Shown here: in pieces, positions 1-64,000 of the stretch
Position numbering within the stretch: position 1 is the first letter of the stretch
Layout: each line of letters opens with the position of its first letter
Source: Caldisphaera sp.
GTDB taxonomy: Archaea; Thermoproteota; Thermoprotei_A; Sulfolobales; Acidilobaceae
Direction: 5' to 3'
DNA: 64,000 nt
Assembly (NCBI GenBank): GCA_049971805.1
Contig: JBMFKU010000003.1
Span: 21,288 to 85,287, forward strand
Program-made: the position numbers and the translations under genes
Notes under the pieces: model-generated
Seen by the model: the letters and a program-made list of their open reading frames with translations, nothing else
Database searches by the model: none
Told to the model about the DNA's origin: nothing

Positions 1-1208
1 TATTTTTTTGATATTTCGTCAAATGATATTACATTTTCATTTAATGATAATTTTTCTCTAATCTCGTTAATGTTTATTGATGTATTGCTGTTGTAATAAT
101 TGTTAAGCCATGAATATATTAAACCTACATTTATTTCCTTCTTAAATTTTATTATATAGTTATCATTAAAGTTTTCATAGCCAAGGGATTCATCAACAAC
201 TAGCAATATTGGTTTATTTATTTGTCTAATTTTTTCTGCCTTTTTTCTTAAATATTCCTTGGTCCAAAATCCAACAATCTCTATGTATATCTTAATGTTA
301 TCTCTCATTACTAAAAAGTCAGGTATGAATACGCTATTACCTGCTAATAATGGTTCAGGCTCTCTTATAATATTCCATTCCTTAGCTATTGATTTAAATT
401 TCATATAGAAGCTCTCCTCTAATGAACTATCAAAGCTAATGTTTTTCATATTTGACATGCTTGGAAATATTGCATCATTTTGATCAATTTCTAAAAAATA
501 TGTTCTATTGTATTTACCCATTATTTCCCCTTCTAATTTCCAATTATTAGATTCTAGAATATAAGGTATCAATAATGCCATTGATCTTCCATACCTTTCG
601 GTTAGCTTTAGTAAAGAGGCTGGTCCAAATATTTCAATTGAAAATGGATCTGCATTTGCATTATACATTAACCCAAACTTTTTTATATTATAAATTAAAT
701 CTTTCCAATTATTTTTAGCATAAACTTTTAATTTTATTGCTTTAAATGCTGCAGTTTGAAGCAACTCCATGTTATATTCTTTTATTATATCTAAAGGATT
801 TATTTCAGGTATGTATTTAATTTGCAGTTCTTCCTCCATATCAGAGTAAATAAATTTAATTGGATCTATTCCGAGTTCTTTTGAAACCAAATTCAATATC
901 TTGTTTCTCTCTTCATTATTTGTCACAGGCCCATAGGAAAAGAGCTTGGATCTAATTAACTTAGGGTCTATTGGAGATGATTCTTCGACTTTTACTTTTC
1001 TCAAAATTAGAGTTGTTAGTGCTTCAATCAATTTTTGATCATAAATTTTTTTAAGATAGCTTGATTCTTCTTTAAATTCTCCAATAGTTTTATTTAATGA
1101 AAGTAGTGATATTAAATCATTTATAATACCAACATATCTATCATCTATAAATAAAATTTCTGCCTTTCCTTTCCTATATTTAATTCTCAATAAATCAGAG
1201 CTCAACAT
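1..1208 (-). CDS. bax1: Bax1 / DUF790 family nuclease, partner of XPB (3' end runs off the window)
   Basis: Not in the ORF track. Manual translation from ATG at 1208 gives MLSSDLLRIKYRKGKAE...GPASLLKLTERYG...FDSSLEESF...REPEPL..VFIPDF...IYIEIVGFWTKEYLRKK, the DUF790 signature. Overlaps the XPB stop. Confidence 0.88.
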   Translation of the reverse strand, partial: MLSSDLLRIKYRKGKAEILFIDDRYVGIINDLISLLSLNKTIGEFKEESSYLKKIYDQKLIEALTTLILRKVKVEESSPIDPKLIRSKLFSYGPVTNNEERNKILNLVSKELGIDPIKFIYSDMEEELQIKYIPEINPLDIIKEYNMELLQTAAFKAIKLKVYAKNNWKDLIYNIKKFGLMYNANADPFSIEIFGPASLLKLTERYGRSMALLIPYILESNNWKLEGEIMGKYNRTYFLEIDQNDAIFPSMSNMKNISFDSSLEESFYMKFKSIAKEWNIIREPEPLLAGNSVFIPDFLVMRDNIKIYIEIVGFWTKEYLRKKAEKIRQINKPILLVVDESLGYENFNDNYIIKFKKEINVGLIYSWLNNYYNSNTSININEIREKLSLNENVISFDEISKK

Positions 1209-2538
1209 TTTTTCTTCTCCTCAGGCTTAAGTTATAATCTGATGTGCTTTTTGTTACTAGCTCAATGAGTTTAGCCTTTTTACCATTTTTCATTCTCAAT
1301 ACTCTTCCTAACCTTTGAATAAACTGTCTTTTAGTTCCATAGCCTCCAACTATGATGGCTATAGAGGCGTCTGGTATATCTACTCCCTCATCAAAAACAT
1401 TCGAAGCTATTATAATTTTATATTTGTTTTCTCTAAAGTTCTCTATTATTTCTCTTCTTTCATCTTTAGGTGTTTTATAGGTAACTGCAGGAACTAAAAA
1501 TATCTTAGATAATTTATACGCCATATTGGTGTCTCTAGTAAATATAATAATTTTTTCACCTTTTAAATCTTCCAATAATAACTTTAGCTTATCTATTTTA
1601 GCCTCTGAGTTTATTGCTATTTTATTCGATTCGAACCATGCATGGAGAGCTTCCTTTGCCAATGGACTTTTTCCCGCATGATAAATAAGCTGCTTAAAAT
1701 CGTTAAGTGATTTCAATTCTAATCCTAGCTTCCCAAGATTCTCTTTTAATAACCTTCTAAACTCTTTATATTTCTTTTCTTCATCTTCTTTTAAATTAAC
1801 ATAGATTCTTTCGATTTCATATTCAGCCAAATATTTTCCAGAAAGGTCGGAAGATGATATTGTATATACTATAGGACCGACGAGATCTATTAATAATTTA
1901 TCTCTCCTGTCTTCTCTTTCAGGTGTTGCTGTGAGACCAAGCCTATAAGGGGAAGCAGAGAGTTGGGCTATTTCCATATAACCTTCGGATGGTAGATGAT
2001 GTACCTCATCGAATATTAAAAAAAGGAACTTATTTCCTATCAGCTCTATTTTTGAATATGCGCTATCATAAGTAGAAACTGTTATGCCTTGAATATCTTC
2101 GTAACCTCCTCCAAGCCTACCAGGATTTACGTTTAATCCTTTAATTAAAGATTTATACCATTGATCTAGTAAGTCAATAGTCGGAACTATTATAAGAGTA
2201 GAAACTTTTAAATTATAAATCGCTTTTAATCCAATCACGGTTTTACCCGCTCCAGTTGGCATTACAATAATTCCTCTTTTCGAAATTAACCATGATTTAA
2301 GCGCTTTTTCCTGATAGTCTCTAAGTTTAACTTTGTCTTTAACTATAGGGAATGGCAAAGGTTGCAATACATAATCCTTTACTGATATACCTGATTCTTT
2401 AAAGTAGCTTAAAATTTCTCTATACTTGTAGGCCATGGTTATATATTTGTCGGTTTTCTGGTCTACTTTCATTTCAGGAGCATATGTGTCTGATATTAAC
2501 AAACCTTTATAGTAATTTAGTTTTACCACTTTTCGCAC
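1195..2538 (-). CDS. xpb: XPB/Rad25-like SF2 DNA helicase
   Basis: LRDYQ, PTGAGKT, DEVH, LGLTATPERED, EGVDIP and QRLGRVLR motifs; adjacent to bax1. Confidence 0.92.
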   Translation of the reverse strand: MRKVVKLNYYKGLLISDTYAPEMKVDQKTDKYITMAYKYREILSYFKESGISVKDYVLQPLPFPIVKDKVKLRDYQEKALKSWLISKRGIIVMPTGAGKTVIGLKAIYNLKVSTLIIVPTIDLLDQWYKSLIKGLNVNPGRLGGGYEDIQGITVSTYDSAYSKIELIGNKFLFLIFDEVHHLPSEGYMEIAQLSASPYRLGLTATPEREDRRDKLLIDLVGPIVYTISSSDLSGKYLAEYEIERIYVNLKEDEEKKYKEFRRLLKENLGKLGLELKSLNDFKQLIYHAGKSPLAKEALHAWFESNKIAINSEAKIDKLKLLLEDLKGEKIIIFTRDTNMAYKLSKIFLVPAVTYKTPKDERREIIENFRENKYKIIIASNVFDEGVDIPDASIAIIVGGYGTKRQFIQRLGRVLRMKNGKKAKLIELVTKSTSDYNLSLRRRKNVEL

Positions 2539-2701
2539 CCTAAATATTGTTAGTTTTGTTTAAAAATAATAAATTTCATTAATGTAAACGATTTTTGTAA
2601 ATAAGAGGTTTGCAAAATTTTAGTAATTATTATACTTTAGGATTAAGGTAAATTAGGAAATTTTTTAAATAATTAAAGTAACTTAGTCAAATAGCTATAA
2701 G

Positions 2702-3847
2702 GTGAAATATTTGGATAGCACAGAAGTAAGAAAGCTTGAACATATAGAGATAGTGTTGAATGAAGATGTGCAGTCAAGAGACAGCAATTTATTAGAAAAT
2801 GTAAGATTAGTTCATAATCCATTGCCTAATAATGATTTAAATAAAGTTGACTTGCATAAGGATTTTTGTGGATTTGAGTTAGATGCACCTTTAATAATTA
2901 CTGGTATTACTGGTGGTCATATTGAGGCTGAAAAAATTAATGAATCTATCGCAAAAGTTGTAAACAAGTTTAATATAGGTATGGGAGTAGGAAGTCAAAG
3001 AGCTGGGATTGAAAATCCTTCATTGGCACATTCTTTTAGTATTGTAAGAGAAAGAGCACCTGACAAATTTATAATAGGAAACATAGGAGTAGCTCAGTTT
3101 AACAAAGGATATGATATTAAGGAAGTTGAAAGAGCAATTGAAATGATAAAAGCAAATGCTATAGCTATACATGTAAATCCAGGTCAAGAAGCCTATCAAG
3201 ATGAAGGTGATGTTAATTTTTCCAGTCTTATTAATAAGATTGAAGAGTTAAGCGAAAAAGTTAGTGTACCTATTATTATAAAAGAAGTGGGAAATGGCTT
3301 AAATAAAGAAATTGTATCTGAATTGAGATCAATTGGCATTAAATGCTTTGATGTGGCTGGATTAGGTGGTACTAACTGGATTAAGGCCGAAATGCAGAGG
3401 TCAAGAAAAAAGCATGGTTATTCATTAAAGGAACCAGGAAAGTTAGCGGATTATTGGGGAAATCCAACAGCAATAAGTGTAATAGAGGCAAGATTTGCAT
3501 CTGAAGATGCATATATTATAGGGAGTGGAGGAATAAGAGATGGATTAGATGCTGCAAAAATTATATCTTTGGGAGCTGATGTTGCTGGAATGGCTTTTCC
3601 AATTTTAAAAATTTTAAAAATAAATGGGGAAGAAGGATTAGAAAAATACATACAACAAATATTATATCAGATTAAAACATCGATTTTTCTATCAGGAGGA
3701 AATAAAGTGGCTTCGTTATGGAAAAATAATGTCACAATATGGGGTAGGCTAAGAGAGGAATTATTATCAAGAGGAATAAATCCAAATGAATTTTTGAATA
3801 GAAGATTATACACATTAGCCTGGAGGTATAGAAAAAATGGAATATAG
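2702..3847 (+). CDS. fni: Type 2 isopentenyl-diphosphate isomerase (true start probably TTG at 2711)
   Basis: RKLEHI, TGITGG, GVGSQR, KEVGNG, GGTNW and SGGIRDGLD motifs. Confidence 0.95.
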   Translation: MKYLDSTEVRKLEHIEIVLNEDVQSRDSNLLENVRLVHNPLPNNDLNKVDLHKDFCGFELDAPLIITGITGGHIEAEKINESIAKVVNKFNIGMGVGSQRAGIENPSLAHSFSIVRERAPDKFIIGNIGVAQFNKGYDIKEVERAIEMIKANAIAIHVNPGQEAYQDEGDVNFSSLINKIEELSEKVSVPIIIKEVGNGLNKEIVSELRSIGIKCFDVAGLGGTNWIKAEMQRSRKKHGYSLKEPGKLADYWGNPTAISVIEARFASEDAYIIGSGGIRDGLDAAKIISLGADVAGMAFPILKILKINGEEGLEKYIQQILYQIKTSIFLSGGNKVASLWKNNVTIWGRLREELLSRGINPNEFLNRRLYTLAWRYRKNGI

Positions 3848-4853
3848 CACTTTAAATAAGATAACAGATAAATATGTTAGCTTAATAGACTCATATATAT
3901 ATGATATAATGAAAGGAGAACCTGAAAAACTTTACAAGGCTTCTTTGCATTTAATAAAGGCTGGTGGAAAAAGACTTAGACCAATGATAGTTCTAGCTTC
4001 ATCAAAAGCTTTAGGTGGTCCTCAGGCCGAAGCAAAGGCAATATATTATGCAACATCTATTGAAATATTACATAACTTCAGTCTTGTTCATGATGATATA
4101 ATGGATAATGATGACTTTAGAAGGGGTATCCCAACAGTACATAAGGTCTATGGTTTATCATGGGCATTATTAGCAGGAGACTTAATGTTTTCTTATGCAT
4201 TTCTAATACCATATCTTGCAAAAAAAGCAGGTGCTGATGATGTTGAAATATCAAAGGCCGTCGAAGTAATTGGAGAAAGCTCAAAGAAGATAGCTGAAGG
4301 ACAAGGCTTTGATATTATGTTTGAAAAAACATGGGAAGTAGATGAAAAGGATTATCTTAAAATGATTTATCTGAAAACAGGCGCATTAATAGAAGGATCA
4401 TCGAAATTAGGTGGAATAGCCTCTGGTTCTTCTGAAGATATAATAGAATTAATGGGAGAGTATGGGAGATTTGTAGGTTTAGCATTTCAAATTAGGGATG
4501 ATATTATAGGTATATTCGGAGATCCACAAAAAACAGGCAAGCCTATTTATAATGATTTAAGGAGAGGCAAAAAAACAATACTAGTATTATATGCTGCTAA
4601 CAGAAAGAAAGAATGGAAAGATTTGTTTATGAAGATTTTTGAGGGTAATGCTACGGAAGAAATGATAAAGGAAGGAGCGGATATAATTAAAGAATCAGGA
4701 GCTTTAAATTATGCAGAAAGTTTATCTAATATTTTTTCTTCATTAGCTGTGGAAAAAATAGAGTCAATATCATCTCTTGGTACAATAAAAGATGATGAAT
4801 CTCTTCAGGCGTTAAAGGAATTGGCATTTTTTTCGTCAAATAGGGAAAAATAA
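3837..4853 (+). CDS. Geranylgeranyl diphosphate synthase (polyprenyl synthetase)
   Basis: GGKRLRP, FSLVHDDIMDNDDFRRG (FARM), KTGAL and FQIRDD (SARM). Confidence 0.93.
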   Translation: MEYSTLNKITDKYVSLIDSYIYDIMKGEPEKLYKASLHLIKAGGKRLRPMIVLASSKALGGPQAEAKAIYYATSIEILHNFSLVHDDIMDNDDFRRGIPTVHKVYGLSWALLAGDLMFSYAFLIPYLAKKAGADDVEISKAVEVIGESSKKIAEGQGFDIMFEKTWEVDEKDYLKMIYLKTGALIEGSSKLGGIASGSSEDIIELMGEYGRFVGLAFQIRDDIIGIFGDPQKTGKPIYNDLRRGKKTILVLYAANRKKEWKDLFMKIFEGNATEEMIKEGADIIKESGALNYAESLSNIFSSLAVEKIESISSLGTIKDDESLQALKELAFFSSNREK

Positions 4854-4856
4854 TAA

Positions 4857-6569
4857 GTGATAGAAATGAGCGAAAGCTTAAATAGAATTGTTATGGTTTA
4901 TACTTTGAGAAATGCTATCGAGCATAATGGCAAGGCACAAAGTAACAGTGTTATGTCAATGATTTTAGGAGAAAGGCCTGAACTAAGATCGAGAGCAAAA
5001 GAACTTTATGGGCTAGTTAATGCTTATGTGGAAAAAGTTAATTTGATGAATATTGATCAACAAAAGCAAGAATTAAGCAATTATGGTATAGTATTTGAAG
5101 TAAAGAGGAAAGAAAAAAATGAAGAAAAGAGATTACCTTTATTGCCAAATGCTGAAGAAGGCAAGGTCGTTACGAGATTTGCACCAAATCCAGATTTTGT
5201 AATTCATATTGGTAATGCAAGACCGGCTATATTAAGTTACGAATATGCAAAAATGTATAAGGGAAAGATGATTTTAAGATTTGAAGATACGGATCCAAGA
5301 ACAAAAACACCTATAAAAGAGGCTTATGATCTAATAAGGCAGGATTTAAATTGGTTAGGAGTGCACCCTGATGAAGAATATATACAAAGCCTTAGAATGG
5401 AAATATTTTATAGAGCTATTAGAGAAATGATAGCTAAAGGGTGTGCTTATATCGATTTATCCGGTGAAGAAGGTAAAAAAATGTTATTAAACAAACAGGA
5501 ATTACCTGATAGAAATAAATCAATTGATGTACAGATGGAAAATTTTGATAAAATTTTAAATAATTATTTTAAAGAAGGGCAGGCAGTAATAAGAATAAAG
5601 ACAGATATTAATCATCCAAACCCAAGCATTAGAGATTGGATTGCATTTAGAATTATTGATTCTGATAAATATCCTCATCCCTTAGTGGGTAGTAAATATA
5701 ATGTTTGGCCGACTTATAATTTTGCCGTTAGCGTTGACGATCATTTATTAGGTATAACACATGTATTAAGGGGAAAAGAGCATGAATTAAATACTGAAAA
5801 ACAAAAATTTGTTTATGAGTGCATGAAATGGAAGATGCCAAATTATATTCATTTTGGAAGACTTAAACTAGAAGGATTTATTATGAGCAAAAGTTATATA
5901 AGGAAAATAATGAGTGAAAATCCTGGAAAATTTTTGGGCTATGATGATCCAAGATTTGGAACCATTTCAGGCTTAAGAAGAAGAGGAATTTTATCAGAAT
6001 CGATTAAGGAGTTGATTATGGATGTAGGTATCAAAACAGGTGATGCAAGATTAAGCTGGACCAATCTTGCATCAATAAACAGAAAGAAATTGGACTTTTT
6101 ATCAGATAGATTAATGTTTGTAGAGGATCCTATAAAATTTATTGTTGAGCAACCTTCTTGTATTGACGCTGTAATTCCATTACATCCTGATAGGCCAGAA
6201 AAGAAAAGATCAGTAAATGTATGCAACGGTGATGAAATTTATATAAGTAAGAATGATTTGAATTCTAAAAGATTTAGGCTTATGGAATTGGGTAACTATC
6301 AAATTGAAAGCGATGTGCTAAAATTTATAAATAAAGATGTAAAGTATGCAAGAAACGAAAAATTACCGATAATACAGTGGGTTAGTTCAAAAGATTCAAT
6401 AAAGACTGATGTTTTAGAACCAAGGGGATTGGAATTTAATATCCATAGAGGATTAGTGGAAAATTACATAGTTAATTATAAAATTGGATCAAAGCTACAA
6501 TTTGTACGTTTTGGCTTTGTAATTATAGATAAAGATAATCCACTTACTTTATTTTATATACATAAATAG
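4857..6569 (+). CDS. gltX: Glutamate--tRNA ligase (archaeal type)
   Basis: TRFAPNP..HIGN, RFEDTDP, THVLRGKEH, MSKS and QFVRFGF motifs. Confidence 0.96.
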   Translation: MIEMSESLNRIVMVYTLRNAIEHNGKAQSNSVMSMILGERPELRSRAKELYGLVNAYVEKVNLMNIDQQKQELSNYGIVFEVKRKEKNEEKRLPLLPNAEEGKVVTRFAPNPDFVIHIGNARPAILSYEYAKMYKGKMILRFEDTDPRTKTPIKEAYDLIRQDLNWLGVHPDEEYIQSLRMEIFYRAIREMIAKGCAYIDLSGEEGKKMLLNKQELPDRNKSIDVQMENFDKILNNYFKEGQAVIRIKTDINHPNPSIRDWIAFRIIDSDKYPHPLVGSKYNVWPTYNFAVSVDDHLLGITHVLRGKEHELNTEKQKFVYECMKWKMPNYIHFGRLKLEGFIMSKSYIRKIMSENPGKFLGYDDPRFGTISGLRRRGILSESIKELIMDVGIKTGDARLSWTNLASINRKKLDFLSDRLMFVEDPIKFIVEQPSCIDAVIPLHPDRPEKKRSVNVCNGDEIYISKNDLNSKRFRLMELGNYQIESDVLKFINKDVKYARNEKLPIIQWVSSKDSIKTDVLEPRGLEFNIHRGLVENYIVNYKIGSKLQFVRFGFVIIDKDNPLTLFYIHK

Positions 6570-6583
6570 TTAATTATTAATAT

Positions 6584-7873
6584 CTATATTTTATAGTAGG
6601 GATCCTTTCCTTCTTTCATTCTAATTAATGCATTCATTGGTATATAATGATAACCTGTTCTTGCTATTAATTCATATAATACTTCGTATGTAGCCCTTTC
6701 AAAAACCCAAAAGCTTAAAGAAATATTAAAGTCATCAAGGTTTTCTATCAATGAGTCTGGTAGACTTTTCAAGTATGAATTTATTATATCGTTAGCCGAG
6801 TCTCTTTCCCAAATTAATGATTTTGAATCATATAAATTTATTGCATCTTTTAGGTTAACTTCATTTAATAACTGTAATGCCATAATTGAAGCATAGTTAA
6901 TGCTTCTAGTTAAAGCAGCTAAATCTCTTTCGATCATTTCCTTTTCTAACTTGTTCGATGGATACTTATAGGGTTCCCCTTCAAAATCTGTAAAATAGAT
7001 GTTGTTTTCATTCATAATTATTTGATATAGATGTAAATCTCCGTGAATTCTCATCACCGTTTTCCCTATAAAGTTCTTTATATTACTTTTGTTTATTTCA
7101 AGCAACTCATCTATTGAATCAATAGTTTCCATTAATAAATTTCTATCTTCCTTATTAAACGAATCTATGTTGTTTCTTAGGTATTTGCTTCTCCACAAAA
7201 TTCTATATAACCACTTCTCTATGGTATCATCGTTTATAACTTCTTTGTTGCATTGTTTGTTCTGACATTCTGATAAAGCCTTATGAAGTATAGCTAGATT
7301 TTTTCCAATCAGACTTCCAATGCTTTTAAATCTTCCATACTTAAGAAAGTCTATAGAAGAATTAATGTAATAGGTTGCAGCTGGTATTCCTTCTATATAC
7401 TCTGTTAAAAGTCCATATAGATAATTTTTATATTTAATATTGCAAACATATTTTGGTATGTTTGTTAGTCTTTTTTGTGTTAAATATTTTAGAATTTCAT
7501 CTTCTATGTTGTCACCTTCTAGTCTTTTCATAATTTTCATTGAGTATTTAATGGTTTTTTCATCTATAACCTCATAAGAAACTGATCTATTTCCCACATT
7601 AGCTGGATTTATTTTTGTAATATTAATATTTGTGCAGTTAGATTTAAAATCATCGATTCTATTGTTAAATAAATTATTAAGCCACACACTATTTTCCTCT
7701 GCTAATTTCATATTATCATTCATTAGAGACAATAAAAGTACTTCATTGCAACCCTCTCCTTTTATTAATGTATAATCTTTAAAATATTTGCATTCATAAT
7801 CTATATTGCTGCAATTAATCTTCCAAGTTTGATTGTTTATATATGATAATATATTTTTGTCGCATTTTTCCAA
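6584..7873 (-). CDS. Maltokinase (Mak/Pep2)-like phosphotransferase
   Basis: RIHGDLHLYQ, DFEGEP, RDLAALTRS..YA and ERATYEVLYEL resemble maltokinase C-terminal motifs. Confidence 0.72.
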   Translation of the reverse strand: MEKCDKNILSYINNQTWKINCSNIDYECKYFKDYTLIKGEGCNEVLLLSLMNDNMKLAEENSVWLNNLFNNRIDDFKSNCTNINITKINPANVGNRSVSYEVIDEKTIKYSMKIMKRLEGDNIEDEILKYLTQKRLTNIPKYVCNIKYKNYLYGLLTEYIEGIPAATYYINSSIDFLKYGRFKSIGSLIGKNLAILHKALSECQNKQCNKEVINDDTIEKWLYRILWRSKYLRNNIDSFNKEDRNLLMETIDSIDELLEINKSNIKNFIGKTVMRIHGDLHLYQIIMNENNIYFTDFEGEPYKYPSNKLEKEMIERDLAALTRSINYASIMALQLLNEVNLKDAINLYDSKSLIWERDSANDIINSYLKSLPDSLIENLDDFNISLSFWVFERATYEVLYELIARTGYHYIPMNALIRMKEGKDPYYKI

Positions 7874-7946
7874 TATAACTGCACCTACACATTTTATTTA
7901 AAATTACTTATAAATAAAACTTTTTGAGTTATTTTAGATTATAAAA

Positions 7947-8552
7947 TTATGATAATGTCTTTATTGTAAGATTTAATAGACCTAACATTTTATTATTATA
8001 ATTTGTTACAGTAGCCAATACAATTAGATAATTATTATCCACGGCCATTAATGATGTATTGGATGAAATATACGTTACATTGCCCATTCTATTAATTGAT
8101 AGATTATAAAGTGATGACATTATCTCTAAGTCTTGACTTAAAATTTGAACTCCTGAGAGATCAGATTTTATAACTTCTATCATTATTTCGTTACTTTTAT
8201 TGTTTGTCTGATAGTAAAGTGTTGCGCTTTCCAATAAGGTATGATTATAGAAGCTGTTGCTATAAACACTAGGGTAATTTGTGGCTGGATTTGTTACTTT
8301 AGTTCCGTTTAAATAGATAATTGTTATGGTATTATCATTATGATTTATTGTTATATATCCAGATTCATTATTAAGTACTGTCCATTGCCCGCCAAGTTCT
8401 TGAGAAATATCATTTGTCGATACATAACCAGGATAAGATAAAGAGGTTGCAGATGTTGATTTATGAGTTGTTATACTATAGTAATATGCGCCAAAAGAAG
8501 CTATAATTGCTATTACAACTATAATTACTACCCATGCTAGCTTTGAATTCAA
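7947..8552 (-). CDS. Hypothetical membrane-anchored, probably glycosylated surface protein
   Basis: N-terminal hydrophobic helix, S/T-rich linker, several N-x-S/T sequons. Confidence 0.6.
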   Translation of the reverse strand: MNSKLAWVVIIVVIAIIASFGAYYYSITTHKSTSATSLSYPGYVSTNDISQELGGQWTVLNNESGYITINHNDNTITIIYLNGTKVTNPATNYPSVYSNSFYNHTLLESATLYYQTNNKSNEIMIEVIKSDLSGVQILSQDLEIMSSLYNLSINRMGNVTYISSNTSLMAVDNNYLIVLATVTNYNNKMLGLLNLTIKTLS

Positions 8553-8616
8553 TCATATGCACCCAGTAAATTTTAAAAAATGGAGATTATATATTAACAT
8601 TAATTTAGGTATTAAG

Positions 8617-10459
8617 TTATTTTTTATTTAGCATAATATGGGTTTTTAGATATTCTGCATGGCTCCAAAGTAATGGTGTGACAGACAAAGGTGATCCATT
8701 AAAAGGATTTACCTGTTCTGGCAAGAATCCTGAAGGTATAGCAACCCCCTCAGCCCACTTCATTAATTTTTCAGATTCTTCTTTATTACCCAATTTCATA
8801 TAGTATTGCGATAACCATAAAGTAGTTATTATCCAAGGATTTCCAGGAATATCTTTATAATCTCCATCTGCTCTTTGATAGTAATCATTTTCATATCTAG
8901 CTATACCACCTATTGTTTTTACCCATAACTTTTCTCTTATTTTTTCTACACTAGAAACTAATGTTTGATCGTTAGGATCTAAGATATCAAAGTTAGACAA
9001 ACCTAATAGGCTAGATTCTATCCTTAAGTCTTTTTCTACAATTTTTCCATGATCTATTTTAATACTTTTTACATATGCTCCTATCGACTTATCAAACATG
9101 TTTTCTTTTAGTGATTTTAATATCTCATTAGATGCTTTACTCCATTTTTCTTCATTTTTCCAGTCACCAAGCATTTTTGCTATCTTTGATGAAGCGTTAA
9201 GTCCTGCTATTACTGAAGATACTGTATAAATATTTACTCCGAGATTTTCCTCCCACAAATCGTATGTCATTAATGGTAATTTTAATTTCTCGTCTCTAAA
9301 ATCAGCTAAGAAGTTAGCAGCTTTTATTATAGTTTCATAATAATCTCTTAAAGAATCATAATCTTTGGTTAAAATGAAGTGATAATAATAAGTATATAGC
9401 GAAGTTGAAGTTTCATCCTCCTGTATATTTAATGATTGGTCGTTATTTAATGTCCAAGGATGCCATGTACTTCCAAAGGATCCATCGGAATTGTATTTTT
9501 GATATAAAAACCCTTCGTCGTTGAAAAGATTTTCAAACAGAAATCTATAATATTTATTGGTAAAAGACCAATATCCTGACATGTCTAATGCCATTGCAGT
9601 TAACGATGCGTCTCTTGGCCAAACATAGGCATATGTATCAAAATTAAACTTTAATATGCTGGTATCAAATGATGCTGGAATTGCTCCGTTTTCACCTATG
9701 TGGCCTATTATAACAGCTAAGCTTTGTTTTGCCAGCTTATTTTCGTACGTTTGAGTAATATTTTTCCAATATCTTGAATCTCTTTCAAAGTGTGTTTCTG
9801 CATTATTTCTTATTTCATTTAATTTAATTATAACATCATTGTAGCTATCTCCTGCAATAAAGTAAATGTAAAAATCTTTATCCGCTATGGAAAAAGGCAC
9901 TATCAACAGATCCCTGAGCAATAGGATTTTTATTTAATGTTCCATCTTCACAGTCTCTAATAACAACTCCCTGATCTCTTCTACCTGTAGTATATTCGTA
10001 TATTTGATTTGATGAGGAAATCAAGAACCATGTATTTTGTTTATAATGAATTATAGAATCGCTTTGCGGATCATAAAATGCAGTATCTCCGATTTCATTT
10101 CCATTGAGTCTGAAATCGTTATAAAAAATAACCCTAAACAGACCATTTCCTTTTATAGAAACTTTTCTAATAATTACCGGATGGGTCATAGAAGCAATAT
10201 CTTTTATTTCTAAATTAATATCATTGTTTCTTGATTCCATTATATTAATAAGTCCATCCATAGTTATAGTTTTATCCCAATTTTCTATCCAATTAAACAA
10301 GCCATTATTCCATATCCCAATTTTAAATTGTCCATTTAAGGATTGATTGTATTGCTGTCCAAATAAAGGATAATATATCGATTTTATGTAAAAATTATTA
10401 TCATATAAAGCAGCTATATTGCCATTACTAATAAATCCTGTTCTCATTTTTATTACCAT
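8617..10459 (-). pseudogene. GH15 glucoamylase split into two ORFs (9878-10459 and 8617-9921) by a single-base frameshift
   Basis: The N-half ends NPIAQGSVDSAF. The C-half contains YAYVWPRD, QEDET, DLWEE, LPEQ and PLLWSHAEY. Removing one base from the A5 run at 9891-9895 fuses the two frames. Confidence 0.85.
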
Positions 10460-10528
10460 TTGTTTAATATTTTTAAAGGGTTTTAAAGTTTATATAAAAG
10501 ACAAACAAGTTATAAGATATGCTTTTTA

Positions 10529-11383
10529 TTAGCAAATTTTCTCGCAATCTTTTTTGGGTAGCTCATTTAATCTTCCTTCAGCATATGCATAGACATTATG
10601 TGGATGTATGCTTTCAAAACTTATTGCTTCGGCCTTTATTATGGTGTTTTCTGGTAGTTTATCTGATATGCATCTAAGATATTTAATTGCATCTCTAACT
10701 ACATCTTCAACAAATTTGGGATTTTTATGAGCGCTTATAACTAAATTTGCTTCTTGATATCTTTTTAACAGTGTAAAGGATGGAGCAGAAAATGCAAATG
10801 ACAAGCATTTGGCCATATCTTCTATTCTCACTAAATAATTTTTGTCTGTTTCTATATAACCATATAATAATACCTTTTGGCTATGGCTTGGTGAAATTGA
10901 TTTAATGTTTAACATATTTGATATTGTTGACTGTGCACTAGGACAGACAGTCATACCATATAAACCAACATTGATAGACCATCTTTTTTTCTTTTTGCTT
11001 CCGTCAACACTTATTTGAACTTCTACTGGCTCAATGTTTGATAGCTCATTAAACTTTAAAAAAACTCCGTATTTAGTCTTTGCCTCGACTCTTGCACTTT
11101 CTGCATAATTATGAAGTGTAAGCAAAGAACTGTGAATTTTTTCCAAGTATGCTTCAATACTCCATGCTTTTTCTGGAAACTCCATATTTTCTGGTAAAGC
11201 TTCAATATTTCTAGATAAATGAGCTCCTTTTCTATTTGATGGTATTTCTATGTATGCATTTATTTCTAAATCAATTGGCATAGGTCCTATAGGTGATTCA
11301 ATTAAAACCCTCTTCCACAATCCCTTGAAGCCAACCCTATTAATTGGTATATTATAATCTGGCTCTTTATCTTGTATTTCCAA
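10529..11383 (-). CDS. mptA: GTP cyclohydrolase MptA/FolE2 family
   Basis: KGAHLSR, GMTVCPS, SHSQ, NPKFVEDVVR and ESIHPHN motifs. Confidence 0.88.
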   Translation of the reverse strand: MEIQDKEPDYNIPINRVGFKGLWKRVLIESPIGPMPIDLEINAYIEIPSNRKGAHLSRNIEALPENMEFPEKAWSIEAYLEKIHSSLLTLHNYAESARVEAKTKYGVFLKFNELSNIEPVEVQISVDGSKKKKRWSINVGLYGMTVCPSAQSTISNMLNIKSISPSHSQKVLLYGYIETDKNYLVRIEDMAKCLSFAFSAPSFTLLKRYQEANLVISAHKNPKFVEDVVRDAIKYLRCISDKLPENTIIKAEAISFESIHPHNVYAYAEGRLNELPKKDCEKIC

Positions 11384-12998
11384 CTAATTCACCCAAATCT
11401 ATTTCTGAGAAAACTACTGGATAATCTAAATTAAACTTTTGCAATATATATGGATTAACTTCTCCCATACAGCCTATTAATGTGTTGTTTACTTCGATTC
11501 CAGCACTTCTCCCATTTGTCATCAAGTTGCAATCAAATTTTTTAACTTTAAAGTTTACATTTAGGTTTTTTAATAAAGAATAAACAATAGCTTGAATATC
11601 CTCATATGATAGGCTTTCATCCATAATTGATATTGCAAGCTTTTCTCTTTCTTTAATTTTATTTGCTTTTTCAACTGTTTTTCCTATCTCAAAAAGCTTT
11701 ACTGGTTTATCCGACCTCTCATTATAAGCCATGGCATTAATCATCGATATAAATAATGATGGTCTAAGCGAATCATAATCTTCTTGTACTGGGTTCGATA
11801 TTATTATGTTGTTGAAAATATCTAAATTACGTAATTTATTTGAACTTACTAAAGTTAATGACAGTAATTCTGTAAAACCCAAACCAATCATTATATCCCT
11901 AATTTTTCTTTTTAGTTTTGTTGCGTTGCTAATTTCACCTTTTATTAATAATTTTGGCTTATTAGGTATTATATCGTTATAGCCGATGGCCATAGCTATC
12001 TCTTCAGTCAAATCTACTTTTTGTATAATGTCTATTCTATATGGAGGAATAATTACAATCATTTCTTTGTCATTAATAATTTTAGAATCAAATCTCATTC
12101 TTTGCAAATGATAATTAATTTCTTCTATTGATAGAGATGTACCTAGTATTTTGTTTACATATTCTTTTTCTAGTGATATATTCTCTTTTTTTAATAAAGG
12201 AGTTTCCTTTTCATAATTGGCATTTTTTATTTTAATTTTCTTTACCTTTGATCCTTTTATTTCAGAAAGATTTGAAATGATAATGTCAAGTGTTTTATCG
12301 ACATAGAATTCATCGGTTCCAGTAATGTCTATTAATATATTTTTCGTATCAGGCTCTAATCTTGTTATATCTGAATTTATTACTGGGGGTAGCGATATAA
12401 TTTCATCTCCGGATAGAAATGCAGGATGAAGCTCATCTTTTAGGCTAATATTTCCATATTTTATACCCTGCTCTGTTGTTTTTAATAGATCCTTTACCTT
12501 TAGTCTTTTATTATAACCTAAAGGAACCATCTCAGCATTATTAATGTTTATATATTTATATTTTAATTCTTTTGAAGGCACTTTATTTAGATCATGAATT
12601 CCAATGGCTATTTTTCTCCTTTTTCTTCCTATACCATCATGGAGCTTTTCTTGAAACTGTATTAACTCGCTTATATAACTACTTAAATCTAAATTTGAGA
12701 CAATAGCACCTGCTATATATGGTCTAATATTAGGCTGTTCATTTATTAATACAAATTCATTATTTTCAGTATTTATTTCTTTATAACCCAATTCAAGATT
12801 CATAATACCTCTAACTGCTCTTCCTATACCTTCACCTATGTACATATCTGGCCTATCTGGATTTATTTCAACTTCTAATATATTATCATTAGATATTGAG
12901 GTTTCACATTTAAGTGAAAAGAGAGCTTCTTGCAGGGTATTTATATCAACTCCTGTTATTTCAATTAATCTATTTGCATCGAATTTCAAAACTGGCAA
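11367..12998 (-). CDS. pheT: Phenylalanine--tRNA ligase beta subunit
   Basis: PDRPD, QEKLH..GRKRRKIAIGIHD, PPVINS and PPYRIDI..DLTEEIA motifs. Confidence 0.95.
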   Translation of the reverse strand: MPVLKFDANRLIEITGVDINTLQEALFSLKCETSISNDNILEVEINPDRPDMYIGEGIGRAVRGIMNLELGYKEINTENNEFVLINEQPNIRPYIAGAIVSNLDLSSYISELIQFQEKLHDGIGRKRRKIAIGIHDLNKVPSKELKYKYININNAEMVPLGYNKRLKVKDLLKTTEQGIKYGNISLKDELHPAFLSGDEIISLPPVINSDITRLEPDTKNILIDITGTDEFYVDKTLDIIISNLSEIKGSKVKKIKIKNANYEKETPLLKKENISLEKEYVNKILGTSLSIEEINYHLQRMRFDSKIINDKEMIVIIPPYRIDIIQKVDLTEEIAMAIGYNDIIPNKPKLLIKGEISNATKLKRKIRDIMIGLGFTELLSLTLVSSNKLRNLDIFNNIIISNPVQEDYDSLRPSLFISMINAMAYNERSDKPVKLFEIGKTVEKANKIKEREKLAISIMDESLSYEDIQAIVYSLLKNLNVNFKVKKFDCNLMTNGRSAGIEVNNTLIGCMGEVNPYILQKFNLDYPVVFSEIDLGELVGNTR

Positions 12999-13003
12999 AT
13001 TTA

Positions 13004-14440
13004 TTACCTCCTTGTTCTGAATTCTCTTAGAAAATTATAATCCTGGGAATAAAGTAGTCTTATATCGCTAATATTTAATCTTGCCATTGCTAATCTTTCT
13101 ACCCCCATTCCCCATGCTCCAACAGGATAATCAACCCCTACCATACTTAACACTTCCGGTCTAAATAAACCAGCACCAAATAATTCTATCCACTTTCCAC
13201 TTATGTTTGCATATCCTTCAACACTTGGTTCGGTAAATGGGAAATAACCTGGTTTAAATTTTATATCAAGCCCTAATCTACTAGCAAACTCTTTTAAAAA
13301 TCCTAATAAATCTTTAAATGTATAATTCGAATCACCCATTATACCATCCAATTGATAAAATTCTGGTAGGTGAGAAGAGTCTACAACATCACTTCTGTAA
13401 ACTTTCCCAATAGTAAAATATCTTATTGGGGGCTGTGGATTTGTTAACAAAGTTCTTATGGAAACAGATGTAGTTTGGCTTCTTAATATTAATCTGGCTG
13501 ATATTTCTGGGTTAAACTTGTACTTCCATCCTTTTTCGTGTACATATGAAACCTTTTTAACTAAATCCATTAATTCATCTATATTGCCTTTTTGCGGCTC
13601 TTTTATCCATAAGGTATCGTGTATTTCTCTTGCTGGATGATCTTGCGGCTGAAATAGTAAGTCAAAGTTGAAAAGTTCCATTTCTATTATTGGACCCTCT
13701 GTTTCTTTAAATCCTAACTCCTTCATTATATCTTTAAGTTCCTCTATAAATTCAGAAAAGTAATGTTTCTTCGCTGGATAAATCTTTGGAGGATCAGCTG
13801 TTATATCATATTCTCTTAACTTTATTTCTTTATATAATCCCTTTGAAAGTATCTCATGATTTAATCTCGATACTAAAATTTCAACCTTATTAATAGAGTT
13901 TTTATCTACTTTTACAATTACTTCTTTTTCTATTACTTCTTTTATTAGTCCCCTGGATATTAATTCTTTTTTTAAATTTTCATCAAACTTTAAATACATT
14001 AATGACTTCTTAGTTTCCTCAATTGTTCTTTTTGCCTCTTCTAAAGGAACTTTTAGCTCTACAATATTATTATTTATAGAGATTAGCCCTTTTTTCCTTG
14101 CCTGACCAAGAGCTATGTCTGCATCTTTTAATAAATTTTTTATATCAGATACATTCAAATTTTTGTTATTAGATAATAAAGTAATCAGTTTTTCTTCAGG
14201 AAGGCCTTTTTCTAAATTTTCTTTTCCTTTATCAGTTAATATATATTTGGTTATTTTATTTTCGTATGTTTTTACTAAAGATTTTGACTCTAAGAGCTTT
14301 ATAAGGCTTGCTAATTTGCTTTTATCTATATGCAAAACATTTTCTACATTATTTAGAGAAAATTCGTATAACTTTAACTCGTTTATCTTTTTTAAGAGCA
14401 CATATTCACTTTCGCTAACTGGTATTTTGTCTTCTTGCAT
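13004..14440 (-). CDS. pheS: Phenylalanine--tRNA ligase alpha subunit
   Basis: NFDLLFQPQDHPAREIHDT, HLPEFYQ, YFPFTEPS and AWGMGVERL motifs. Confidence 0.96.
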   Translation of the reverse strand: MQEDKIPVSESEYVLLKKINELKLYEFSLNNVENVLHIDKSKLASLIKLLESKSLVKTYENKITKYILTDKGKENLEKGLPEEKLITLLSNNKNLNVSDIKNLLKDADIALGQARKKGLISINNNIVELKVPLEEAKRTIEETKKSLMYLKFDENLKKELISRGLIKEVIEKEVIVKVDKNSINKVEILVSRLNHEILSKGLYKEIKLREYDITADPPKIYPAKKHYFSEFIEELKDIMKELGFKETEGPIIEMELFNFDLLFQPQDHPAREIHDTLWIKEPQKGNIDELMDLVKKVSYVHEKGWKYKFNPEISARLILRSQTTSVSIRTLLTNPQPPIRYFTIGKVYRSDVVDSSHLPEFYQLDGIMGDSNYTFKDLLGFLKEFASRLGLDIKFKPGYFPFTEPSVEGYANISGKWIELFGAGLFRPEVLSMVGVDYPVGAWGMGVERLAMARLNISDIRLLYSQDYNFLREFRTRR

Positions 14441-14522
14441 CTTTTACACCTATATACCATCAAATATATGATATTGAATTACAATTTAATAGTTTATTTT
14501 TTATAAATAAAATTATCATCTA

Positions 14523-14745
14523 TTATATTAACAATAAGAAAATTTGCAATTTGGAAAAAATATACATAGTTAAATTTAATAGACTTTTATTATAAAATTT
14601 TTTTAAAGATGTTACTAATATAAAAAGATTTAAATATCTCATGCATTAATTCATGGTATTTCTTGTGACATAAGTTAATAGATTTGTTTAGATATAAGCC
14701 CTTTTGAAAATTAGTGAAGTTCTATATTGATAGTACAATTTCTCA
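14523..14745. repeat. Direct repeat copy 1 (~220 bp; 115 bp core at 14566-14680)
   Basis: The core matches 18431-18545 at 112/115 positions by manual alignment; flanks are recognisably similar but more diverged. Confidence 0.92.
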
Positions 14746-15771
14746 TTGATTTAAGTTTATTTTTCTTTTAGATATATAGATTATTGAATCATCATCTATT
14801 ATTTCTTCTTTTGGAGGATTTATTCTTAATCCCTTTGGGCCTCTAATTGCTAGTGGAAGTGCTCCTTTATTCGTAATAAAATCAGATATTTCTTTATATT
14901 TTTTGCCGTGCATCCATTGAGGTAATTTTTCTTCAAAAATTTCATCTCCAGATTTTGATGTTAATATTAAATCAATTACTTCTGCTGTGCCAGGATTTTC
15001 TAGCGTTCTTGATATTAACTTAGCAGAAACATAGCCTCTTATTATAAATTCATATATACCCACCAATTTCGCATAATTTTCACTTTCCTTGCTTAAAAGT
15101 TCCAATACTATATGGCTATTTGCATTAAGTTTTTTAATCATAATTCCTGCTAGTATTGATTTTGCATCTATGCCTGCCGGTGAACTTTTATCATCTTTGT
15201 CTGCTAATATTATGACTCCGTAAGCATTTTTTATTCCAGCTCTAATTAGGTCAGACTCTTTGAGACAAGTACCTCTTACAAATTCTATTTCATTTAAAGG
15301 TGGTGAGTCTTTGTCTGCTAATATAACTAGTTCATCTCTGCTTTGGTTTTTTAATTCCTTTACTAATTCTTCCCCAATTTCGTTCCAATTGCATATTATT
15401 ATATGATCTTCTTTTTTCACTTTAATTTCGCCAAGCCTTTTGGCTAAACTGGATTCTATCATTATATTTGTAAAGCTAGCAATAAATAAGCTTAATGTAC
15501 CAATACCCGTTAGCATTAAAAATACAGCGTTTATTCTACCCCAGAATGTTACAACGGGTGTATCTCCATAACCAACAGTCGTAATTGTTTGCATGACGAA
15601 CCAAAAACTATCAAAAATGGATTTTATACCAGAACTTGGAGCCTTTCTCTCGAGAAAGTATTCCGAAAATGTTCCATATATTATAATTGCTATTAAAATA
15701 ATAGTAATCTTTATTGTATTATTTCTTAAGAACTTTCTAAATTTAACTAAAAACGCATATATTGGTATCGT
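14743..15771 (-). CDS. MthK-like potassium channel (2TM pore plus RCK/TrkA-N domain); start extended to ACG at 15771
   Basis: TVGYGD filter and RCK domain. The open frame upstream of Met at 15594 encodes TM1 and the pore helix (IILIAIIIYGTF...IFDSFWFV) without any ATG/GTG/TTG. Confidence 0.85.
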   Translation of the reverse strand, partial: TIPIYAFLVKFRKFLRNNTIKITIILIAIIIYGTFSEYFLERKAPSSGIKSIFDSFWFVMQTITTVGYGDTPVVTFWGRINAVFLMLTGIGTLSLFIASFTNIMIESSLAKRLGEIKVKKEDHIIICNWNEIGEELVKELKNQSRDELVILADKDSPPLNEIEFVRGTCLKESDLIRAGIKNAYGVIILADKDDKSSPAGIDAKSILAGIMIKKLNANSHIVLELLSKESENYAKLVGIYEFIIRGYVSAKLISRTLENPGTAEVIDLILTSKSGDEIFEEKLPQWMHGKKYKEISDFITNKGALPLAIRGPKGLRINPPKEEIIDDDSIIYISKRKINLNQ

Positions 15772-15777
15772 ATTTGG

Positions 15778-18312
15778 TCACTCCTTTTTCTTTAGAATAT
15801 AAAATAAAAATGGTGATATTGAATAAAAAGCTAATAATTGAATAGGCATAGAGGGAAGAATTATGCAGATTGCTAATGGTATTAATAAGCCAAATTCTTT
15901 AATATTGCTGTAACCTTTTTTATAATAAAGTGCTAATAGTATAGTAATTAAAATATCAGTTAAAATTAAATAAATTGGATTAATGTTTAGAATATATCCT
16001 AAGCTATAATTCCCTTTTATCTTGTATAGTAATTGCATAAATCCATATTTGAAAAAGTTTTGAGATGTTATTGAAAAAATAGAAATTATGAAAGCCAAAG
16101 AGGTTAGCAAAGCAGAAATAAATTTATTAAAGCTGTTATTGAATTCATAGTATATATATATTAAGTAAAAAGGCATTGAAATAATAAACTGTGGATATAT
16201 TAATATAGATAATGAATAAATAATACCTGACAGGATAGAGTTATAATATAACAAGACAATTGATATTATCAATATAGATAATGAAATAGTAATAATAATG
16301 CTATTCATAAAAAATATTATTGATATATAAAAAGTCATTAAAATACCAATAATTAATAAAGGATCTTTATTATTTTTGACAGAAATGATTCCTACAAGTG
16401 TTATTGCTATTGCAAATAAAATTGAAGAATATATGTGCGAAGGTATATTTAACATTATTGCAGGCAAATAAGATATTGCTAATCCTGGTAAATAATCATA
16501 GACCGTTACATTATTCCATGAATTTCTTGTTGTATTATAAAATAGCGAGAATTTTTTTTGTGGATCTAATGAGTTTAAATTTAAAGGATTTTGAGTATAT
16601 GGAATAGACTCAACTAAATAACCAAATGTCTTGTCATTAAGAATGGATCTATAATAATTAAGGTTATAAGGATTGTGCAATTTAGTTATTGACATAGCTG
16701 CTAATTCCATAGCTATTTCTTGTGAACTTTGATATCCTCTTGATACTATAAAGAGAGATATTTGTGGGAAAAACCTTGATGCTAAAATACCAGTCAAAAT
16801 TAAGAGAGATAGAAATATAAAAGTCATTATTTTTGGATTATATCTTGAATTTATTTTGTCTGAACCTATAAAGAAAGTTATTAAGGATATGCCTAGAACA
16901 GCTAACAAACCAAGTATTAATAATAATAATGATAATTGTAATACATAAGATACCATCATTATTATTACAGATGAAAGGAGGAGAATAAATGTATAAATTG
17001 TCCAATTATTACTTATTGTATTTTTTTCGAAATAATTTTCTTTTTTGTTTAAGGATGTTGCATAAGCTATTATTGAAATTAAGGGAAACCACATATAGTA
17101 AATTGGTAGAGGCCTATAATAAAATAAGAATGCTATACTTGGAATGATGAGTCCAGAATATTTTAATTTATTATAAAATTTAAAATAAACTAATAAGCCT
17201 AGTAGTATTATTGATATAAATAATAAAGTATAAAATAACTTAGGAAGATCTATATTGAATTCATATAGTGATGACAATCCTGCTCCGATTGGCATTAAAT
17301 TTGAATCAATAGGCAGCAAAACACTTTTAATGAATTGATGGGGGCTTAGTAAAAGGAATGGTAAATTAATGGCTAATCCAGAAATTAAAAAGCCAGTAAT
17401 CATCTTTTTAATGTTATATTTTTCATGATATGCTGCAACGATAAAAAATAAAAACAACACACCTGCAGTCTCACGATACGATGTAGCTAAACCAAATAAT
17501 GCTCCAGATATTAATGGATAATCAACATATGCTATTGCTATAAGTGATGGAGCTAACCATCCTACAACAGGACTAAAGGCTATTGGTTCTCCTACAAATA
17601 AAAAAGAAGCACTAGCTATTATTAAGGGAAATAAAGTTTTATATGGTTCTTTGCTTTTTCTATATACCAAAAATAATGATATTGCTAGTATTATAGCATC
17701 GTAAATCTGTCTAGGGATATTAAGTATAACTTTAGGTAAATAATATAACATAGCAAATGATAGATAATCATAGGTAGATACAAATCCAATTATATGGCTT
17801 GCTATAAATGGAGGAGAGTTTTTGAATAGATACGTATAATCAGGAAATGAACCCTTGCTTATCAGATAACTTGTAAAATTAGCTAAATAGGGATTTTTAC
17901 CTTTTAGCAATAATTCAGCAGCTTGCTCTTGTATTATATAAGAATCAGAATACCCCCCTATTAACGAATAAAATACCTTTAATGATGAAGAATAAAAAAT
18001 CCCAGTTATTATAATTAGAGATGCCAATGAACCAATAACTAAGAAAGATGAAATTTTTAAATTCATCTTTGTTGGGTTAATGCTTAAGAAAAGAGTTAAA
18101 ATAGAAATAAAAATTAAAACAAAGAAAATAGATAATAACCAAAATTCTGGTGATTGTATGTAAATAGGCCATCCACTATACATTCCTATATAATTGTAAG
18201 GGGTTATGGATAAGTAATAGTAAACGGCAAATCCCATTAAGTTTAAAGATACCAATAACATTAATGCTCTATTAATTTCTTTGTTATTATTTTTATTGTT
18301 TATATTAACCAC
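15778..18312 (-). CDS. Polytopic membrane protein with two tandem GT-C (GT87/DUF2029-like) glycosyltransferase modules
   Basis: Many TM segments. Repeated motif AA..L...KNPY...YDYL..A..YLP at about aa 128-195 and aa 530-620. Confidence 0.65.
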   Translation of the reverse strand: MVNINNKNNNKEINRALMLLVSLNLMGFAVYYYLSITPYNYIGMYSGWPIYIQSPEFWLLSIFFVLIFISILTLFLSINPTKMNLKISSFLVIGSLASLIIITGIFYSSSLKVFYSLIGGYSDSYIIQEQAAELLLKGKNPYLANFTSYLISKGSFPDYTYLFKNSPPFIASHIIGFVSTYDYLSFAMLYYLPKVILNIPRQIYDAIILAISLFLVYRKSKEPYKTLFPLIIASASFLFVGEPIAFSPVVGWLAPSLIAIAYVDYPLISGALFGLATSYRETAGVLFLFFIVAAYHEKYNIKKMITGFLISGLAINLPFLLLSPHQFIKSVLLPIDSNLMPIGAGLSSLYEFNIDLPKLFYTLLFISIILLGLLVYFKFYNKLKYSGLIIPSIAFLFYYRPLPIYYMWFPLISIIAYATSLNKKENYFEKNTISNNWTIYTFILLLSSVIIMMVSYVLQLSLLLLILGLLAVLGISLITFFIGSDKINSRYNPKIMTFIFLSLLILTGILASRFFPQISLFIVSRGYQSSQEIAMELAAMSITKLHNPYNLNYYRSILNDKTFGYLVESIPYTQNPLNLNSLDPQKKFSLFYNTTRNSWNNVTVYDYLPGLAISYLPAIMLNIPSHIYSSILFAIAITLVGIISVKNNKDPLLIIGILMTFYISIIFFMNSIIITISLSILIISIVLLYYNSILSGIIYSLSILIYPQFIISMPFYLIYIYYEFNNSFNKFISALLTSLAFIISIFSITSQNFFKYGFMQLLYKIKGNYSLGYILNINPIYLILTDILITILLALYYKKGYSNIKEFGLLIPLAICIILPSMPIQLLAFYSISPFLFYILKKKE

Positions 18313-18390
18313 CAGGATTTATTTGTATTAATAGCAATAAATTTTTTTCTATTTTATGTTTTTCTAGTATTTATGTTAATATAATTACTT

Positions 18391-18610
18391 TTATATTAGG
18401 AATAAGAAAATTTATATTTTGGAAAAATATATAGTTAAATTTAATAGACTTTTATTATAAAATTTTTTAAAAGATGTTACTAATATAAAGAGATTTAAAT
18501 ATCTCATGCATTAATTCATGGTATTTCTTGTCACATAAGTTAATAAATAATCTTTAAATATAAATACTTTAGAAAATTGTCAAGTTCTTTATTAATAGTA
18601 AAATTCCTCA
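18391..18610. repeat. Direct repeat copy 2 (core 18431-18545)
   Basis: Same orientation and sequence as 14523-14745. Confidence 0.92.
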
Positions 18611-18682
18611 CGCAAACAAAACGGTAAATTTTTATTATTTTTTATTTCATATGTTTCTAAGTGATTGAAATGGTGATTTCAA

Positions 18683-19336
18683 ACGATCCCAAATATAACT
18701 GTTGTAACAACCACATATAATGAAGAAAATACGATTGGAACGTTAATTAGAAAAATTAAAGAGATAGATGATAAGATATTTGTAATAGTTGTAGATGATT
18801 CATCTATTGATAGAACAGCACAAATATCTAAAGAATTAGCTGATTTAACTATAGTGAAAAAAAGAGAAGGCCAAACAATAGGTCTTTATACTGGAATTAA
18901 ACTTGCTAAAACAAATATAGTGTTGACAATAGATGCTGACTTAGAAAACCCACCAGAATTGATTCCTTATATGATTAATGAATTTTTAAATAAAAGGTGC
19001 GATGTTTTAGTTGCATCTAGAAACAAGCTACCTAGAATTTCTGAAAAATTTACTTCATTAATTTTTAAACGTATATTTGGGATTACTGATATCTATTCAA
19101 ACTTTAGAGTTTTCAATAAAAAATGTTTCACTGATGACAAAATAAGATTAGGTGAAACATTTGGTTTAGAATTGTTAATAAAAACAAAGAAAAATAATTG
19201 TCGGTTTTGCGAAATAATATATCAATCAAAATATAGAAGAAAAAATCCAAGAATTGGTGGAATTATAAGATCTAACTTAAGAGCAACAGTCTCTACAACA
19301 AAATCTTTGTTTGGTTATTATTTTGTTTATAGATAA
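18683..19336 (+). CDS. GT2 glycosyltransferase, polyprenol-phosphate sugar synthase-like; start extended to ACG at 18683
   Basis: The in-frame region upstream of 18854 encodes ITVVTTTYNEEN and IVVDDSSIDRT; the body has TIDADLENPPE and SNFRVF. Confidence 0.85.
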   Translation, partial: TIPNITVVTTTYNEENTIGTLIRKIKEIDDKIFVIVVDDSSIDRTAQISKELADLTIVKKREGQTIGLYTGIKLAKTNIVLTIDADLENPPELIPYMINEFLNKRCDVLVASRNKLPRISEKFTSLIFKRIFGITDIYSNFRVFNKKCFTDDKIRLGETFGLELLIKTKKNNCRFCEIIYQSKYRRKNPRIGGIIRSNLRATVSTTKSLFGYYFVYR

Positions 19337-19438
19337 TGTGAATTGCATAAATATTAATTTTTAAATAAATTTATATAAGGGGTAAAAATATTGAAATGCA
19401 AAAATATGTTTAGAATTGGTTAGTAGGAGGTCTGTAGA

Positions 19439-20911
19439 TTGAATAGAGGAAGTGGTGTATTGTTGCCAATTTTTTCATTACCAGGAAACTGTGGAATAGG
19501 GGATTTTGGTAAATATGCATATCAATTTATAGATTTCTTGTATGATACAGGTCAAATGTATTGGCAAGTGTTACCAATGAATCCAATCGATCCTATTTAT
19601 GATAATTCTCCGTATAGCCCTTTATCATCATTCGCAGGAAATCCTCTTTTCATAAGCATAGAAGGTTTAATATCAGATGGGTATTTGAGCAAAAATGAAT
19701 CTTGTTATACTAATGAAGGAAATTATATCGATTATAATAATGTAAAACAATTAAAATACAATTTTTTTAGAAAAGCTTTTTCCAATTTTAGGCCTAAAAA
19801 CGATTATTATAGATTTTTAGAAGAAAATAAATATTGGATTGAGGATTTTTCATTGTTTATTTCTATAAGAGATTACTTCAATAAACCATTAATGTTATGG
19901 CCAAGAGAAGTAAAAATTAGAGAAAAAGAAAGTATAAGAGAATTAGAAAACAAACTGAAAAATGAAATAGAATTTAATAAGTTCCTTCAATATCAATTTT
20001 TTAGGCAATGGTTCAACTTAAAAAGATACGCTAATAAGAGAAAAATATCAATAATAGGAGATTTACCAATATATGTAAACCATGATAGTGGTGATGTATG
20101 GTCGCATCCTAATATATTTAAATTAGATGATAATTTAAATCCAAGATTTGTTTCAGGAGTTCCACCAGATTATTTTAGTAAATACGGTCAGCTATGGAAT
20201 ACACCGGTCTTTGATTGGAATCAATTAAGAAAAGATAATTTTTTATGGTGGATTAAAAGATACAATCATTTAATGAAAATCTTTGATTACATCAGACTTG
20301 ATCATTTTAGAGGATATTCAGCATATTGGGAAGTCCCATATGGAGAAAAGACTGCAGTAAATGGAAAGTGGATTAAAGCATATGGTTTTGAACTTTTCTT
20401 CCAACTTAAAAGGCTTAGAAGCGATTTAAGAATAATTGCAGAAGACTTGGGTTATATAACCCAAGATGTTAAAAACCTAAGAAATTACTATTCATTTCCA
20501 GGCATGAAAGTATTACAATTTGCATTTGATGGCAATCCTAAAAATGAATATAAACCGCATAACTATGATAGTACAAACTACTTTGTATATACTGCTACTC
20601 ATGATAATAATACATCGATAGGATGGTATCAGAATGAGGCAACCAAAAAAACCAAAATTGATTTTATTAAATACACGAGAATAAATAACATAAAAGAGGT
20701 AAATTGGGCATTTATTAGACTTGCTTTAGGCTCTATAGCAAAGACTTCTATAATACCAATTCAAGATATATTAGGTCTAGGCTCGAGTGCTAGAATTAAT
20801 ACACCGGGCACAACAGGTAATAATTGGAGATGGAAATTAACAAATCTTTATATTCCAAGATATGTAAAATCAAGATTATATGATTTAACAAAAATCTATG
20901 GCAGAATTTAG
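19439..20911 (+). CDS. malQ: 4-alpha-glucanotransferase (amylomaltase, GH77)
   Basis: GVLLPIFSLP, SPYS, GDLPIYV, GVPPDYFS..GQLW, RLDHFRG, IAEDLG and THDN motifs. Confidence 0.96.
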   Translation: MNRGSGVLLPIFSLPGNCGIGDFGKYAYQFIDFLYDTGQMYWQVLPMNPIDPIYDNSPYSPLSSFAGNPLFISIEGLISDGYLSKNESCYTNEGNYIDYNNVKQLKYNFFRKAFSNFRPKNDYYRFLEENKYWIEDFSLFISIRDYFNKPLMLWPREVKIREKESIRELENKLKNEIEFNKFLQYQFFRQWFNLKRYANKRKISIIGDLPIYVNHDSGDVWSHPNIFKLDDNLNPRFVSGVPPDYFSKYGQLWNTPVFDWNQLRKDNFLWWIKRYNHLMKIFDYIRLDHFRGYSAYWEVPYGEKTAVNGKWIKAYGFELFFQLKRLRSDLRIIAEDLGYITQDVKNLRNYYSFPGMKVLQFAFDGNPKNEYKPHNYDSTNYFVYTATHDNNTSIGWYQNEATKKTKIDFIKYTRINNIKEVNWAFIRLALGSIAKTSIIPIQDILGLGSSARINTPGTTGNNWRWKLTNLYIPRYVKSRLYDLTKIYGRI

Positions 20912-22536
20912 ATATTTTTCTTAAAAGCCTCTTTTGCTTCTTTGGTTTCTCTTAGCTTAAATCTTTGTATCTTCCCGCTTTCTGTTTTAGGCAAAGTATC
21001 GACAAATTCTATTTCTTCTAAGTGAACATGCTTTGAATATTTATTTCTTACAAACTCAATTAATTCCTTTTTAAGTTTCTCGCTTTGCTCATAGTTTTTC
21101 TTTAAAACAACGAATGCCTTTAATACATGCCCCCTAACAGGATCTTCAATTCCAACAACAGCAGATTCAAGCACGGCTGGATGCTCTATTAACGTACTTT
21201 CTACTTCAAATGGGCCAACCCTATAACCAGAGACCTTTACTACGTCATCTGTTCTGCCTACAAACCAAAAATAGCCATTATCATCAATCTTAGCTTCATC
21301 CCCTGTTAAATACCATTCGCCATTAAATGAGCTTTTAGTTCTATCCGGCGCATTTAAGTATCCCATAAATTGAAAACCTTCATTTCTAGAATAAACAGCT
21401 ATGATTCCTTCGTTGTTTTTATCTCCTATTACTGAAACTTGATATCCTGGTGCTGGTAATCCAGCACTACCAATCTTCAGCTCTGCATCGTAACCCCAAC
21501 CATTATAAACTACCATTCCAACCTCTGTTTGGCCATAATGATCCCTAATTGGTATTCCAAAATTTTTTTGGAACCATTTTATTACTTCTGGATTTAGTGG
21601 TTCGCCTGCTGAGCTTATCCTTTTTAGATTTAAGTTATAGTTTCTTGGATCATTAATAGTACCCATAATAAGTCTGAAAGCTGTTGGAGCAAAAGCTAGA
21701 TTAGTAACTTTTTGTTGCTCTAAAAATTGCATAAATGAAACTGGATTGAATGGAGAATCAAATACTATTGTGGCTTTATTAAATAACATGGAGCCCAACG
21801 GGCCATAGTATAGGCCATAAGCCCATCCAGAATCGGCTCCATTGAAAAATACATCATCATCCGATAACCCAATACCATATTTCATATATACATAAGTATT
21901 TAATAATAATCTCTTGTTTATCATAGCCCCTTTGGGAGATCCTGTTGTACCACTAGTATATAATAAAATAACTTGCTCATTCATACCTTGTGGAACAGAT
22001 CTATTTAGCTTTTCATAAGATGTTGCTTCATCAAAACTTATCATTTTGCCACATTTATCTGGAAATGAGATAACATTTTTTGGAGCTGTCTTCAAATCTT
22101 TAATTTTATTGCACTGATCGTTTTGAATAAACAATATTTTTGGCTTTATATCACTTGTTCTTATTTCGATGGCTTTCTGGCCAAAAGCTGTAAAAAGAGG
22201 CTGATAGATAGCTCCAAGCTTCCATGTTGCTAACATAATAATTAATTGCTCAAGCTTTTTTGATGCTAATACAGGTACTACATCTCCTTTAATAATGTCT
22301 GAGCTTTCTTTCATAAAATTTGCTAGTCTCGATGATTTATCCAAAAGCTCATTCCATGTTAGAGTTTCCTTGTTCCAGTTAGAATCTATTCTAATTCCAG
22401 CCATATTATCTTTGTTATTAGCAGATCTTTCATTTATTATATCATATATGTTTTTGCTTCTATATTCTTCCATTTTTAAGAAAGAGTAGACTTCGCTCCA
22501 AGAAAAATTTTTTCTCAACGTCTCATAATCTACCAT
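20908..22536 (-). CDS. AMP-forming acyl-CoA synthetase
   Basis: YTSGTTGSPKG, HYGQTE, GRTDDV, GPFEVES and LPKTESGKIQR motifs. Confidence 0.92.
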   Translation of the reverse strand: MVDYETLRKNFSWSEVYSFLKMEEYRSKNIYDIINERSANNKDNMAGIRIDSNWNKETLTWNELLDKSSRLANFMKESSDIIKGDVVPVLASKKLEQLIIMLATWKLGAIYQPLFTAFGQKAIEIRTSDIKPKILFIQNDQCNKIKDLKTAPKNVISFPDKCGKMISFDEATSYEKLNRSVPQGMNEQVILLYTSGTTGSPKGAMINKRLLLNTYVYMKYGIGLSDDDVFFNGADSGWAYGLYYGPLGSMLFNKATIVFDSPFNPVSFMQFLEQQKVTNLAFAPTAFRLIMGTINDPRNYNLNLKRISSAGEPLNPEVIKWFQKNFGIPIRDHYGQTEVGMVVYNGWGYDAELKIGSAGLPAPGYQVSVIGDKNNEGIIAVYSRNEGFQFMGYLNAPDRTKSSFNGEWYLTGDEAKIDDNGYFWFVGRTDDVVKVSGYRVGPFEVESTLIEHPAVLESAVVGIEDPVRGHVLKAFVVLKKNYEQSEKLKKELIEFVRNKYSKHVHLEEIEFVDTLPKTESGKIQRFKLRETKEAKEAFKKNI

Positions 22537-22681
22537 ATTCCCACCAATATAATTTAGAGCCTTAGATGAATTATAAGTTTATCTCGAGTCTAATCTATGC
22601 TATATTTTTAAATTAATTAATCTTATAATAAAGCAAAAATGCTATAAATTTTTATCCCTAACATTTAATCAGGATTAAAGG

Positions 22682-23017
22682 GTGAAGAATTTGGGAGAAA
22701 TAAAAAAGATAATACTTGATACAGCAGAATTTCATCCGTTGCATAAATCATGGATAAATTTAGCACAAACACTATCAAAAATATATAATTTAGAACTAGA
22801 AATAAAAACTGAAGATTACCTTTTTGCTATATCATATGGAGATAAAGATGATATAGGTATGGCATGGTTACCCCAATTATTTGCACAGATGTCCGATGGG
22901 AAAATCATTTTATTAATGAGTCAGTACCCGTTTGATCCATCAACTACAAAACCAAGTGATTCTATGGCTTTGGAAGAAGGAAAGAAAAAAATAGAGGAAT
23001 TGAAAAAGGATCCTTAA
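22682..23017 (+). CDS. Conserved hypothetical protein (possibly thioredoxin-like fold)
   Basis: ORF with SD GGTGA followed by TTG; EDY..YG.KDD.G.AWLPQLF looks like a conserved motif. Confidence 0.6.
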   Translation: MKNLGEIKKIILDTAEFHPLHKSWINLAQTLSKIYNLELEIKTEDYLFAISYGDKDDIGMAWLPQLFAQMSDGKIILLMSQYPFDPSTTKPSDSMALEEGKKKIEELKKDP

Positions 23018-23240
23018 TTAGGTAACCATAATAAAATTGTTTAAAATACTTGATTTTAAATTATTTTGATTATTATTGATAGTATTTTTAGAGGAAAATG
23101 TTTAAGATTGAAAATATATTTTGATTAAGAAATTATAAATATTTACAAAAAATTTCTTTGATTAACTAATAATTGTTTTTTGTTACAATTTATTTTAAAT
23201 GTTTTTATATTTGAAAAACTATTAACTTTATGGGATTAAA

Positions 23241-23669
23241 ATGAGCTCTGATGAAGAGCAAAAGGGAAAAGTATATTTGAATATTTTAATGGAAATAGGC
23301 GAAGTTCTTATAGCGATGATAATTATTGTAACAGTAATAATAGCTGCTTTCCAAACATTTTTTCAAGTTAGTCAAATGATAAAGCTGCAGCCACCTAATA
23401 AGGAAGAAATATTAAATTTAATTGATATATCAGTTATATTGCTTTTAGCATTAGATCTTCTGAGAACAGTAGTTGTGGGCATACTAGAGAAGTCTATTCC
23501 TATTAGAAGCATAATCGAAGCAGCAATGATTATCATAGTTAGAGAGATGATAGTCAATACTTTAGTTTCAAGTTCGCCACTTTCATTAATATATTTATCT
23601 ATTTCATTTTTGCTAATTACTATTGGTTGGGTTCTTACAGAGAAATTTGTTTTTCATGAAAATAAGTAA
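23241..23669 (+). CDS. PsiE-family membrane protein
   Basis: Four TM helices; LLLALDLLRTV and IEAAMIIIVRE pattern. Confidence 0.7.
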   Translation: MSSDEEQKGKVYLNILMEIGEVLIAMIIIVTVIIAAFQTFFQVSQMIKLQPPNKEEILNLIDISVILLLALDLLRTVVVGILEKSIPIRSIIEAAMIIIVREMIVNTLVSSSPLSLIYLSISFLLITIGWVLTEKFVFHENK

Positions 23670-23766
23670 TCTTTTTTAAATTAATAGTTGGTTTTAAAAA
23701 GTAAAATAATAATTTGACTATTTTTCTATTTTACACATATACTATGTTAATTAACTCTTGTTTGTT

Positions 23767-24411
23767 TCATGTTAAATAATTTTGATCCTTAGCTAATTTT
23801 CTAAGCATAGGGGAATATTTTAAAAGTTCTGGTATACTTTTAGGTATTTTTGGTAATATTAGATCTACGGTAGATATTTTTAAAATCCATAATATATTCT
23901 CAATTAATGATTCTAAGCCTGCAGGGCCATTTGATATTGATGATCTTATAGAATCCAAAAGACCAAGCACTATATCTTTATTATACATTGATAATATATT
24001 TAAAAGATTAACGGAATTAGATTTAATGTAAGATTTTTCTATTTTACCTATTAAATATACATAAAAAGTATATCCTTTATTAGTAACTTTGCATTCTTTG
24101 TTTAATAGCCTGCAACCAATGTAGTCTATTGGAATACCATTAATATGATATATTTTTTCAGTTTTAACTTCAAAACTTAGACTAAATTCTACAGCTCCAA
24201 ATTTATATAGAATAAATTTTGGTTGCTTTATTAGGTCTCTAGCAATTTTCCAATAATTTCTTTCTTGATATTCACTTAACCCTATTATTCTTAGTAGTCT
24301 AGATGTAGCAAGAGGCGGATCTCTACATCTTATTTTTTTGTCTATGCAGTTTTTTAATATTGTCTTAGCACAATCTGTTGAACTTTCTAAAAACATTTTT
24401 GAAATACGCAT
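23767..24411 (-). CDS. Hypothetical protein
   Basis: 214 aa ORF, no recognised motif. Confidence 0.55.
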   Translation of the reverse strand: MRISKMFLESSTDCAKTILKNCIDKKIRCRDPPLATSRLLRIIGLSEYQERNYWKIARDLIKQPKFILYKFGAVEFSLSFEVKTEKIYHINGIPIDYIGCRLLNKECKVTNKGYTFYVYLIGKIEKSYIKSNSVNLLNILSMYNKDIVLGLLDSIRSSISNGPAGLESLIENILWILKISTVDLILPKIPKSIPELLKYSPMLRKLAKDQNYLT

Positions 24412-24548
24412 CTTTATTTCATCAAGATATTAAAATCACAGTAGCAATTTTAAGCTTTATTAATTTAAAAAATTTAGTAGATTGCTAAGGTTTAAAATGC
24501 GCTATTATGTTTTATAGGAACTAGAAGGTTACAAAAAGGTGAAGAAAA

Positions 24549-25379
24549 ATTAACAAAAAATTTACAGAGCTACTAACTATATACATTATTGCTTCTGTAT
24601 TTCTGTATTTTTTTGCTAAGGAAGGAACCACATATGCAGATCCCTCTCTTTTAATGATGATTAGATATTTGATATCCGGTCTTATTCTTTTCTCTATATC
24701 AAAAAAATTTGTTATTAATAAAAATGTTTTATTATTATCTGTATTTACAACTGTTAGTACTCTTTTTTGGGGATATGGACTTGTCTATGTTAGCCCGGCA
24801 GTATCTGCAGTGCTAAGCTATACAATGCCTCTTTTTAGTTTAATTTTTGCCAACGCTATGTTGAAAGAAAAGGCAACTTTATTAGAAATAACAGGCTTAA
24901 TAATTGGATTTCTTGGAATTGGTATCTATGGTTATCCATTAGTTAAGGGTTTCACAAAAATAGGGGTAGTATTGACTATAATTAATGCAATATTTTGGGC
25001 TTTATTTAGCATTTACTATAGAAAATTATCTAATTATGATCCGATATCGTTAAATGCTACACAATTTTTGCTAGGTTCTTTATTTATGGGTATTGTTAGC
25101 ATATTTACTTCTTATAAAGATTTTTATTTCTATTGGAATGTAAAGCTATTAGAAAGCATTATCTATATCTCAACGATCGGTGGAGCATTTCAATTTTTGG
25201 TTTGGAATTATATGTTAAGGTTAGAAAGGGTTAATAGAGTTACTATGTTGGCTTACATAGTCCCGATTGGAACTACGATAGCTCAAGCTTTTCTATTTAA
25301 AAAAATTCCAAATATTATTGAGATATTTGGCTTATTTGTTATAATAATTGGTGTAATCATAAGTAGATATAAGAAATAA
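24549..25379 (+). CDS. EamA/DMT family transporter; start extended to ATT at 24549
   Basis: AVLSYTMPLF, LIIGFLG and LAYIVPI motifs. The first TM helix and FAKEG..YADP lie upstream of the Met at 24654. Confidence 0.85.
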   Translation: MNKKFTELLTIYIIASVFLYFFAKEGTTYADPSLLMMIRYLISGLILFSISKKFVINKNVLLLSVFTTVSTLFWGYGLVYVSPAVSAVLSYTMPLFSLIFANAMLKEKATLLEITGLIIGFLGIGIYGYPLVKGFTKIGVVLTIINAIFWALFSIYYRKLSNYDPISLNATQFLLGSLFMGIVSIFTSYKDFYFYWNVKLLESIIYISTIGGAFQFLVWNYMLRLERVNRVTMLAYIVPIGTTIAQAFLFKKIPNIIEIFGLFVIIIGVIISRYKK

Positions 25380-25619
25380 AAGCTTAGATTTGTTTAAGCT
25401 CAATTTAAATCCTTTTAAAAAGATATTTAATTTGCAATATGGTTAAAATCTTTATTCCAAAGATTTAAATAAGATTATTGCTTATGTGTTTAATAAGCTG
25501 CATATTATTATTTAATTTTATTAGTAATTACCTTAAGAGAATAATTCATAATAATATAAATAATTAGTTTCCAAAATTTATAACCTGTTTCAAACTTTTT
25601 TATCTGGGGTTGAAAAATA

Positions 25620-26969
25620 ATGTCAGAAATAACGATTGGGAATCCCAAATTACCAAAATGGAGTTCAATACATAGTCATATATCTGGGTTAGGATTAGAT
25701 GAAAATGGAAAAGCAAAACCTATAGCAGGTGGTTTGGTGGGCCAAATTGAAGCTAGGGAAGCCTGCGGCCTTATCGTAGAATTGATAAAAGAAGGAAAAT
25801 TGGGAGGTAAAGGTATATTATTTGCCGGTCCTAGCGGTACTGGTAAAACCGCTCTAGCAGTAGCCATTGCGAAAGAACTTGGAGAAGACACACCATTTGT
25901 TGCAATAAACGCAAGCGAAATAATTAGTGCGGATAATAAAACTGAAGTGATGACACAGGCTTTCAGAAGGGCAATAGGCATTAGAATGAAAGACATTAGA
26001 AAAATAATTAGTGGAGTGGTAACAGAAATAAAATATTTGAAAAAATCTTCTCCATTCTTTCCAAATCCAATATTAGGTGGGGCAAAGATAACATTAGAAA
26101 CGAAGTCTGAAAGTAGAGATGTTTCAGTAGGTCCTGAAGTGGCATCTCAATTCCAATCTTTGGGAATAAGAAAAGGTGATCTGATAATGATAGATGCAGA
26201 GACTGGAGAAGTAAGAAGGTTAGGAAGGGTTAAAGAAAAAAGCAGTCTAGGATTTGATGTTGATATTGAAAAGCAAGTTGATATGCCTGATGGAAAGATA
26301 CAAACAACAAAAGAAATAGTCAGAACTTTTACTCTTCATGATATCGATATATCTATAGCGGCACAAAGGGTTGCATTTACAATTTTTGGTTTTCTTTCTG
26401 AAGAAAGGGGAATTGATGATCAAATAAGAAGGCAAACAGATGAGATGGTTAAAAAATCAACTCAAGAAAATAAGGCTCAGCTTGTACCGGGTATATTGTT
26501 TATTGATGATGCTCATATGTTGGACATAGAGGCTTATAGTTATTTGACAAAGGCTATGGAAAGCGAATATGCTCCTATCATAATTTTAGCTACAAATAGA
26601 GGTATAACAACAATTAGGGGTACGGACGAAAAAGCTCCTCATGGAATGCCTAAAGATTTGCTTGATAGATTATTAATTGTATTAACCAAACCTTATAATC
26701 AAGAAGAAATTATGAATATAATTAAAATAAGATCTGATGAGTTAGATATACCATTAACTGATGAGGCTCTAAATCTTTTAACAAAAATAGGTGTTGAAAG
26801 AAGTTTAAGATATTCATTGCAACTTTTAGATCCTGCAAAGGTGTTTGCAACTAGAAGAAACTCTATAAAAGTAGATGCGATAGATATTGAAAATGCATCA
26901 AAATTGTTCTCAGACATAAAAGAAAGTTCTGAATTTTTGGAAAAGTATAAAGACTTAATGTTAAGATGA
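25620..26969 (+). CDS. tip49: TIP49/RuvB-like AAA+ ATPase
   Basis: HSHISGLGLD, GPSGTGKT, FIDDAHMLD, ATNRG, PHGMP.DLLDR and SLRY motifs. Confidence 0.93.
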   Translation: MSEITIGNPKLPKWSSIHSHISGLGLDENGKAKPIAGGLVGQIEAREACGLIVELIKEGKLGGKGILFAGPSGTGKTALAVAIAKELGEDTPFVAINASEIISADNKTEVMTQAFRRAIGIRMKDIRKIISGVVTEIKYLKKSSPFFPNPILGGAKITLETKSESRDVSVGPEVASQFQSLGIRKGDLIMIDAETGEVRRLGRVKEKSSLGFDVDIEKQVDMPDGKIQTTKEIVRTFTLHDIDISIAAQRVAFTIFGFLSEERGIDDQIRRQTDEMVKKSTQENKAQLVPGILFIDDAHMLDIEAYSYLTKAMESEYAPIIILATNRGITTIRGTDEKAPHGMPKDLLDRLLIVLTKPYNQEEIMNIIKIRSDELDIPLTDEALNLLTKIGVERSLRYSLQLLDPAKVFATRRNSIKVDAIDIENASKLFSDIKESSEFLEKYKDLMLR

Positions 26970-26982
26970 AATTCAAATAGTA

Positions 26983-27894
26983 TTAAATATAACCAAATCT
27001 TCTTAAAAATTCTCCCATTGATTCTATTAATCCTTTATTAAAAAATGGCTCAATTATATTTGAAACTTTAAGAAGAGGTGCACCCAAGATTTTGTTTTTT
27101 ATTAATGCTTCTCTCATCTGATTAGCAATTGAATCATTTATACCTACTCCATATATAGTATGTTTGCTCTCTTCTCTTCTTACTATATCATTTATACCTT
27201 CTAAGTTAAAGCATTGTGATGCAGCGACTATCATCATTGCTATTTTTGTTACTGGAACCCTTCTTAAATATCCTTTAATTCCTCCAGATGCTACATAATC
27301 CATAATTGTCTTATTATCTGGCAAAAACTTTACTCCATCTACTTTAATACCTTGTTCTTTAGCTTCATTTTTTAGCCATTCAACTCTTTCATAACTGCTT
27401 TCACTATTACTTTTTGCTACAATTTCTATACCATAGTCTCCTATGTAGTTTCTGTCAGGTAAATATAGTATATTTTCTGTATTAATCTCAATTTTAGCTA
27501 TTAATCCCTTTTCAAGCTCTTCAATAATTTTTTCTTGTAGCTTTGAAGTTAAACCTATAACTAATAGACTAGGAATTACAGCTATTATGCCTCTTCCTTT
27601 AGAATATGAGTCTGACATAAATAAGGCTAGATGTTCAGATCTTTCTCCATTCGGGTATTCTGCTACTCTTTCATATTCATAAATTTCATTAAAATCGAAG
27701 GAATCGAGTATTGTGTTATAAATTGGTATTTCATCAATACTAGGTTCGTGAATGCTTTTAACAACAAGCGATAAACCATTAGGTTCTCTAGCAGATCCTT
27801 CAAATTCTAAAAAATTTATTCTTTCATCTATTATTCTTGATTTTAAATATAATCTTTTTAAGGCGTTTGAGCATTCATTTATTTCATCTATCAA
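26983..27894 (-). CDS. Hypothetical protein
   Basis: 303 aa ORF with SD GGAGG, 10 bp downstream of the DUF211 gene. Confidence 0.65.
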   Translation of the reverse strand: MIDEINECSNALKRLYLKSRIIDERINFLEFEGSAREPNGLSLVVKSIHEPSIDEIPIYNTILDSFDFNEIYEYERVAEYPNGERSEHLALFMSDSYSKGRGIIAVIPSLLVIGLTSKLQEKIIEELEKGLIAKIEINTENILYLPDRNYIGDYGIEIVAKSNSESSYERVEWLKNEAKEQGIKVDGVKFLPDNKTIMDYVASGGIKGYLRRVPVTKIAMMIVAASQCFNLEGINDIVRREESKHTIYGVGINDSIANQMREALIKNKILGAPLLKVSNIIEPFFNKGLIESMGEFLRRFGYI

Positions 27895-27904
27895 TTTTAT
27901 CCTC

Positions 27905-28195
27905 CTAATCCTCTAAATTCTTTTCTTCTACTATTCTTTTCCCGCTAATAACTTGATCAATACTATGTATAACACAACCCAAATTTTCTAGCATGTCTTC
28001 TACTTTTTCAAATGGAATATCATTACCCTCTATTGTTATGTTCAAACCTGCAGTTTCAACGTCCATTTCTTCAACTGTTATGTTTACTCCTTCGATTCCA
28101 TCTATAGAGGCTATAGATTTAGCGACATCTATTATTGACGGTCCTTTAATAGGTTTCATTACATCTAGAACAATTCTTCTAAGTGGTGCACTCAA
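27905..28195 (-). CDS. DUF211 family protein
   Basis: RRIVLDVMKP, EGVNITV.EMD.ET and G.VIHSIDQV.SG motifs. Confidence 0.85.
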   Translation of the reverse strand: MSAPLRRIVLDVMKPIKGPSIIDVAKSIASIDGIEGVNITVEEMDVETAGLNITIEGNDIPFEKVEDMLENLGCVIHSIDQVISGKRIVEEKNLED

Positions 28196-28281
28196 CTTAA
28201 TCCCCTAATGATTTAATATAAAGAAGATTATTAAATTTTTTGAGAAATTATAAACAAATAAATTTTTGCAAACAGTAAAAA

Positions 28282-28938
28282 ATGGGGATAAGATTGATTC
28301 AAGGAAAAAGTGCAATGAGAAGCAGCGAAAGTATAGCAAAAAACCTTTTAGAGCAAATGGGCTTTAGGATAGTCGATTTTCATAAAAAGGTACTTATAAA
28401 TGGTATTGAAATTTCTGATGTAGATATAGTTGCTGAAAAAGATGGAAAAAAATATGCAGTTGAAGTTAAAGCTGGTACGGCTGATGTATCATCAATAAGA
28501 CAAATATATGTAAATTCTAAGTTACTTAATATGGAGCCAATTATTATATCTAGAGGATTATCAGATGAAAAGGCAGAAGAATTAGCTAAAACACTTAATG
28601 TGAATATTATGTTAGTTTCTGACCAAATATTGACTAGCTTAGATGAAATTTATGCCTCTTTTAGAGAAGCTTTAACAGATTTTTTAAATGATTTTTTAAA
28701 ATACATTTCAAAGTGTAATAGCATAGACGAGCATGAATTAAAAATCCTTTCTGATATTTCTGTTTCTGATGATATTGACATGGCAGCAAAAAATTCTGGC
28801 CTTAATTTCGATGATTTTATAAAAGAATTATCGATATTGCATAATAAGGGAGTTTTGCCTAAGGGTAGATATGAATATATTTCATTAATATCAAAACTCT
28901 TGATAATATTTTGTAACTTATCTAAAAGTAACAGATAA
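28282..28938 (+). CDS. PD-(D/E)XK restriction-endonuclease-like protein with helical C-terminal region
   Basis: E..A...L...GF, DVDIVA and AVEVK followed by IRQ. Confidence 0.72.
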   Translation: MGIRLIQGKSAMRSSESIAKNLLEQMGFRIVDFHKKVLINGIEISDVDIVAEKDGKKYAVEVKAGTADVSSIRQIYVNSKLLNMEPIIISRGLSDEKAEELAKTLNVNIMLVSDQILTSLDEIYASFREALTDFLNDFLKYISKCNSIDEHELKILSDISVSDDIDMAAKNSGLNFDDFIKELSILHNKGVLPKGRYEYISLISKLLIIFCNLSKSNR

Positions 28939-28946
28939 AAAATTTA

Positions 28947-29594
28947 TTAGTTTCTGTAAGCATAAATTCTAACTATTAATACAAATATAATAAATATTGG
29001 GATTAACAATAGCTCGTTCAATTCATAGACATTTTCTATATACCAGAATAAGGAAAAAGAAAGGAGCAAACTTGAAACAAATAATTTCATGAGAGGTACC
29101 CTAATCTTTGAAATTTTTTCCTTTAGAATATAACCTATCATAATTATCAATATAATCGCTATTATAAAACCAAGAAATGTGGAAGAAAAGCTGATTGGTA
29201 AAAGTGCTATTAAAACGATAGCTGCTTCTAACGATTCAATTAGGCCAACAGTAAATCCTGCTATAAAAAAATCCTTATGCTCGTCTTCTTGTTTAAAATT
29301 TGCTTTTTTCCTTGATCTTAACACTGTTCTATGTGTGCTTCTAGCCAATCTCAACCCAAAATATAAAAGGAGGGATGCAGCTGTAATTCTTATATAAAAT
29401 ATTGGTAATAATGCTATATATTTGCCTGCTATAAATGTAGGAATCAATATTATGATTGCTCCTAAAGCAACTGATATAAAATTTAACATTTTATGCGTGT
29501 CTAAATATAAGGCTATTCCCATTGCAGTTGCTTCGCTAAGTTCTAGCAATGTAATGCCCAATGCAGCAAATACAATTGCAATATTAAAGATCAT
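28947..29594 (-). CDS. Uncharacterised multi-pass membrane protein (COG4280-like)
   Basis: Two repeats with ExxE motifs (LLELSEA, IESLEA) in TM helices. Confidence 0.6.
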   Translation of the reverse strand: MIFNIAIVFAALGITLLELSEATAMGIALYLDTHKMLNFISVALGAIIILIPTFIAGKYIALLPIFYIRITAASLLLYFGLRLARSTHRTVLRSRKKANFKQEDEHKDFFIAGFTVGLIESLEAAIVLIALLPISFSSTFLGFIIAIILIIMIGYILKEKISKIRVPLMKLFVSSLLLSFSLFWYIENVYELNELLLIPIFIIFVLIVRIYAYRN

Positions 29595-30088
29595 TAAGCA
29601 TTTTCCTCTAATAATTTATCATCAAGCTCTATTTTTAATTTCTCAAGCTCATTTAGCACATTTTTCCTGAATTCAAGAATATAGGATTTAGGGACTAGTT
29701 TTTCAGAATTTTTTAAAACTATTTCTTCTACTATGGCATATTTTTTGTATGTTTCATTTAATTTCCTCCATTCTACCCCTTTTAATGATTCTTCTACATT
29801 TTTATCTCTAGGTAAGATATTAGCTAGCATTAATACTGCTATTATTGGATATCCAACATAGCCTCTTAATTTTGTACCATTATCATCACTGTAAACTTTA
29901 AAATGATTATTCCCTTCATTCTTTATTATAACGTTATATTTTCTATCTCCTTCGCTGCTGATAACCTTTGCAACTATTAAGTTATTTTCTGTTTTATCTA
30001 TTTTTATTCTATTATCAGCTATTGAACCAGCTGCTTCCAATATCTTGATTTTAGGCGGATCTCTTAACTCTTGCAATTTATACACCAT
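29594..30088 (-). CDS. Conserved hypothetical protein
   Basis: PPKIKILEA.G.IAD.RI, SDDNG and GY.GYP motifs; translationally coupled to the downstream gene. Confidence 0.65.
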   Translation of the reverse strand: MVYKLQELRDPPKIKILEAAGSIADNRIKIDKTENNLIVAKVISSEGDRKYNVIIKNEGNNHFKVYSDDNGTKLRGYVGYPIIAVLMLANILPRDKNVEESLKGVEWRKLNETYKKYAIVEEIVLKNSEKLVPKSYILEFRKNVLNELEKLKIELDDKLLEENA

Positions 30089-30198
30089 ATACTATGTTAA
30101 GTATTAATATATTTAATTTATAATGGTTATTTAGTTATAAGAAGAAAAGTTTATAACTGTTAATTGGATAAGCTATTATTGTTTTATGTGGCTGTAAG

Positions 30199-30558
30199 GT
30201 GGGAAATACGGAATCAATAATTAAAAATGATGTTAACAAACATAATGAATTTGATATTAGAGTAAAATTTGTTTATAGTTATTTATTAAATATTAAAAGT
30301 GGATTAATAAATAAAAATCATTTTTGTGATGATTTTAATTGGAATAATATAGACTGCAGTAATATTAGAAAGGTCATTGAATGGATAGCATGTAAAAGTG
30401 CATTGGAAATATATCCTGACAATTATTATATTCATATAGAGGATAAGACTATAATAAGATCAATAAACGAGGCATTAAATAAATGTGAAAATGATTTCAT
30501 AAGAGAGGCTTTACTAAACATGGAAAAGAAATTAAATACCTATGTAAATTCATTATGA
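30199..30558 (+). CDS. Hypothetical protein
   Basis: 119 aa ORF with SD AAGGTGG. Confidence 0.5.
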   Translation: MGNTESIIKNDVNKHNEFDIRVKFVYSYLLNIKSGLINKNHFCDDFNWNNIDCSNIRKVIEWIACKSALEIYPDNYYIHIEDKTIIRSINEALNKCENDFIREALLNMEKKLNTYVNSL

Positions 30559-31434
30559 TTATTATTTTTTATATTAAATTTATTTTTATTATTTTTAAAA
30601 ATTAATTTTTGGGAGCTACCTTTAATTTTTAATTCTTTTGTTATTAGCGATAAATAATTTAGTGTTTATTTGATATTATATTGATTTATAGATCTCTAAA
30701 ATTCAAGATAAAAATAATTCCGTATCTTATCTTTTGGTTGTCTTGAATAAAGTTTTTCCTTCTATAAAATTCCTATTAACACAATATAGTGTGAACCTAT
30801 TTCGTGATTTACAATAAAGATATCATCGCTATATTTTCCAATTCATTAATCTTTTTGGTCTAGAAATAAACCTTTTTATGTTTAAGCTATCTTGTATGTT
30901 AAATAATAGCATTTTTCAACTTGTATAGATTGGCTATACTTATAAATCAAATCATGAAACTTATTATATTCGAAGGCACTAAAATGTATTTTTGGTTTTG
31001 CTTTCAATATGTATTATTTTCTTAATATCTGACATTTTTATTTTGTTTTGGTTTTTTTGAATAGCATAATAATTTAAATAAACTTTTTTTATTTCAAATA
31101 ATTTTTAATGTTCATGTTATTTGCTAAGGCAGTATTAATAGTCTTTTTCTACATCGTGGTTAACATAAATATTCAAGTTTAAACAAGCTGACTAATTTAC
31201 ATTTATCAGGACTTTCTGCTGTTTTCTATAGGGATAATACCAATACCATGTTTTAAAACCTAAATAAAAAGATTAGAGATGATTAACTTAGCCATCTTTC
31301 TATTAAATACAAAGCTTGAAGTCTAATGAGCATAACTAGCTTCTGGGACCAGGTAATAAATTTTACTTAAACTACTTAATTAATATTTATATAAATAGGT
31401 TTTCAGCTCTTTAAACTAAATCATCTATTATTAA

Positions 31435-31509
31435 TGGGCCCGGCGGGATTTGAACCCGCGATCTTCAGCTCCGGATGCTGACGCTCTATCCTGACTGAGC
31501 CACGGGCCC
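31435..31509 (-). tRNA. tRNA-Arg(CCG), intronless, CCA not encoded
   Basis: GGGCCCG acceptor stem, D-arm GCTC/GAGC with A after GG, anticodon arm TCAGC-ATCCGGA-GCTGA, T-arm GCGGG-TTCAAAT-CCCGC. Confidence 0.96.
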
Positions 31510-31689
31510 ATTTATATTTATTTAAAAGGATTTAGAGTAATTAAATTGTTTTGTTTAAAATTATTTATTTTGTTTTATTTCGTTTTTCTCTTAATTTAAT
31601 AGAAGCATTATATTCTATTGATTTAAATCTTTTATCGATTTCAATTACTTTTATTTTATTATCCCTATTAACTATGTATGCCTTTCTAT

Positions 31690-31879
31690 GGACTGAAAGA
31701 GTAACTTCCTTTTCTTTGTTCTAATAGCTGCAAACAACCACTTGGGCATGTTTGTTTCATCATTATTGATCCTTGAGATAACGATTGATTCTTTTTTAAA
31801 CTGTTTCTAGGCTTATCTGATTATTTTTAAAACAAACCTTAAAAGCATTACCCTGCCCCTAGAAGGGTGAAGCTTGTCA
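31690..31879 (-). mobile_element. Decayed IS200/IS605-family left-end remnant (inner boundary uncertain)
   Basis: On the minus strand, a subterminal hairpin CACCCTTCTAGGGG is followed by GTAATGCTTTTAAGGTTTGTTTTAAAAATAATCAGATAAGC, which matches 37837-37876. Confidence 0.55.
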
Positions 31880-32147
31880 TTTCTTAAGTCAAGCTTTTTA
31901 TCATCTTTACCGTATATATTTATTTTAATATCTAAAGATAAATAACATTATCATTTGTATAAAATGGTTAAACTTAATAATAATATAAACTAGCGGTTTA
32001 TAATATGTGAACTATAGGTGTTTATTCTAATATCAATTTACTCTAATTTTTAAATATATTTAAAATTATAACAAATCAATTTATATATAAATAATTTATA
32101 CTTACATTTTAATTTTGTGTTGCCTTGTTTTATTTTAGGGGATAAAG

Positions 32148-33329
32148 ATGACAATGAAAGAAAATGTTGCAAAAGGTACTATAATAATGATTGCAATAAT
32201 TATTATTACGACTACATTTGGGGTAAGAGCATCAAATAATATGATCGGCACAACCATACCTCTTTTAGCAAAAAAGTATTTTAATTATACTGGAACTGAA
32301 ATTGGCTTATTGGCTACTACTTTTATGGGATCAACATTTATAATGAGTACTTTTATTAATGTTAGATTAAATAGCAAAAATAGGAGAAAATTATTTATTA
32401 TATCAAGTATAATTTATACTATTTTGTTTCCATTATTTTATTTAGCAAACCCGTTAACGATTTGGATTATAGCATCTGTTTCAGGTTTCACAATAGGAGC
32501 CTTAATGCCAAATTTGATTACATCTGCAGGTCTATTTGATGATAAAAGATTAAGGGAACGCATGTTGGCTATTTATACTTTAGCATTAAGCACTTCACTT
32601 TTAATTGGTCCTGCCATTGATGGTTTAATATTAAAATATTACACTTTAAGGCAATCATTTTTATTTTTTACAATTATTGCAGCCTTAGTACCAATTTTAT
32701 CTCCTTTTCTTAAATTTCCAGGGGATGAAAAGGTTACTAAAGAAAACTTAAGCTTTAGTTATATATGGAAGAATAACGGGTTTAAAGTAGCATTTTTAAA
32801 TAATTTAGCATATCAAGTTCCATTTGCTTTTATTTTAACTTTTGATGGCTTATATGCTGAAGAAGAATTTCATGTAAATAATTCTATAGCAATATTGCTC
32901 TATTCAGTGTTTTTTGCTACATCATTTTTAGGAAGACTTTCTTTATCATTGAAACCTCCAACTAATATAAAAATTCTTATAGAAACATCAGTCTCTTTAA
33001 GTTTAATTGGATTATTAGTTGCTTGGATAGCTCCAAATATTTATGTATTTATTATAGCATTATTAATACTTGGAATTCCTCACGGATTTACATATACACT
33101 AAGCGTTATAACATTGTCTAGAACATTTCCTTATAATACTAGAAATGCAGCTAACAGTTACTTTTTCTCAACAATGACAGTTATAGGAGCTGTTTTACCA
33201 ACAATTTTAGGTTATATTGTAGACGTAGCAGGTTTTAAAATAAGCTTTTTGGTATTATTACCTATGGTTATAACAGTGTTTTACTTTACAGAAGTGTTTG
33301 CAAGAAAAACAAAAGAATTGCTATTATAA
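32148..33329 (+). CDS. MFS transporter
   Basis: About 12 TM helices with an MFS-like two-halves organisation. Confidence 0.85.
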   Translation: MTMKENVAKGTIIMIAIIIITTTFGVRASNNMIGTTIPLLAKKYFNYTGTEIGLLATTFMGSTFIMSTFINVRLNSKNRRKLFIISSIIYTILFPLFYLANPLTIWIIASVSGFTIGALMPNLITSAGLFDDKRLRERMLAIYTLALSTSLLIGPAIDGLILKYYTLRQSFLFFTIIAALVPILSPFLKFPGDEKVTKENLSFSYIWKNNGFKVAFLNNLAYQVPFAFILTFDGLYAEEEFHVNNSIAILLYSVFFATSFLGRLSLSLKPPTNIKILIETSVSLSLIGLLVAWIAPNIYVFIIALLILGIPHGFTYTLSVITLSRTFPYNTRNAANSYFFSTMTVIGAVLPTILGYIVDVAGFKISFLVLLPMVITVFYFTEVFARKTKELLL

Positions 33330-33632
33330 TTGATTACAAAAATGATAAAGTAAAGATAAATCTATCCTTCAGTATAGGAAAAGAGATTAGTATGAATTTC
33401 TCTTAAAGCAAGATGATTATCCTAATTTAAGAAATTAGATTGAACAAAAAACTGATAGAGCTTTAATCCAATCATGAGAAATCTAGTGATATAAATGATA
33501 AATAATATGCTTTTGTAAAATGTAAAAGTATTCATATATAGGCAACAAACTTTTCTCTCTATAGTAGATTAATTCAGATATTTACTCTAATCTATACATT
33601 TAAATTTAAAAATATAAATATTAAAGAATTAG

Positions 33633-35498
33633 TTAATAAATAAATTCTGAAAGTCCTAGTTTTTCAAGTATTTCTTTTGTGGGTACTCCATTATCCCAAT
33701 TTCTAATCTTGTAGTATTGAGGTAGGTAAAAGTCTAACCATTCTTTACCTGTATGACCTTTAGCTGGTCCATCTGGTAAGGGATCTTCTAAAATTCTATT
33801 AGGCAAAGTATCGATATAATTACCTTCTCTTATATCGAATAATCTTTCGGCATTGTAGATTCTTTCTCCCGTTACCATTAACTCTTCAGATGTTATATTA
33901 TTCCAACCAGTAACAGCCTTTATTACTTCAATATAATCATCTGGACCTGTACTAAACATATTAAATTTGCATATAACCAAGGAATCAACCACGCTAAACC
34001 AATCTTGCTGATCTTTAATCCCTTTGACCTTTTTGATATCTTTGGCTAATGGATCCCATTTTTCTGGGGCACCTATCATATCAAAGGCAACACTATACGA
34101 TCTAAGATGGCATCCTCCTCTATTAGATGTTGCATAACTTAAAGCCATACTATTTAGTGCTCTTGGATCATAAGCAGGTAGTTCTAGCCCTTTTACATGA
34201 ATTGCTACATCTGGTGCTCCAAAATGTTCAGCAAGATTTTTTGCACCATCAGCTATAAGGTCTCCTATTTTGTTTCTAAAGGCAGCTTCGTAGATTAACT
34301 GTATGACCGCATCTTTATTTCCCCATGTTGGTTCAATTCCGCTCATATTTAGTAGATCAAGCAATTCCTTTGCCTTATCCTCTGGTAGCTTCCCATTTTT
34401 AGCCATTTCATATAGCTCCATTAATGTGGAAATCGTATTACCAAGGCTTATTGTATCGAAACCCATATCATTTTCTAAATAGTTCATCTTTATTATAGAG
34501 CTTATATCATCAATTAAAATATTTGCTCCATGAGCCCATGTGCTTTCGTATTCTGGTCCTTCAGATATAGGAGTTTTATATGGTCCTGATGAAACCTCAG
34601 AAACTCTACTACATTGTATTGTACATCCCCAGCACCCTTTTTTTGCCTTTAAATAGGTATCAGCTAAATATTCTCCACTTATATTAAAAGCCTTATCATA
34701 AATTCCATTAGTCCAATTTTTAGTGGGCAACCCTCCTAAAGAATTGGTCATATTCATTAGCACCAATGTTCCTAGTTGATTTAAAGCTTGAGATACTGGA
34801 TTTTCCATAATTTTATCAGTCAGCTTTTTTGCTTCGCTAATAAATTTCTTTGAATCAAACATCTCTTTTAAAAGATTCCTTCTACCATAGACCCAAATTG
34901 CTTTCAGTTTTTTGCTTCCTAATACTGCTGCTAATCCTGTTCTTGCGGCTGCCCTATATCTATCGTTTATTATAGCTGCTATTTTTGATTTATTTTCGCC
35001 TGCAGGTCCAATTGATAATAAGCTTCCAATAGCTTCATTACTCATGTTTACTTTTTCTCTTATTAGTTTTTCAGTATAATATACTTCTTTTCCCCACAAA
35101 TTAGTTGCATCATTAAATTTAATATCGCCATCAGAAATGCTAAGCCATAATGGATATTCACTTTTTCCTTCAATTATTATCCCATCAAAGCCTGAAAATC
35201 TTAACCAAGGTCCAAAGTTCCCACCACTATTAGAATCACCTAAAAAACCAGTTAATGGACTTTTACTAACTACATGATATCTACCTGTTTGGAAAGCACC
35301 CGTTCCAGTTAATGGACCAGCAATGATATATATTTTGTTTAATTCGCCAAGTGGATCTATACCCTTAGGAATTTCTTTTAAAGCAAAATAAGTTCCCAAG
35401 CCCCTACCACCAATGTATTTTCTTAAAGTTTTTTCATCAACTTTCTCTTCTTTCCATTTATTATCTGAAAGATTGATTCTGGCTAATCTGAAATGCAC
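33633..35498 (-). CDS. aor: Tungsten-type aldehyde:ferredoxin oxidoreductase
   Basis: GGRGLG, KSPLTG, IGPAGE, GSKKLKAI, CWGCTIQC, GPEYE, DTISLG and RGGCHLR motifs. Confidence 0.95.
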   Translation of the reverse strand: MHFRLARINLSDNKWKEEKVDEKTLRKYIGGRGLGTYFALKEIPKGIDPLGELNKIYIIAGPLTGTGAFQTGRYHVVSKSPLTGFLGDSNSGGNFGPWLRFSGFDGIIIEGKSEYPLWLSISDGDIKFNDATNLWGKEVYYTEKLIREKVNMSNEAIGSLLSIGPAGENKSKIAAIINDRYRAAARTGLAAVLGSKKLKAIWVYGRRNLLKEMFDSKKFISEAKKLTDKIMENPVSQALNQLGTLVLMNMTNSLGGLPTKNWTNGIYDKAFNISGEYLADTYLKAKKGCWGCTIQCSRVSEVSSGPYKTPISEGPEYESTWAHGANILIDDISSIIKMNYLENDMGFDTISLGNTISTLMELYEMAKNGKLPEDKAKELLDLLNMSGIEPTWGNKDAVIQLIYEAAFRNKIGDLIADGAKNLAEHFGAPDVAIHVKGLELPAYDPRALNSMALSYATSNRGGCHLRSYSVAFDMIGAPEKWDPLAKDIKKVKGIKDQQDWFSVVDSLVICKFNMFSTGPDDYIEVIKAVTGWNNITSEELMVTGERIYNAERLFDIREGNYIDTLPNRILEDPLPDGPAKGHTGKEWLDFYLPQYYKIRNWDNGVPTKEILEKLGLSEFIY

Positions 35499-35696
35499 AA
35501 ATACCCACCAATGTATTATATATAGTATTCACAAACTAAATATATTTATGACATGTAAATTTTAATATATTTTATCCTGTTTATATTTATCTATTTTAAA
35601 TTTTTTATTTAATAGATACTTTTTTTAAATTTGCACCTAACAAATAAGAGGAAAAATTTATTACTACTGTGAGTAGTAAAATCAATTGGTGAGAAT

Positions 35697-36992
35697 TTGT
35701 CCAATGTACTAGAAAAAATTGATAAGGCAAAATGGAACTTAACTTTAACATTAGCTTTTGTATCAATAGCTATTGGTTTTTTGATGTGGGGAATAATAAC
35801 TACAATAGGTATTTTAGTATACCCTCAGTACCATAATGTATTTTATTTAATCTTTATTTCTGCAATGCCATTGTTAGGAGATCTTTTACTCCCAAGATTA
35901 TCCGACATATCATTAGGTAGAAAAACAACATTTTTTATAACTATGTTTTTGTATTCTCTCGGATCAATAATCTTCATAATAAATGCAAAATTTTTTTCAT
36001 CTAATATTTATATAATGTTGCTTGCATATACCTTAGCTGTAATTGGAGTAGAAGGAGAAGTTCCTGTTGCTCTATCATTAATAGCAGAACTGTTTCCATT
36101 GAAATACAGAGAAAAGATGTTGATAATAATACCAAACTTTGATAATTTAGGTGCAGCTATAGCATCATTTATAGCTTTCTTGACATATTCAATATCATCG
36201 TCATTTACTATAGAGGAAATTTCTATGGGAATTATTGCGCTTATTGGTACAGCTTTTGCAATAGTTGTAAGATTATCGCTACCTGAATCTATAAGATGGT
36301 TAGTAGCCAAGGGTGATTTAAAAAAAGCAAACCAAGAAGCAGGAAAAATATCTCAACAAACCGAAGATGTACAGGCATATGATATTAATAGATTTGTAAG
36401 CCTTAAATGGAGATATACATTTCTTGTTTTAATAGGTATTTCTCAATATTTAACATACGGATTAATGGCATACATTATTGCTGATTATTACTTTACAGGA
36501 TTAGCATTAACTTTAGTTGTATTATATGCTAATTTAGGTGCATCAATTGCAGGCATTATAGCTATGATATTAGTTGACAGATTAGGTACAAGAAACTTTG
36601 CAACTTTTTCATATCTAGGTGGGTTTTTGACTATGATACCCATAATAATTTATGTTATGTTTTATTCAAGATATATACCAATATTTTATGTGTTGTTATT
36701 TTTTAATATGATGTTCAGCGAATTTGGTTGGGCAGTAAGAACTGTTTATGAGCCTACTATTATGCCGACAAAAAGTAGAGCATTTTTAGTAGGTTTGGTT
36801 AGATTTCCAATTATAGCAATTTATACTGCCTCAATATACCTAACAAGTTCATTTGCAGAGATACAATTTTTAATTTATAATGCAGTTTTATGGTTAGTTG
36901 GGGCGATGGCTTCAATAGGCTGGCATATAAAAGGTTATGATATAAATAGATTACCTCTAGAAAAGGCCTCTGGAGAGTATAAAAAAATTTAA
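35697..36992 (+). CDS. MFS transporter (sugar porter/aromatic acid-like)
   Basis: SD..GRK, AELFPLKYR, PESIRWL and DRLGTR motifs. Confidence 0.88.
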   Translation: MSNVLEKIDKAKWNLTLTLAFVSIAIGFLMWGIITTIGILVYPQYHNVFYLIFISAMPLLGDLLLPRLSDISLGRKTTFFITMFLYSLGSIIFIINAKFFSSNIYIMLLAYTLAVIGVEGEVPVALSLIAELFPLKYREKMLIIIPNFDNLGAAIASFIAFLTYSISSSFTIEEISMGIIALIGTAFAIVVRLSLPESIRWLVAKGDLKKANQEAGKISQQTEDVQAYDINRFVSLKWRYTFLVLIGISQYLTYGLMAYIIADYYFTGLALTLVVLYANLGASIAGIIAMILVDRLGTRNFATFSYLGGFLTMIPIIIYVMFYSRYIPIFYVLLFFNMMFSEFGWAVRTVYEPTIMPTKSRAFLVGLVRFPIIAIYTASIYLTSSFAEIQFLIYNAVLWLVGAMASIGWHIKGYDINRLPLEKASGEYKKI

Positions 36993-37014
36993 TAAAATAT
37001 CTTGATGTTGAAAC

Positions 37015-37749
37015 TTATTTTTCTAGTTTATTTGTCTTCATAATCTGATTAATGTTATCTACAATTTTTATTATGTCATCAATAACGGCATCGATCCATT
37101 GTTTTCCTTTTAATGGGTCTCCTTTAGTTCCTCCTCCCAATACTGCATTCGGATAAAGATAGTGCTCAATAATGGGAGATTGGACAGAAACTTTTGGTAA
37201 TAAATTTGGATTATAGTCTGTGGCATATTTCATGTCAACATGATTTCCATCGATAAATAGCATTGCACTAGTTTCATCATCTCCTGCATGTCCTGGCATA
37301 GAGAATAACTTTTGCCTAGCCTCTTTGCCTACATCCCTCCACCAATCAATTATTACATATGTTGAATTCATTTCATAGGCCGCTTCTTTTGCTGAAATAT
37401 TTATTAATGAGGTATTGCCACCATGACCATTAATAATTAATATCAATTGATAACCATTTCTAGCTATCTCTTTAAGTAAACTTTTTACATACCCTTTAAA
37501 TGCATCATCTTCAATATTTATTGTTCCTGGAAATCTCGATAAACCCATTGAAGAACCGTACCAAATCGGAGGAAAAATGTGTCCATTAAGCTTTTCTGCA
37601 ACCTTTTCAGCAATAAACTGAGCTTCTATAGTGTCTGTACCTAAAGGTAAGTGATTTCCATGTCTTTCTAGAGAACCTATAGGTAAAATAGCTAATATTT
37701 TATTTTCCTTATCGAATTTTGCTCCATTTAATTCCCATATATATTCCAC
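37015..37749 (-). CDS. Creatininase family amidohydrolase
   Basis: PIGSLERHGNHLPLGTD, NGHGGN and HAGDDETS motifs. Confidence 0.92.
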   Translation of the reverse strand: MEYIWELNGAKFDKENKILAILPIGSLERHGNHLPLGTDTIEAQFIAEKVAEKLNGHIFPPIWYGSSMGLSRFPGTINIEDDAFKGYVKSLLKEIARNGYQLILIINGHGGNTSLINISAKEAAYEMNSTYVIIDWWRDVGKEARQKLFSMPGHAGDDETSAMLFIDGNHVDMKYATDYNPNLLPKVSVQSPIIEHYLYPNAVLGGGTKGDPLKGKQWIDAVIDDIIKIVDNINQIMKTNKLEK

Positions 37750-37812
37750 TATTTGTCACCTATTAAATAAGCTAAGACCAAGATTAAAAATAAATTGTTG
37801 ATAAAAATAAAC

Positions 37813-38097
37813 GCAAACCTCTTCATTTAAGGTGAGGTAATGCCTTTAAGGTTTCTTTTTAAATAATTAGATAAGCAATAGCCATCAAATGAGGTATGCC
37901 CCACTGAAAAGTGATATGAGGTAGACCTCTGCCTTGTTACCAAATTAAAGAAAAAGGTGGGTGAGATTTTCCCTTAGGTCAAAATAAAGATGAAGAGTGG
38001 GAAACGAATTTACTTCCACATAGGGAGGAATCAGAGTAGCTCCTATAGATAACCCTTAAGACCTCAGGAACAAGCCCTTCAGTGTGGGAGAGGTCAG
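37813..38097 (+). mobile_element. ORF-less, internally deleted IS200/IS605-family derivative (PATE/MITE-like)
   Basis: The left end matches 31811-31851 (reverse strand). The right end GAACAAGCCCTTCAGTGTGGGAGAGGTCA resembles the hairpin-plus-GGTCA right end of crenarchaeal tnpB elements. GC content is visibly above the flanks. Confidence 0.6.
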
Positions 38098-38342
38098 CGA
38101 TGATCTCATATAAGAAGGTAGAAAATAAAATTACATCTATAATAAACAAAAAGCATGCCTTTACTAATTAACTTAATTGGAATAACATGAATAGCTTAGT
38201 TTACTCTTAATAAAATAAGAATCTGCTTTTAATATAATCAAAAACAATTTTTTAAATTTTTATTAAAATAGTATATTTTAATTAAAGATTTGTAGTTTAA
38301 GTTTTAAGCACGCGATTTAACAAAAGAAAAGGGGGGAAGAAA

Positions 38343-38612
38343 ATGTCGGTTCAGGCTAATACTGAAGAAAAATTAAAATTGGCAGTAGGAATTCTTACAG
38401 GAATAGTAAATGATACAGCAGTTCCTAGAAATATAAGAAGAGCTGCAGCAAACGCATTAACCTATTTAAGAGACCCCAAGTTATCCCCAGGAGTTAAGGC
38501 TGCAAATGCGGTTTCTGCATTAGATGAGATTAGTCAAGATCCTAATATGCCATTTCATGCTAGGACTAGAATTTGGCAAGTATTAACAATGCTAGAAACA
38601 ATAAGAGATTAG
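38343..38612 (+). CDS. UPF0147 family protein
   Basis: IVND..VPRNIRRAA and ISQDPNMP.HART.IW motifs. Confidence 0.92.
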   Translation: MSVQANTEEKLKLAVGILTGIVNDTAVPRNIRRAAANALTYLRDPKLSPGVKAANAVSALDEISQDPNMPFHARTRIWQVLTMLETIRD

Positions 38613-38711
38613 TCATATGGTCTTAATATTTACTAAAGTGTGATACTTTCAATAGGAAAGAAAGTTTATTAAATTTCAGTAACAAAATATTTTAAATTTA
38701 TTTACCAGGAT

Positions 38712-39371
38712 TTAGAAACCAATGTTAAATATTTTCTCCATTATTGATCGAGCCCTAATTATATCGTCATCTTTTGGATATGAAAAGGTAATTGGATCAT
38801 CAGAAAATTTTAATTCTATATTTAAATTCTTCCAATATTTTCTTACATATAGGTTAATGGAATTTGATGAACCATAGATTAATGGGGGTACATATATGTT
38901 TGACATATTAAATGAATAGATAGATAAAGGATCTGTAAATAGATTTAATGTTGCAACTAATTTTGGTTTTATTTTTTTTATTAAATCTTTTAGCTGTTGT
39001 AAGGGATCAAGTTTGAAACTGGAGTGTATATCTATTAGGTACCACGTATACTCTAAATTACCATCTATATCTTTTACCAAACATCTTGAATTTTTATTAT
39101 TAATAATTACATTTCCTATAACCTTAAACGTATTCGGTTCTAAGACTCTAGCCATTATTTCAGAAGAATGGTTTATTTTTATATTATGGTTTATAATTAA
39201 TAATTTTTGTTTAACCTTGCTCAAATAAAGCATAGGCCAATCATTCTCAATGGCTATGTATAGAGGATTTCCTTTGAAGTAGTAGAATATTTTAGCTGAA
39301 GTTCTATCAGTTAATAACTTATATTTATTATCTTTTAACCAATTTTCCATAGGGATTGCGTAACTTTGCAC
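38712..39371 (-). CDS. Hypothetical protein
   Basis: 219 aa ORF, no recognised motif. Confidence 0.55.
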   Translation of the reverse strand: MQSYAIPMENWLKDNKYKLLTDRTSAKIFYYFKGNPLYIAIENDWPMLYLSKVKQKLLIINHNIKINHSSEIMARVLEPNTFKVIGNVIINNKNSRCLVKDIDGNLEYTWYLIDIHSSFKLDPLQQLKDLIKKIKPKLVATLNLFTDPLSIYSFNMSNIYVPPLIYGSSNSINLYVRKYWKNLNIELKFSDDPITFSYPKDDDIIRARSIMEKIFNIGF

Positions 39372-39443
39372 TTTAATTTCATCTCAATTAGATTTTATTG
39401 TATATGAATATTTATATCAGTATAGGGAATATATTTATATTGA

Positions 39444-41129
39444 GTGGGGGGATGCATTGCTGTGTCCATAGAAGAAAAAGTTCTTGAAAGACCTGGTTAC
39501 GATGTAACTATAAAATATGTATATAATAGGATGTACAATTTGTTTCCTGATGTTGAAATTGCATATAAAACAAACAAGGGAGTTTTTAGGTATTCATATA
39601 AAGATTTTTGCGATAGAGTTCAATACCTTGCAAATGCTATGAAATCGTTGGGAGTTAACGATTTAGACAGGATAGCAACATTAGACTGGAACACAAACTG
39701 GCATTTCGAATCTTATTTTGCAATACCAATGATGGGTTCTGTTCTTCACCCAGTTAATGTAAGGCTATCTCCAAACGAGATAATTTATGTATTTAATTCT
39801 GCAGAGGACAAGATATTAATAACACATAACGATTTTTTACAGCTTGCAGATCTTGTTGCAAGCAAGATAAAAACAATTAAGCATGTAGTTATTGTAGATT
39901 CAGATTCAATACCTCAAAAGGTTGGTGAGGCAAAGGCATATCATTATGAAGACTTAATAAAAGAAAATAAGGGTAAATATGACTTCCCTGACATCAGCGA
40001 AGACAGGCCTGCATTTATGGGGTTTACTAGCGGAACAACTGGTCTACCAAAGGGTGTGATTCACAGCCATAAGGCAATGGTATTGCATGCAATGTCATCC
40101 GCATTACATTTTGCATCGTTCGGGGAATTAAGGATGACATCAAAGGATGTAGTCATGCATGTTGTTCCTATGTATCATGTTTACAGCTGGGGCTTACCAT
40201 TTACTTCATCCTTGATAGGCCAGAAACAAGTTTATCCGGGAAGGTTTGTACCAAAGGTATATCTGGAATTGATTAAAAACGAGAAAGTTACGTACTTTGC
40301 TGGTGTACCAACAATATTGTACATGCTATTAACAGACCCAGAAAGCGAAAAATATGATTTAAATGATATATTGTTTATTAACGGAGGTTCATCAATTCCT
40401 GAGGGGTTAGCCTATATAGCAATGAAGAGGGGAATAAAGGTTGTAGTAGGTTATGGGTTAACAGAAACAGCGCCTGTATTAACTCTTGCAGTTCCTCCAA
40501 GCAGATTTTATAATAAGTTAAATTATCAAGATTTATTTAAAATTCAATTAAGGACTGGATACCCAATTCCTTTGGTTGATTTACAAGTTGTGGATTCAAG
40601 CATGAAACCAGTTCCTAAGGATGGAAAAACCATTGGAGAGATAGTTGTAAGATCACCATGGGTTGCAACTGAGTATTTCAAGGACCCTGAAAAAACAGAG
40701 AGGGCTTGGGCAGGAAATTGGTTCCATACTGGAGATCTAGCAGTATGGTATGAAGATGGTTCTATTCTAATTATGGATAGAGACAAAGATGTAATAAAGA
40801 GCGGAGGTGAATGGATATCTTCATTAAGGCTTGAAGATGCAATAAGTCAACATCCAGGGGTTTCGTTGGTTGCAGTTATAGCCGCAAAGCATGAAAAATG
40901 GGTAGAAAGGCCAGTTGCATTAATAGTTCCAAAGAAGGGTTGGGAGAATAAGATTAACACAGAAGAAATAAACAATTTTTTAATGGAAAATTTTGTTAAT
41001 AAAGGTGTCATATCTAAGTGGTGGTTGCCTGATAAAGTAGTGGTTGTTAATGAAATACCGTTATCTTCAACTGGTAAGGCTAACAAAAGGATATTAAGAG
41101 AGCAATATGGAACAGTATTGGAAAAGTGA
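39444..41129 (+). CDS. Medium/long-chain fatty acid--CoA ligase (AlkK/DmdB-like)
   Basis: FTSGTTGLPKG, GYGLTE, DRDKDVIKSGGEWISS and KWVERP motifs. Confidence 0.92.
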   Translation: MGGCIAVSIEEKVLERPGYDVTIKYVYNRMYNLFPDVEIAYKTNKGVFRYSYKDFCDRVQYLANAMKSLGVNDLDRIATLDWNTNWHFESYFAIPMMGSVLHPVNVRLSPNEIIYVFNSAEDKILITHNDFLQLADLVASKIKTIKHVVIVDSDSIPQKVGEAKAYHYEDLIKENKGKYDFPDISEDRPAFMGFTSGTTGLPKGVIHSHKAMVLHAMSSALHFASFGELRMTSKDVVMHVVPMYHVYSWGLPFTSSLIGQKQVYPGRFVPKVYLELIKNEKVTYFAGVPTILYMLLTDPESEKYDLNDILFINGGSSIPEGLAYIAMKRGIKVVVGYGLTETAPVLTLAVPPSRFYNKLNYQDLFKIQLRTGYPIPLVDLQVVDSSMKPVPKDGKTIGEIVVRSPWVATEYFKDPEKTERAWAGNWFHTGDLAVWYEDGSILIMDRDKDVIKSGGEWISSLRLEDAISQHPGVSLVAVIAAKHEKWVERPVALIVPKKGWENKINTEEINNFLMENFVNKGVISKWWLPDKVVVVNEIPLSSTGKANKRILREQYGTVLEK

Positions 41130-41185
41130 AATTTACAAAATTGTAAACATATATACCTTTTTTTGCATAATAATAAGTATGTAAG

Positions 41186-42547
41186 GTGGAAAATTTGTCA
41201 GAAGCTGAATCTGCAACAATAGAATGGTATAAGTTAAGTGTCGAGTTACATAAATATTATTCTGGCAAGATGGAAACAATACCTAAGGTGCCAATTAGAA
41301 GATTAAAGGATTTTGCTATTTGGTATACACCAGGAGTTGCAGAAGCTTCTCGTTTAATATCTAAAAATACAGATTTAGCTTTTGATTTAACATCCCGGTG
41401 GAATACAATAGCAATTGTTAGCGATGGTACAAGGGTTTTAGGGTTGGGAAACATTGGTCCTGAAGGAGCTTATCCTGTTATGGAAGGAAAGGCATTAATT
41501 TTCAAGTATTTAGGTGGTGTTGATGCAATAGCATTAGTTCATAGGGCAAAGGATCCAAATAGATTTTTGCAACTATTGGAAGATATTGAACCAAGCTTTG
41601 GAGGTATCAATTTGGAAGATATAGAAAGTCCTAAGTGTTTTTATATATTAGATGAAGCAAGAAAAAAATTAAAGATACCTGTATGGCATGATGATCAACA
41701 AGGGACAGCAACTATAATTTTAGCTGCTTTAATAAATGCCTTAAAAACAGTTAATAAAAGCATTAAAGGAAGCAGAATACTTATAATGGGTGCCGGTGCA
41801 GCAAATACAGCTTTTTATAGGTTATTAAAAAATGTAAAGCCTGACCTAGAAAATATAGTTGTATTAGAGAAAAAAGGTATTTTGCATCCAGAAATGCCAG
41901 ATATTGATAAATTAATGATAAGCAATAGATATCAATATCAAATGGCTATAGAAACCAAAGGTGGTGGATTACAGCCAAATTCTCCCATAGAAAAGGCATT
42001 TGAAAATGCAGATGTGGTTATTGCAGCAAGTTCTCCCGGACCCGGTACGATAAAAAAGGAATGGATTTCCAAGATGAATAAAGATGCAATAGTGTTTGCT
42101 TTAGCTAATCCAATACCAGAGATTTGGCCTTGGGAAGCTAAAGAGGCTAATGCCAAAATAGTTGCAACAGGAAGGAGTGATTTTCCAAATCAAGTTAACA
42201 ATAGTTTAGTATTTCCTGCAATATTTAGAGGTGTTTTAGATGTTAGAGCAAAGACAATAACTGATGAAATGGCAATAGCAGCAGCATATGAAATTGCAAA
42301 ATTTGCTGAGGAAAAAGGATTGAATGAGAACTACATCGTTCCAACAATGGAAGAGTGGGAGATATATCCGAGAGTTGCTGCAGCAGTTGCTATAAAAGCA
42401 ATAGAGCAAGGACATGCAAGAAAGGCAATTACTTATAAAGAAGAACTAGATAGAGCAAGAAAAATTATTAGCCAAACTAGGGAGAAAATAAGCTTATTAT
42501 GGGATAGAGGGTATATACCTCAACCAATAAAAGATTACAAGGTATAA
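41186..42547 (+). CDS. NAD(P)-dependent malic enzyme
   Basis: YTPGVA, VMEGKA, NLEDI, HDDQQGTA, GAGAA and TGRSDFPNQVNN motifs. Confidence 0.95.
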   Translation: MENLSEAESATIEWYKLSVELHKYYSGKMETIPKVPIRRLKDFAIWYTPGVAEASRLISKNTDLAFDLTSRWNTIAIVSDGTRVLGLGNIGPEGAYPVMEGKALIFKYLGGVDAIALVHRAKDPNRFLQLLEDIEPSFGGINLEDIESPKCFYILDEARKKLKIPVWHDDQQGTATIILAALINALKTVNKSIKGSRILIMGAGAANTAFYRLLKNVKPDLENIVVLEKKGILHPEMPDIDKLMISNRYQYQMAIETKGGGLQPNSPIEKAFENADVVIAASSPGPGTIKKEWISKMNKDAIVFALANPIPEIWPWEAKEANAKIVATGRSDFPNQVNNSLVFPAIFRGVLDVRAKTITDEMAIAAAYEIAKFAEEKGLNENYIVPTMEEWEIYPRVAAAVAIKAIEQGHARKAITYKEELDRARKIISQTREKISLLWDRGYIPQPIKDYKV

Positions 42548-42558
42548 GGTGTTTATGT

Positions 42559-43035
42559 ATGTACGATGAAGGTGTTGTAATAAGGAAGCCTAATAAAAAT
42601 GATATTAGTGCTTTGGCAGAATTGATATATAGGTTTTATGCATTTAATGAGGAATTTGATTCATCATGGGCTATAAAACCAAATGCAAAAGATATTGCTA
42701 TGAGTTTAGCAGAAAAATATATTGAGAATCAAAGGTATAATATGTTTATAGCAGTTTATGAAAATTCTATCGTTGGATACATAAGATCAGAAATAGAGGA
42801 GAATTCAATGTTAATCAATAACCAAGTTGAAATTATAAAAGAATTGTATGTAAAGCCTCAAATTAGAAGGGCTGGAATAGCAAGTCTGTTGATACAAAAA
42901 TTAAATGAGGAAATATTAAAAAAAGGAATTAAATATATTGCAGTTGAATTTCCAGTTCAAAATTGGATTGCCTCAGATTTGTATAAAAAACTTGGTTTTA
43001 GGCCCTATTCTGCAATATATATAAAAGAGGTGTAA
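42559..43035 (+). CDS. GNAT family N-acetyltransferase
   Basis: ELYVKPQIRRAGIA and LYKKLGF motifs. Confidence 0.88.
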   Translation: MYDEGVVIRKPNKNDISALAELIYRFYAFNEEFDSSWAIKPNAKDIAMSLAEKYIENQRYNMFIAVYENSIVGYIRSEIEENSMLINNQVEIIKELYVKPQIRRAGIASLLIQKLNEEILKKGIKYIAVEFPVQNWIASDLYKKLGFRPYSAIYIKEV

Positions 43036-43037
43036 AT

Positions 43038-43523
43038 ATGTCTATAGAAAAAATTAGTATAAGAGAAGCAAGTGAAAGCGATATACAACAATTGGTTGAA
43101 CTTATTGTTAGGCTTAAAAGTGTAAATGAAGAGCTAGATCCCAATTTTAGGGTTGCCGAAGATATTTATAATATAGTTGAGAAATATGTTAAGGATTCTT
43201 TAAATGAAGATAAGGTTGTAATGCTTGTTGCCGAAGACGAATCAGATAAAACTGTTGCTGGAATAATAAGATTTGAATTAATAGATAGGCTATTTTATGT
43301 GCCAAGAATAAAAGCGGAAATAACTGACTTCTATATAAAGCCTTTATATAGAAGAAAAAGATTGGGCGTTACACTACTGCAAAAGGCAATTGAAGTTGCT
43401 AGGAGTAAAGGAGCTAGAATTATAACAGCAAAATATCCAGCAGGTAATGATATTGCAGATAGCTTTTATGAAAAGCAAGGATTTACTAATTTAAATAAAG
43501 AAAAGTATAAGACTTGTATATAG
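43038..43523 (+). CDS. GNAT family N-acetyltransferase
   Basis: DFYIKPLYRRKRLG and N..A..FYEKQGF motifs. Confidence 0.88.
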   Translation: MSIEKISIREASESDIQQLVELIVRLKSVNEELDPNFRVAEDIYNIVEKYVKDSLNEDKVVMLVAEDESDKTVAGIIRFELIDRLFYVPRIKAEITDFYIKPLYRRKRLGVTLLQKAIEVARSKGARIITAKYPAGNDIADSFYEKQGFTNLNKEKYKTCI

Positions 43524-43579
43524 AGGTATATTGTTAAAATATAATAATTCTTTTTTTGGTTACTACCTAGGGAGATAAA

Positions 43580-45040
43580 TTGAATATTAATGAGGGTTAT
43601 TTAGTTAAAGAGCTTTTAACAAATTTAAGCTCAAATAAAGTTTTGTTAGATAAAGAAATAATTAAGCTATACACTATGGAATCATCAGGCCTTTCTGGAG
43701 ATGCTATAGCTGTTGTTTTTCCCGAAGACTCTGATGATGTTTCCAAAGTAATTAGTATAGCTTATAAATACGGATTTCCTGTCTATGGTCAAGGAAGTAG
43801 TAGCAGCTTATCGGGCAACGCAGTCCCTCTAAAAAAAGGGATTGTTGTCAGTTTTGAAAGAATGAACAGGCTAAAAGAAGTAAGTATTTTAGATAGTATA
43901 GCTATAGTAGAGCCTGGTATTAGAATTGAAGAACTAAATAATATTTTAGAAGAAAAGGGGTATATGTTCCCAATAGATCCTTCTAGTCAATCTGTTGCAA
44001 CCATTGGTGGTGCAATAAATAATGGTGCTGGAGGATTAAGGGGAGCAAAATATGGTACAATGAAGGATTGGGTTAATGGTTTAGAAATAGTATTACCCGA
44101 TGAAAATGGGACAAAGCTCAGAATAGGATGCTTAACTTTAAAATGCAGGCAGGGGTATGATTTAGTTAGATTGATAATAGGAAGCGAAGGTACTCTTGCT
44201 TTAGTTACAGAGGCCATATTAAGGATAACTCCTATACCAGAAAAAGTTGTAACAGCTCTAGCACTATTTAATGATATTAATGATTTACTTAATTCTTTTA
44301 TTCAAATAAAATCATCAGGGGTACAGCCCTTTATAGCAGAATTTATGGATGATAAAACTGTTGAGATAGCATCTAAAGGAGTTGATTTAGATTTTGTTCC
44401 CAAAGGACATATGTTTTTGGTTAGTATAGATACAACAAACGAATCCACAAATAGATTTGGAAATTGGTTATTAGATTTATTTAAGAAAAACAATGCAACA
44501 GATATACATATTGCTTTAACACAGGAGGAAGCTGATGAAAAAGGATTATTTAAAATTAGGAGAAACTTGTTTGCGTCACAAGTTCAAATGGGTAGAGATA
44601 TTTTGGGCAAAAACAAGTCAAAGGTATTTATAGAAGATATAGTAGTTCCTCCATCAAAGATTCCATTAGCTGTATCAAAGTTTAGAGAAATTAGCAACAA
44701 ATATGGATTATTGATGAGTTTAGGAGGACACATTGGAGATGGAAATTTGCATCCAAGCGTTAACTATGACCCTAACGATGAGGAAATGAAGAAAAAAGTT
44801 TATAATTGGTTTAAAGAAATAATGAAGGCATCACTAGATTTAAATGGAAGCATAAGTGCAGAGCATGGAATAGGTGTTTTAAAGAAGGAAGGATTAAAAA
44901 TGGAGTTAATGCATAAGTCGTCAGATAAAAACATAGAATTAATGAAGTCTATAAAATCTATATTTGATCCCAAAGCAATATTAAATCCAAATAAGATCTT
45001 TGATATAACTAATAATAATGATGATGCTATTAATATTTGA
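43580..45040 (+). CDS. FAD-linked 2-hydroxyacid oxidoreductase (GlcD / D-lactate dehydrogenase-like)
   Basis: PIDPSS..ATIGG, GSEGTL, GHIGDGNLHP, SAEHGIG and FDPKAILNP motifs. Confidence 0.9.
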   Translation: MNINEGYLVKELLTNLSSNKVLLDKEIIKLYTMESSGLSGDAIAVVFPEDSDDVSKVISIAYKYGFPVYGQGSSSSLSGNAVPLKKGIVVSFERMNRLKEVSILDSIAIVEPGIRIEELNNILEEKGYMFPIDPSSQSVATIGGAINNGAGGLRGAKYGTMKDWVNGLEIVLPDENGTKLRIGCLTLKCRQGYDLVRLIIGSEGTLALVTEAILRITPIPEKVVTALALFNDINDLLNSFIQIKSSGVQPFIAEFMDDKTVEIASKGVDLDFVPKGHMFLVSIDTTNESTNRFGNWLLDLFKKNNATDIHIALTQEEADEKGLFKIRRNLFASQVQMGRDILGKNKSKVFIEDIVVPPSKIPLAVSKFREISNKYGLLMSLGGHIGDGNLHPSVNYDPNDEEMKKKVYNWFKEIMKASLDLNGSISAEHGIGVLKKEGLKMELMHKSSDKNIELMKSIKSIFDPKAILNPNKIFDITNNNDDAINI

Positions 45041-45374
45041 GGTAGTAACGTTGAGCTATATTAAAATATTAGAAGATGTGGAAAAGTGTGCTTATTGTGG
45101 ATTCTGCGAAGTCGTGTGTCCAACGTTACCATTAGGTCCTCATAGAGGTTACGGTCCAAGAGGAAGAGTAAATATAATAAAAGAGGCATTGTCCAATAAA
45201 ATATTAACTGATGAGATGCTATCTAGCATTTATTCCTGTCTTATGTGCAATTCATGTTATATTGTATGTCCAGCAAGAATAAATGTTGGTTTAGATGTAA
45301 GGGAAACTAAGTCCTTAATAAATAATAATTTCTTTAATTTAAATAAAAATACTATAGTTATTTCTGAAAGGTGA
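45018..45374 (+). CDS. 4Fe-4S dicluster protein (GlcF N-terminal-like; start probably TTG at 45051)
   Basis: CAYCGFCEVVCP, GPRGR and CLMCNSCYIVCP. Confidence 0.85.
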   Translation: MMMLLIFEVVTLSYIKILEDVEKCAYCGFCEVVCPTLPLGPHRGYGPRGRVNIIKEALSNKILTDEMLSSIYSCLMCNSCYIVCPARINVGLDVRETKSLINNNFFNLNKNTIVISER

Positions 45375-45380
45375 ATAATA

Positions 45381-46325
45381 TTGGATATTAGGAATATAAT
45401 GAATTTGCTAGGCAAAATTACTGTAAAAACAGGTTTACCAGTGCCTGTAAATAAAGAAATCATATATAAATGGGCTTTTGATTTAAATTTACCAAGAAAT
45501 GGTGAAATATATTTATATACAGGAGGTCTATACCAATTAATACCATATATAAATTCGACTGTGGAATATCTAAGTATATTTGCAACCATGAAAAACAGCG
45601 AAGTTTTTATGAAAATTCTTAATCGATTGATTGATATAAATCCTAATATAATTTCTTCGCTTATACAAGCTGATAAAAAACAAATAAAGGAATCTTATGA
45701 AATTTTAAAAAACATCACTGAATTGATATTGAAAGTTCAGACTAATGTTTCATATCTATATGAAGATGATATATATAGTGGGGTACTTCTTTATGATATG
45801 GGACTGGATGATTATTTTTCAAGGCAAGCAAGTACAGTTTATAAAAATTTTTTAAAAAGAGGAGTTAAAAAAGTAATCGTTATAGATCCTCATACAACAT
45901 ATATATTAAAAGAAGGTTACCCAAGATTTATAGATAATTTTAATTTAGAGGTCATAAATTATATTGAATTACTTTCTTCAAACAAAATAGAACTTAAAAA
46001 AAGTAATATAAAAGTAACAATACATGACCCATGCTATTATTCAAGATATAATAATATAGTCGAGCAACCTAGGATGTTATTAAGATTAAAGGGAATAGAA
46101 ATTAATGAAGTAAAAAGATCTAAGAGAAACACGTTTTGTTGCGGAGGCCCGTTAGAGGCTTTTTCACCCAAGTTTTCTCATGATATAGCTAAGGTTAGAA
46201 TTGAAGAATTATCAAAAAAATCAAATATTATAGTAACTATGTGTCCAATATGCAAAGCTAATTTAAGTCGTGTTAATAATGGCCTGGAAATTAAAGATTT
46301 ATCACAGATACTTTTAGACAGCTGA
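45381..46325 (+). CDS. CCG-domain Fe-S protein (GlcF/HdrD C-terminal-like)
   Basis: HDPCYY.R, FCCGG and TMCPIC motifs; has its own SD GGTGA followed by TTG. Confidence 0.85.
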   Translation: MDIRNIMNLLGKITVKTGLPVPVNKEIIYKWAFDLNLPRNGEIYLYTGGLYQLIPYINSTVEYLSIFATMKNSEVFMKILNRLIDINPNIISSLIQADKKQIKESYEILKNITELILKVQTNVSYLYEDDIYSGVLLYDMGLDDYFSRQASTVYKNFLKRGVKKVIVIDPHTTYILKEGYPRFIDNFNLEVINYIELLSSNKIELKKSNIKVTIHDPCYYSRYNNIVEQPRMLLRLKGIEINEVKRSKRNTFCCGGPLEAFSPKFSHDIAKVRIEELSKKSNIIVTMCPICKANLSRVNNGLEIKDLSQILLDS

Positions 46326-46530
46326 AGCTATTTAATATAAGCTCAAAGGCCTATAAGTTTAGCCAGAAGTAATTGTTAATTATCCAGTAATATAAACATA
46401 TAGTTTATCTGAAGTTTATAGTAAAGTTCCTTTTTACATTTATTATATTTCCTCTAAAATTTTTATAGAAAATTAAAATGATATATAGAGATTTCTGTAA
46501 TTCGATTAAATTATATTGATTTAAAATTGT

Positions 46531-46842
46531 CTATTCTTCAGGAGGATTATCATCAACCTTATCTAAATCAGACAAATCTATCTCTATTGTTTCACCTGGT
46601 TCATTATTTAGTTGTTGCTCTTGAGGAACCTCTTCTCCACTTTTCATCTTTTTTAATACGGCTTTCCAATTATAACCGCAGTTCTGGCACGTAAAAGAAC
46701 CCATGATTGTTATTGTAACTCTTCCATACTTATCTGGAATTGGAGAAACAATTGTCCAAGTTCTTTCAGGTTCTTTTGCCTTTGTCCCGCATCTAGGGCA
46801 CGTAAATGGATCTTCACTTTTTTTTCTTGGCAAGTTTTTCAC
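46531..46842 (-). CDS. Small zinc-ribbon protein with a Cren7-like core and acidic tail
   Basis: CPRCG...P.RTW..SP......I.G.F.CQNCG; D/E-rich C-terminus. Confidence 0.6.
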   Translation of the reverse strand: MKNLPRKKSEDPFTCPRCGTKAKEPERTWTIVSPIPDKYGRVTITIMGSFTCQNCGYNWKAVLKKMKSGEEVPQEQQLNNEPGETIEIDLSDLDKVDDNPPEE

Positions 46843-46988
46843 CGCTTATATTTAAATAATCGATAGAATTTAAAAGGTATTTTGTATTTTAATTTCAATA
46901 TAATTTATTATTTATAAATTATAATATAATTAAATTTTCGCATAATAAGCTTATTTTTTGTAAACCATACTTAACAATAGGGGGAAAA

Positions 46989-48281
46989 ATGGAAGAGGCT
47001 TTTAAAATTATTAATGTACGGGGTGTATTTGCCTTAGATTCTAGAGGTAATCCAACTGTTAAAGCTATTGTTAAAACTAATAACGGGATTGGAGTAGGAA
47101 TTGCTCCTAGTGGAGCGAGCAAGAGCTCGAAAGAAGCGATAGAATTAAGGGATGGAGGAAAAAAGTGGAATGGTATGGGAACAAATTTGGCTATATCAAA
47201 ATTAAATAATGAAGTTGCGCCAAAAATAATAAATTTAGATTCAAGAGAGCAGTCGAAAATTGATATGCTTTTAAATGCAATAGATGGTACTAAGAATAAA
47301 TCATATTTAGGCGGTAATACAACAACAGCTGTAAGTGTTGCAGTATCTAAAGCAGCGGCTAGTACAGCTAACTTAGAACTATTTGAGTACCTAGGAGGGC
47401 CAAATTCAAGGGTTTTACCAACACCAATACTAAATATTTTAAATGGAGGTGTTCATGCGGGTAACAATTTAGCTTTTCAAGAATTCATTTTAATACCTAC
47501 TGGTGCGAGTTCATTTTTAGAAGCAATGAGGATGGCTGTAGAAGTATATAGAAGTTTAAAATCATATTTAACTGACAAGTATGGTAAAACCTCAACTAAT
47601 GTTGGAGATGAAGGAGGTTATGCGCCTCCAATGAACAATTCGAGGGAAGCATTTGATGCGATAGTTTCATCAATAAAAAATTCAGGTTATGAGTTAGGTA
47701 GGGACTTTCATCTAGGCATGGATGCCGCAGCATCTGAGTTTTATAATAAAGAAGATAATACTTATAAAGTAGATGAAAAGACTTATACTGCATCTGAATT
47801 ATTAGATTACTATACAGAATTGGTTAATTATTATAGCATAATTTATTTGGAGGATCCGTTTGATGAAGATGATTTTTCTTCCTTTAGAGAAATAACTATG
47901 AAGCTAGGAAATAAAGTATTAGTAGTAGGTGATGATTTATATGCAACTAATGTTACATATCTATCGAAGGGGATAAAGTCTAAGGCGACAAATGGGGCCT
48001 TGGTTAAGGTTAATCAAGTAGGAACATTAACAGAGACATTAAATTATGTTAGATTGGCAAAAGAAGCAGGAATTAGACCTGTGGTAAGTCATAGAAGCGG
48101 AGATACAGAAGATTCTTTCATTGCAGATTTAGCTGTTGCTATTGGATCTGGAATAATCAAAACAGGTGCTCCAACAAGAAGTGAAAGACTTTCCAAATAT
48201 AACAGGCTTATAGAAATAGAAGATCTGTTGGGGCCTTCCGCTATGTTTCTTGGAAAAGAACCATTTATAACGCAAATATAG
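46989..48281 (+). CDS. eno: Enolase
   Basis: DSRGNPT, PSGAS, VGDEGG, GDDL and SHRSGDTED motifs. Confidence 0.97.
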   Translation: MEEAFKIINVRGVFALDSRGNPTVKAIVKTNNGIGVGIAPSGASKSSKEAIELRDGGKKWNGMGTNLAISKLNNEVAPKIINLDSREQSKIDMLLNAIDGTKNKSYLGGNTTTAVSVAVSKAAASTANLELFEYLGGPNSRVLPTPILNILNGGVHAGNNLAFQEFILIPTGASSFLEAMRMAVEVYRSLKSYLTDKYGKTSTNVGDEGGYAPPMNNSREAFDAIVSSIKNSGYELGRDFHLGMDAAASEFYNKEDNTYKVDEKTYTASELLDYYTELVNYYSIIYLEDPFDEDDFSSFREITMKLGNKVLVVGDDLYATNVTYLSKGIKSKATNGALVKVNQVGTLTETLNYVRLAKEAGIRPVVSHRSGDTEDSFIADLAVAIGSGIIKTGAPTRSERLSKYNRLIEIEDLLGPSAMFLGKEPFITQI

Positions 48282-48314
48282 ATAAATAATTTAATAATCT
48301 ACTTTAAATAAAAA

Positions 48315-49580
48315 TTGGTGGTAAATATGCTAGAAAAGTCAAAAATTAAGAGACCTGATTTGATAAAGGAAGGGGATAAAAAGATAGAGTTTGCTGAAAT
48401 GCATATGCCAGTCTTAATGAAGCTAAGAGAAAGTTACTCAAAAGATAGACCTCTCAATGGAATTAAAATATCTGCAGCATTGCATGTTACGAAAGAAACT
48501 GCAGTCCTAATTAAAACATTGGCAGCATGGGGAGCATTGATATTTTTATCACCAAGTAATCCGTTATCAACCCAAGACGACGTTGCAGCATCATTGGCTA
48601 AATTAGATAATGTTGTAGTAGAAGCATGGAGAGGTATGAGTAATGATGAATATTTTATGGCTATAAGAGACGCAGCAAAGAATGAACCCGATATAGTAAT
48701 TGATGATGGAGCAGATCTTCATATAACAATTCATGAAGAATTCCCAGAAATTGGTAAAAGACTATTTGGTGGAAATGAAGAAACTACTACTGGTATTATA
48801 AGGCTTAAAGCTTTAGAAAAAAATAAAAAACTTCTCTATCCAGTTATAGCTGTAAACAACGCATTAACCAAATATTTGTTTGATAATAGGTATGGAACAG
48901 GTCAGAGTTCTGTAGATGGAATTTTAAGAGCAACCAATATATTAATAGCTGGAAAAAAAGCGGTTGTTGCAGGTTATGGATGGGTAGGAAGAGGCATAGC
49001 AATGAGGCTCAAAGGTATGGGAGCTAGAGTTATTGTAACTGAAGTTGATCATGTTAGGGCATTAGAAGCTGTTATGGACGGATTTGATGTTATGCCAATG
49101 GAAGAAGCCTCTAAGGAAGGTGATATTTTTATTACAGCCACAGGTGATGTAAATGTTATAAGAGCTGAACATATGTTAAATATGAAAGATGGTGCGATAT
49201 TAGCAAATGCAGGCCACTTTAATGTAGAAGTTAATATTGATGACTTAGAAAAAATTAGTGATTCAAAAGAACAAATAAGAGATAATACAGTTAGATATAC
49301 TTTAAGAAATGGTAGGCGTTTATTCTTATTAGGAGAAGGTAGGCTAGTTAATTTAGTTGCTGCAGAAGGTCATCCTAGTGAGGTAATGGATTTGAGTTTT
49401 GCAAATCAGGCTCTATCCATTTTATATTTATTAAGAAATAAAGGAAAATTAGAAAAGAAAGTATATGATGTACCTTCAGATCAGGACCAATTAATAGCTA
49501 AACTAAAGCTGTCAACAATGAATATAAAGATAGACGAATTAAGACATGAGCAGAAAAAGTATTTAGAAAGCTATAAATGA
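48315..49580 (+). CDS. ahcY: Adenosylhomocysteinase
   Basis: [37 protein letters not shown] and EGHPSEVMD motifs. Confidence 0.97.
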
Positions 49581-49590
49581 GGTAAATACT

Positions 49591-50715
49591 TTGCAATCTT
49601 CAATAGAAGTACTGATCGGATTTTTGATTTTTTGGGGATTACTGTATTTCATAGTTAAGTTAATTAAGCCTAAAAAAGTAAACATCTATCCATTTTTGCT
49701 TATTGCAAAGACAGGTATAAAGATGGATCCAATATCGGATAAGAAAAAAGCTTATGTTATCTCAATTTTGGGCTGGATTTCTTTGTTTATATCTATAGGT
49801 TTGATGGGATATTTTTATTATATAGTATTTGATTTGTTTATTTCAAGATATATAATACAAACATCTTCATCGGTCTCTGCTGGTTTTGTTCCTTTAATTC
49901 CTGGAGTAACTATTGGTTTAGATCAATTAACATATTTCTTATTGGCAATAGGAATTGCCGTAATAGTTCATGAATTATCTCATGCAATAGTAGCAAGAGC
50001 AGAAGGAATTCCAATAAAGGATGCTGGGTTTTTCTTACTAGCATTTATACCAGCTGCATTTGTTGAACCTGATGAAAATAAAATAAAGAGTTCATCACTT
50101 AGGTCCAGATTTAAGGTATATTCCGCTGGGGTAAGTGTTAATTTGATATTGGGTTTAATTTTTTTAGCAATATTTTTATTAATAACTCCAAAGCTTTTTA
50201 ATGGCATTAGCATAATAAATGTTGTTTCAAATTCTCCAGCAAGCCTTGCAGGAATAAAACCAGGCATGACTGTTTTATCAGTAAACAATACAAAGTTTTT
50301 ATCATTACAAAGCTTCATGACTTATCTTCAAGGAGTTGGTGCTGAAAGCGCTTCTACATCTGTTAAGCTGATATTTAATGTAAATTATAATGGTATTGTG
50401 CAAAATATATCTATTTATAAACCAATTGGAGTTGATCATTTGGGGATATCAGTTCAACAATCATTTAGGCTGTCTTGGCTTATATCACTAATTTCAGCCC
50501 TTTATTTAATAAATATAGGATTGGCATTGGTTAATGCTGCTCCTTTGGCAATACCATTACCTGGAGGTAATATACAAAGCGATGGCGGTTATATTTTCGT
50601 CGAAGCGTTAGGTAAAATAGGTAAAAAGGCTTCAATGGCAGGAATCACTTTTGAAGTATTTACCTTATTGATAATATTAAGCCTTTTAACTTTTTCTCCT
50701 ATAAGACTTCCATAA
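49591..50715 (+). CDS. Site-2 protease (M50) with PDZ domain
   Basis: HELSH, AFVEPD, PDZ-like SPA..AGIKPG and N..P...DGG. Confidence 0.9.
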   Translation: MQSSIEVLIGFLIFWGLLYFIVKLIKPKKVNIYPFLLIAKTGIKMDPISDKKKAYVISILGWISLFISIGLMGYFYYIVFDLFISRYIIQTSSSVSAGFVPLIPGVTIGLDQLTYFLLAIGIAVIVHELSHAIVARAEGIPIKDAGFFLLAFIPAAFVEPDENKIKSSSLRSRFKVYSAGVSVNLILGLIFLAIFLLITPKLFNGISIINVVSNSPASLAGIKPGMTVLSVNNTKFLSLQSFMTYLQGVGAESASTSVKLIFNVNYNGIVQNISIYKPIGVDHLGISVQQSFRLSWLISLISALYLINIGLALVNAAPLAIPLPGGNIQSDGGYIFVEALGKIGKKASMAGITFEVFTLLIILSLLTFSPIRLP

Positions 50716-50760
50716 ATTATTAATATCTAAGTATAATATAAATAAGAAGGGGGAATAAGC

Positions 50761-51480
50761 TTGGGCAATTCGGCAAAGTATGTAGAAGCAGTTTTGTTAA
50801 TTGTAATAGCTATCGTAGGGTTTTCCTTATATTATTATGAAGCAGGTCGTTATTTAGATCCAGTAATGCCAAACAATGTGGAATTAAAAGTCAGACCTAA
50901 TATACAGTTATTTTATAATGTAACTGAAAATGTAGCTGTAAATAATACTCTTGCTTCTGCATGGATGCAATATTTTATGAACGTAGTTCCGTATAATTCA
51001 AGCTACGATGTAATAGGTGTAGAAATTGTAAATTATGGGGGAAACAAGAGCCTACTTTCAAGTAGCCTTCAAGGGACAGGTAACTTTTTTATTAATGCAA
51101 CAATGAATCCGTTTATAGCAAATGTATCTCTCTTAGATCAATTGCCTAAATCAGTATTATATAATGATTCAAATGTTATACCTGTTGCAGTATTAAATCA
51201 AAGCTTTATCTCGACTATTAATAATATTACTTATCATGTTACATATTTGAGCTATTATGATCAAAGTTCAGGAATTTTGGTTTATCATTTTACTCAAATA
51301 AGCTATAAGGTTGGAAATACTATAGAAACACTAAATCAAACATATGTCTTACAATCTTATAGTTTAGTTGGAAGAAAAGGGCTATACCTTAATCAAGGGC
51401 TGTTATCATTTTCATTGATTTTGTTAGGCTTAGTTGTTGCATTAAGTCTTGTAGGAGTAGCAATTAGGGCTTTTATGTAA
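50761..51480 (+). CDS. Hypothetical surface protein with N- and C-terminal TM helices
   Basis: Hydrophobic termini and many N-x-S/T sequons. Confidence 0.6.
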   Translation: MGNSAKYVEAVLLIVIAIVGFSLYYYEAGRYLDPVMPNNVELKVRPNIQLFYNVTENVAVNNTLASAWMQYFMNVVPYNSSYDVIGVEIVNYGGNKSLLSSSLQGTGNFFINATMNPFIANVSLLDQLPKSVLYNDSNVIPVAVLNQSFISTINNITYHVTYLSYYDQSSGILVYHFTQISYKVGNTIETLNQTYVLQSYSLVGRKGLYLNQGLLSFSLILLGLVVALSLVGVAIRAFM

Positions 51481-51856
51481 TTTTAACTTCTTCAACCTCA
51501 TTTTCATTTAGTATCCACGCTCTAATACCATTTTTTGATATTATTAACCAAGGAATAGGCCACAATTTCATGCCAGCTATGTCTTTAATACTAGGAACTG
51601 GATTTCCTATTGGATGAGTATGATATAAAGCTACAACTTGTAAACTATAATTTTCTGCCACAATATGAGATACTAACATATCAAAAGGGTCTGCCAAAAA
51701 TTCTGTTCTGCTATCTAAAATATTTTTTACTGGAAATATGATTTTTGATTCTATTACATCATTATTTTTTTCCCCTATAATTGTTCCAACTTTTTCGTTT
51801 ATGCCTTTATTTAAATATAACAAAAATTTTTTCAAATTACCCAAGAAAATTTCCAT
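51473..51856 (-). CDS. JAMM/MPN+ metalloprotease
   Basis: E..G followed by YHTHP....PS..D. Confidence 0.88.
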   Translation of the reverse strand: MEIFLGNLKKFLLYLNKGINEKVGTIIGEKNNDVIESKIIFPVKNILDSRTEFLADPFDMLVSHIVAENYSLQVVALYHTHPIGNPVPSIKDIAGMKLWPIPWLIISKNGIRAWILNENEVEEVKIT

Positions 51857-51869
51857 ACTTACACCTTTA

Positions 51870-52394
51870 TTATATATTAATTATTTTAGCATTTAATGAT
51901 CTTGATTCTATTACAGCAATTGATGGTTTGTTAAATATGCCAGCAACTTCTCCTGGATTTAACAATAAGACACTATTGATATAATCCAGTCTAGCTTCAT
52001 GTACATGACCATATACAACTGCATTAAATTTCTTTGATTTAGAAAGAGCCTCTACTATATTCAGTGTAGTTTCTTTTGTCCCGAATCCATGTAGAAATAA
52101 AAATTTCATATTATCGATATCTAATATAATTGGCTGTTCATCTAATAATATATTAAAATTATTTGCTATCTTTTTTAAATAAATTTTATCACCATCATTA
52201 TTTCCAAATATACCTATTATATTTTTTGTTGGGGATTCTTTTATCAAGTTTTCGAGTGAAAAAGGAGAAACATAATCACCTAAATGAACTAATAGATCTA
52301 TTTTAAATTTGCCAAACTCAATCATCGCTTTATTTATATTGTTTAAATTGTCGTGAGAGTCACTTAAGATACCGATCTTCAATTTCCTTCCCAA
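51870..52394 (-). CDS. MJ0936/YfcE-family metallophosphoesterase
   Basis: SDSH, HLGD, GNND, HG, GHVH and NPGE motifs. Confidence 0.92.
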   Translation of the reverse strand: MGRKLKIGILSDSHDNLNNINKAMIEFGKFKIDLLVHLGDYVSPFSLENLIKESPTKNIIGIFGNNDGDKIYLKKIANNFNILLDEQPIILDIDNMKFLFLHGFGTKETTLNIVEALSKSKKFNAVVYGHVHEARLDYINSVLLLNPGEVAGIFNKPSIAVIESRSLNAKIINI

Positions 52395-52537
52395 TGCTAA
52401 AATTATTAATTAATCTTTATATTTTTTATTTATGTTTAATCAAAATATTTTTAAGTATATATGTGTTTTAATCATTTTTTTCATTATGCATTGATAAATA
52501 CAAAACCTCAGATAATAATAAAAGATTTGGTGGAATA

Positions 52538-54436
52538 ATGCATAAGCTGTTGCAAAAGGAAGGTAGCAAAGTTTTACTTTTAGGAAATGAAGCTATAGCA
52601 AGAGGTTTTATAGAATCAGGCGGTAGTTTTGCTTCAGCATATCCTGGAACACCTTCAACAGAGATAATTGAAACGTTATCAGAGATTTCCCATGCTTTAG
52701 GTTTTTATGTGGAATGGAGTGTAAATGAAAAAGTGGCCTTAGAATCAGCTTATGGCGCTTCAATATCAAATGTTAGAGCTTTAGCTGCTATGAAGCATGT
52801 AGGATTAAATGTTGCGGCAGATGCATTAGCTAGTATTAGCTATACTGGAATCAGGGCAGGTTTAGTTGTTGTTTCAGCAGAAGATCCAAGTATGTGGAGT
52901 TCTCAAAATGAACAAGATAATAGATTTTATGGAAAGCTTGCTTATGTTCCAGTTTTTGAGCCAAGTGATCCTCAAGAGGCGAAGGATTTAACAAAAGAGG
53001 CATTTAATTTTAGTGAAAAATTGTCTCATCCTGTTTTAATGACCCCGAATACAAGGGTAACACATACAAGAGCTCCTGTTCAATTTGGCGAACTAAAACC
53101 AGTTAAATTAAAGGGATCATTTATGAATGATCCAAAAAGATATTGTTTAGTTCCTGAAAATTCAAAAAAATTAAGAGAAAAATTGGTTGAAAAATGGAAA
53201 ATAATAGAGGATTCTCTTAATGATTTTAATCCATTTAACAGAATAGAAAATTTTGATCGTAGTAAGGTAGCCATTATAGCTTCTGGAATTTCTTATCAAT
53301 ATGTAAAAGAGGTAGTTAATGAAATTGGTTCCTATAGGATAATTAAAATTTCAACTCCAGTTCCATTACCAAGAAAATTCATTTTAAACAGCTTACAGGA
53401 TATAAATAAAGTTTTGGTTGTAGAAGAATTAGAACCTGTAGTTGAAGATCAAGTAAAAAAATATGTATATGAAGAAGGTTTAGATGTTAAAGTAGAAGGT
53501 AAAAATTACACAGGTTACATAGGAGAAATGACTTTAGATAGAGCAAGAAACTCCATTAGAGAATTTTTAGGTTTACCAGTTATTCATAAAGAGATAAAAT
53601 CTATTCAAATAGAACTACCGCAAAGATCCCCAGCATTTTGTCCCGGTTGTCCTCATAGAGGAACATTTTATTCGCTTAAAAGAGCAGTAAATTCTCTTTT
53701 AATTAAGCCTGTTTATAGTGGCGATATAGGTTGCTATAGTTTAGGAATTAATCCACCTTATAATGAACAAGATATAATATTGGAAATGGGCGGTAGTTTA
53801 GGTGTAGCTAATGGATTAGCGCATGCAGTAGAAAATCAAGTTCCGATAGCCATAGTTGGGGACTCAACATTTTATCATGCAGGATTACCTGCATTAGTTA
53901 ATGCAGTATATAATAGTGCTCCATTACTGGTATTGGTATTAGATAATAGAACAACAGCTATGACAGGTGAACAGCCAAATCCTAGCTCTGGAATAACAGC
54001 AACTGGAGAAGAAACTAAGGTCATTGATATAGCAAATATATCTAAAGGAATAGGAGTTGAAAAAATAGTGGAATTTGATCCATTTAATTTAAAAGAGTCA
54101 ACGGAAGTATTAAAGGATGCCCTCAAATATGTTATAAAAGAAAGAAAGCCTGCAGTTGCTATAGCAAAAAAAGCCTGTGCATTAAATGCTGTTAGAGAGG
54201 CAAACAAAAGAGGAATAGAAATTCCATTATACCAAGTTTTAGAAGATAAATGTACTGGTTGCGGAATTTGTTATAATGCTTTTGCTTGTCCTGCAATATT
54301 TGTTAAAGAAGATAAGAAGGCTTGGATAGATCCAAGTCTATGTACTGGCTGTGGTGTTTGTGCGGAGACATGCCCCTATGATGCTATTAAGCCAATTAAA
54401 GAAGTTAAAGAAGGATGGGATAAAGTATGGTATTAA
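52538..54436 (+). CDS. iorA: Indolepyruvate:ferredoxin oxidoreductase alpha subunit
   Basis: LGNEAIARG, YPGTPSTE, MKHVGLN, CPGCPH, GDIGCY, GDSTF and a C-terminal 2x4Fe-4S domain. Confidence 0.96.
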   Translation: MHKLLQKEGSKVLLLGNEAIARGFIESGGSFASAYPGTPSTEIIETLSEISHALGFYVEWSVNEKVALESAYGASISNVRALAAMKHVGLNVAADALASISYTGIRAGLVVVSAEDPSMWSSQNEQDNRFYGKLAYVPVFEPSDPQEAKDLTKEAFNFSEKLSHPVLMTPNTRVTHTRAPVQFGELKPVKLKGSFMNDPKRYCLVPENSKKLREKLVEKWKIIEDSLNDFNPFNRIENFDRSKVAIIASGISYQYVKEVVNEIGSYRIIKISTPVPLPRKFILNSLQDINKVLVVEELEPVVEDQVKKYVYEEGLDVKVEGKNYTGYIGEMTLDRARNSIREFLGLPVIHKEIKSIQIELPQRSPAFCPGCPHRGTFYSLKRAVNSLLIKPVYSGDIGCYSLGINPPYNEQDIILEMGGSLGVANGLAHAVENQVPIAIVGDSTFYHAGLPALVNAVYNSAPLLVLVLDNRTTAMTGEQPNPSSGITATGEETKVIDIANISKGIGVEKIVEFDPFNLKESTEVLKDALKYVIKERKPAVAIAKKACALNAVREANKRGIEIPLYQVLEDKCTGCGICYNAFACPAIFVKEDKKAWIDPSLCTGCGVCAETCPYDAIKPIKEVKEGWDKVWY

Positions 54437-55020
54437 ATAACTATTTAAATATATTGATCAGTGGGATTGGAGGGCAGGGAATAATAACATTGTCAAGAGT
54501 GATAGCTGAAGCAGCAGTAAGTGATAACATTAATGCAATAGTTTCTGAAACCCATGGTTTGAGTCAAAGAGGAGGATCTGTAGAGGTTCATTTGAGAATT
54601 GGTGATGTGTATGCCCCATTAATACCCAAAGGTGAGGCAGATATATTATTGTCTATGGAGATAATAGAGGCTGCTAGAAATATTAGTTATCTTAGAGATC
54701 ATGGTGTGGCAATAACATCAGATACCATATTAAGACCTGCTATACCTGGGGTTAAGATTCCAAAAAAAGAAGATATAATAAATGAATTTAGTAGAAATAA
54801 AATCAGTTTATATATAATACCAGCAAGAGAATTATCAGAAAAAGCAGGAAGTTATTTAACAGAAAACATGGTTTTACTTGGTGCTCTGTATAAAATAGGC
54901 AAATTATACAGATTTATATCTGAAGATTCGATAAGAAAAACAATTTCATCACTTAGAAATCCAGAATTAAATTTAAAGGCATATAAGCTAGGTGCTGATT
55001 TCTGTTTTAATAATTGCTAA
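54427..55020 (+). CDS. iorB: Indolepyruvate:ferredoxin oxidoreductase beta subunit
   Basis: GIGGQG and ETHGLSQRGGSV motifs. Confidence 0.95.
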   Translation: MVLNNYLNILISGIGGQGIITLSRVIAEAAVSDNINAIVSETHGLSQRGGSVEVHLRIGDVYAPLIPKGEADILLSMEIIEAARNISYLRDHGVAITSDTILRPAIPGVKIPKKEDIINEFSRNKISLYIIPARELSEKAGSYLTENMVLLGALYKIGKLYRFISEDSIRKTISSLRNPELNLKAYKLGADFCFNNC

Positions 55021-55263
55021 GCTCGGTTCTACTTTTAATTCATATCCATAAAAGTTCGAAAATCCTGCTATTTCTTGTAGATCATTTAATAATATCCTTC
55101 TCATAGAATTTAAAACAATCCTTTCTAATCTGTCTTCTTCGCTATTTCCCAATTTAGACAGCTTTGCTTCGATTTCACCCAATTTATCAAATATGCTGTT
55201 AAGATTTTCTGCCAATATTTTATCGATATGCGAATCAAGTTCGTTATACAATACCAACACCAA
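54988..55263 (-). CDS. Small hypothetical helical protein
   Basis: 91 aa ORF downstream of the ITPase gene; overlaps the iorB 3' end. Confidence 0.45.
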   Translation of the reverse strand: MVLVLYNELDSHIDKILAENLNSIFDKLGEIEAKLSKLGNSEEDRLERIVLNSMRRILLNDLQEIAGFSNFYGYELKVEPSLAIIKTEIST

Positions 55264-55311
55264 TTTATAACTTGTATAATTAAAATAAAATATAGTAAGA
55301 GAAAGTATTAC

Positions 55312-55908
55312 TCAAGTATTATTTTTATATTTTATAAACCAATTCAAAAAATCTTTAACAGCTTTTGCCCTATGTGAATATTTATTTTTATTAATTACAT
55401 CCATTTCTGCAAATGTTAATTTTACACCTTGTGGAATAAATAATGGATCAAAGCCAAATCCATTATTGCCTCTTTGATGTAATGAAATCGTTCCTTTAAC
55501 GAGTCCGCAAAATACTTTTTTTGTTTTGCTGTCAACATATGCTAAGCTTGTTTTAAAGTATGCCTCCCTATTTTCAATTCCTTCCATTAGTTTTAATATT
55601 CCATCGTTTCCAATAGTTTTATATACAAAGCTTGAGTAAGGTCCTGGAAAACCGTTAAGGGAATAAATAAAAAGTCCCGAATCATCTACTATCACTGGTC
55701 TTTTTATTTTATTATAAGCATTTAATGCTGCAAATAATGAAATTTTTCTTATATCATCGTCTTGTATTTCTATTTTTTCTACATCACATGTAACCAAATT
55801 TATGTAGTTTTCATAATCCTTTAGTAATTCATTAATTTCATTAATTTTTCCTTTATTTCTAGTTACTATGCAAACTTCATTTCCAAACAGATTTTTTTCT
55901 AATTTCAA
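55312..55908 (-). CDS. rdgB: XTP/dITP diphosphatase (Ham1/RdgB)
   Basis: T.NKGK..E, DDSGL, GFPGPYS, GFGFDPLF and SHR motifs. Confidence 0.93.
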   Translation of the reverse strand: MKLEKNLFGNEVCIVTRNKGKINEINELLKDYENYINLVTCDVEKIEIQDDDIRKISLFAALNAYNKIKRPVIVDDSGLFIYSLNGFPGPYSSFVYKTIGNDGILKLMEGIENREAYFKTSLAYVDSKTKKVFCGLVKGTISLHQRGNNGFGFDPLFIPQGVKLTFAEMDVINKNKYSHRAKAVKDFLNWFIKYKNNT

Positions 55909-56569
55909 CGTATCTACCCCTCAATTCGATATCATTGGCTCTTTCAATTATAGAATTTGCCATTGGTAGGCCTATAATTTCTTTATACCCATCAATAAAT
56001 GATTTAAATACTTCCTTTGATATAGGGGCATGAGTACTTTCAACTGCACGTTTAAACAGATGTATATCAACTGCTTTATCCTCTATTTGACTTGAGAATT
56101 CAGCTAAACCAAAGTCTATCAGATAAATTTTGTTTTCTTTTATGATTACATTAGATGTTGTTGAATCTCCATGAGTAATGTTTGATAAATGAAGTAAACC
56201 CAACTCCTTGCCAGTTTCATATGCGTAGTTTATTGAGTTAATACTATTTATTAATAATTCGTTTTTTAGAGTTATCCCTTCTATGTATTGCATAATAATT
56301 GTCCCGATTGATGGGAAAACGCTATATATTATAGGTACATTAACCTTATTTCTGTATGCTTCAACTAATATCTTAGCTTCTTTTCTAGTTCTTAATTGTC
56401 TTAATTCAAAGTCTAAATTATTATCCATGTATTCTTTCTTTACGCGTATTTTATATATAGCTATTCTATCTAAGAATTCACCTAACCTTATTTCTGATTC
56501 AGCCCCCCTCTTTATTAACTTAAAACTTTGCATTTTTTCAATTAAATTCTCTGCATTAAATAATACCAT
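55877..56569 (-). CDS. bud32: KEOPS kinase Bud32
   Basis: GAES, RTRKEA, HGD.TTSN, IDFGL, EDKAVD and RGRY motifs. Confidence 0.93.
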   Translation of the reverse strand: MVLFNAENLIEKMQSFKLIKRGAESEIRLGEFLDRIAIYKIRVKKEYMDNNLDFELRQLRTRKEAKILVEAYRNKVNVPIIYSVFPSIGTIIMQYIEGITLKNELLINSINSINYAYETGKELGLLHLSNITHGDSTTSNVIIKENKIYLIDFGLAEFSSQIEDKAVDIHLFKRAVESTHAPISKEVFKSFIDGYKEIIGLPMANSIIERANDIELRGRYVEIRKKSVWK

Positions 56570-57552
56570 GGTACATCAACATCATCTAATCTCCATCTTT
56601 GTAATATATATGCTTTTTCAGGTTCTACCATTATATTATGTTTAAGCTCAAGTAAAGCTGTTAATGCAATCATAACTCCATTATCTCCCGAATATTTAGC
56701 AGGCACTGCTTTATATGTTGCGTTATGTCTAGATGCCATTTTTTCAAGTTTTTCGTTCAATAATTTATTTGCAGCTACTCCTCCAGTTAATAAAACCTCT
56801 TTCTTTTCTGTATGTGCCAAGCACCTTTCTGTAACCTCAACAACAGAAGAAAATGCAACTTCTCTTAAAGTATAACAAATATCGTTAATTTTATAATCTT
56901 TTTTATGATAGTTAAGAGCTGCAGTTATTAAACCTGAAAATGAAACATCCTGGCCTTTTACTATATATGGAAAGCCTTTAATAAAGCTTCCATCTTTAGC
57001 ACAGATATCAACTACATGATTTCCATCTTTTACATATGGAGGTCCTAATTTAACCTCTCTTGCAAATGTATCCAATAAGTTTCCTAAAGCAATATCTAAT
57101 GTTTCACCAAATATTCTATATTTGCCATCTAGGTATGTTGTAATTATTGTATTACCTCCAGAAACATATAGAACAACTGGATCATAAAGTTTAGTCAGGT
57201 ATCTTCCTATCTCTATATGAGCTATAGCATGATTTACTGGAATTAATGGCTTATTATATTTTGCTGCTATTGCTCTAGCAACAGATGCTCCTATTCTTAA
57301 TTGTGGTCCCATTCCAGGACCTAGGGCAATTCCAATACCATCTATTTCATTAATACCTAACTTTGATGTATTTAGGGTCTCTTTTATAGTCCTTCCTGCT
57401 ACTTCTGAAAAAAAAGATGCAACTTCTCTTGGTAATATGCCTCCAGTTTTAGGAATGTATTCTTGTTTAGCCTCAGCAATTATGCCATTATTATCACTAA
57501 ATATGCCAACTCCAAATGTATGGGCAGTAGATTCTATACCCATAATTATCAA
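56542..57552 (-). CDS. kae1: KEOPS t6A threonylcarbamoyltransferase Kae1
   Basis: GIESTAHT, GPGMGP, NHAIAHIE, YVSGGNT, GETLDIA and DNGVMIA motifs. Confidence 0.96.
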   Translation of the reverse strand: MIIMGIESTAHTFGVGIFSDNNGIIAEAKQEYIPKTGGILPREVASFFSEVAGRTIKETLNTSKLGINEIDGIGIALGPGMGPQLRIGASVARAIAAKYNKPLIPVNHAIAHIEIGRYLTKLYDPVVLYVSGGNTIITTYLDGKYRIFGETLDIALGNLLDTFAREVKLGPPYVKDGNHVVDICAKDGSFIKGFPYIVKGQDVSFSGLITAALNYHKKDYKINDICYTLREVAFSSVVEVTERCLAHTEKKEVLLTGGVAANKLLNEKLEKMASRHNATYKAVPAKYSGDNGVMIALTALLELKHNIMVEPEKAYILQRWRLDDVDVPWYYLMQRI

Positions 57553-57559
57553 ATCGTAT

Positions 57560-57754
57560 TCACTTTTTTACGACAAATTCTGTATATCCACAATATCCAC
57601 ATTGGTATCTCTCAACAGGTTTCATATGATGTGCCATTATATTGCCACATCTTGGACATTTTCTATTTTTTAACGTAACAGTTTTATTTTTTAAGTCAAC
57701 TTCATATAGTGTATGTATATATGCTTTTACTTTTTCTTTTGTCATATAGCTCAC
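57560..57754 (-). CDS. rps27ae: 30S ribosomal protein S27ae
   Basis: KCPRCG..MAHH...[10 protein letters not shown]. Confidence 0.94.
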
Positions 57755-58110
57755 CTATTGCCCTCCTTATTTTCTTGAGATTCTTCTAAAGTAAATCCAC
57801 CGTTCCTGTCTACTATATACTGTGTTTCATATTTTTTTGCATGCTCTGGGAGATAATAAATATGGATATGAACGTTGGACATACCTTGGCCGTAATTTGT
57901 TCTTATTGATTTAACAAATACGGTAGAAAGATCTTTGTTATATGCATTTGCAACTTTCCTTCTTATACTAATTCTAGAAGGGGTTGACTTTAATTCGTGA
58001 TGTATTATTCCATTTATTTCTTTTCTCTCAAAGATTTTATTCTCTTTTTCTTCAATTATTTCTATCCACACATCTTTATCTATATCAATTCTTTTTGTTG
58101 GCATGCTCAT
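57751..58110 (-). CDS. rps24e: 30S ribosomal protein S24e
   Basis: EN..FERKE, TPSR and T.YG motifs; adjacent to S27ae. Confidence 0.92.
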
Positions 58111-58238
58111 TCACCGAAGTTTTTGCTTAATAGCCACAATTAATCTTAATTTTTAAGCTTATAAGTTTTGTTTTCTTTTGATTTATTATTGTGAAATTAG
58201 AAAAACGTATTATTTAATGATAACTAAATAAATAAAAG

Positions 58239-59798
58239 GTGATAAAGACGAGCATATGCCCAGGATTTTTAAAAAATCCAGAAGTCATGAGCATTGAAGA
58301 TATTAGAGCATACGAATCTAATACTATATGGAATGGTATTCCATTGTTGTTATTAATGGAAAATGCTGGAAGATCTATAGCTGATGCTATAGAATGTAAA
58401 CTAGGAAATTTAGAATCGAGAAAAGTTGTTATATTTGCTGGTAAAGGGGGTAATGGAGGAGACGCCTTAGTTGCTGGTAGGCATTTAGCAGCTAGAGGAG
58501 CTAATGTAACAGCTTATTTGTTATACGATATTAGATTTGTTGATCATAAAGATGCTCTATTAAATCTTAAGGCTTTACAAAATTCTAAACATCTAAAAAT
58601 AGTCCATCTAGAAGATCCAAGAGAATATGAGCCTGTAGAGGCAGATGTGCTTATAGATGGTATACTAGGAATTGGAGTGAAAGGAAAATTAAGAGAACCG
58701 ATAGCAAGTGCATTAAGGGCTTTCAATTCATCTAAGGGATACAGGGTTGCTGTAGATGTACCAACAGGTGTTGATCCTGAAACTGGAAATGTTGCAGAAG
58801 GTTCCGCAATAGTTGATTTAACCGTTACAATGCATGCATTAAAACCAGGACTATTAAGTGAAAAAGTCAAACATTATGTTGGTGAATTATTAGTTGCAGA
58901 AATAGGTATGATAAAAGATTCTCAAATATTTGCAGGTCCTGGCGATGTAGTCATTAGAATACCTAAAAGACCAAAGGACGCAATAAAAGGAGGTAATGGA
59001 AAGGTATTGACGATAGGAGGTTCATATCATTATTTTGGAGCACCATTTTATGCAGCATCATCGGCATTGATAGCTGGGGCAGATTTATCATTTTTAGCTT
59101 CTCCAGAAAAGGTAGCTTATTCTGCGTCTCAAAACAATCCAGGAATTATTCCTGTTCCTTTAGAAGGGGATTACTTGAACAAAAACCATGTTAGCATGTT
59201 ATTAGAGGAAGCAAAAAGAGTTGATGTTGTTTCAATTGGACCTGGATTAGGCAATAGAGAAGAAACAAAGGAGGCAGTGATAGAGATAATAAATTCCTTA
59301 AGAAATAAACCCATTGTTATCGATGCTGATGCGCTAAAAGCATTGGCAGAAAAAGAATTAAAGCTATGGAAAGATGTTGTTTTAACATTGCATAAAGGAG
59401 ATGCCGCATTATTAGCAAAAAATGAAGGAAGCCAAGAAGAATTAGCAAAAATAATCTCTAGCAATTATTCGTCTACAGTAATAGTTAAGGCTCCGATAGA
59501 TGTAATCTGCTCTCCAGAAGGCATGTGTAGGTATAATAAAACCGGTCATCCTGCTATGACAGTTGCTGGAACGTGTGTTGTGTTAACAGGTATTATAGCA
59601 GGTTTTATGGCAAGAAAAATTTCTATAGAGAAAAAAATGAATCCGATTCACATAGTTTCAGCTGCAGCATATATTTTAGGAAGATCAGGCGAATTAGCTG
59701 TAAAAGAAAAAGGTGATAATATAACTGCATTAGATGTGATGCAAAAAATACCCCAAGCTATGCTGGAATCAGAGGGATATATAGGTGGAGGAGGCTAA
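58239..59798 (+). CDS. nnr: Bifunctional NAD(P)HX epimerase/dehydratase (YjeF/Nnr); dehydratase motifs degenerate
   Basis: LMENAG, GKGGNGGD, DGILGIG and VDVPTG in the epimerase domain; IGPGLG and IDADAL in the dehydratase domain. Confidence 0.9.
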   Translation: MIKTSICPGFLKNPEVMSIEDIRAYESNTIWNGIPLLLLMENAGRSIADAIECKLGNLESRKVVIFAGKGGNGGDALVAGRHLAARGANVTAYLLYDIRFVDHKDALLNLKALQNSKHLKIVHLEDPREYEPVEADVLIDGILGIGVKGKLREPIASALRAFNSSKGYRVAVDVPTGVDPETGNVAEGSAIVDLTVTMHALKPGLLSEKVKHYVGELLVAEIGMIKDSQIFAGPGDVVIRIPKRPKDAIKGGNGKVLTIGGSYHYFGAPFYAASSALIAGADLSFLASPEKVAYSASQNNPGIIPVPLEGDYLNKNHVSMLLEEAKRVDVVSIGPGLGNREETKEAVIEIINSLRNKPIVIDADALKALAEKELKLWKDVVLTLHKGDAALLAKNEGSQEELAKIISSNYSSTVIVKAPIDVICSPEGMCRYNKTGHPAMTVAGTCVVLTGIIAGFMARKISIEKKMNPIHIVSAAAYILGRSGELAVKEKGDNITALDVMQKIPQAMLESEGYIGGGG

Positions 59799-60309
59799 AC
59801 AAAATAATAAGGATATTATTAACAGATATGATATCACATCAGATAGCTATGATGAACTTTATGGTGAAGAGCAGATAGAAAAATTTAATGAAGTATTTAA
59901 AAATATAGAGCCAAAAGGTAAAATAGCAGATATAGGCTGTGGCACAGGATTATTATTAGAATACTTAATAAATAATGATAAGTTTAAAAATGTTTATTTA
60001 TATGTCTGTTTCGACTTGAGCATAAATATGTTAAAAATAGCAAATGATAGAGCAATTAGGCATCATTGTGACAAATGCTTTATGATAAAGGGAAATGCTG
60101 AGTATTTACCGTTTAAAGATAAGGAATTTGATTATGTTTTTTCTTTTTCTACAGTCAATTTACTTGATAATCCCGATAAAAGTATCGAAGAAATGAAAAG
60201 AATTGGGAAAAATGTAATTATTTCTTTTGTTAAAAAATTAAAACTGGTTAAGGTAAAAGGATATATTATTGGAGAAACAGAAAAAGATTTTATATTAAGA
60301 GTAATTTAG
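59785..60309 (+). CDS. Class I SAM-dependent methyltransferase
   Basis: DIGCGTG, DLS..ML and AEYLPFKD..FD motifs. Confidence 0.88.
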   Translation: MEEAKQNNKDIINRYDITSDSYDELYGEEQIEKFNEVFKNIEPKGKIADIGCGTGLLLEYLINNDKFKNVYLYVCFDLSINMLKIANDRAIRHHCDKCFMIKGNAEYLPFKDKEFDYVFSFSTVNLLDNPDKSIEEMKRIGKNVIISFVKKLKLVKVKGYIIGETEKDFILRVI

Positions 60310-60585
60310 CTTATGTTCATACTTATACCATGGAGGGAATAAATAGACACTAGCAAAAGGCCCTCCTTCAGAAAACAATGTAATTATATATGAGCTATTT
60401 AATCCTAGTAATCTACCTGTGCAACATGCTTTTTTTGGTTCCTGTATTAATTTTTTTATAGATATCTTTAATTTTATATTAGGGTATAATTCAATTGTGA
60501 CAAAAGCATCGTAGCACTTTTCATTATAATTTTTTTGCTTTATTTCATTAATCCATATTCTTGGTAGTCTCAAATTGCTCACCAA
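60295..60585 (-). CDS. Small hypothetical protein
   Basis: SD GGTGA followed by TTG; 96 aa. Confidence 0.5.
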   Translation of the reverse strand: MVSNLRLPRIWINEIKQKNYNEKCYDAFVTIELYPNIKLKISIKKLIQEPKKACCTGRLLGLNSSYIITLFSEGGPFASVYLFPPWYKYEHKLNYS

Positions 60586-60660
60586 TATTATATATAGAGA
60601 GAAAAAGAATTATGTTTTTCGAAAATTTTAATGAAGTATTAAATGTTTCTTATAAATTAT

Positions 60661-61656
60661 TTATGGATTTATTTCTTCTTCACTAATTATTGGTTTTCTA
60701 TCTCTTGTGGGGTGTGCTTCATATATTTTTATTTTATATCCCTTAAAATAATTAGCATAGCTTGGATTAATCTTAATATTTTTATTATCCAATATTTCTG
60801 CCCATTTAACTGTACCATCTTTTGTAATTTCTTCATACCATCTTTTGTCATTTCTAGCCAAATTAATAAACCTGTTTTTTGTTTGTATAGAATCTTTAAA
60901 AGATGCTGGGCAGAAATGAACATTAATTTTTGAATTATCTTTAGCCCATTCCAGTACTTTTAATGCAGCCTCGTAAGAGCCCTTTACAACAAAGGGTCTA
61001 TTTTCATCTTCGCTTAGACCTCTGGATATTAATGCTATTGCATTTGGTTCAACAAATTCCATTTCATCTAAGTTTACAAAAGACCCTCCATTGGCTTCTA
61101 CATCATTGATTACATTTATAGCCCAATTTTCTAATCCTTTTGCTATTGGTATTTCTGCACCAACTTTCATCTCAGTCAATGAACTTGCATGTTTAATTGC
61201 GTTTTTGAAATAATCCTTCACTAGATGAAATCTGATTTCGTCAAGACCTGCTTTCCATAATGAAACTAACACATCTGGTGTAGCATACCTACCGCTTGTG
61301 TATAGATGTATGTGGAATTCTTTTCCAAAGGCTGATTTTAAAATTTTAATAAATTTTATTGTTCTGGGAAAGTTTGCTAGTGGATCTCCTCCAGTAATAC
61401 TTGCTCCTAAAGCTCCTTGCCTTTCTATTTCCAATAAAAGTTCTTTGGTGTTGTTAATACGCTCTTCATTAACAAAAACCAAATCTTTACCAAATCTATC
61501 TTTTCCAATCGGACAATAATAGCATGAGTCTCCACATATACCAGTTATAAATATTACTGCTTTTAAACCTGGGAAGCAAAGCTCGCAACCTCTTTCCATT
61601 TTTCCAATTATTAAGGCAAGCCTTCTATTTCCTAATAACTTTCTTTGATCCATCAT
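60661..61656 (-). CDS. Radical SAM protein (archaeal COG2108-like)
   Basis: GCELC, ITGIC...CYYCP, TGGDP, HIHLYT and GLDEIRFH motifs. Confidence 0.88.
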   Translation of the reverse strand: MMDQRKLLGNRRLALIIGKMERGCELCFPGLKAVIFITGICGDSCYYCPIGKDRFGKDLVFVNEERINNTKELLLEIERQGALGASITGGDPLANFPRTIKFIKILKSAFGKEFHIHLYTSGRYATPDVLVSLWKAGLDEIRFHLVKDYFKNAIKHASSLTEMKVGAEIPIAKGLENWAINVINDVEANGGSFVNLDEMEFVEPNAIALISRGLSEDENRPFVVKGSYEAALKVLEWAKDNSKINVHFCPASFKDSIQTKNRFINLARNDKRWYEEITKDGTVKWAEILDNKNIKINPSYANYFKGYKIKIYEAHPTRDRKPIISEEEINP

Positions 61657-61747
61657 ATACGGTACTCCTTACTAAAGTTTAATATCGTCCATATTATATA
61701 TATTATATAGTAGGGTTATTAAATAACTGTATTAGATGTGATCTGGT

Positions 61748-62728
61748 ATGGGAATAATACCTAGAAAAGTGCAAAGATTGGGTGCATCATCGTATGTAAT
61801 AACTTTGCCTCATTCATGGATTGAAACTCACAACATTAAGCCTGGGGATACTGTATATATAGTAGAAGATGAAGAAAAGCTGTCTATAGTGCCGTCTCAA
61901 AAAGAAGATGAAAATAAAAAGACTATATATGAATTAGATATAAGTAAAATTCCTATACCTGAAATAGCTTCTTTAGCAGTTTATTGTCTATATGTACATA
62001 ATTTAGGTGATACAATAATTAACTTAGGTAATTTAGGTAGAAAAGGACTAGAGGCTGTAAAAGCAGCAGCATTATCTCTTCTTGGTTTAGAAGTCTTTGA
62101 AGTTGGAGAATCCAAAATAATGATTAGACCGGTTATAGATGATTCTAAAATAGAAATAAAACAAGTTATTAAGGGACTGGGAATGAGTGTTTCAGAAATA
62201 GCAGGTATTTTACAAGATTCACTAAAGGGAATTGATGTAACGAAATCATTAGAATTAAGTCAAAAGGATTTGTTAAAGTATCAGCATTTGATTGAAAGGC
62301 ATGTTGTTGATACAATGCTTCATGGTAAAGGAGATGTCAGACTACATGCATTGGTTTTAGGCACTGGTCTTTTAGGTGTAGTTGGCTATCTAATATTAGA
62401 TGCAGCCGATAAGGTAAGCAAGATAAAATTACAATCTGAAGAGCTAAGTGTTATTGTTCAATCAATTAGAGATATTTTACCTCAATTAGGTTCTATAGTT
62501 GCGCAACCAAGCATAAAAAGAACCCAGGAATTATTATTGCAAACAATGGCGATATCCATGGATTTAGAAGATAGATCCTTAAATTCAAAATCCGTTGGCG
62601 AGACCATAGTTCTAACAAAAATAGTGGATGCAATGAAATTGCTAAATATAATATTATATGTAATAATATGCAGTGCAGCTACTTCAGATGAGTATTTAAA
62701 AAAAATAAATAATATTGTTAATTTATAA
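61748..62728 (+). CDS. Archaeal phosphate uptake regulator-like protein (AbrB N-terminus plus PhoU-like helices)
   Basis: RKVQRLG.SSY.ITLP..W.....KPGD.V. Confidence 0.8.
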   Translation: MGIIPRKVQRLGASSYVITLPHSWIETHNIKPGDTVYIVEDEEKLSIVPSQKEDENKKTIYELDISKIPIPEIASLAVYCLYVHNLGDTIINLGNLGRKGLEAVKAAALSLLGLEVFEVGESKIMIRPVIDDSKIEIKQVIKGLGMSVSEIAGILQDSLKGIDVTKSLELSQKDLLKYQHLIERHVVDTMLHGKGDVRLHALVLGTGLLGVVGYLILDAADKVSKIKLQSEELSVIVQSIRDILPQLGSIVAQPSIKRTQELLLQTMAISMDLEDRSLNSKSVGETIVLTKIVDAMKLLNIILYVIICSAATSDEYLKKINNIVNL

Positions 62729-62977
62729 TAAATTATTTATAGTATATTTTACATAATTTATAATATAAAGTAACAAGCAAACCAAGGCATTTATAATGGT
62801 AATAAAATAATATTTAATTTATGAATGGAAATAAAAAGAAAGTTAACTAATAGTGAGTAACTAATAATTGAAGAATATCTTGCTATGTTAATTATGGGAG
62901 GCATTGAATTAGTTCTTTTATAATATATCAATAAAAAAATTTAAGGCTAAAATTTTATATTTCATTTGTGATAAAAA

Positions 62978-63409
62978 ATGAGCGAAAAAGAGAAAATAAC
63001 CTCAGATGAAGTTGATATAGAATATGATAATGGGAAGGTTAATATTAAAAAGATAACAAGAAATGTGGAAAAGCTAGGCTTCAAAAACATAGTAACTCCA
63101 GATATGACAGATCCATTAGCTATCCCTCCGTTAAAATTGGTATCTTCAAAAGGACTATCAATAGAATTTTCTAGGAGAAGATTTTCTCTTCCTTTTTATC
63201 ACAGAAATATGGATTACGATGAGCTCGTAATATGTTTGAAAGGAAATGCATTATGGGAAACTGAAGCCGGTAATTTTGAGTTAAATGAAAATGAGATGCT
63301 TATTATACCAAGGGGAATAGCCCATAGACCAGTTAATCCTAGCAATGATTATATGGCTTTGGAAATAAAATCAAAAAATAAATTAGGTTTTTCAAAAATG
63401 AATCAATAG
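62978..63409 (+). CDS. Small cupin protein resembling the homogentisate 1,2-dioxygenase domain
   Basis: PFYHRNMDYDE and IIPRGIAHR motifs. Confidence 0.75.
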   Translation: MSEKEKITSDEVDIEYDNGKVNIKKITRNVEKLGFKNIVTPDMTDPLAIPPLKLVSSKGLSIEFSRRRFSLPFYHRNMDYDELVICLKGNALWETEAGNFELNENEMLIIPRGIAHRPVNPSNDYMALEIKSKNKLGFSKMNQ

Positions 63410-63584
63410 AATAATTTTTTATTTTTATAATATAACCTTAAATTTACATGATATAATAATAATTTTTTAGTTCTAAGCCTTAATAATACTAACTATTTCC
63501 CTACATTCTTTATATAACGCATAAACGTAAAGTCAATGCTCAAAAACTGTTTGGAAAGAAGCATCTTTGTTTTAAAATTTATGA

Positions 63585-64000
63585 TTACTTTTTTATAGAG
63601 GTTATTTTACCTAATAATGATCTTACAATAACCAGTTTCTGTACTTCGTTTGTTCCATCACCAATCTCTATCCCTTTTATGTCTCTATAATACCTCTCTA
63701 CATTGCTTTCTTTGCTATATCCAAACCCACCCTCTATTTGCATAGCCAATCTAACCAAATCCACTCCCCATTTAGCAGTTGCATATTTAGCCATCGATGA
63801 CCACATAGGGTAATCTATCTCATTATTATCAATTTTTTGGGCTGCATTGTAAATCAAAAGCCTAGAAGATTCTAATTTAATTTTCATATCAGCTATCATA
63901 TCTTGTATCATTTCATGTTCTATTATGGGTTTGCCCATTGCTTCCCTTATCTTAGCATAGTTTACTGATTCATCAAATGCAGCCTGCATTATACCTAAAC
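63585..64000 (-). CDS. Acyl-CoA dehydrogenase, C-terminal part (5' end outside the window)
   Basis: YAKIR..GKPI, SMAK, QIEGGFGY, ERYYRD and I.DGTNEVQ motifs. Confidence 0.92.
   Translation of the reverse strand, partial: LGIMQAAFDESVNYAKIREAMGKPIIEHEMIQDMIADMKIKLESSRLLIYNAAQKIDNNEIDYPMWSSMAKYATAKWGVDLVRLAMQIEGGFGYSKESNVERYYRDIKGIEIGDGTNEVQKLVIVRSLLGKITSIKK

Follow-up and report, generated by a model that had tools for sequence, protein, structure and literature searches.

Two genes in a genome of Caldisphaera sp., a hot-spring archaeon, raise the question of which codon starts their translation. The window, by which we mean the whole stretch of 64,000 nucleotides that was analysed, carries a gene for a GT2-family glycosyltransferase (GT2) and one for a K+ channel. 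In each of them the first canonical start (ATG, GTG or TTG) lies deep within the conserved protein, and an ACG stands a few nucleotides behind a Shine-Dalgarno (SD) sequence. An earlier note on this DNA had proposed that both genes start at these ACGs. It is most likely, as far as sequence comparison can tell, that ACG starts extend beyond the two genes and are a form of known near-cognate initiation. We put the probability that this archaeon and its genus use ACG as a genuine, rare initiation codon, positioned by the SD, at roughly 0.7. The features discussed are collected in Table 1.

The genome under study (G000) is a 1.52-Mb assembly of 66 contigs with 31% G+C. Among its protein matches, the best-named ones belong to Caldisphaera. 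It was compared with the genomes of six other species that databases assign to this genus (G001 to G006), making seven in all. G005 is a complete genome in one contig, and the whole of it was scanned in the same way as G000.

Table 1. Positions in the window of the proposed near-cognate starts and of the features around them
Feature	Position	Strand	Remarks
SD core GGTGA of GT2 gene	18672..18676	+	GT2 frame opens after its TGA, an in-frame stop
Spacer tttcaa	18677-18682	+	Between GGTGA and ACG
ACG, proposed GT2 initiation codon	18683..18685	+	6 nt behind GGTGA
GT2-family glycosyltransferase gene	18683..19336	+	217 codons plus stop
Out-of-frame ORF encoding MVISNDPKYNCCNNHI and a stop	18670..18720	+	ATG at 18670; 16 codons; overlaps GT2 SD and start
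GGAGTGA, SD of channel gene	15778..15784	-	Its TGA (15780-78) is in frame with the channel
ACG, proposed channel initiation codon	15769..15771	-	6 nt behind AGTGA
K+ channel gene with RCK/TrkA domain	14743..15771	-	342 codons plus stop
YjeF-like gene	58238-59798	+	GGTGA, 5 nt, ACG (58248-50); 516 codons; third proposed ACG start in the window
Gene for 276-codon membrane protein	24538-25379	+	GGTGA (24538), 6 nt, ATT (24549-51) as candidate start

Two Genes with ACG in the Start Position

At the start of the GT2 gene the letters and coordinates given by the earlier note, GGTGA-tttcaa-ACG ATC CCA AAT with the C of ACG at 18684, check out. The ATC (18686-88), CCA and AAT are followed by ATA, ACT, GTT and GTA. 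The frame opens only at 18677 and runs for 219 codons to a stop at 19334-36. A frame scan agrees with the earlier note that no canonical start comes before 18854; the GTG at that position is the first in-frame ATG, GTG or TTG, 57 codons past the ACG and within the conserved domain. The N-terminus had also been called essential, and this is borne out by the Pfam profile PF00535, which matches the protein with an E-value of 3.8e-22 and 79.4 bits (cut-off 23.3). Residues 6-115, counted from the ACG, align with profile positions 1-117. Since the match sets in at residue 6 with the first position of the profile, the N-terminus is not dispensable, and a start at 18854 would cost the protein the first third of the domain. 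The protein is 58-62% identical to its orthologs in the genus over the full length, and some of its JGI homologs are named dolichol-phosphate mannosyltransferase. At the SD-defined start, the ACG of G000 corresponds to ATG in G002 and G003 and to TTG in G005 and G006. The ortholog starts lie 5 codons ahead of the conserved segment [IV][ST]V[IV]TTTYNEE, and the ACG of G000 lies 4 codons ahead of it.

This layout is not an assembly indel. Positions 18502-19500 were compared with a contig assembled separately from a public hot-spring run, at a depth of about 80, and showed 0 differences and 0 gaps; the run may be the source sample of the G000 assembly. The match excludes an assembler-specific slip at the GT2 start and leaves room for a biological variant.

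The channel gene has the same arrangement of SD, 6 nt and ACG, as had been described before. Read on the minus strand, GGAGTGA is followed by ccaaat, ACG (15771-69), ATA, CCA and ATA. Its first canonical start lies 59 codons past the ACG, at the selectivity filter MQTITTVGYGD and after the first membrane helix. Pfam matches to the protein are Ion_trans_2 (residues 25-105), Slo-like_RCK and TrkA_N. The orthologs in G001 and G004, at 61% identity, have TTG where G000 has ACG; there GGAGGTG is followed by 7 nt, or by 6 when GGTGC is taken as the counterpart of GGTGA, and then by TTG, and the N-terminus is two codons shorter. The search gave no match to the channel in G002, G003 and G006 at E <= 1e-20. 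The counterpart in G005 (L025, G005:C1:972535-973518) is a pseudogene, the match being interrupted by 18 stops. The TGA at 15778-15780 of the minus strand is also the stop of an upstream ORF for an 844-aa membrane protein, so that this stop sits inside the channel SD and in the channel frame, an overlap which we judge to be due to chance.

Spacing behind GGTGA

The SD sequence was defined empirically because the 3' end of the 16S rRNA was missed in the assembly by pattern search. Among 442 unambiguous starts in G000, the motif that prevails 4-7 nt upstream is GGTGA, with a peak at a spacer of 6 (47 starts), and AGTGA is found at spacer 6 in 5 of the 442. Fixed SD motifs were used throughout; a position weight matrix with a single spacing blurred spacers 5 and 6. 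The spacing was then counted over every GGTGA in G000 that is followed by a triplet opening at least 100 codons, with an in-frame stop no more than 8 codons upstream. Canonical starts make up 25/48 rows at spacer 4, 79/95 at spacer 5, 85/112 at spacer 6 and 17/46 at spacer 7, and they number 0-7 per spacer at spacers 0-3 and 8-12 (7/112 at spacer 9). The canonical starts of G005 peak likewise, with 247 at spacer 5 and 164 at spacer 6. Both the GT2 and the channel ACG stand at spacer 6, the distance that is proper to start codons in this genome.

A Genome-Wide Scan for ACG

The earlier note had suggested scanning the genome for an ACG 5-6 nt behind an SD sequence. Behind each NGTGA or GGTGN, the scan took the triplets that begin an open frame of 100 codons or more, with an in-frame stop no more than 12 codons upstream. 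A site was kept if it had no ATG, GTG or TTG from the upstream stop to 12 codons downstream, where a GTG inside the SD was not counted. In G000 this left 226 rows. The 41 rows at spacers 5-6 hold 18 near-cognates of ATG, 6 of which are ACG; the 185 rows at other spacers hold 24 near-cognates and 0 ACG. The result is thus positive (6/41 vs 0/185), with Fisher p-values of 2.6e-5 for ACG and 2.4e-5 for all near-cognates that are only indicative, since the rows include several spacers of the same sites and are not independent. In G005, 14 of the 34 rows at spacers 5-6 are near-cognates (ATT 8, ATA 3, ACG 2 and CTG 1), and the 164 rows at other spacers contain 30 near-cognates and 0 ACG. The codon itself is rare, with a share of 0.28% in long ORFs against 2.2% for ACA. 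The layout of SD, 6 nt and ACG is more than chance. When triplets were counted behind all GGTGA genome-wide, without conditioning on ORF starts, no ACG excess appeared; such counts are dominated by intragenic GGTGA, and the conditioning is therefore needed.

Five of the six ACG candidates in G000 were accepted as proposed starts. The sixth, at 30208 of the window (GGTGG at 30198, 5 nt, ACG; plus strand, 116-codon ORF), was rejected. Its G005 ortholog has ACC in that place, and an in-frame GTG-GGA is common to the two genomes, which makes the GTG the likelier start. That three of the five accepted starts lie within the window is a post hoc count, since two of them were the reason for choosing the window. 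A search of orthologs for conservation upstream of the first canonical start was too noisy to give a count, owing to antisense shadow ORFs. A further ACG candidate was seen behind GAGGGGA on contig C30 of G000.

Exchange of ACG with Canonical Starts

The strongest evidence that ACG may serve as a start comes from orthologs. Across the seven species of the genus, six genes carry, at one and the same SD-defined site, ACG in some genomes and ATG, GTG or TTG in others, and for both GT2 and the channel the codons found there, ATG or TTG, agree with the proposal that these genes start at ACG. A SPOUT-like gene of 348 aa (contig C10) reads ACG AGY AAA in G000, G002, G003, G005 and G006 and ATG AGT AAG in G001 and G004, while neighbouring synonymous sites differ between species. 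A membrane protein on contig C29 has ACG in G000, G002 and G003, GTG in G005, TTG in G006 and ATG in G001 and G004. In an aldehyde-dehydrogenase-like gene the ACG is found in G005, facing ATG in G000, G002 and G003 and TTG in G006. The third gene of the window with an ACG, which we take from its sequence to be a YjeF-like NAD(P)HX repair gene, has ACG in G000 and ATG (4) or TTG (2) in the other six genomes, whose SD-defined starts are at most one or two codons away from that of the ACG.

An in-frame stop lies one or two codons before the ACG in GT2, the channel, the SPOUT-like and aldehyde-dehydrogenase-like genes of G005, and the C29 protein of G002 and G003, which leaves no other start in those genes. 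In the aldehyde-dehydrogenase-like gene of G005 this stop is a TAG two codons before the ACG, and the next canonical start follows 91 codons later. The C29 frame in G002 and G003 opens after the TGA of the SD, two codons before the ACG. Where the spacer is 5, the GTG of the SD always shares the frame of the ACG, and it is ruled out only where a stop follows. This is the case in the SPOUT-like gene of G005, where a TAA after the GTG means that the GTG cannot be the start. In some other cases with spacer 5, namely the YjeF-like, SPOUT-like and C29 genes of G000, the GTG inside the SD may be the start. The SPOUT-like gene of a genome from another genus (G016, 69% identity) has GGTGC, 5 nt and ACG one codon further upstream, and there too the GTG inside the SD is a possible start.

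Other Near-Cognate Codons in the Start Slot

Codons other than ACG are also found in this position. The ATT at 24549 of the window, the apparent start of a 276-codon membrane protein, also stands in the G005 ortholog; the next canonical start is 35 codons further on. A candidate ATT start in a metallophosphoesterase-like gene (G000 contig C2) and a candidate CTG start in the gene of a 937-aa protein (G000 contig C16) are kept in G005 as well. Several of the ATA candidates in G000 have an ATG nearby in G005, one example being an asparagine-synthase-like gene on contig C9. The best reading of these candidates, taken from their placement and conservation, is that ATT, ATA and CTG may be used like ACG behind SD sites.

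Alternative Explanations

It is conceivable, if unlikely, that initiation takes place at the next isoleucine codon, which would be ATC 18686 or ATA 18695 in GT2 and ATA 15768-66 in the channel. Starts at isoleucine codons are allowed by the standard bacterial and archaeal table, the ACG is directly followed by ATC or ATA in both genes, ATA and ATT fill the start slot elsewhere in G000, and the public call of the GT2 gene begins at ATA 18695. The distances speak against such a start. In GT2 the distance from GGTGA is 9 nt for the ATC and 18 nt for the ATA, and the ATA of the channel stands at spacer 9, where canonical starts are few in comparison with spacer 6 (7/112 vs 85/112). The other genes with an ACG start, moreover, have no isoleucine codon after the ACG.

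A less probable explanation, to which we give little weight, is that site-specific C-to-U editing of the mRNA turns the genomic ACG into AUG and that initiation then proceeds normally at AUG. The exchange of ACG in some species with ATG in others at the same site is the pattern left by edited start codons in plant organelles, and a CTG could likewise become TTG. The ATT and ATA codons in the same slot cannot become AUG by a C-to-U change, and as they too fill the start slot, editing is not needed to explain it. Internal codons were also compared in 1206 pairs of G000 and G005 orthologs. An internal ACG is aligned with Met in G005 in 14/1031 cases (1.4%), with no clear excess over the other Thr codons (ACA 81/7998, 1.0%; ACT 44/5368, 0.8%; ACC 8/1513, about 0.5%). 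Editing confined to start codons may still occur.

The earlier note had drawn attention to ACGATnCCAA as a context shared by GT2 and the channel. The two genes do have it in common, but as a motif it does not stand, since the genome contains 4 copies on both strands where about 8-9 are expected from our own composition arithmetic, and the codons after other ACG starts are AGT, AGC, GGG, AAA or GAA. We thus treat the sharing as a coincidence. Among the orthologs and genes compared, no sequence apart from the SD is common to the surroundings of the ACG starts, which also counts against editing. To our knowledge, mRNA editing is not known in archaea; were it to operate here, it would be the first mRNA editing in Archaea, and the exchange of ACG with ATG would represent the gain and loss of editing sites.

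The earlier note had also weighed a +1 frameshift in GT2, in which translation would start at ATG 18670 and then undergo a programmed shift, or would yield a 16-residue peptide ahead of a dead gene. The out-of-frame ATG and its own GTGA are real, in the form of AGTGA (18660-64) 5 nt upstream of a reading frame for 16 residues, and frame 1 from GTG 18673 loosely resembles, by eye and at the DNA level, the N-terminus of G006. The frameshift itself is disfavoured and we regard it as very improbable. None of the orthologs in the genus (0/4) begins with MVISNDP or has a start in two frames; all are single-frame and begin with MTYNE, METTR, MELTK and MIYDK. The GT2 frame of 217 codons is intact and conserved, the depth-80 contig shows no indel, no conserved shift site was seen, and the same ACG layout is present in genes that have no upstream out-of-frame ORF. 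An ATG in or just before the GT2 SD is found in 4/5 genomes including G000, in frames and with lengths that differ, and the 16-residue peptide is therefore not conserved. It is possible that the small ORF at 18670 is translated and may interfere with the start at ACG. Read-through of TGA, giving an MKW + GT2 fusion or joining the 844-aa ORF to the channel, was considered and rejected, the long ORFs being intact under the standard code.

Relation to Known Systems

Initiation at ACG has eukaryotic and viral examples in AAV VP2 and the C' protein of Sendai virus. The proposed Caldisphaera starts resemble these in the ACG itself, presumably in the use of the initiator tRNA with one mismatch, and in an efficiency that would be below that of AUG. 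The eukaryotic ACG is reached by scanning and is favoured by Kozak context, whereas the Caldisphaera ACG stands at a fixed 5-6 nt behind the SD, is conserved, and is exchanged with ATG, GTG and TTG. Eukaryotes, whose initiation factors are similar to those of archaea, do use ACG. ACG is also mentioned in the available part of a review (PMC4705826).

The bacterial genes infC and pcnB have conserved AUU start codons. Like the ACG starts proposed here, these are non-canonical starts behind an SD, which selection has kept in different species and which gene finders overlook or place wrongly. The AUU of infC and pcnB differs from AUG at the third base, in contrast to the middle-base mismatch of ACG. 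In infC the codon serves autoregulation through IF3, whereas the six Caldisphaera genes have unrelated functions and show no evident regulatory logic. Editing in plant organelles also offers the likeness of a genomic ACG where relatives begin with ATG, but it does not account for the ATT and ATA starts that Caldisphaera has in the same slot. ACG is absent from the start codons of the standard bacterial and archaeal table, and as a result gene finders shorten proteins of this kind or pick the wrong start, as they did with ATA 18695 in GT2.

Near-cognate initiation has been met in another archaeon. Excerpts of a ribosome-profiling study of Haloferax volcanii place about 30% of the putative alternative initiation sites at near-cognate codons, which the study set aside (PMC7261190). 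H. volcanii is thus also an archaeon with initiation peaks at near-cognates, but these excerpts give neither named codons nor conservation for them (PMC7261190). H. volcanii is mostly leaderless, as opposed to the SD-led starts of the crenarchaeon described here. The literature searched, which covered few subscription journals, yielded no account of an archaeal gene that starts at ACG.

Initiation Machinery

If ACG is an initiation codon, the likely course of events follows from the layout. Pairing with a GGTGA-type SD would place the small ribosomal subunit on the mRNA, the triplet 5-6 nt downstream would then enter the P site, and the ordinary initiator tRNA (anticodon CAU) would accept ACG despite the mismatch in the middle of the codon. 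Translation of GT2 would then begin at 18683 and that of the channel at 15771. Three points of this course are inferred: decoding of ACG by the initiator tRNA, Met as the first residue, and an efficiency below that of AUG. A mismatch at the middle base normally makes for a poor initiator. The ATC or ATA right after the ACG could offer another site of initiation, though at a poor spacing.

A single initiator tRNA was found in G000, and its anticodon is CAU. A blastn search for a second initiator-like tRNA able to read ACG returned only weak partial matches to other tRNAs. ARAGORN did not recover a tRNA-Thr(CGU), and its intron-aware run was messy. The same program listed two 'tRNA-???' with four-base anticodons on contigs C2 and C11 of G000, which are probably wrongly parsed intron-containing tRNAs.

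The genus Caldisphaera has cultured members, so the claim of ACG starts is directly testable. Confirmation would mean that an SD-led initiation complex of archaea puts up with a mismatch at the middle base often enough for selection to keep an ACG for a long time, as in the one gene that has it in five species. It would also provide a natural system for the study of how aIF1 and aIF2 set the stringency of start-codon choice. Loss of aIF1 was considered as a source of relaxed stringency and rejected, as the SUI1 gene is present in G000. The presence of aIF1 counts against initiation at ACG, given the discrimination of Sulfolobus aIF1 against a non-AUG codon that is described in the available part of a review, which has archaea using AUG, GUG and UUG and Sulfolobus aIF1 rejecting AUU (PMC4705826). 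The aIF1 (SUI1) gene itself, on the minus strand of contig C9 (L153), has its ATG 12 nt behind GGTGG, a spacing that is unusual here, and an AAG at spacer 6.
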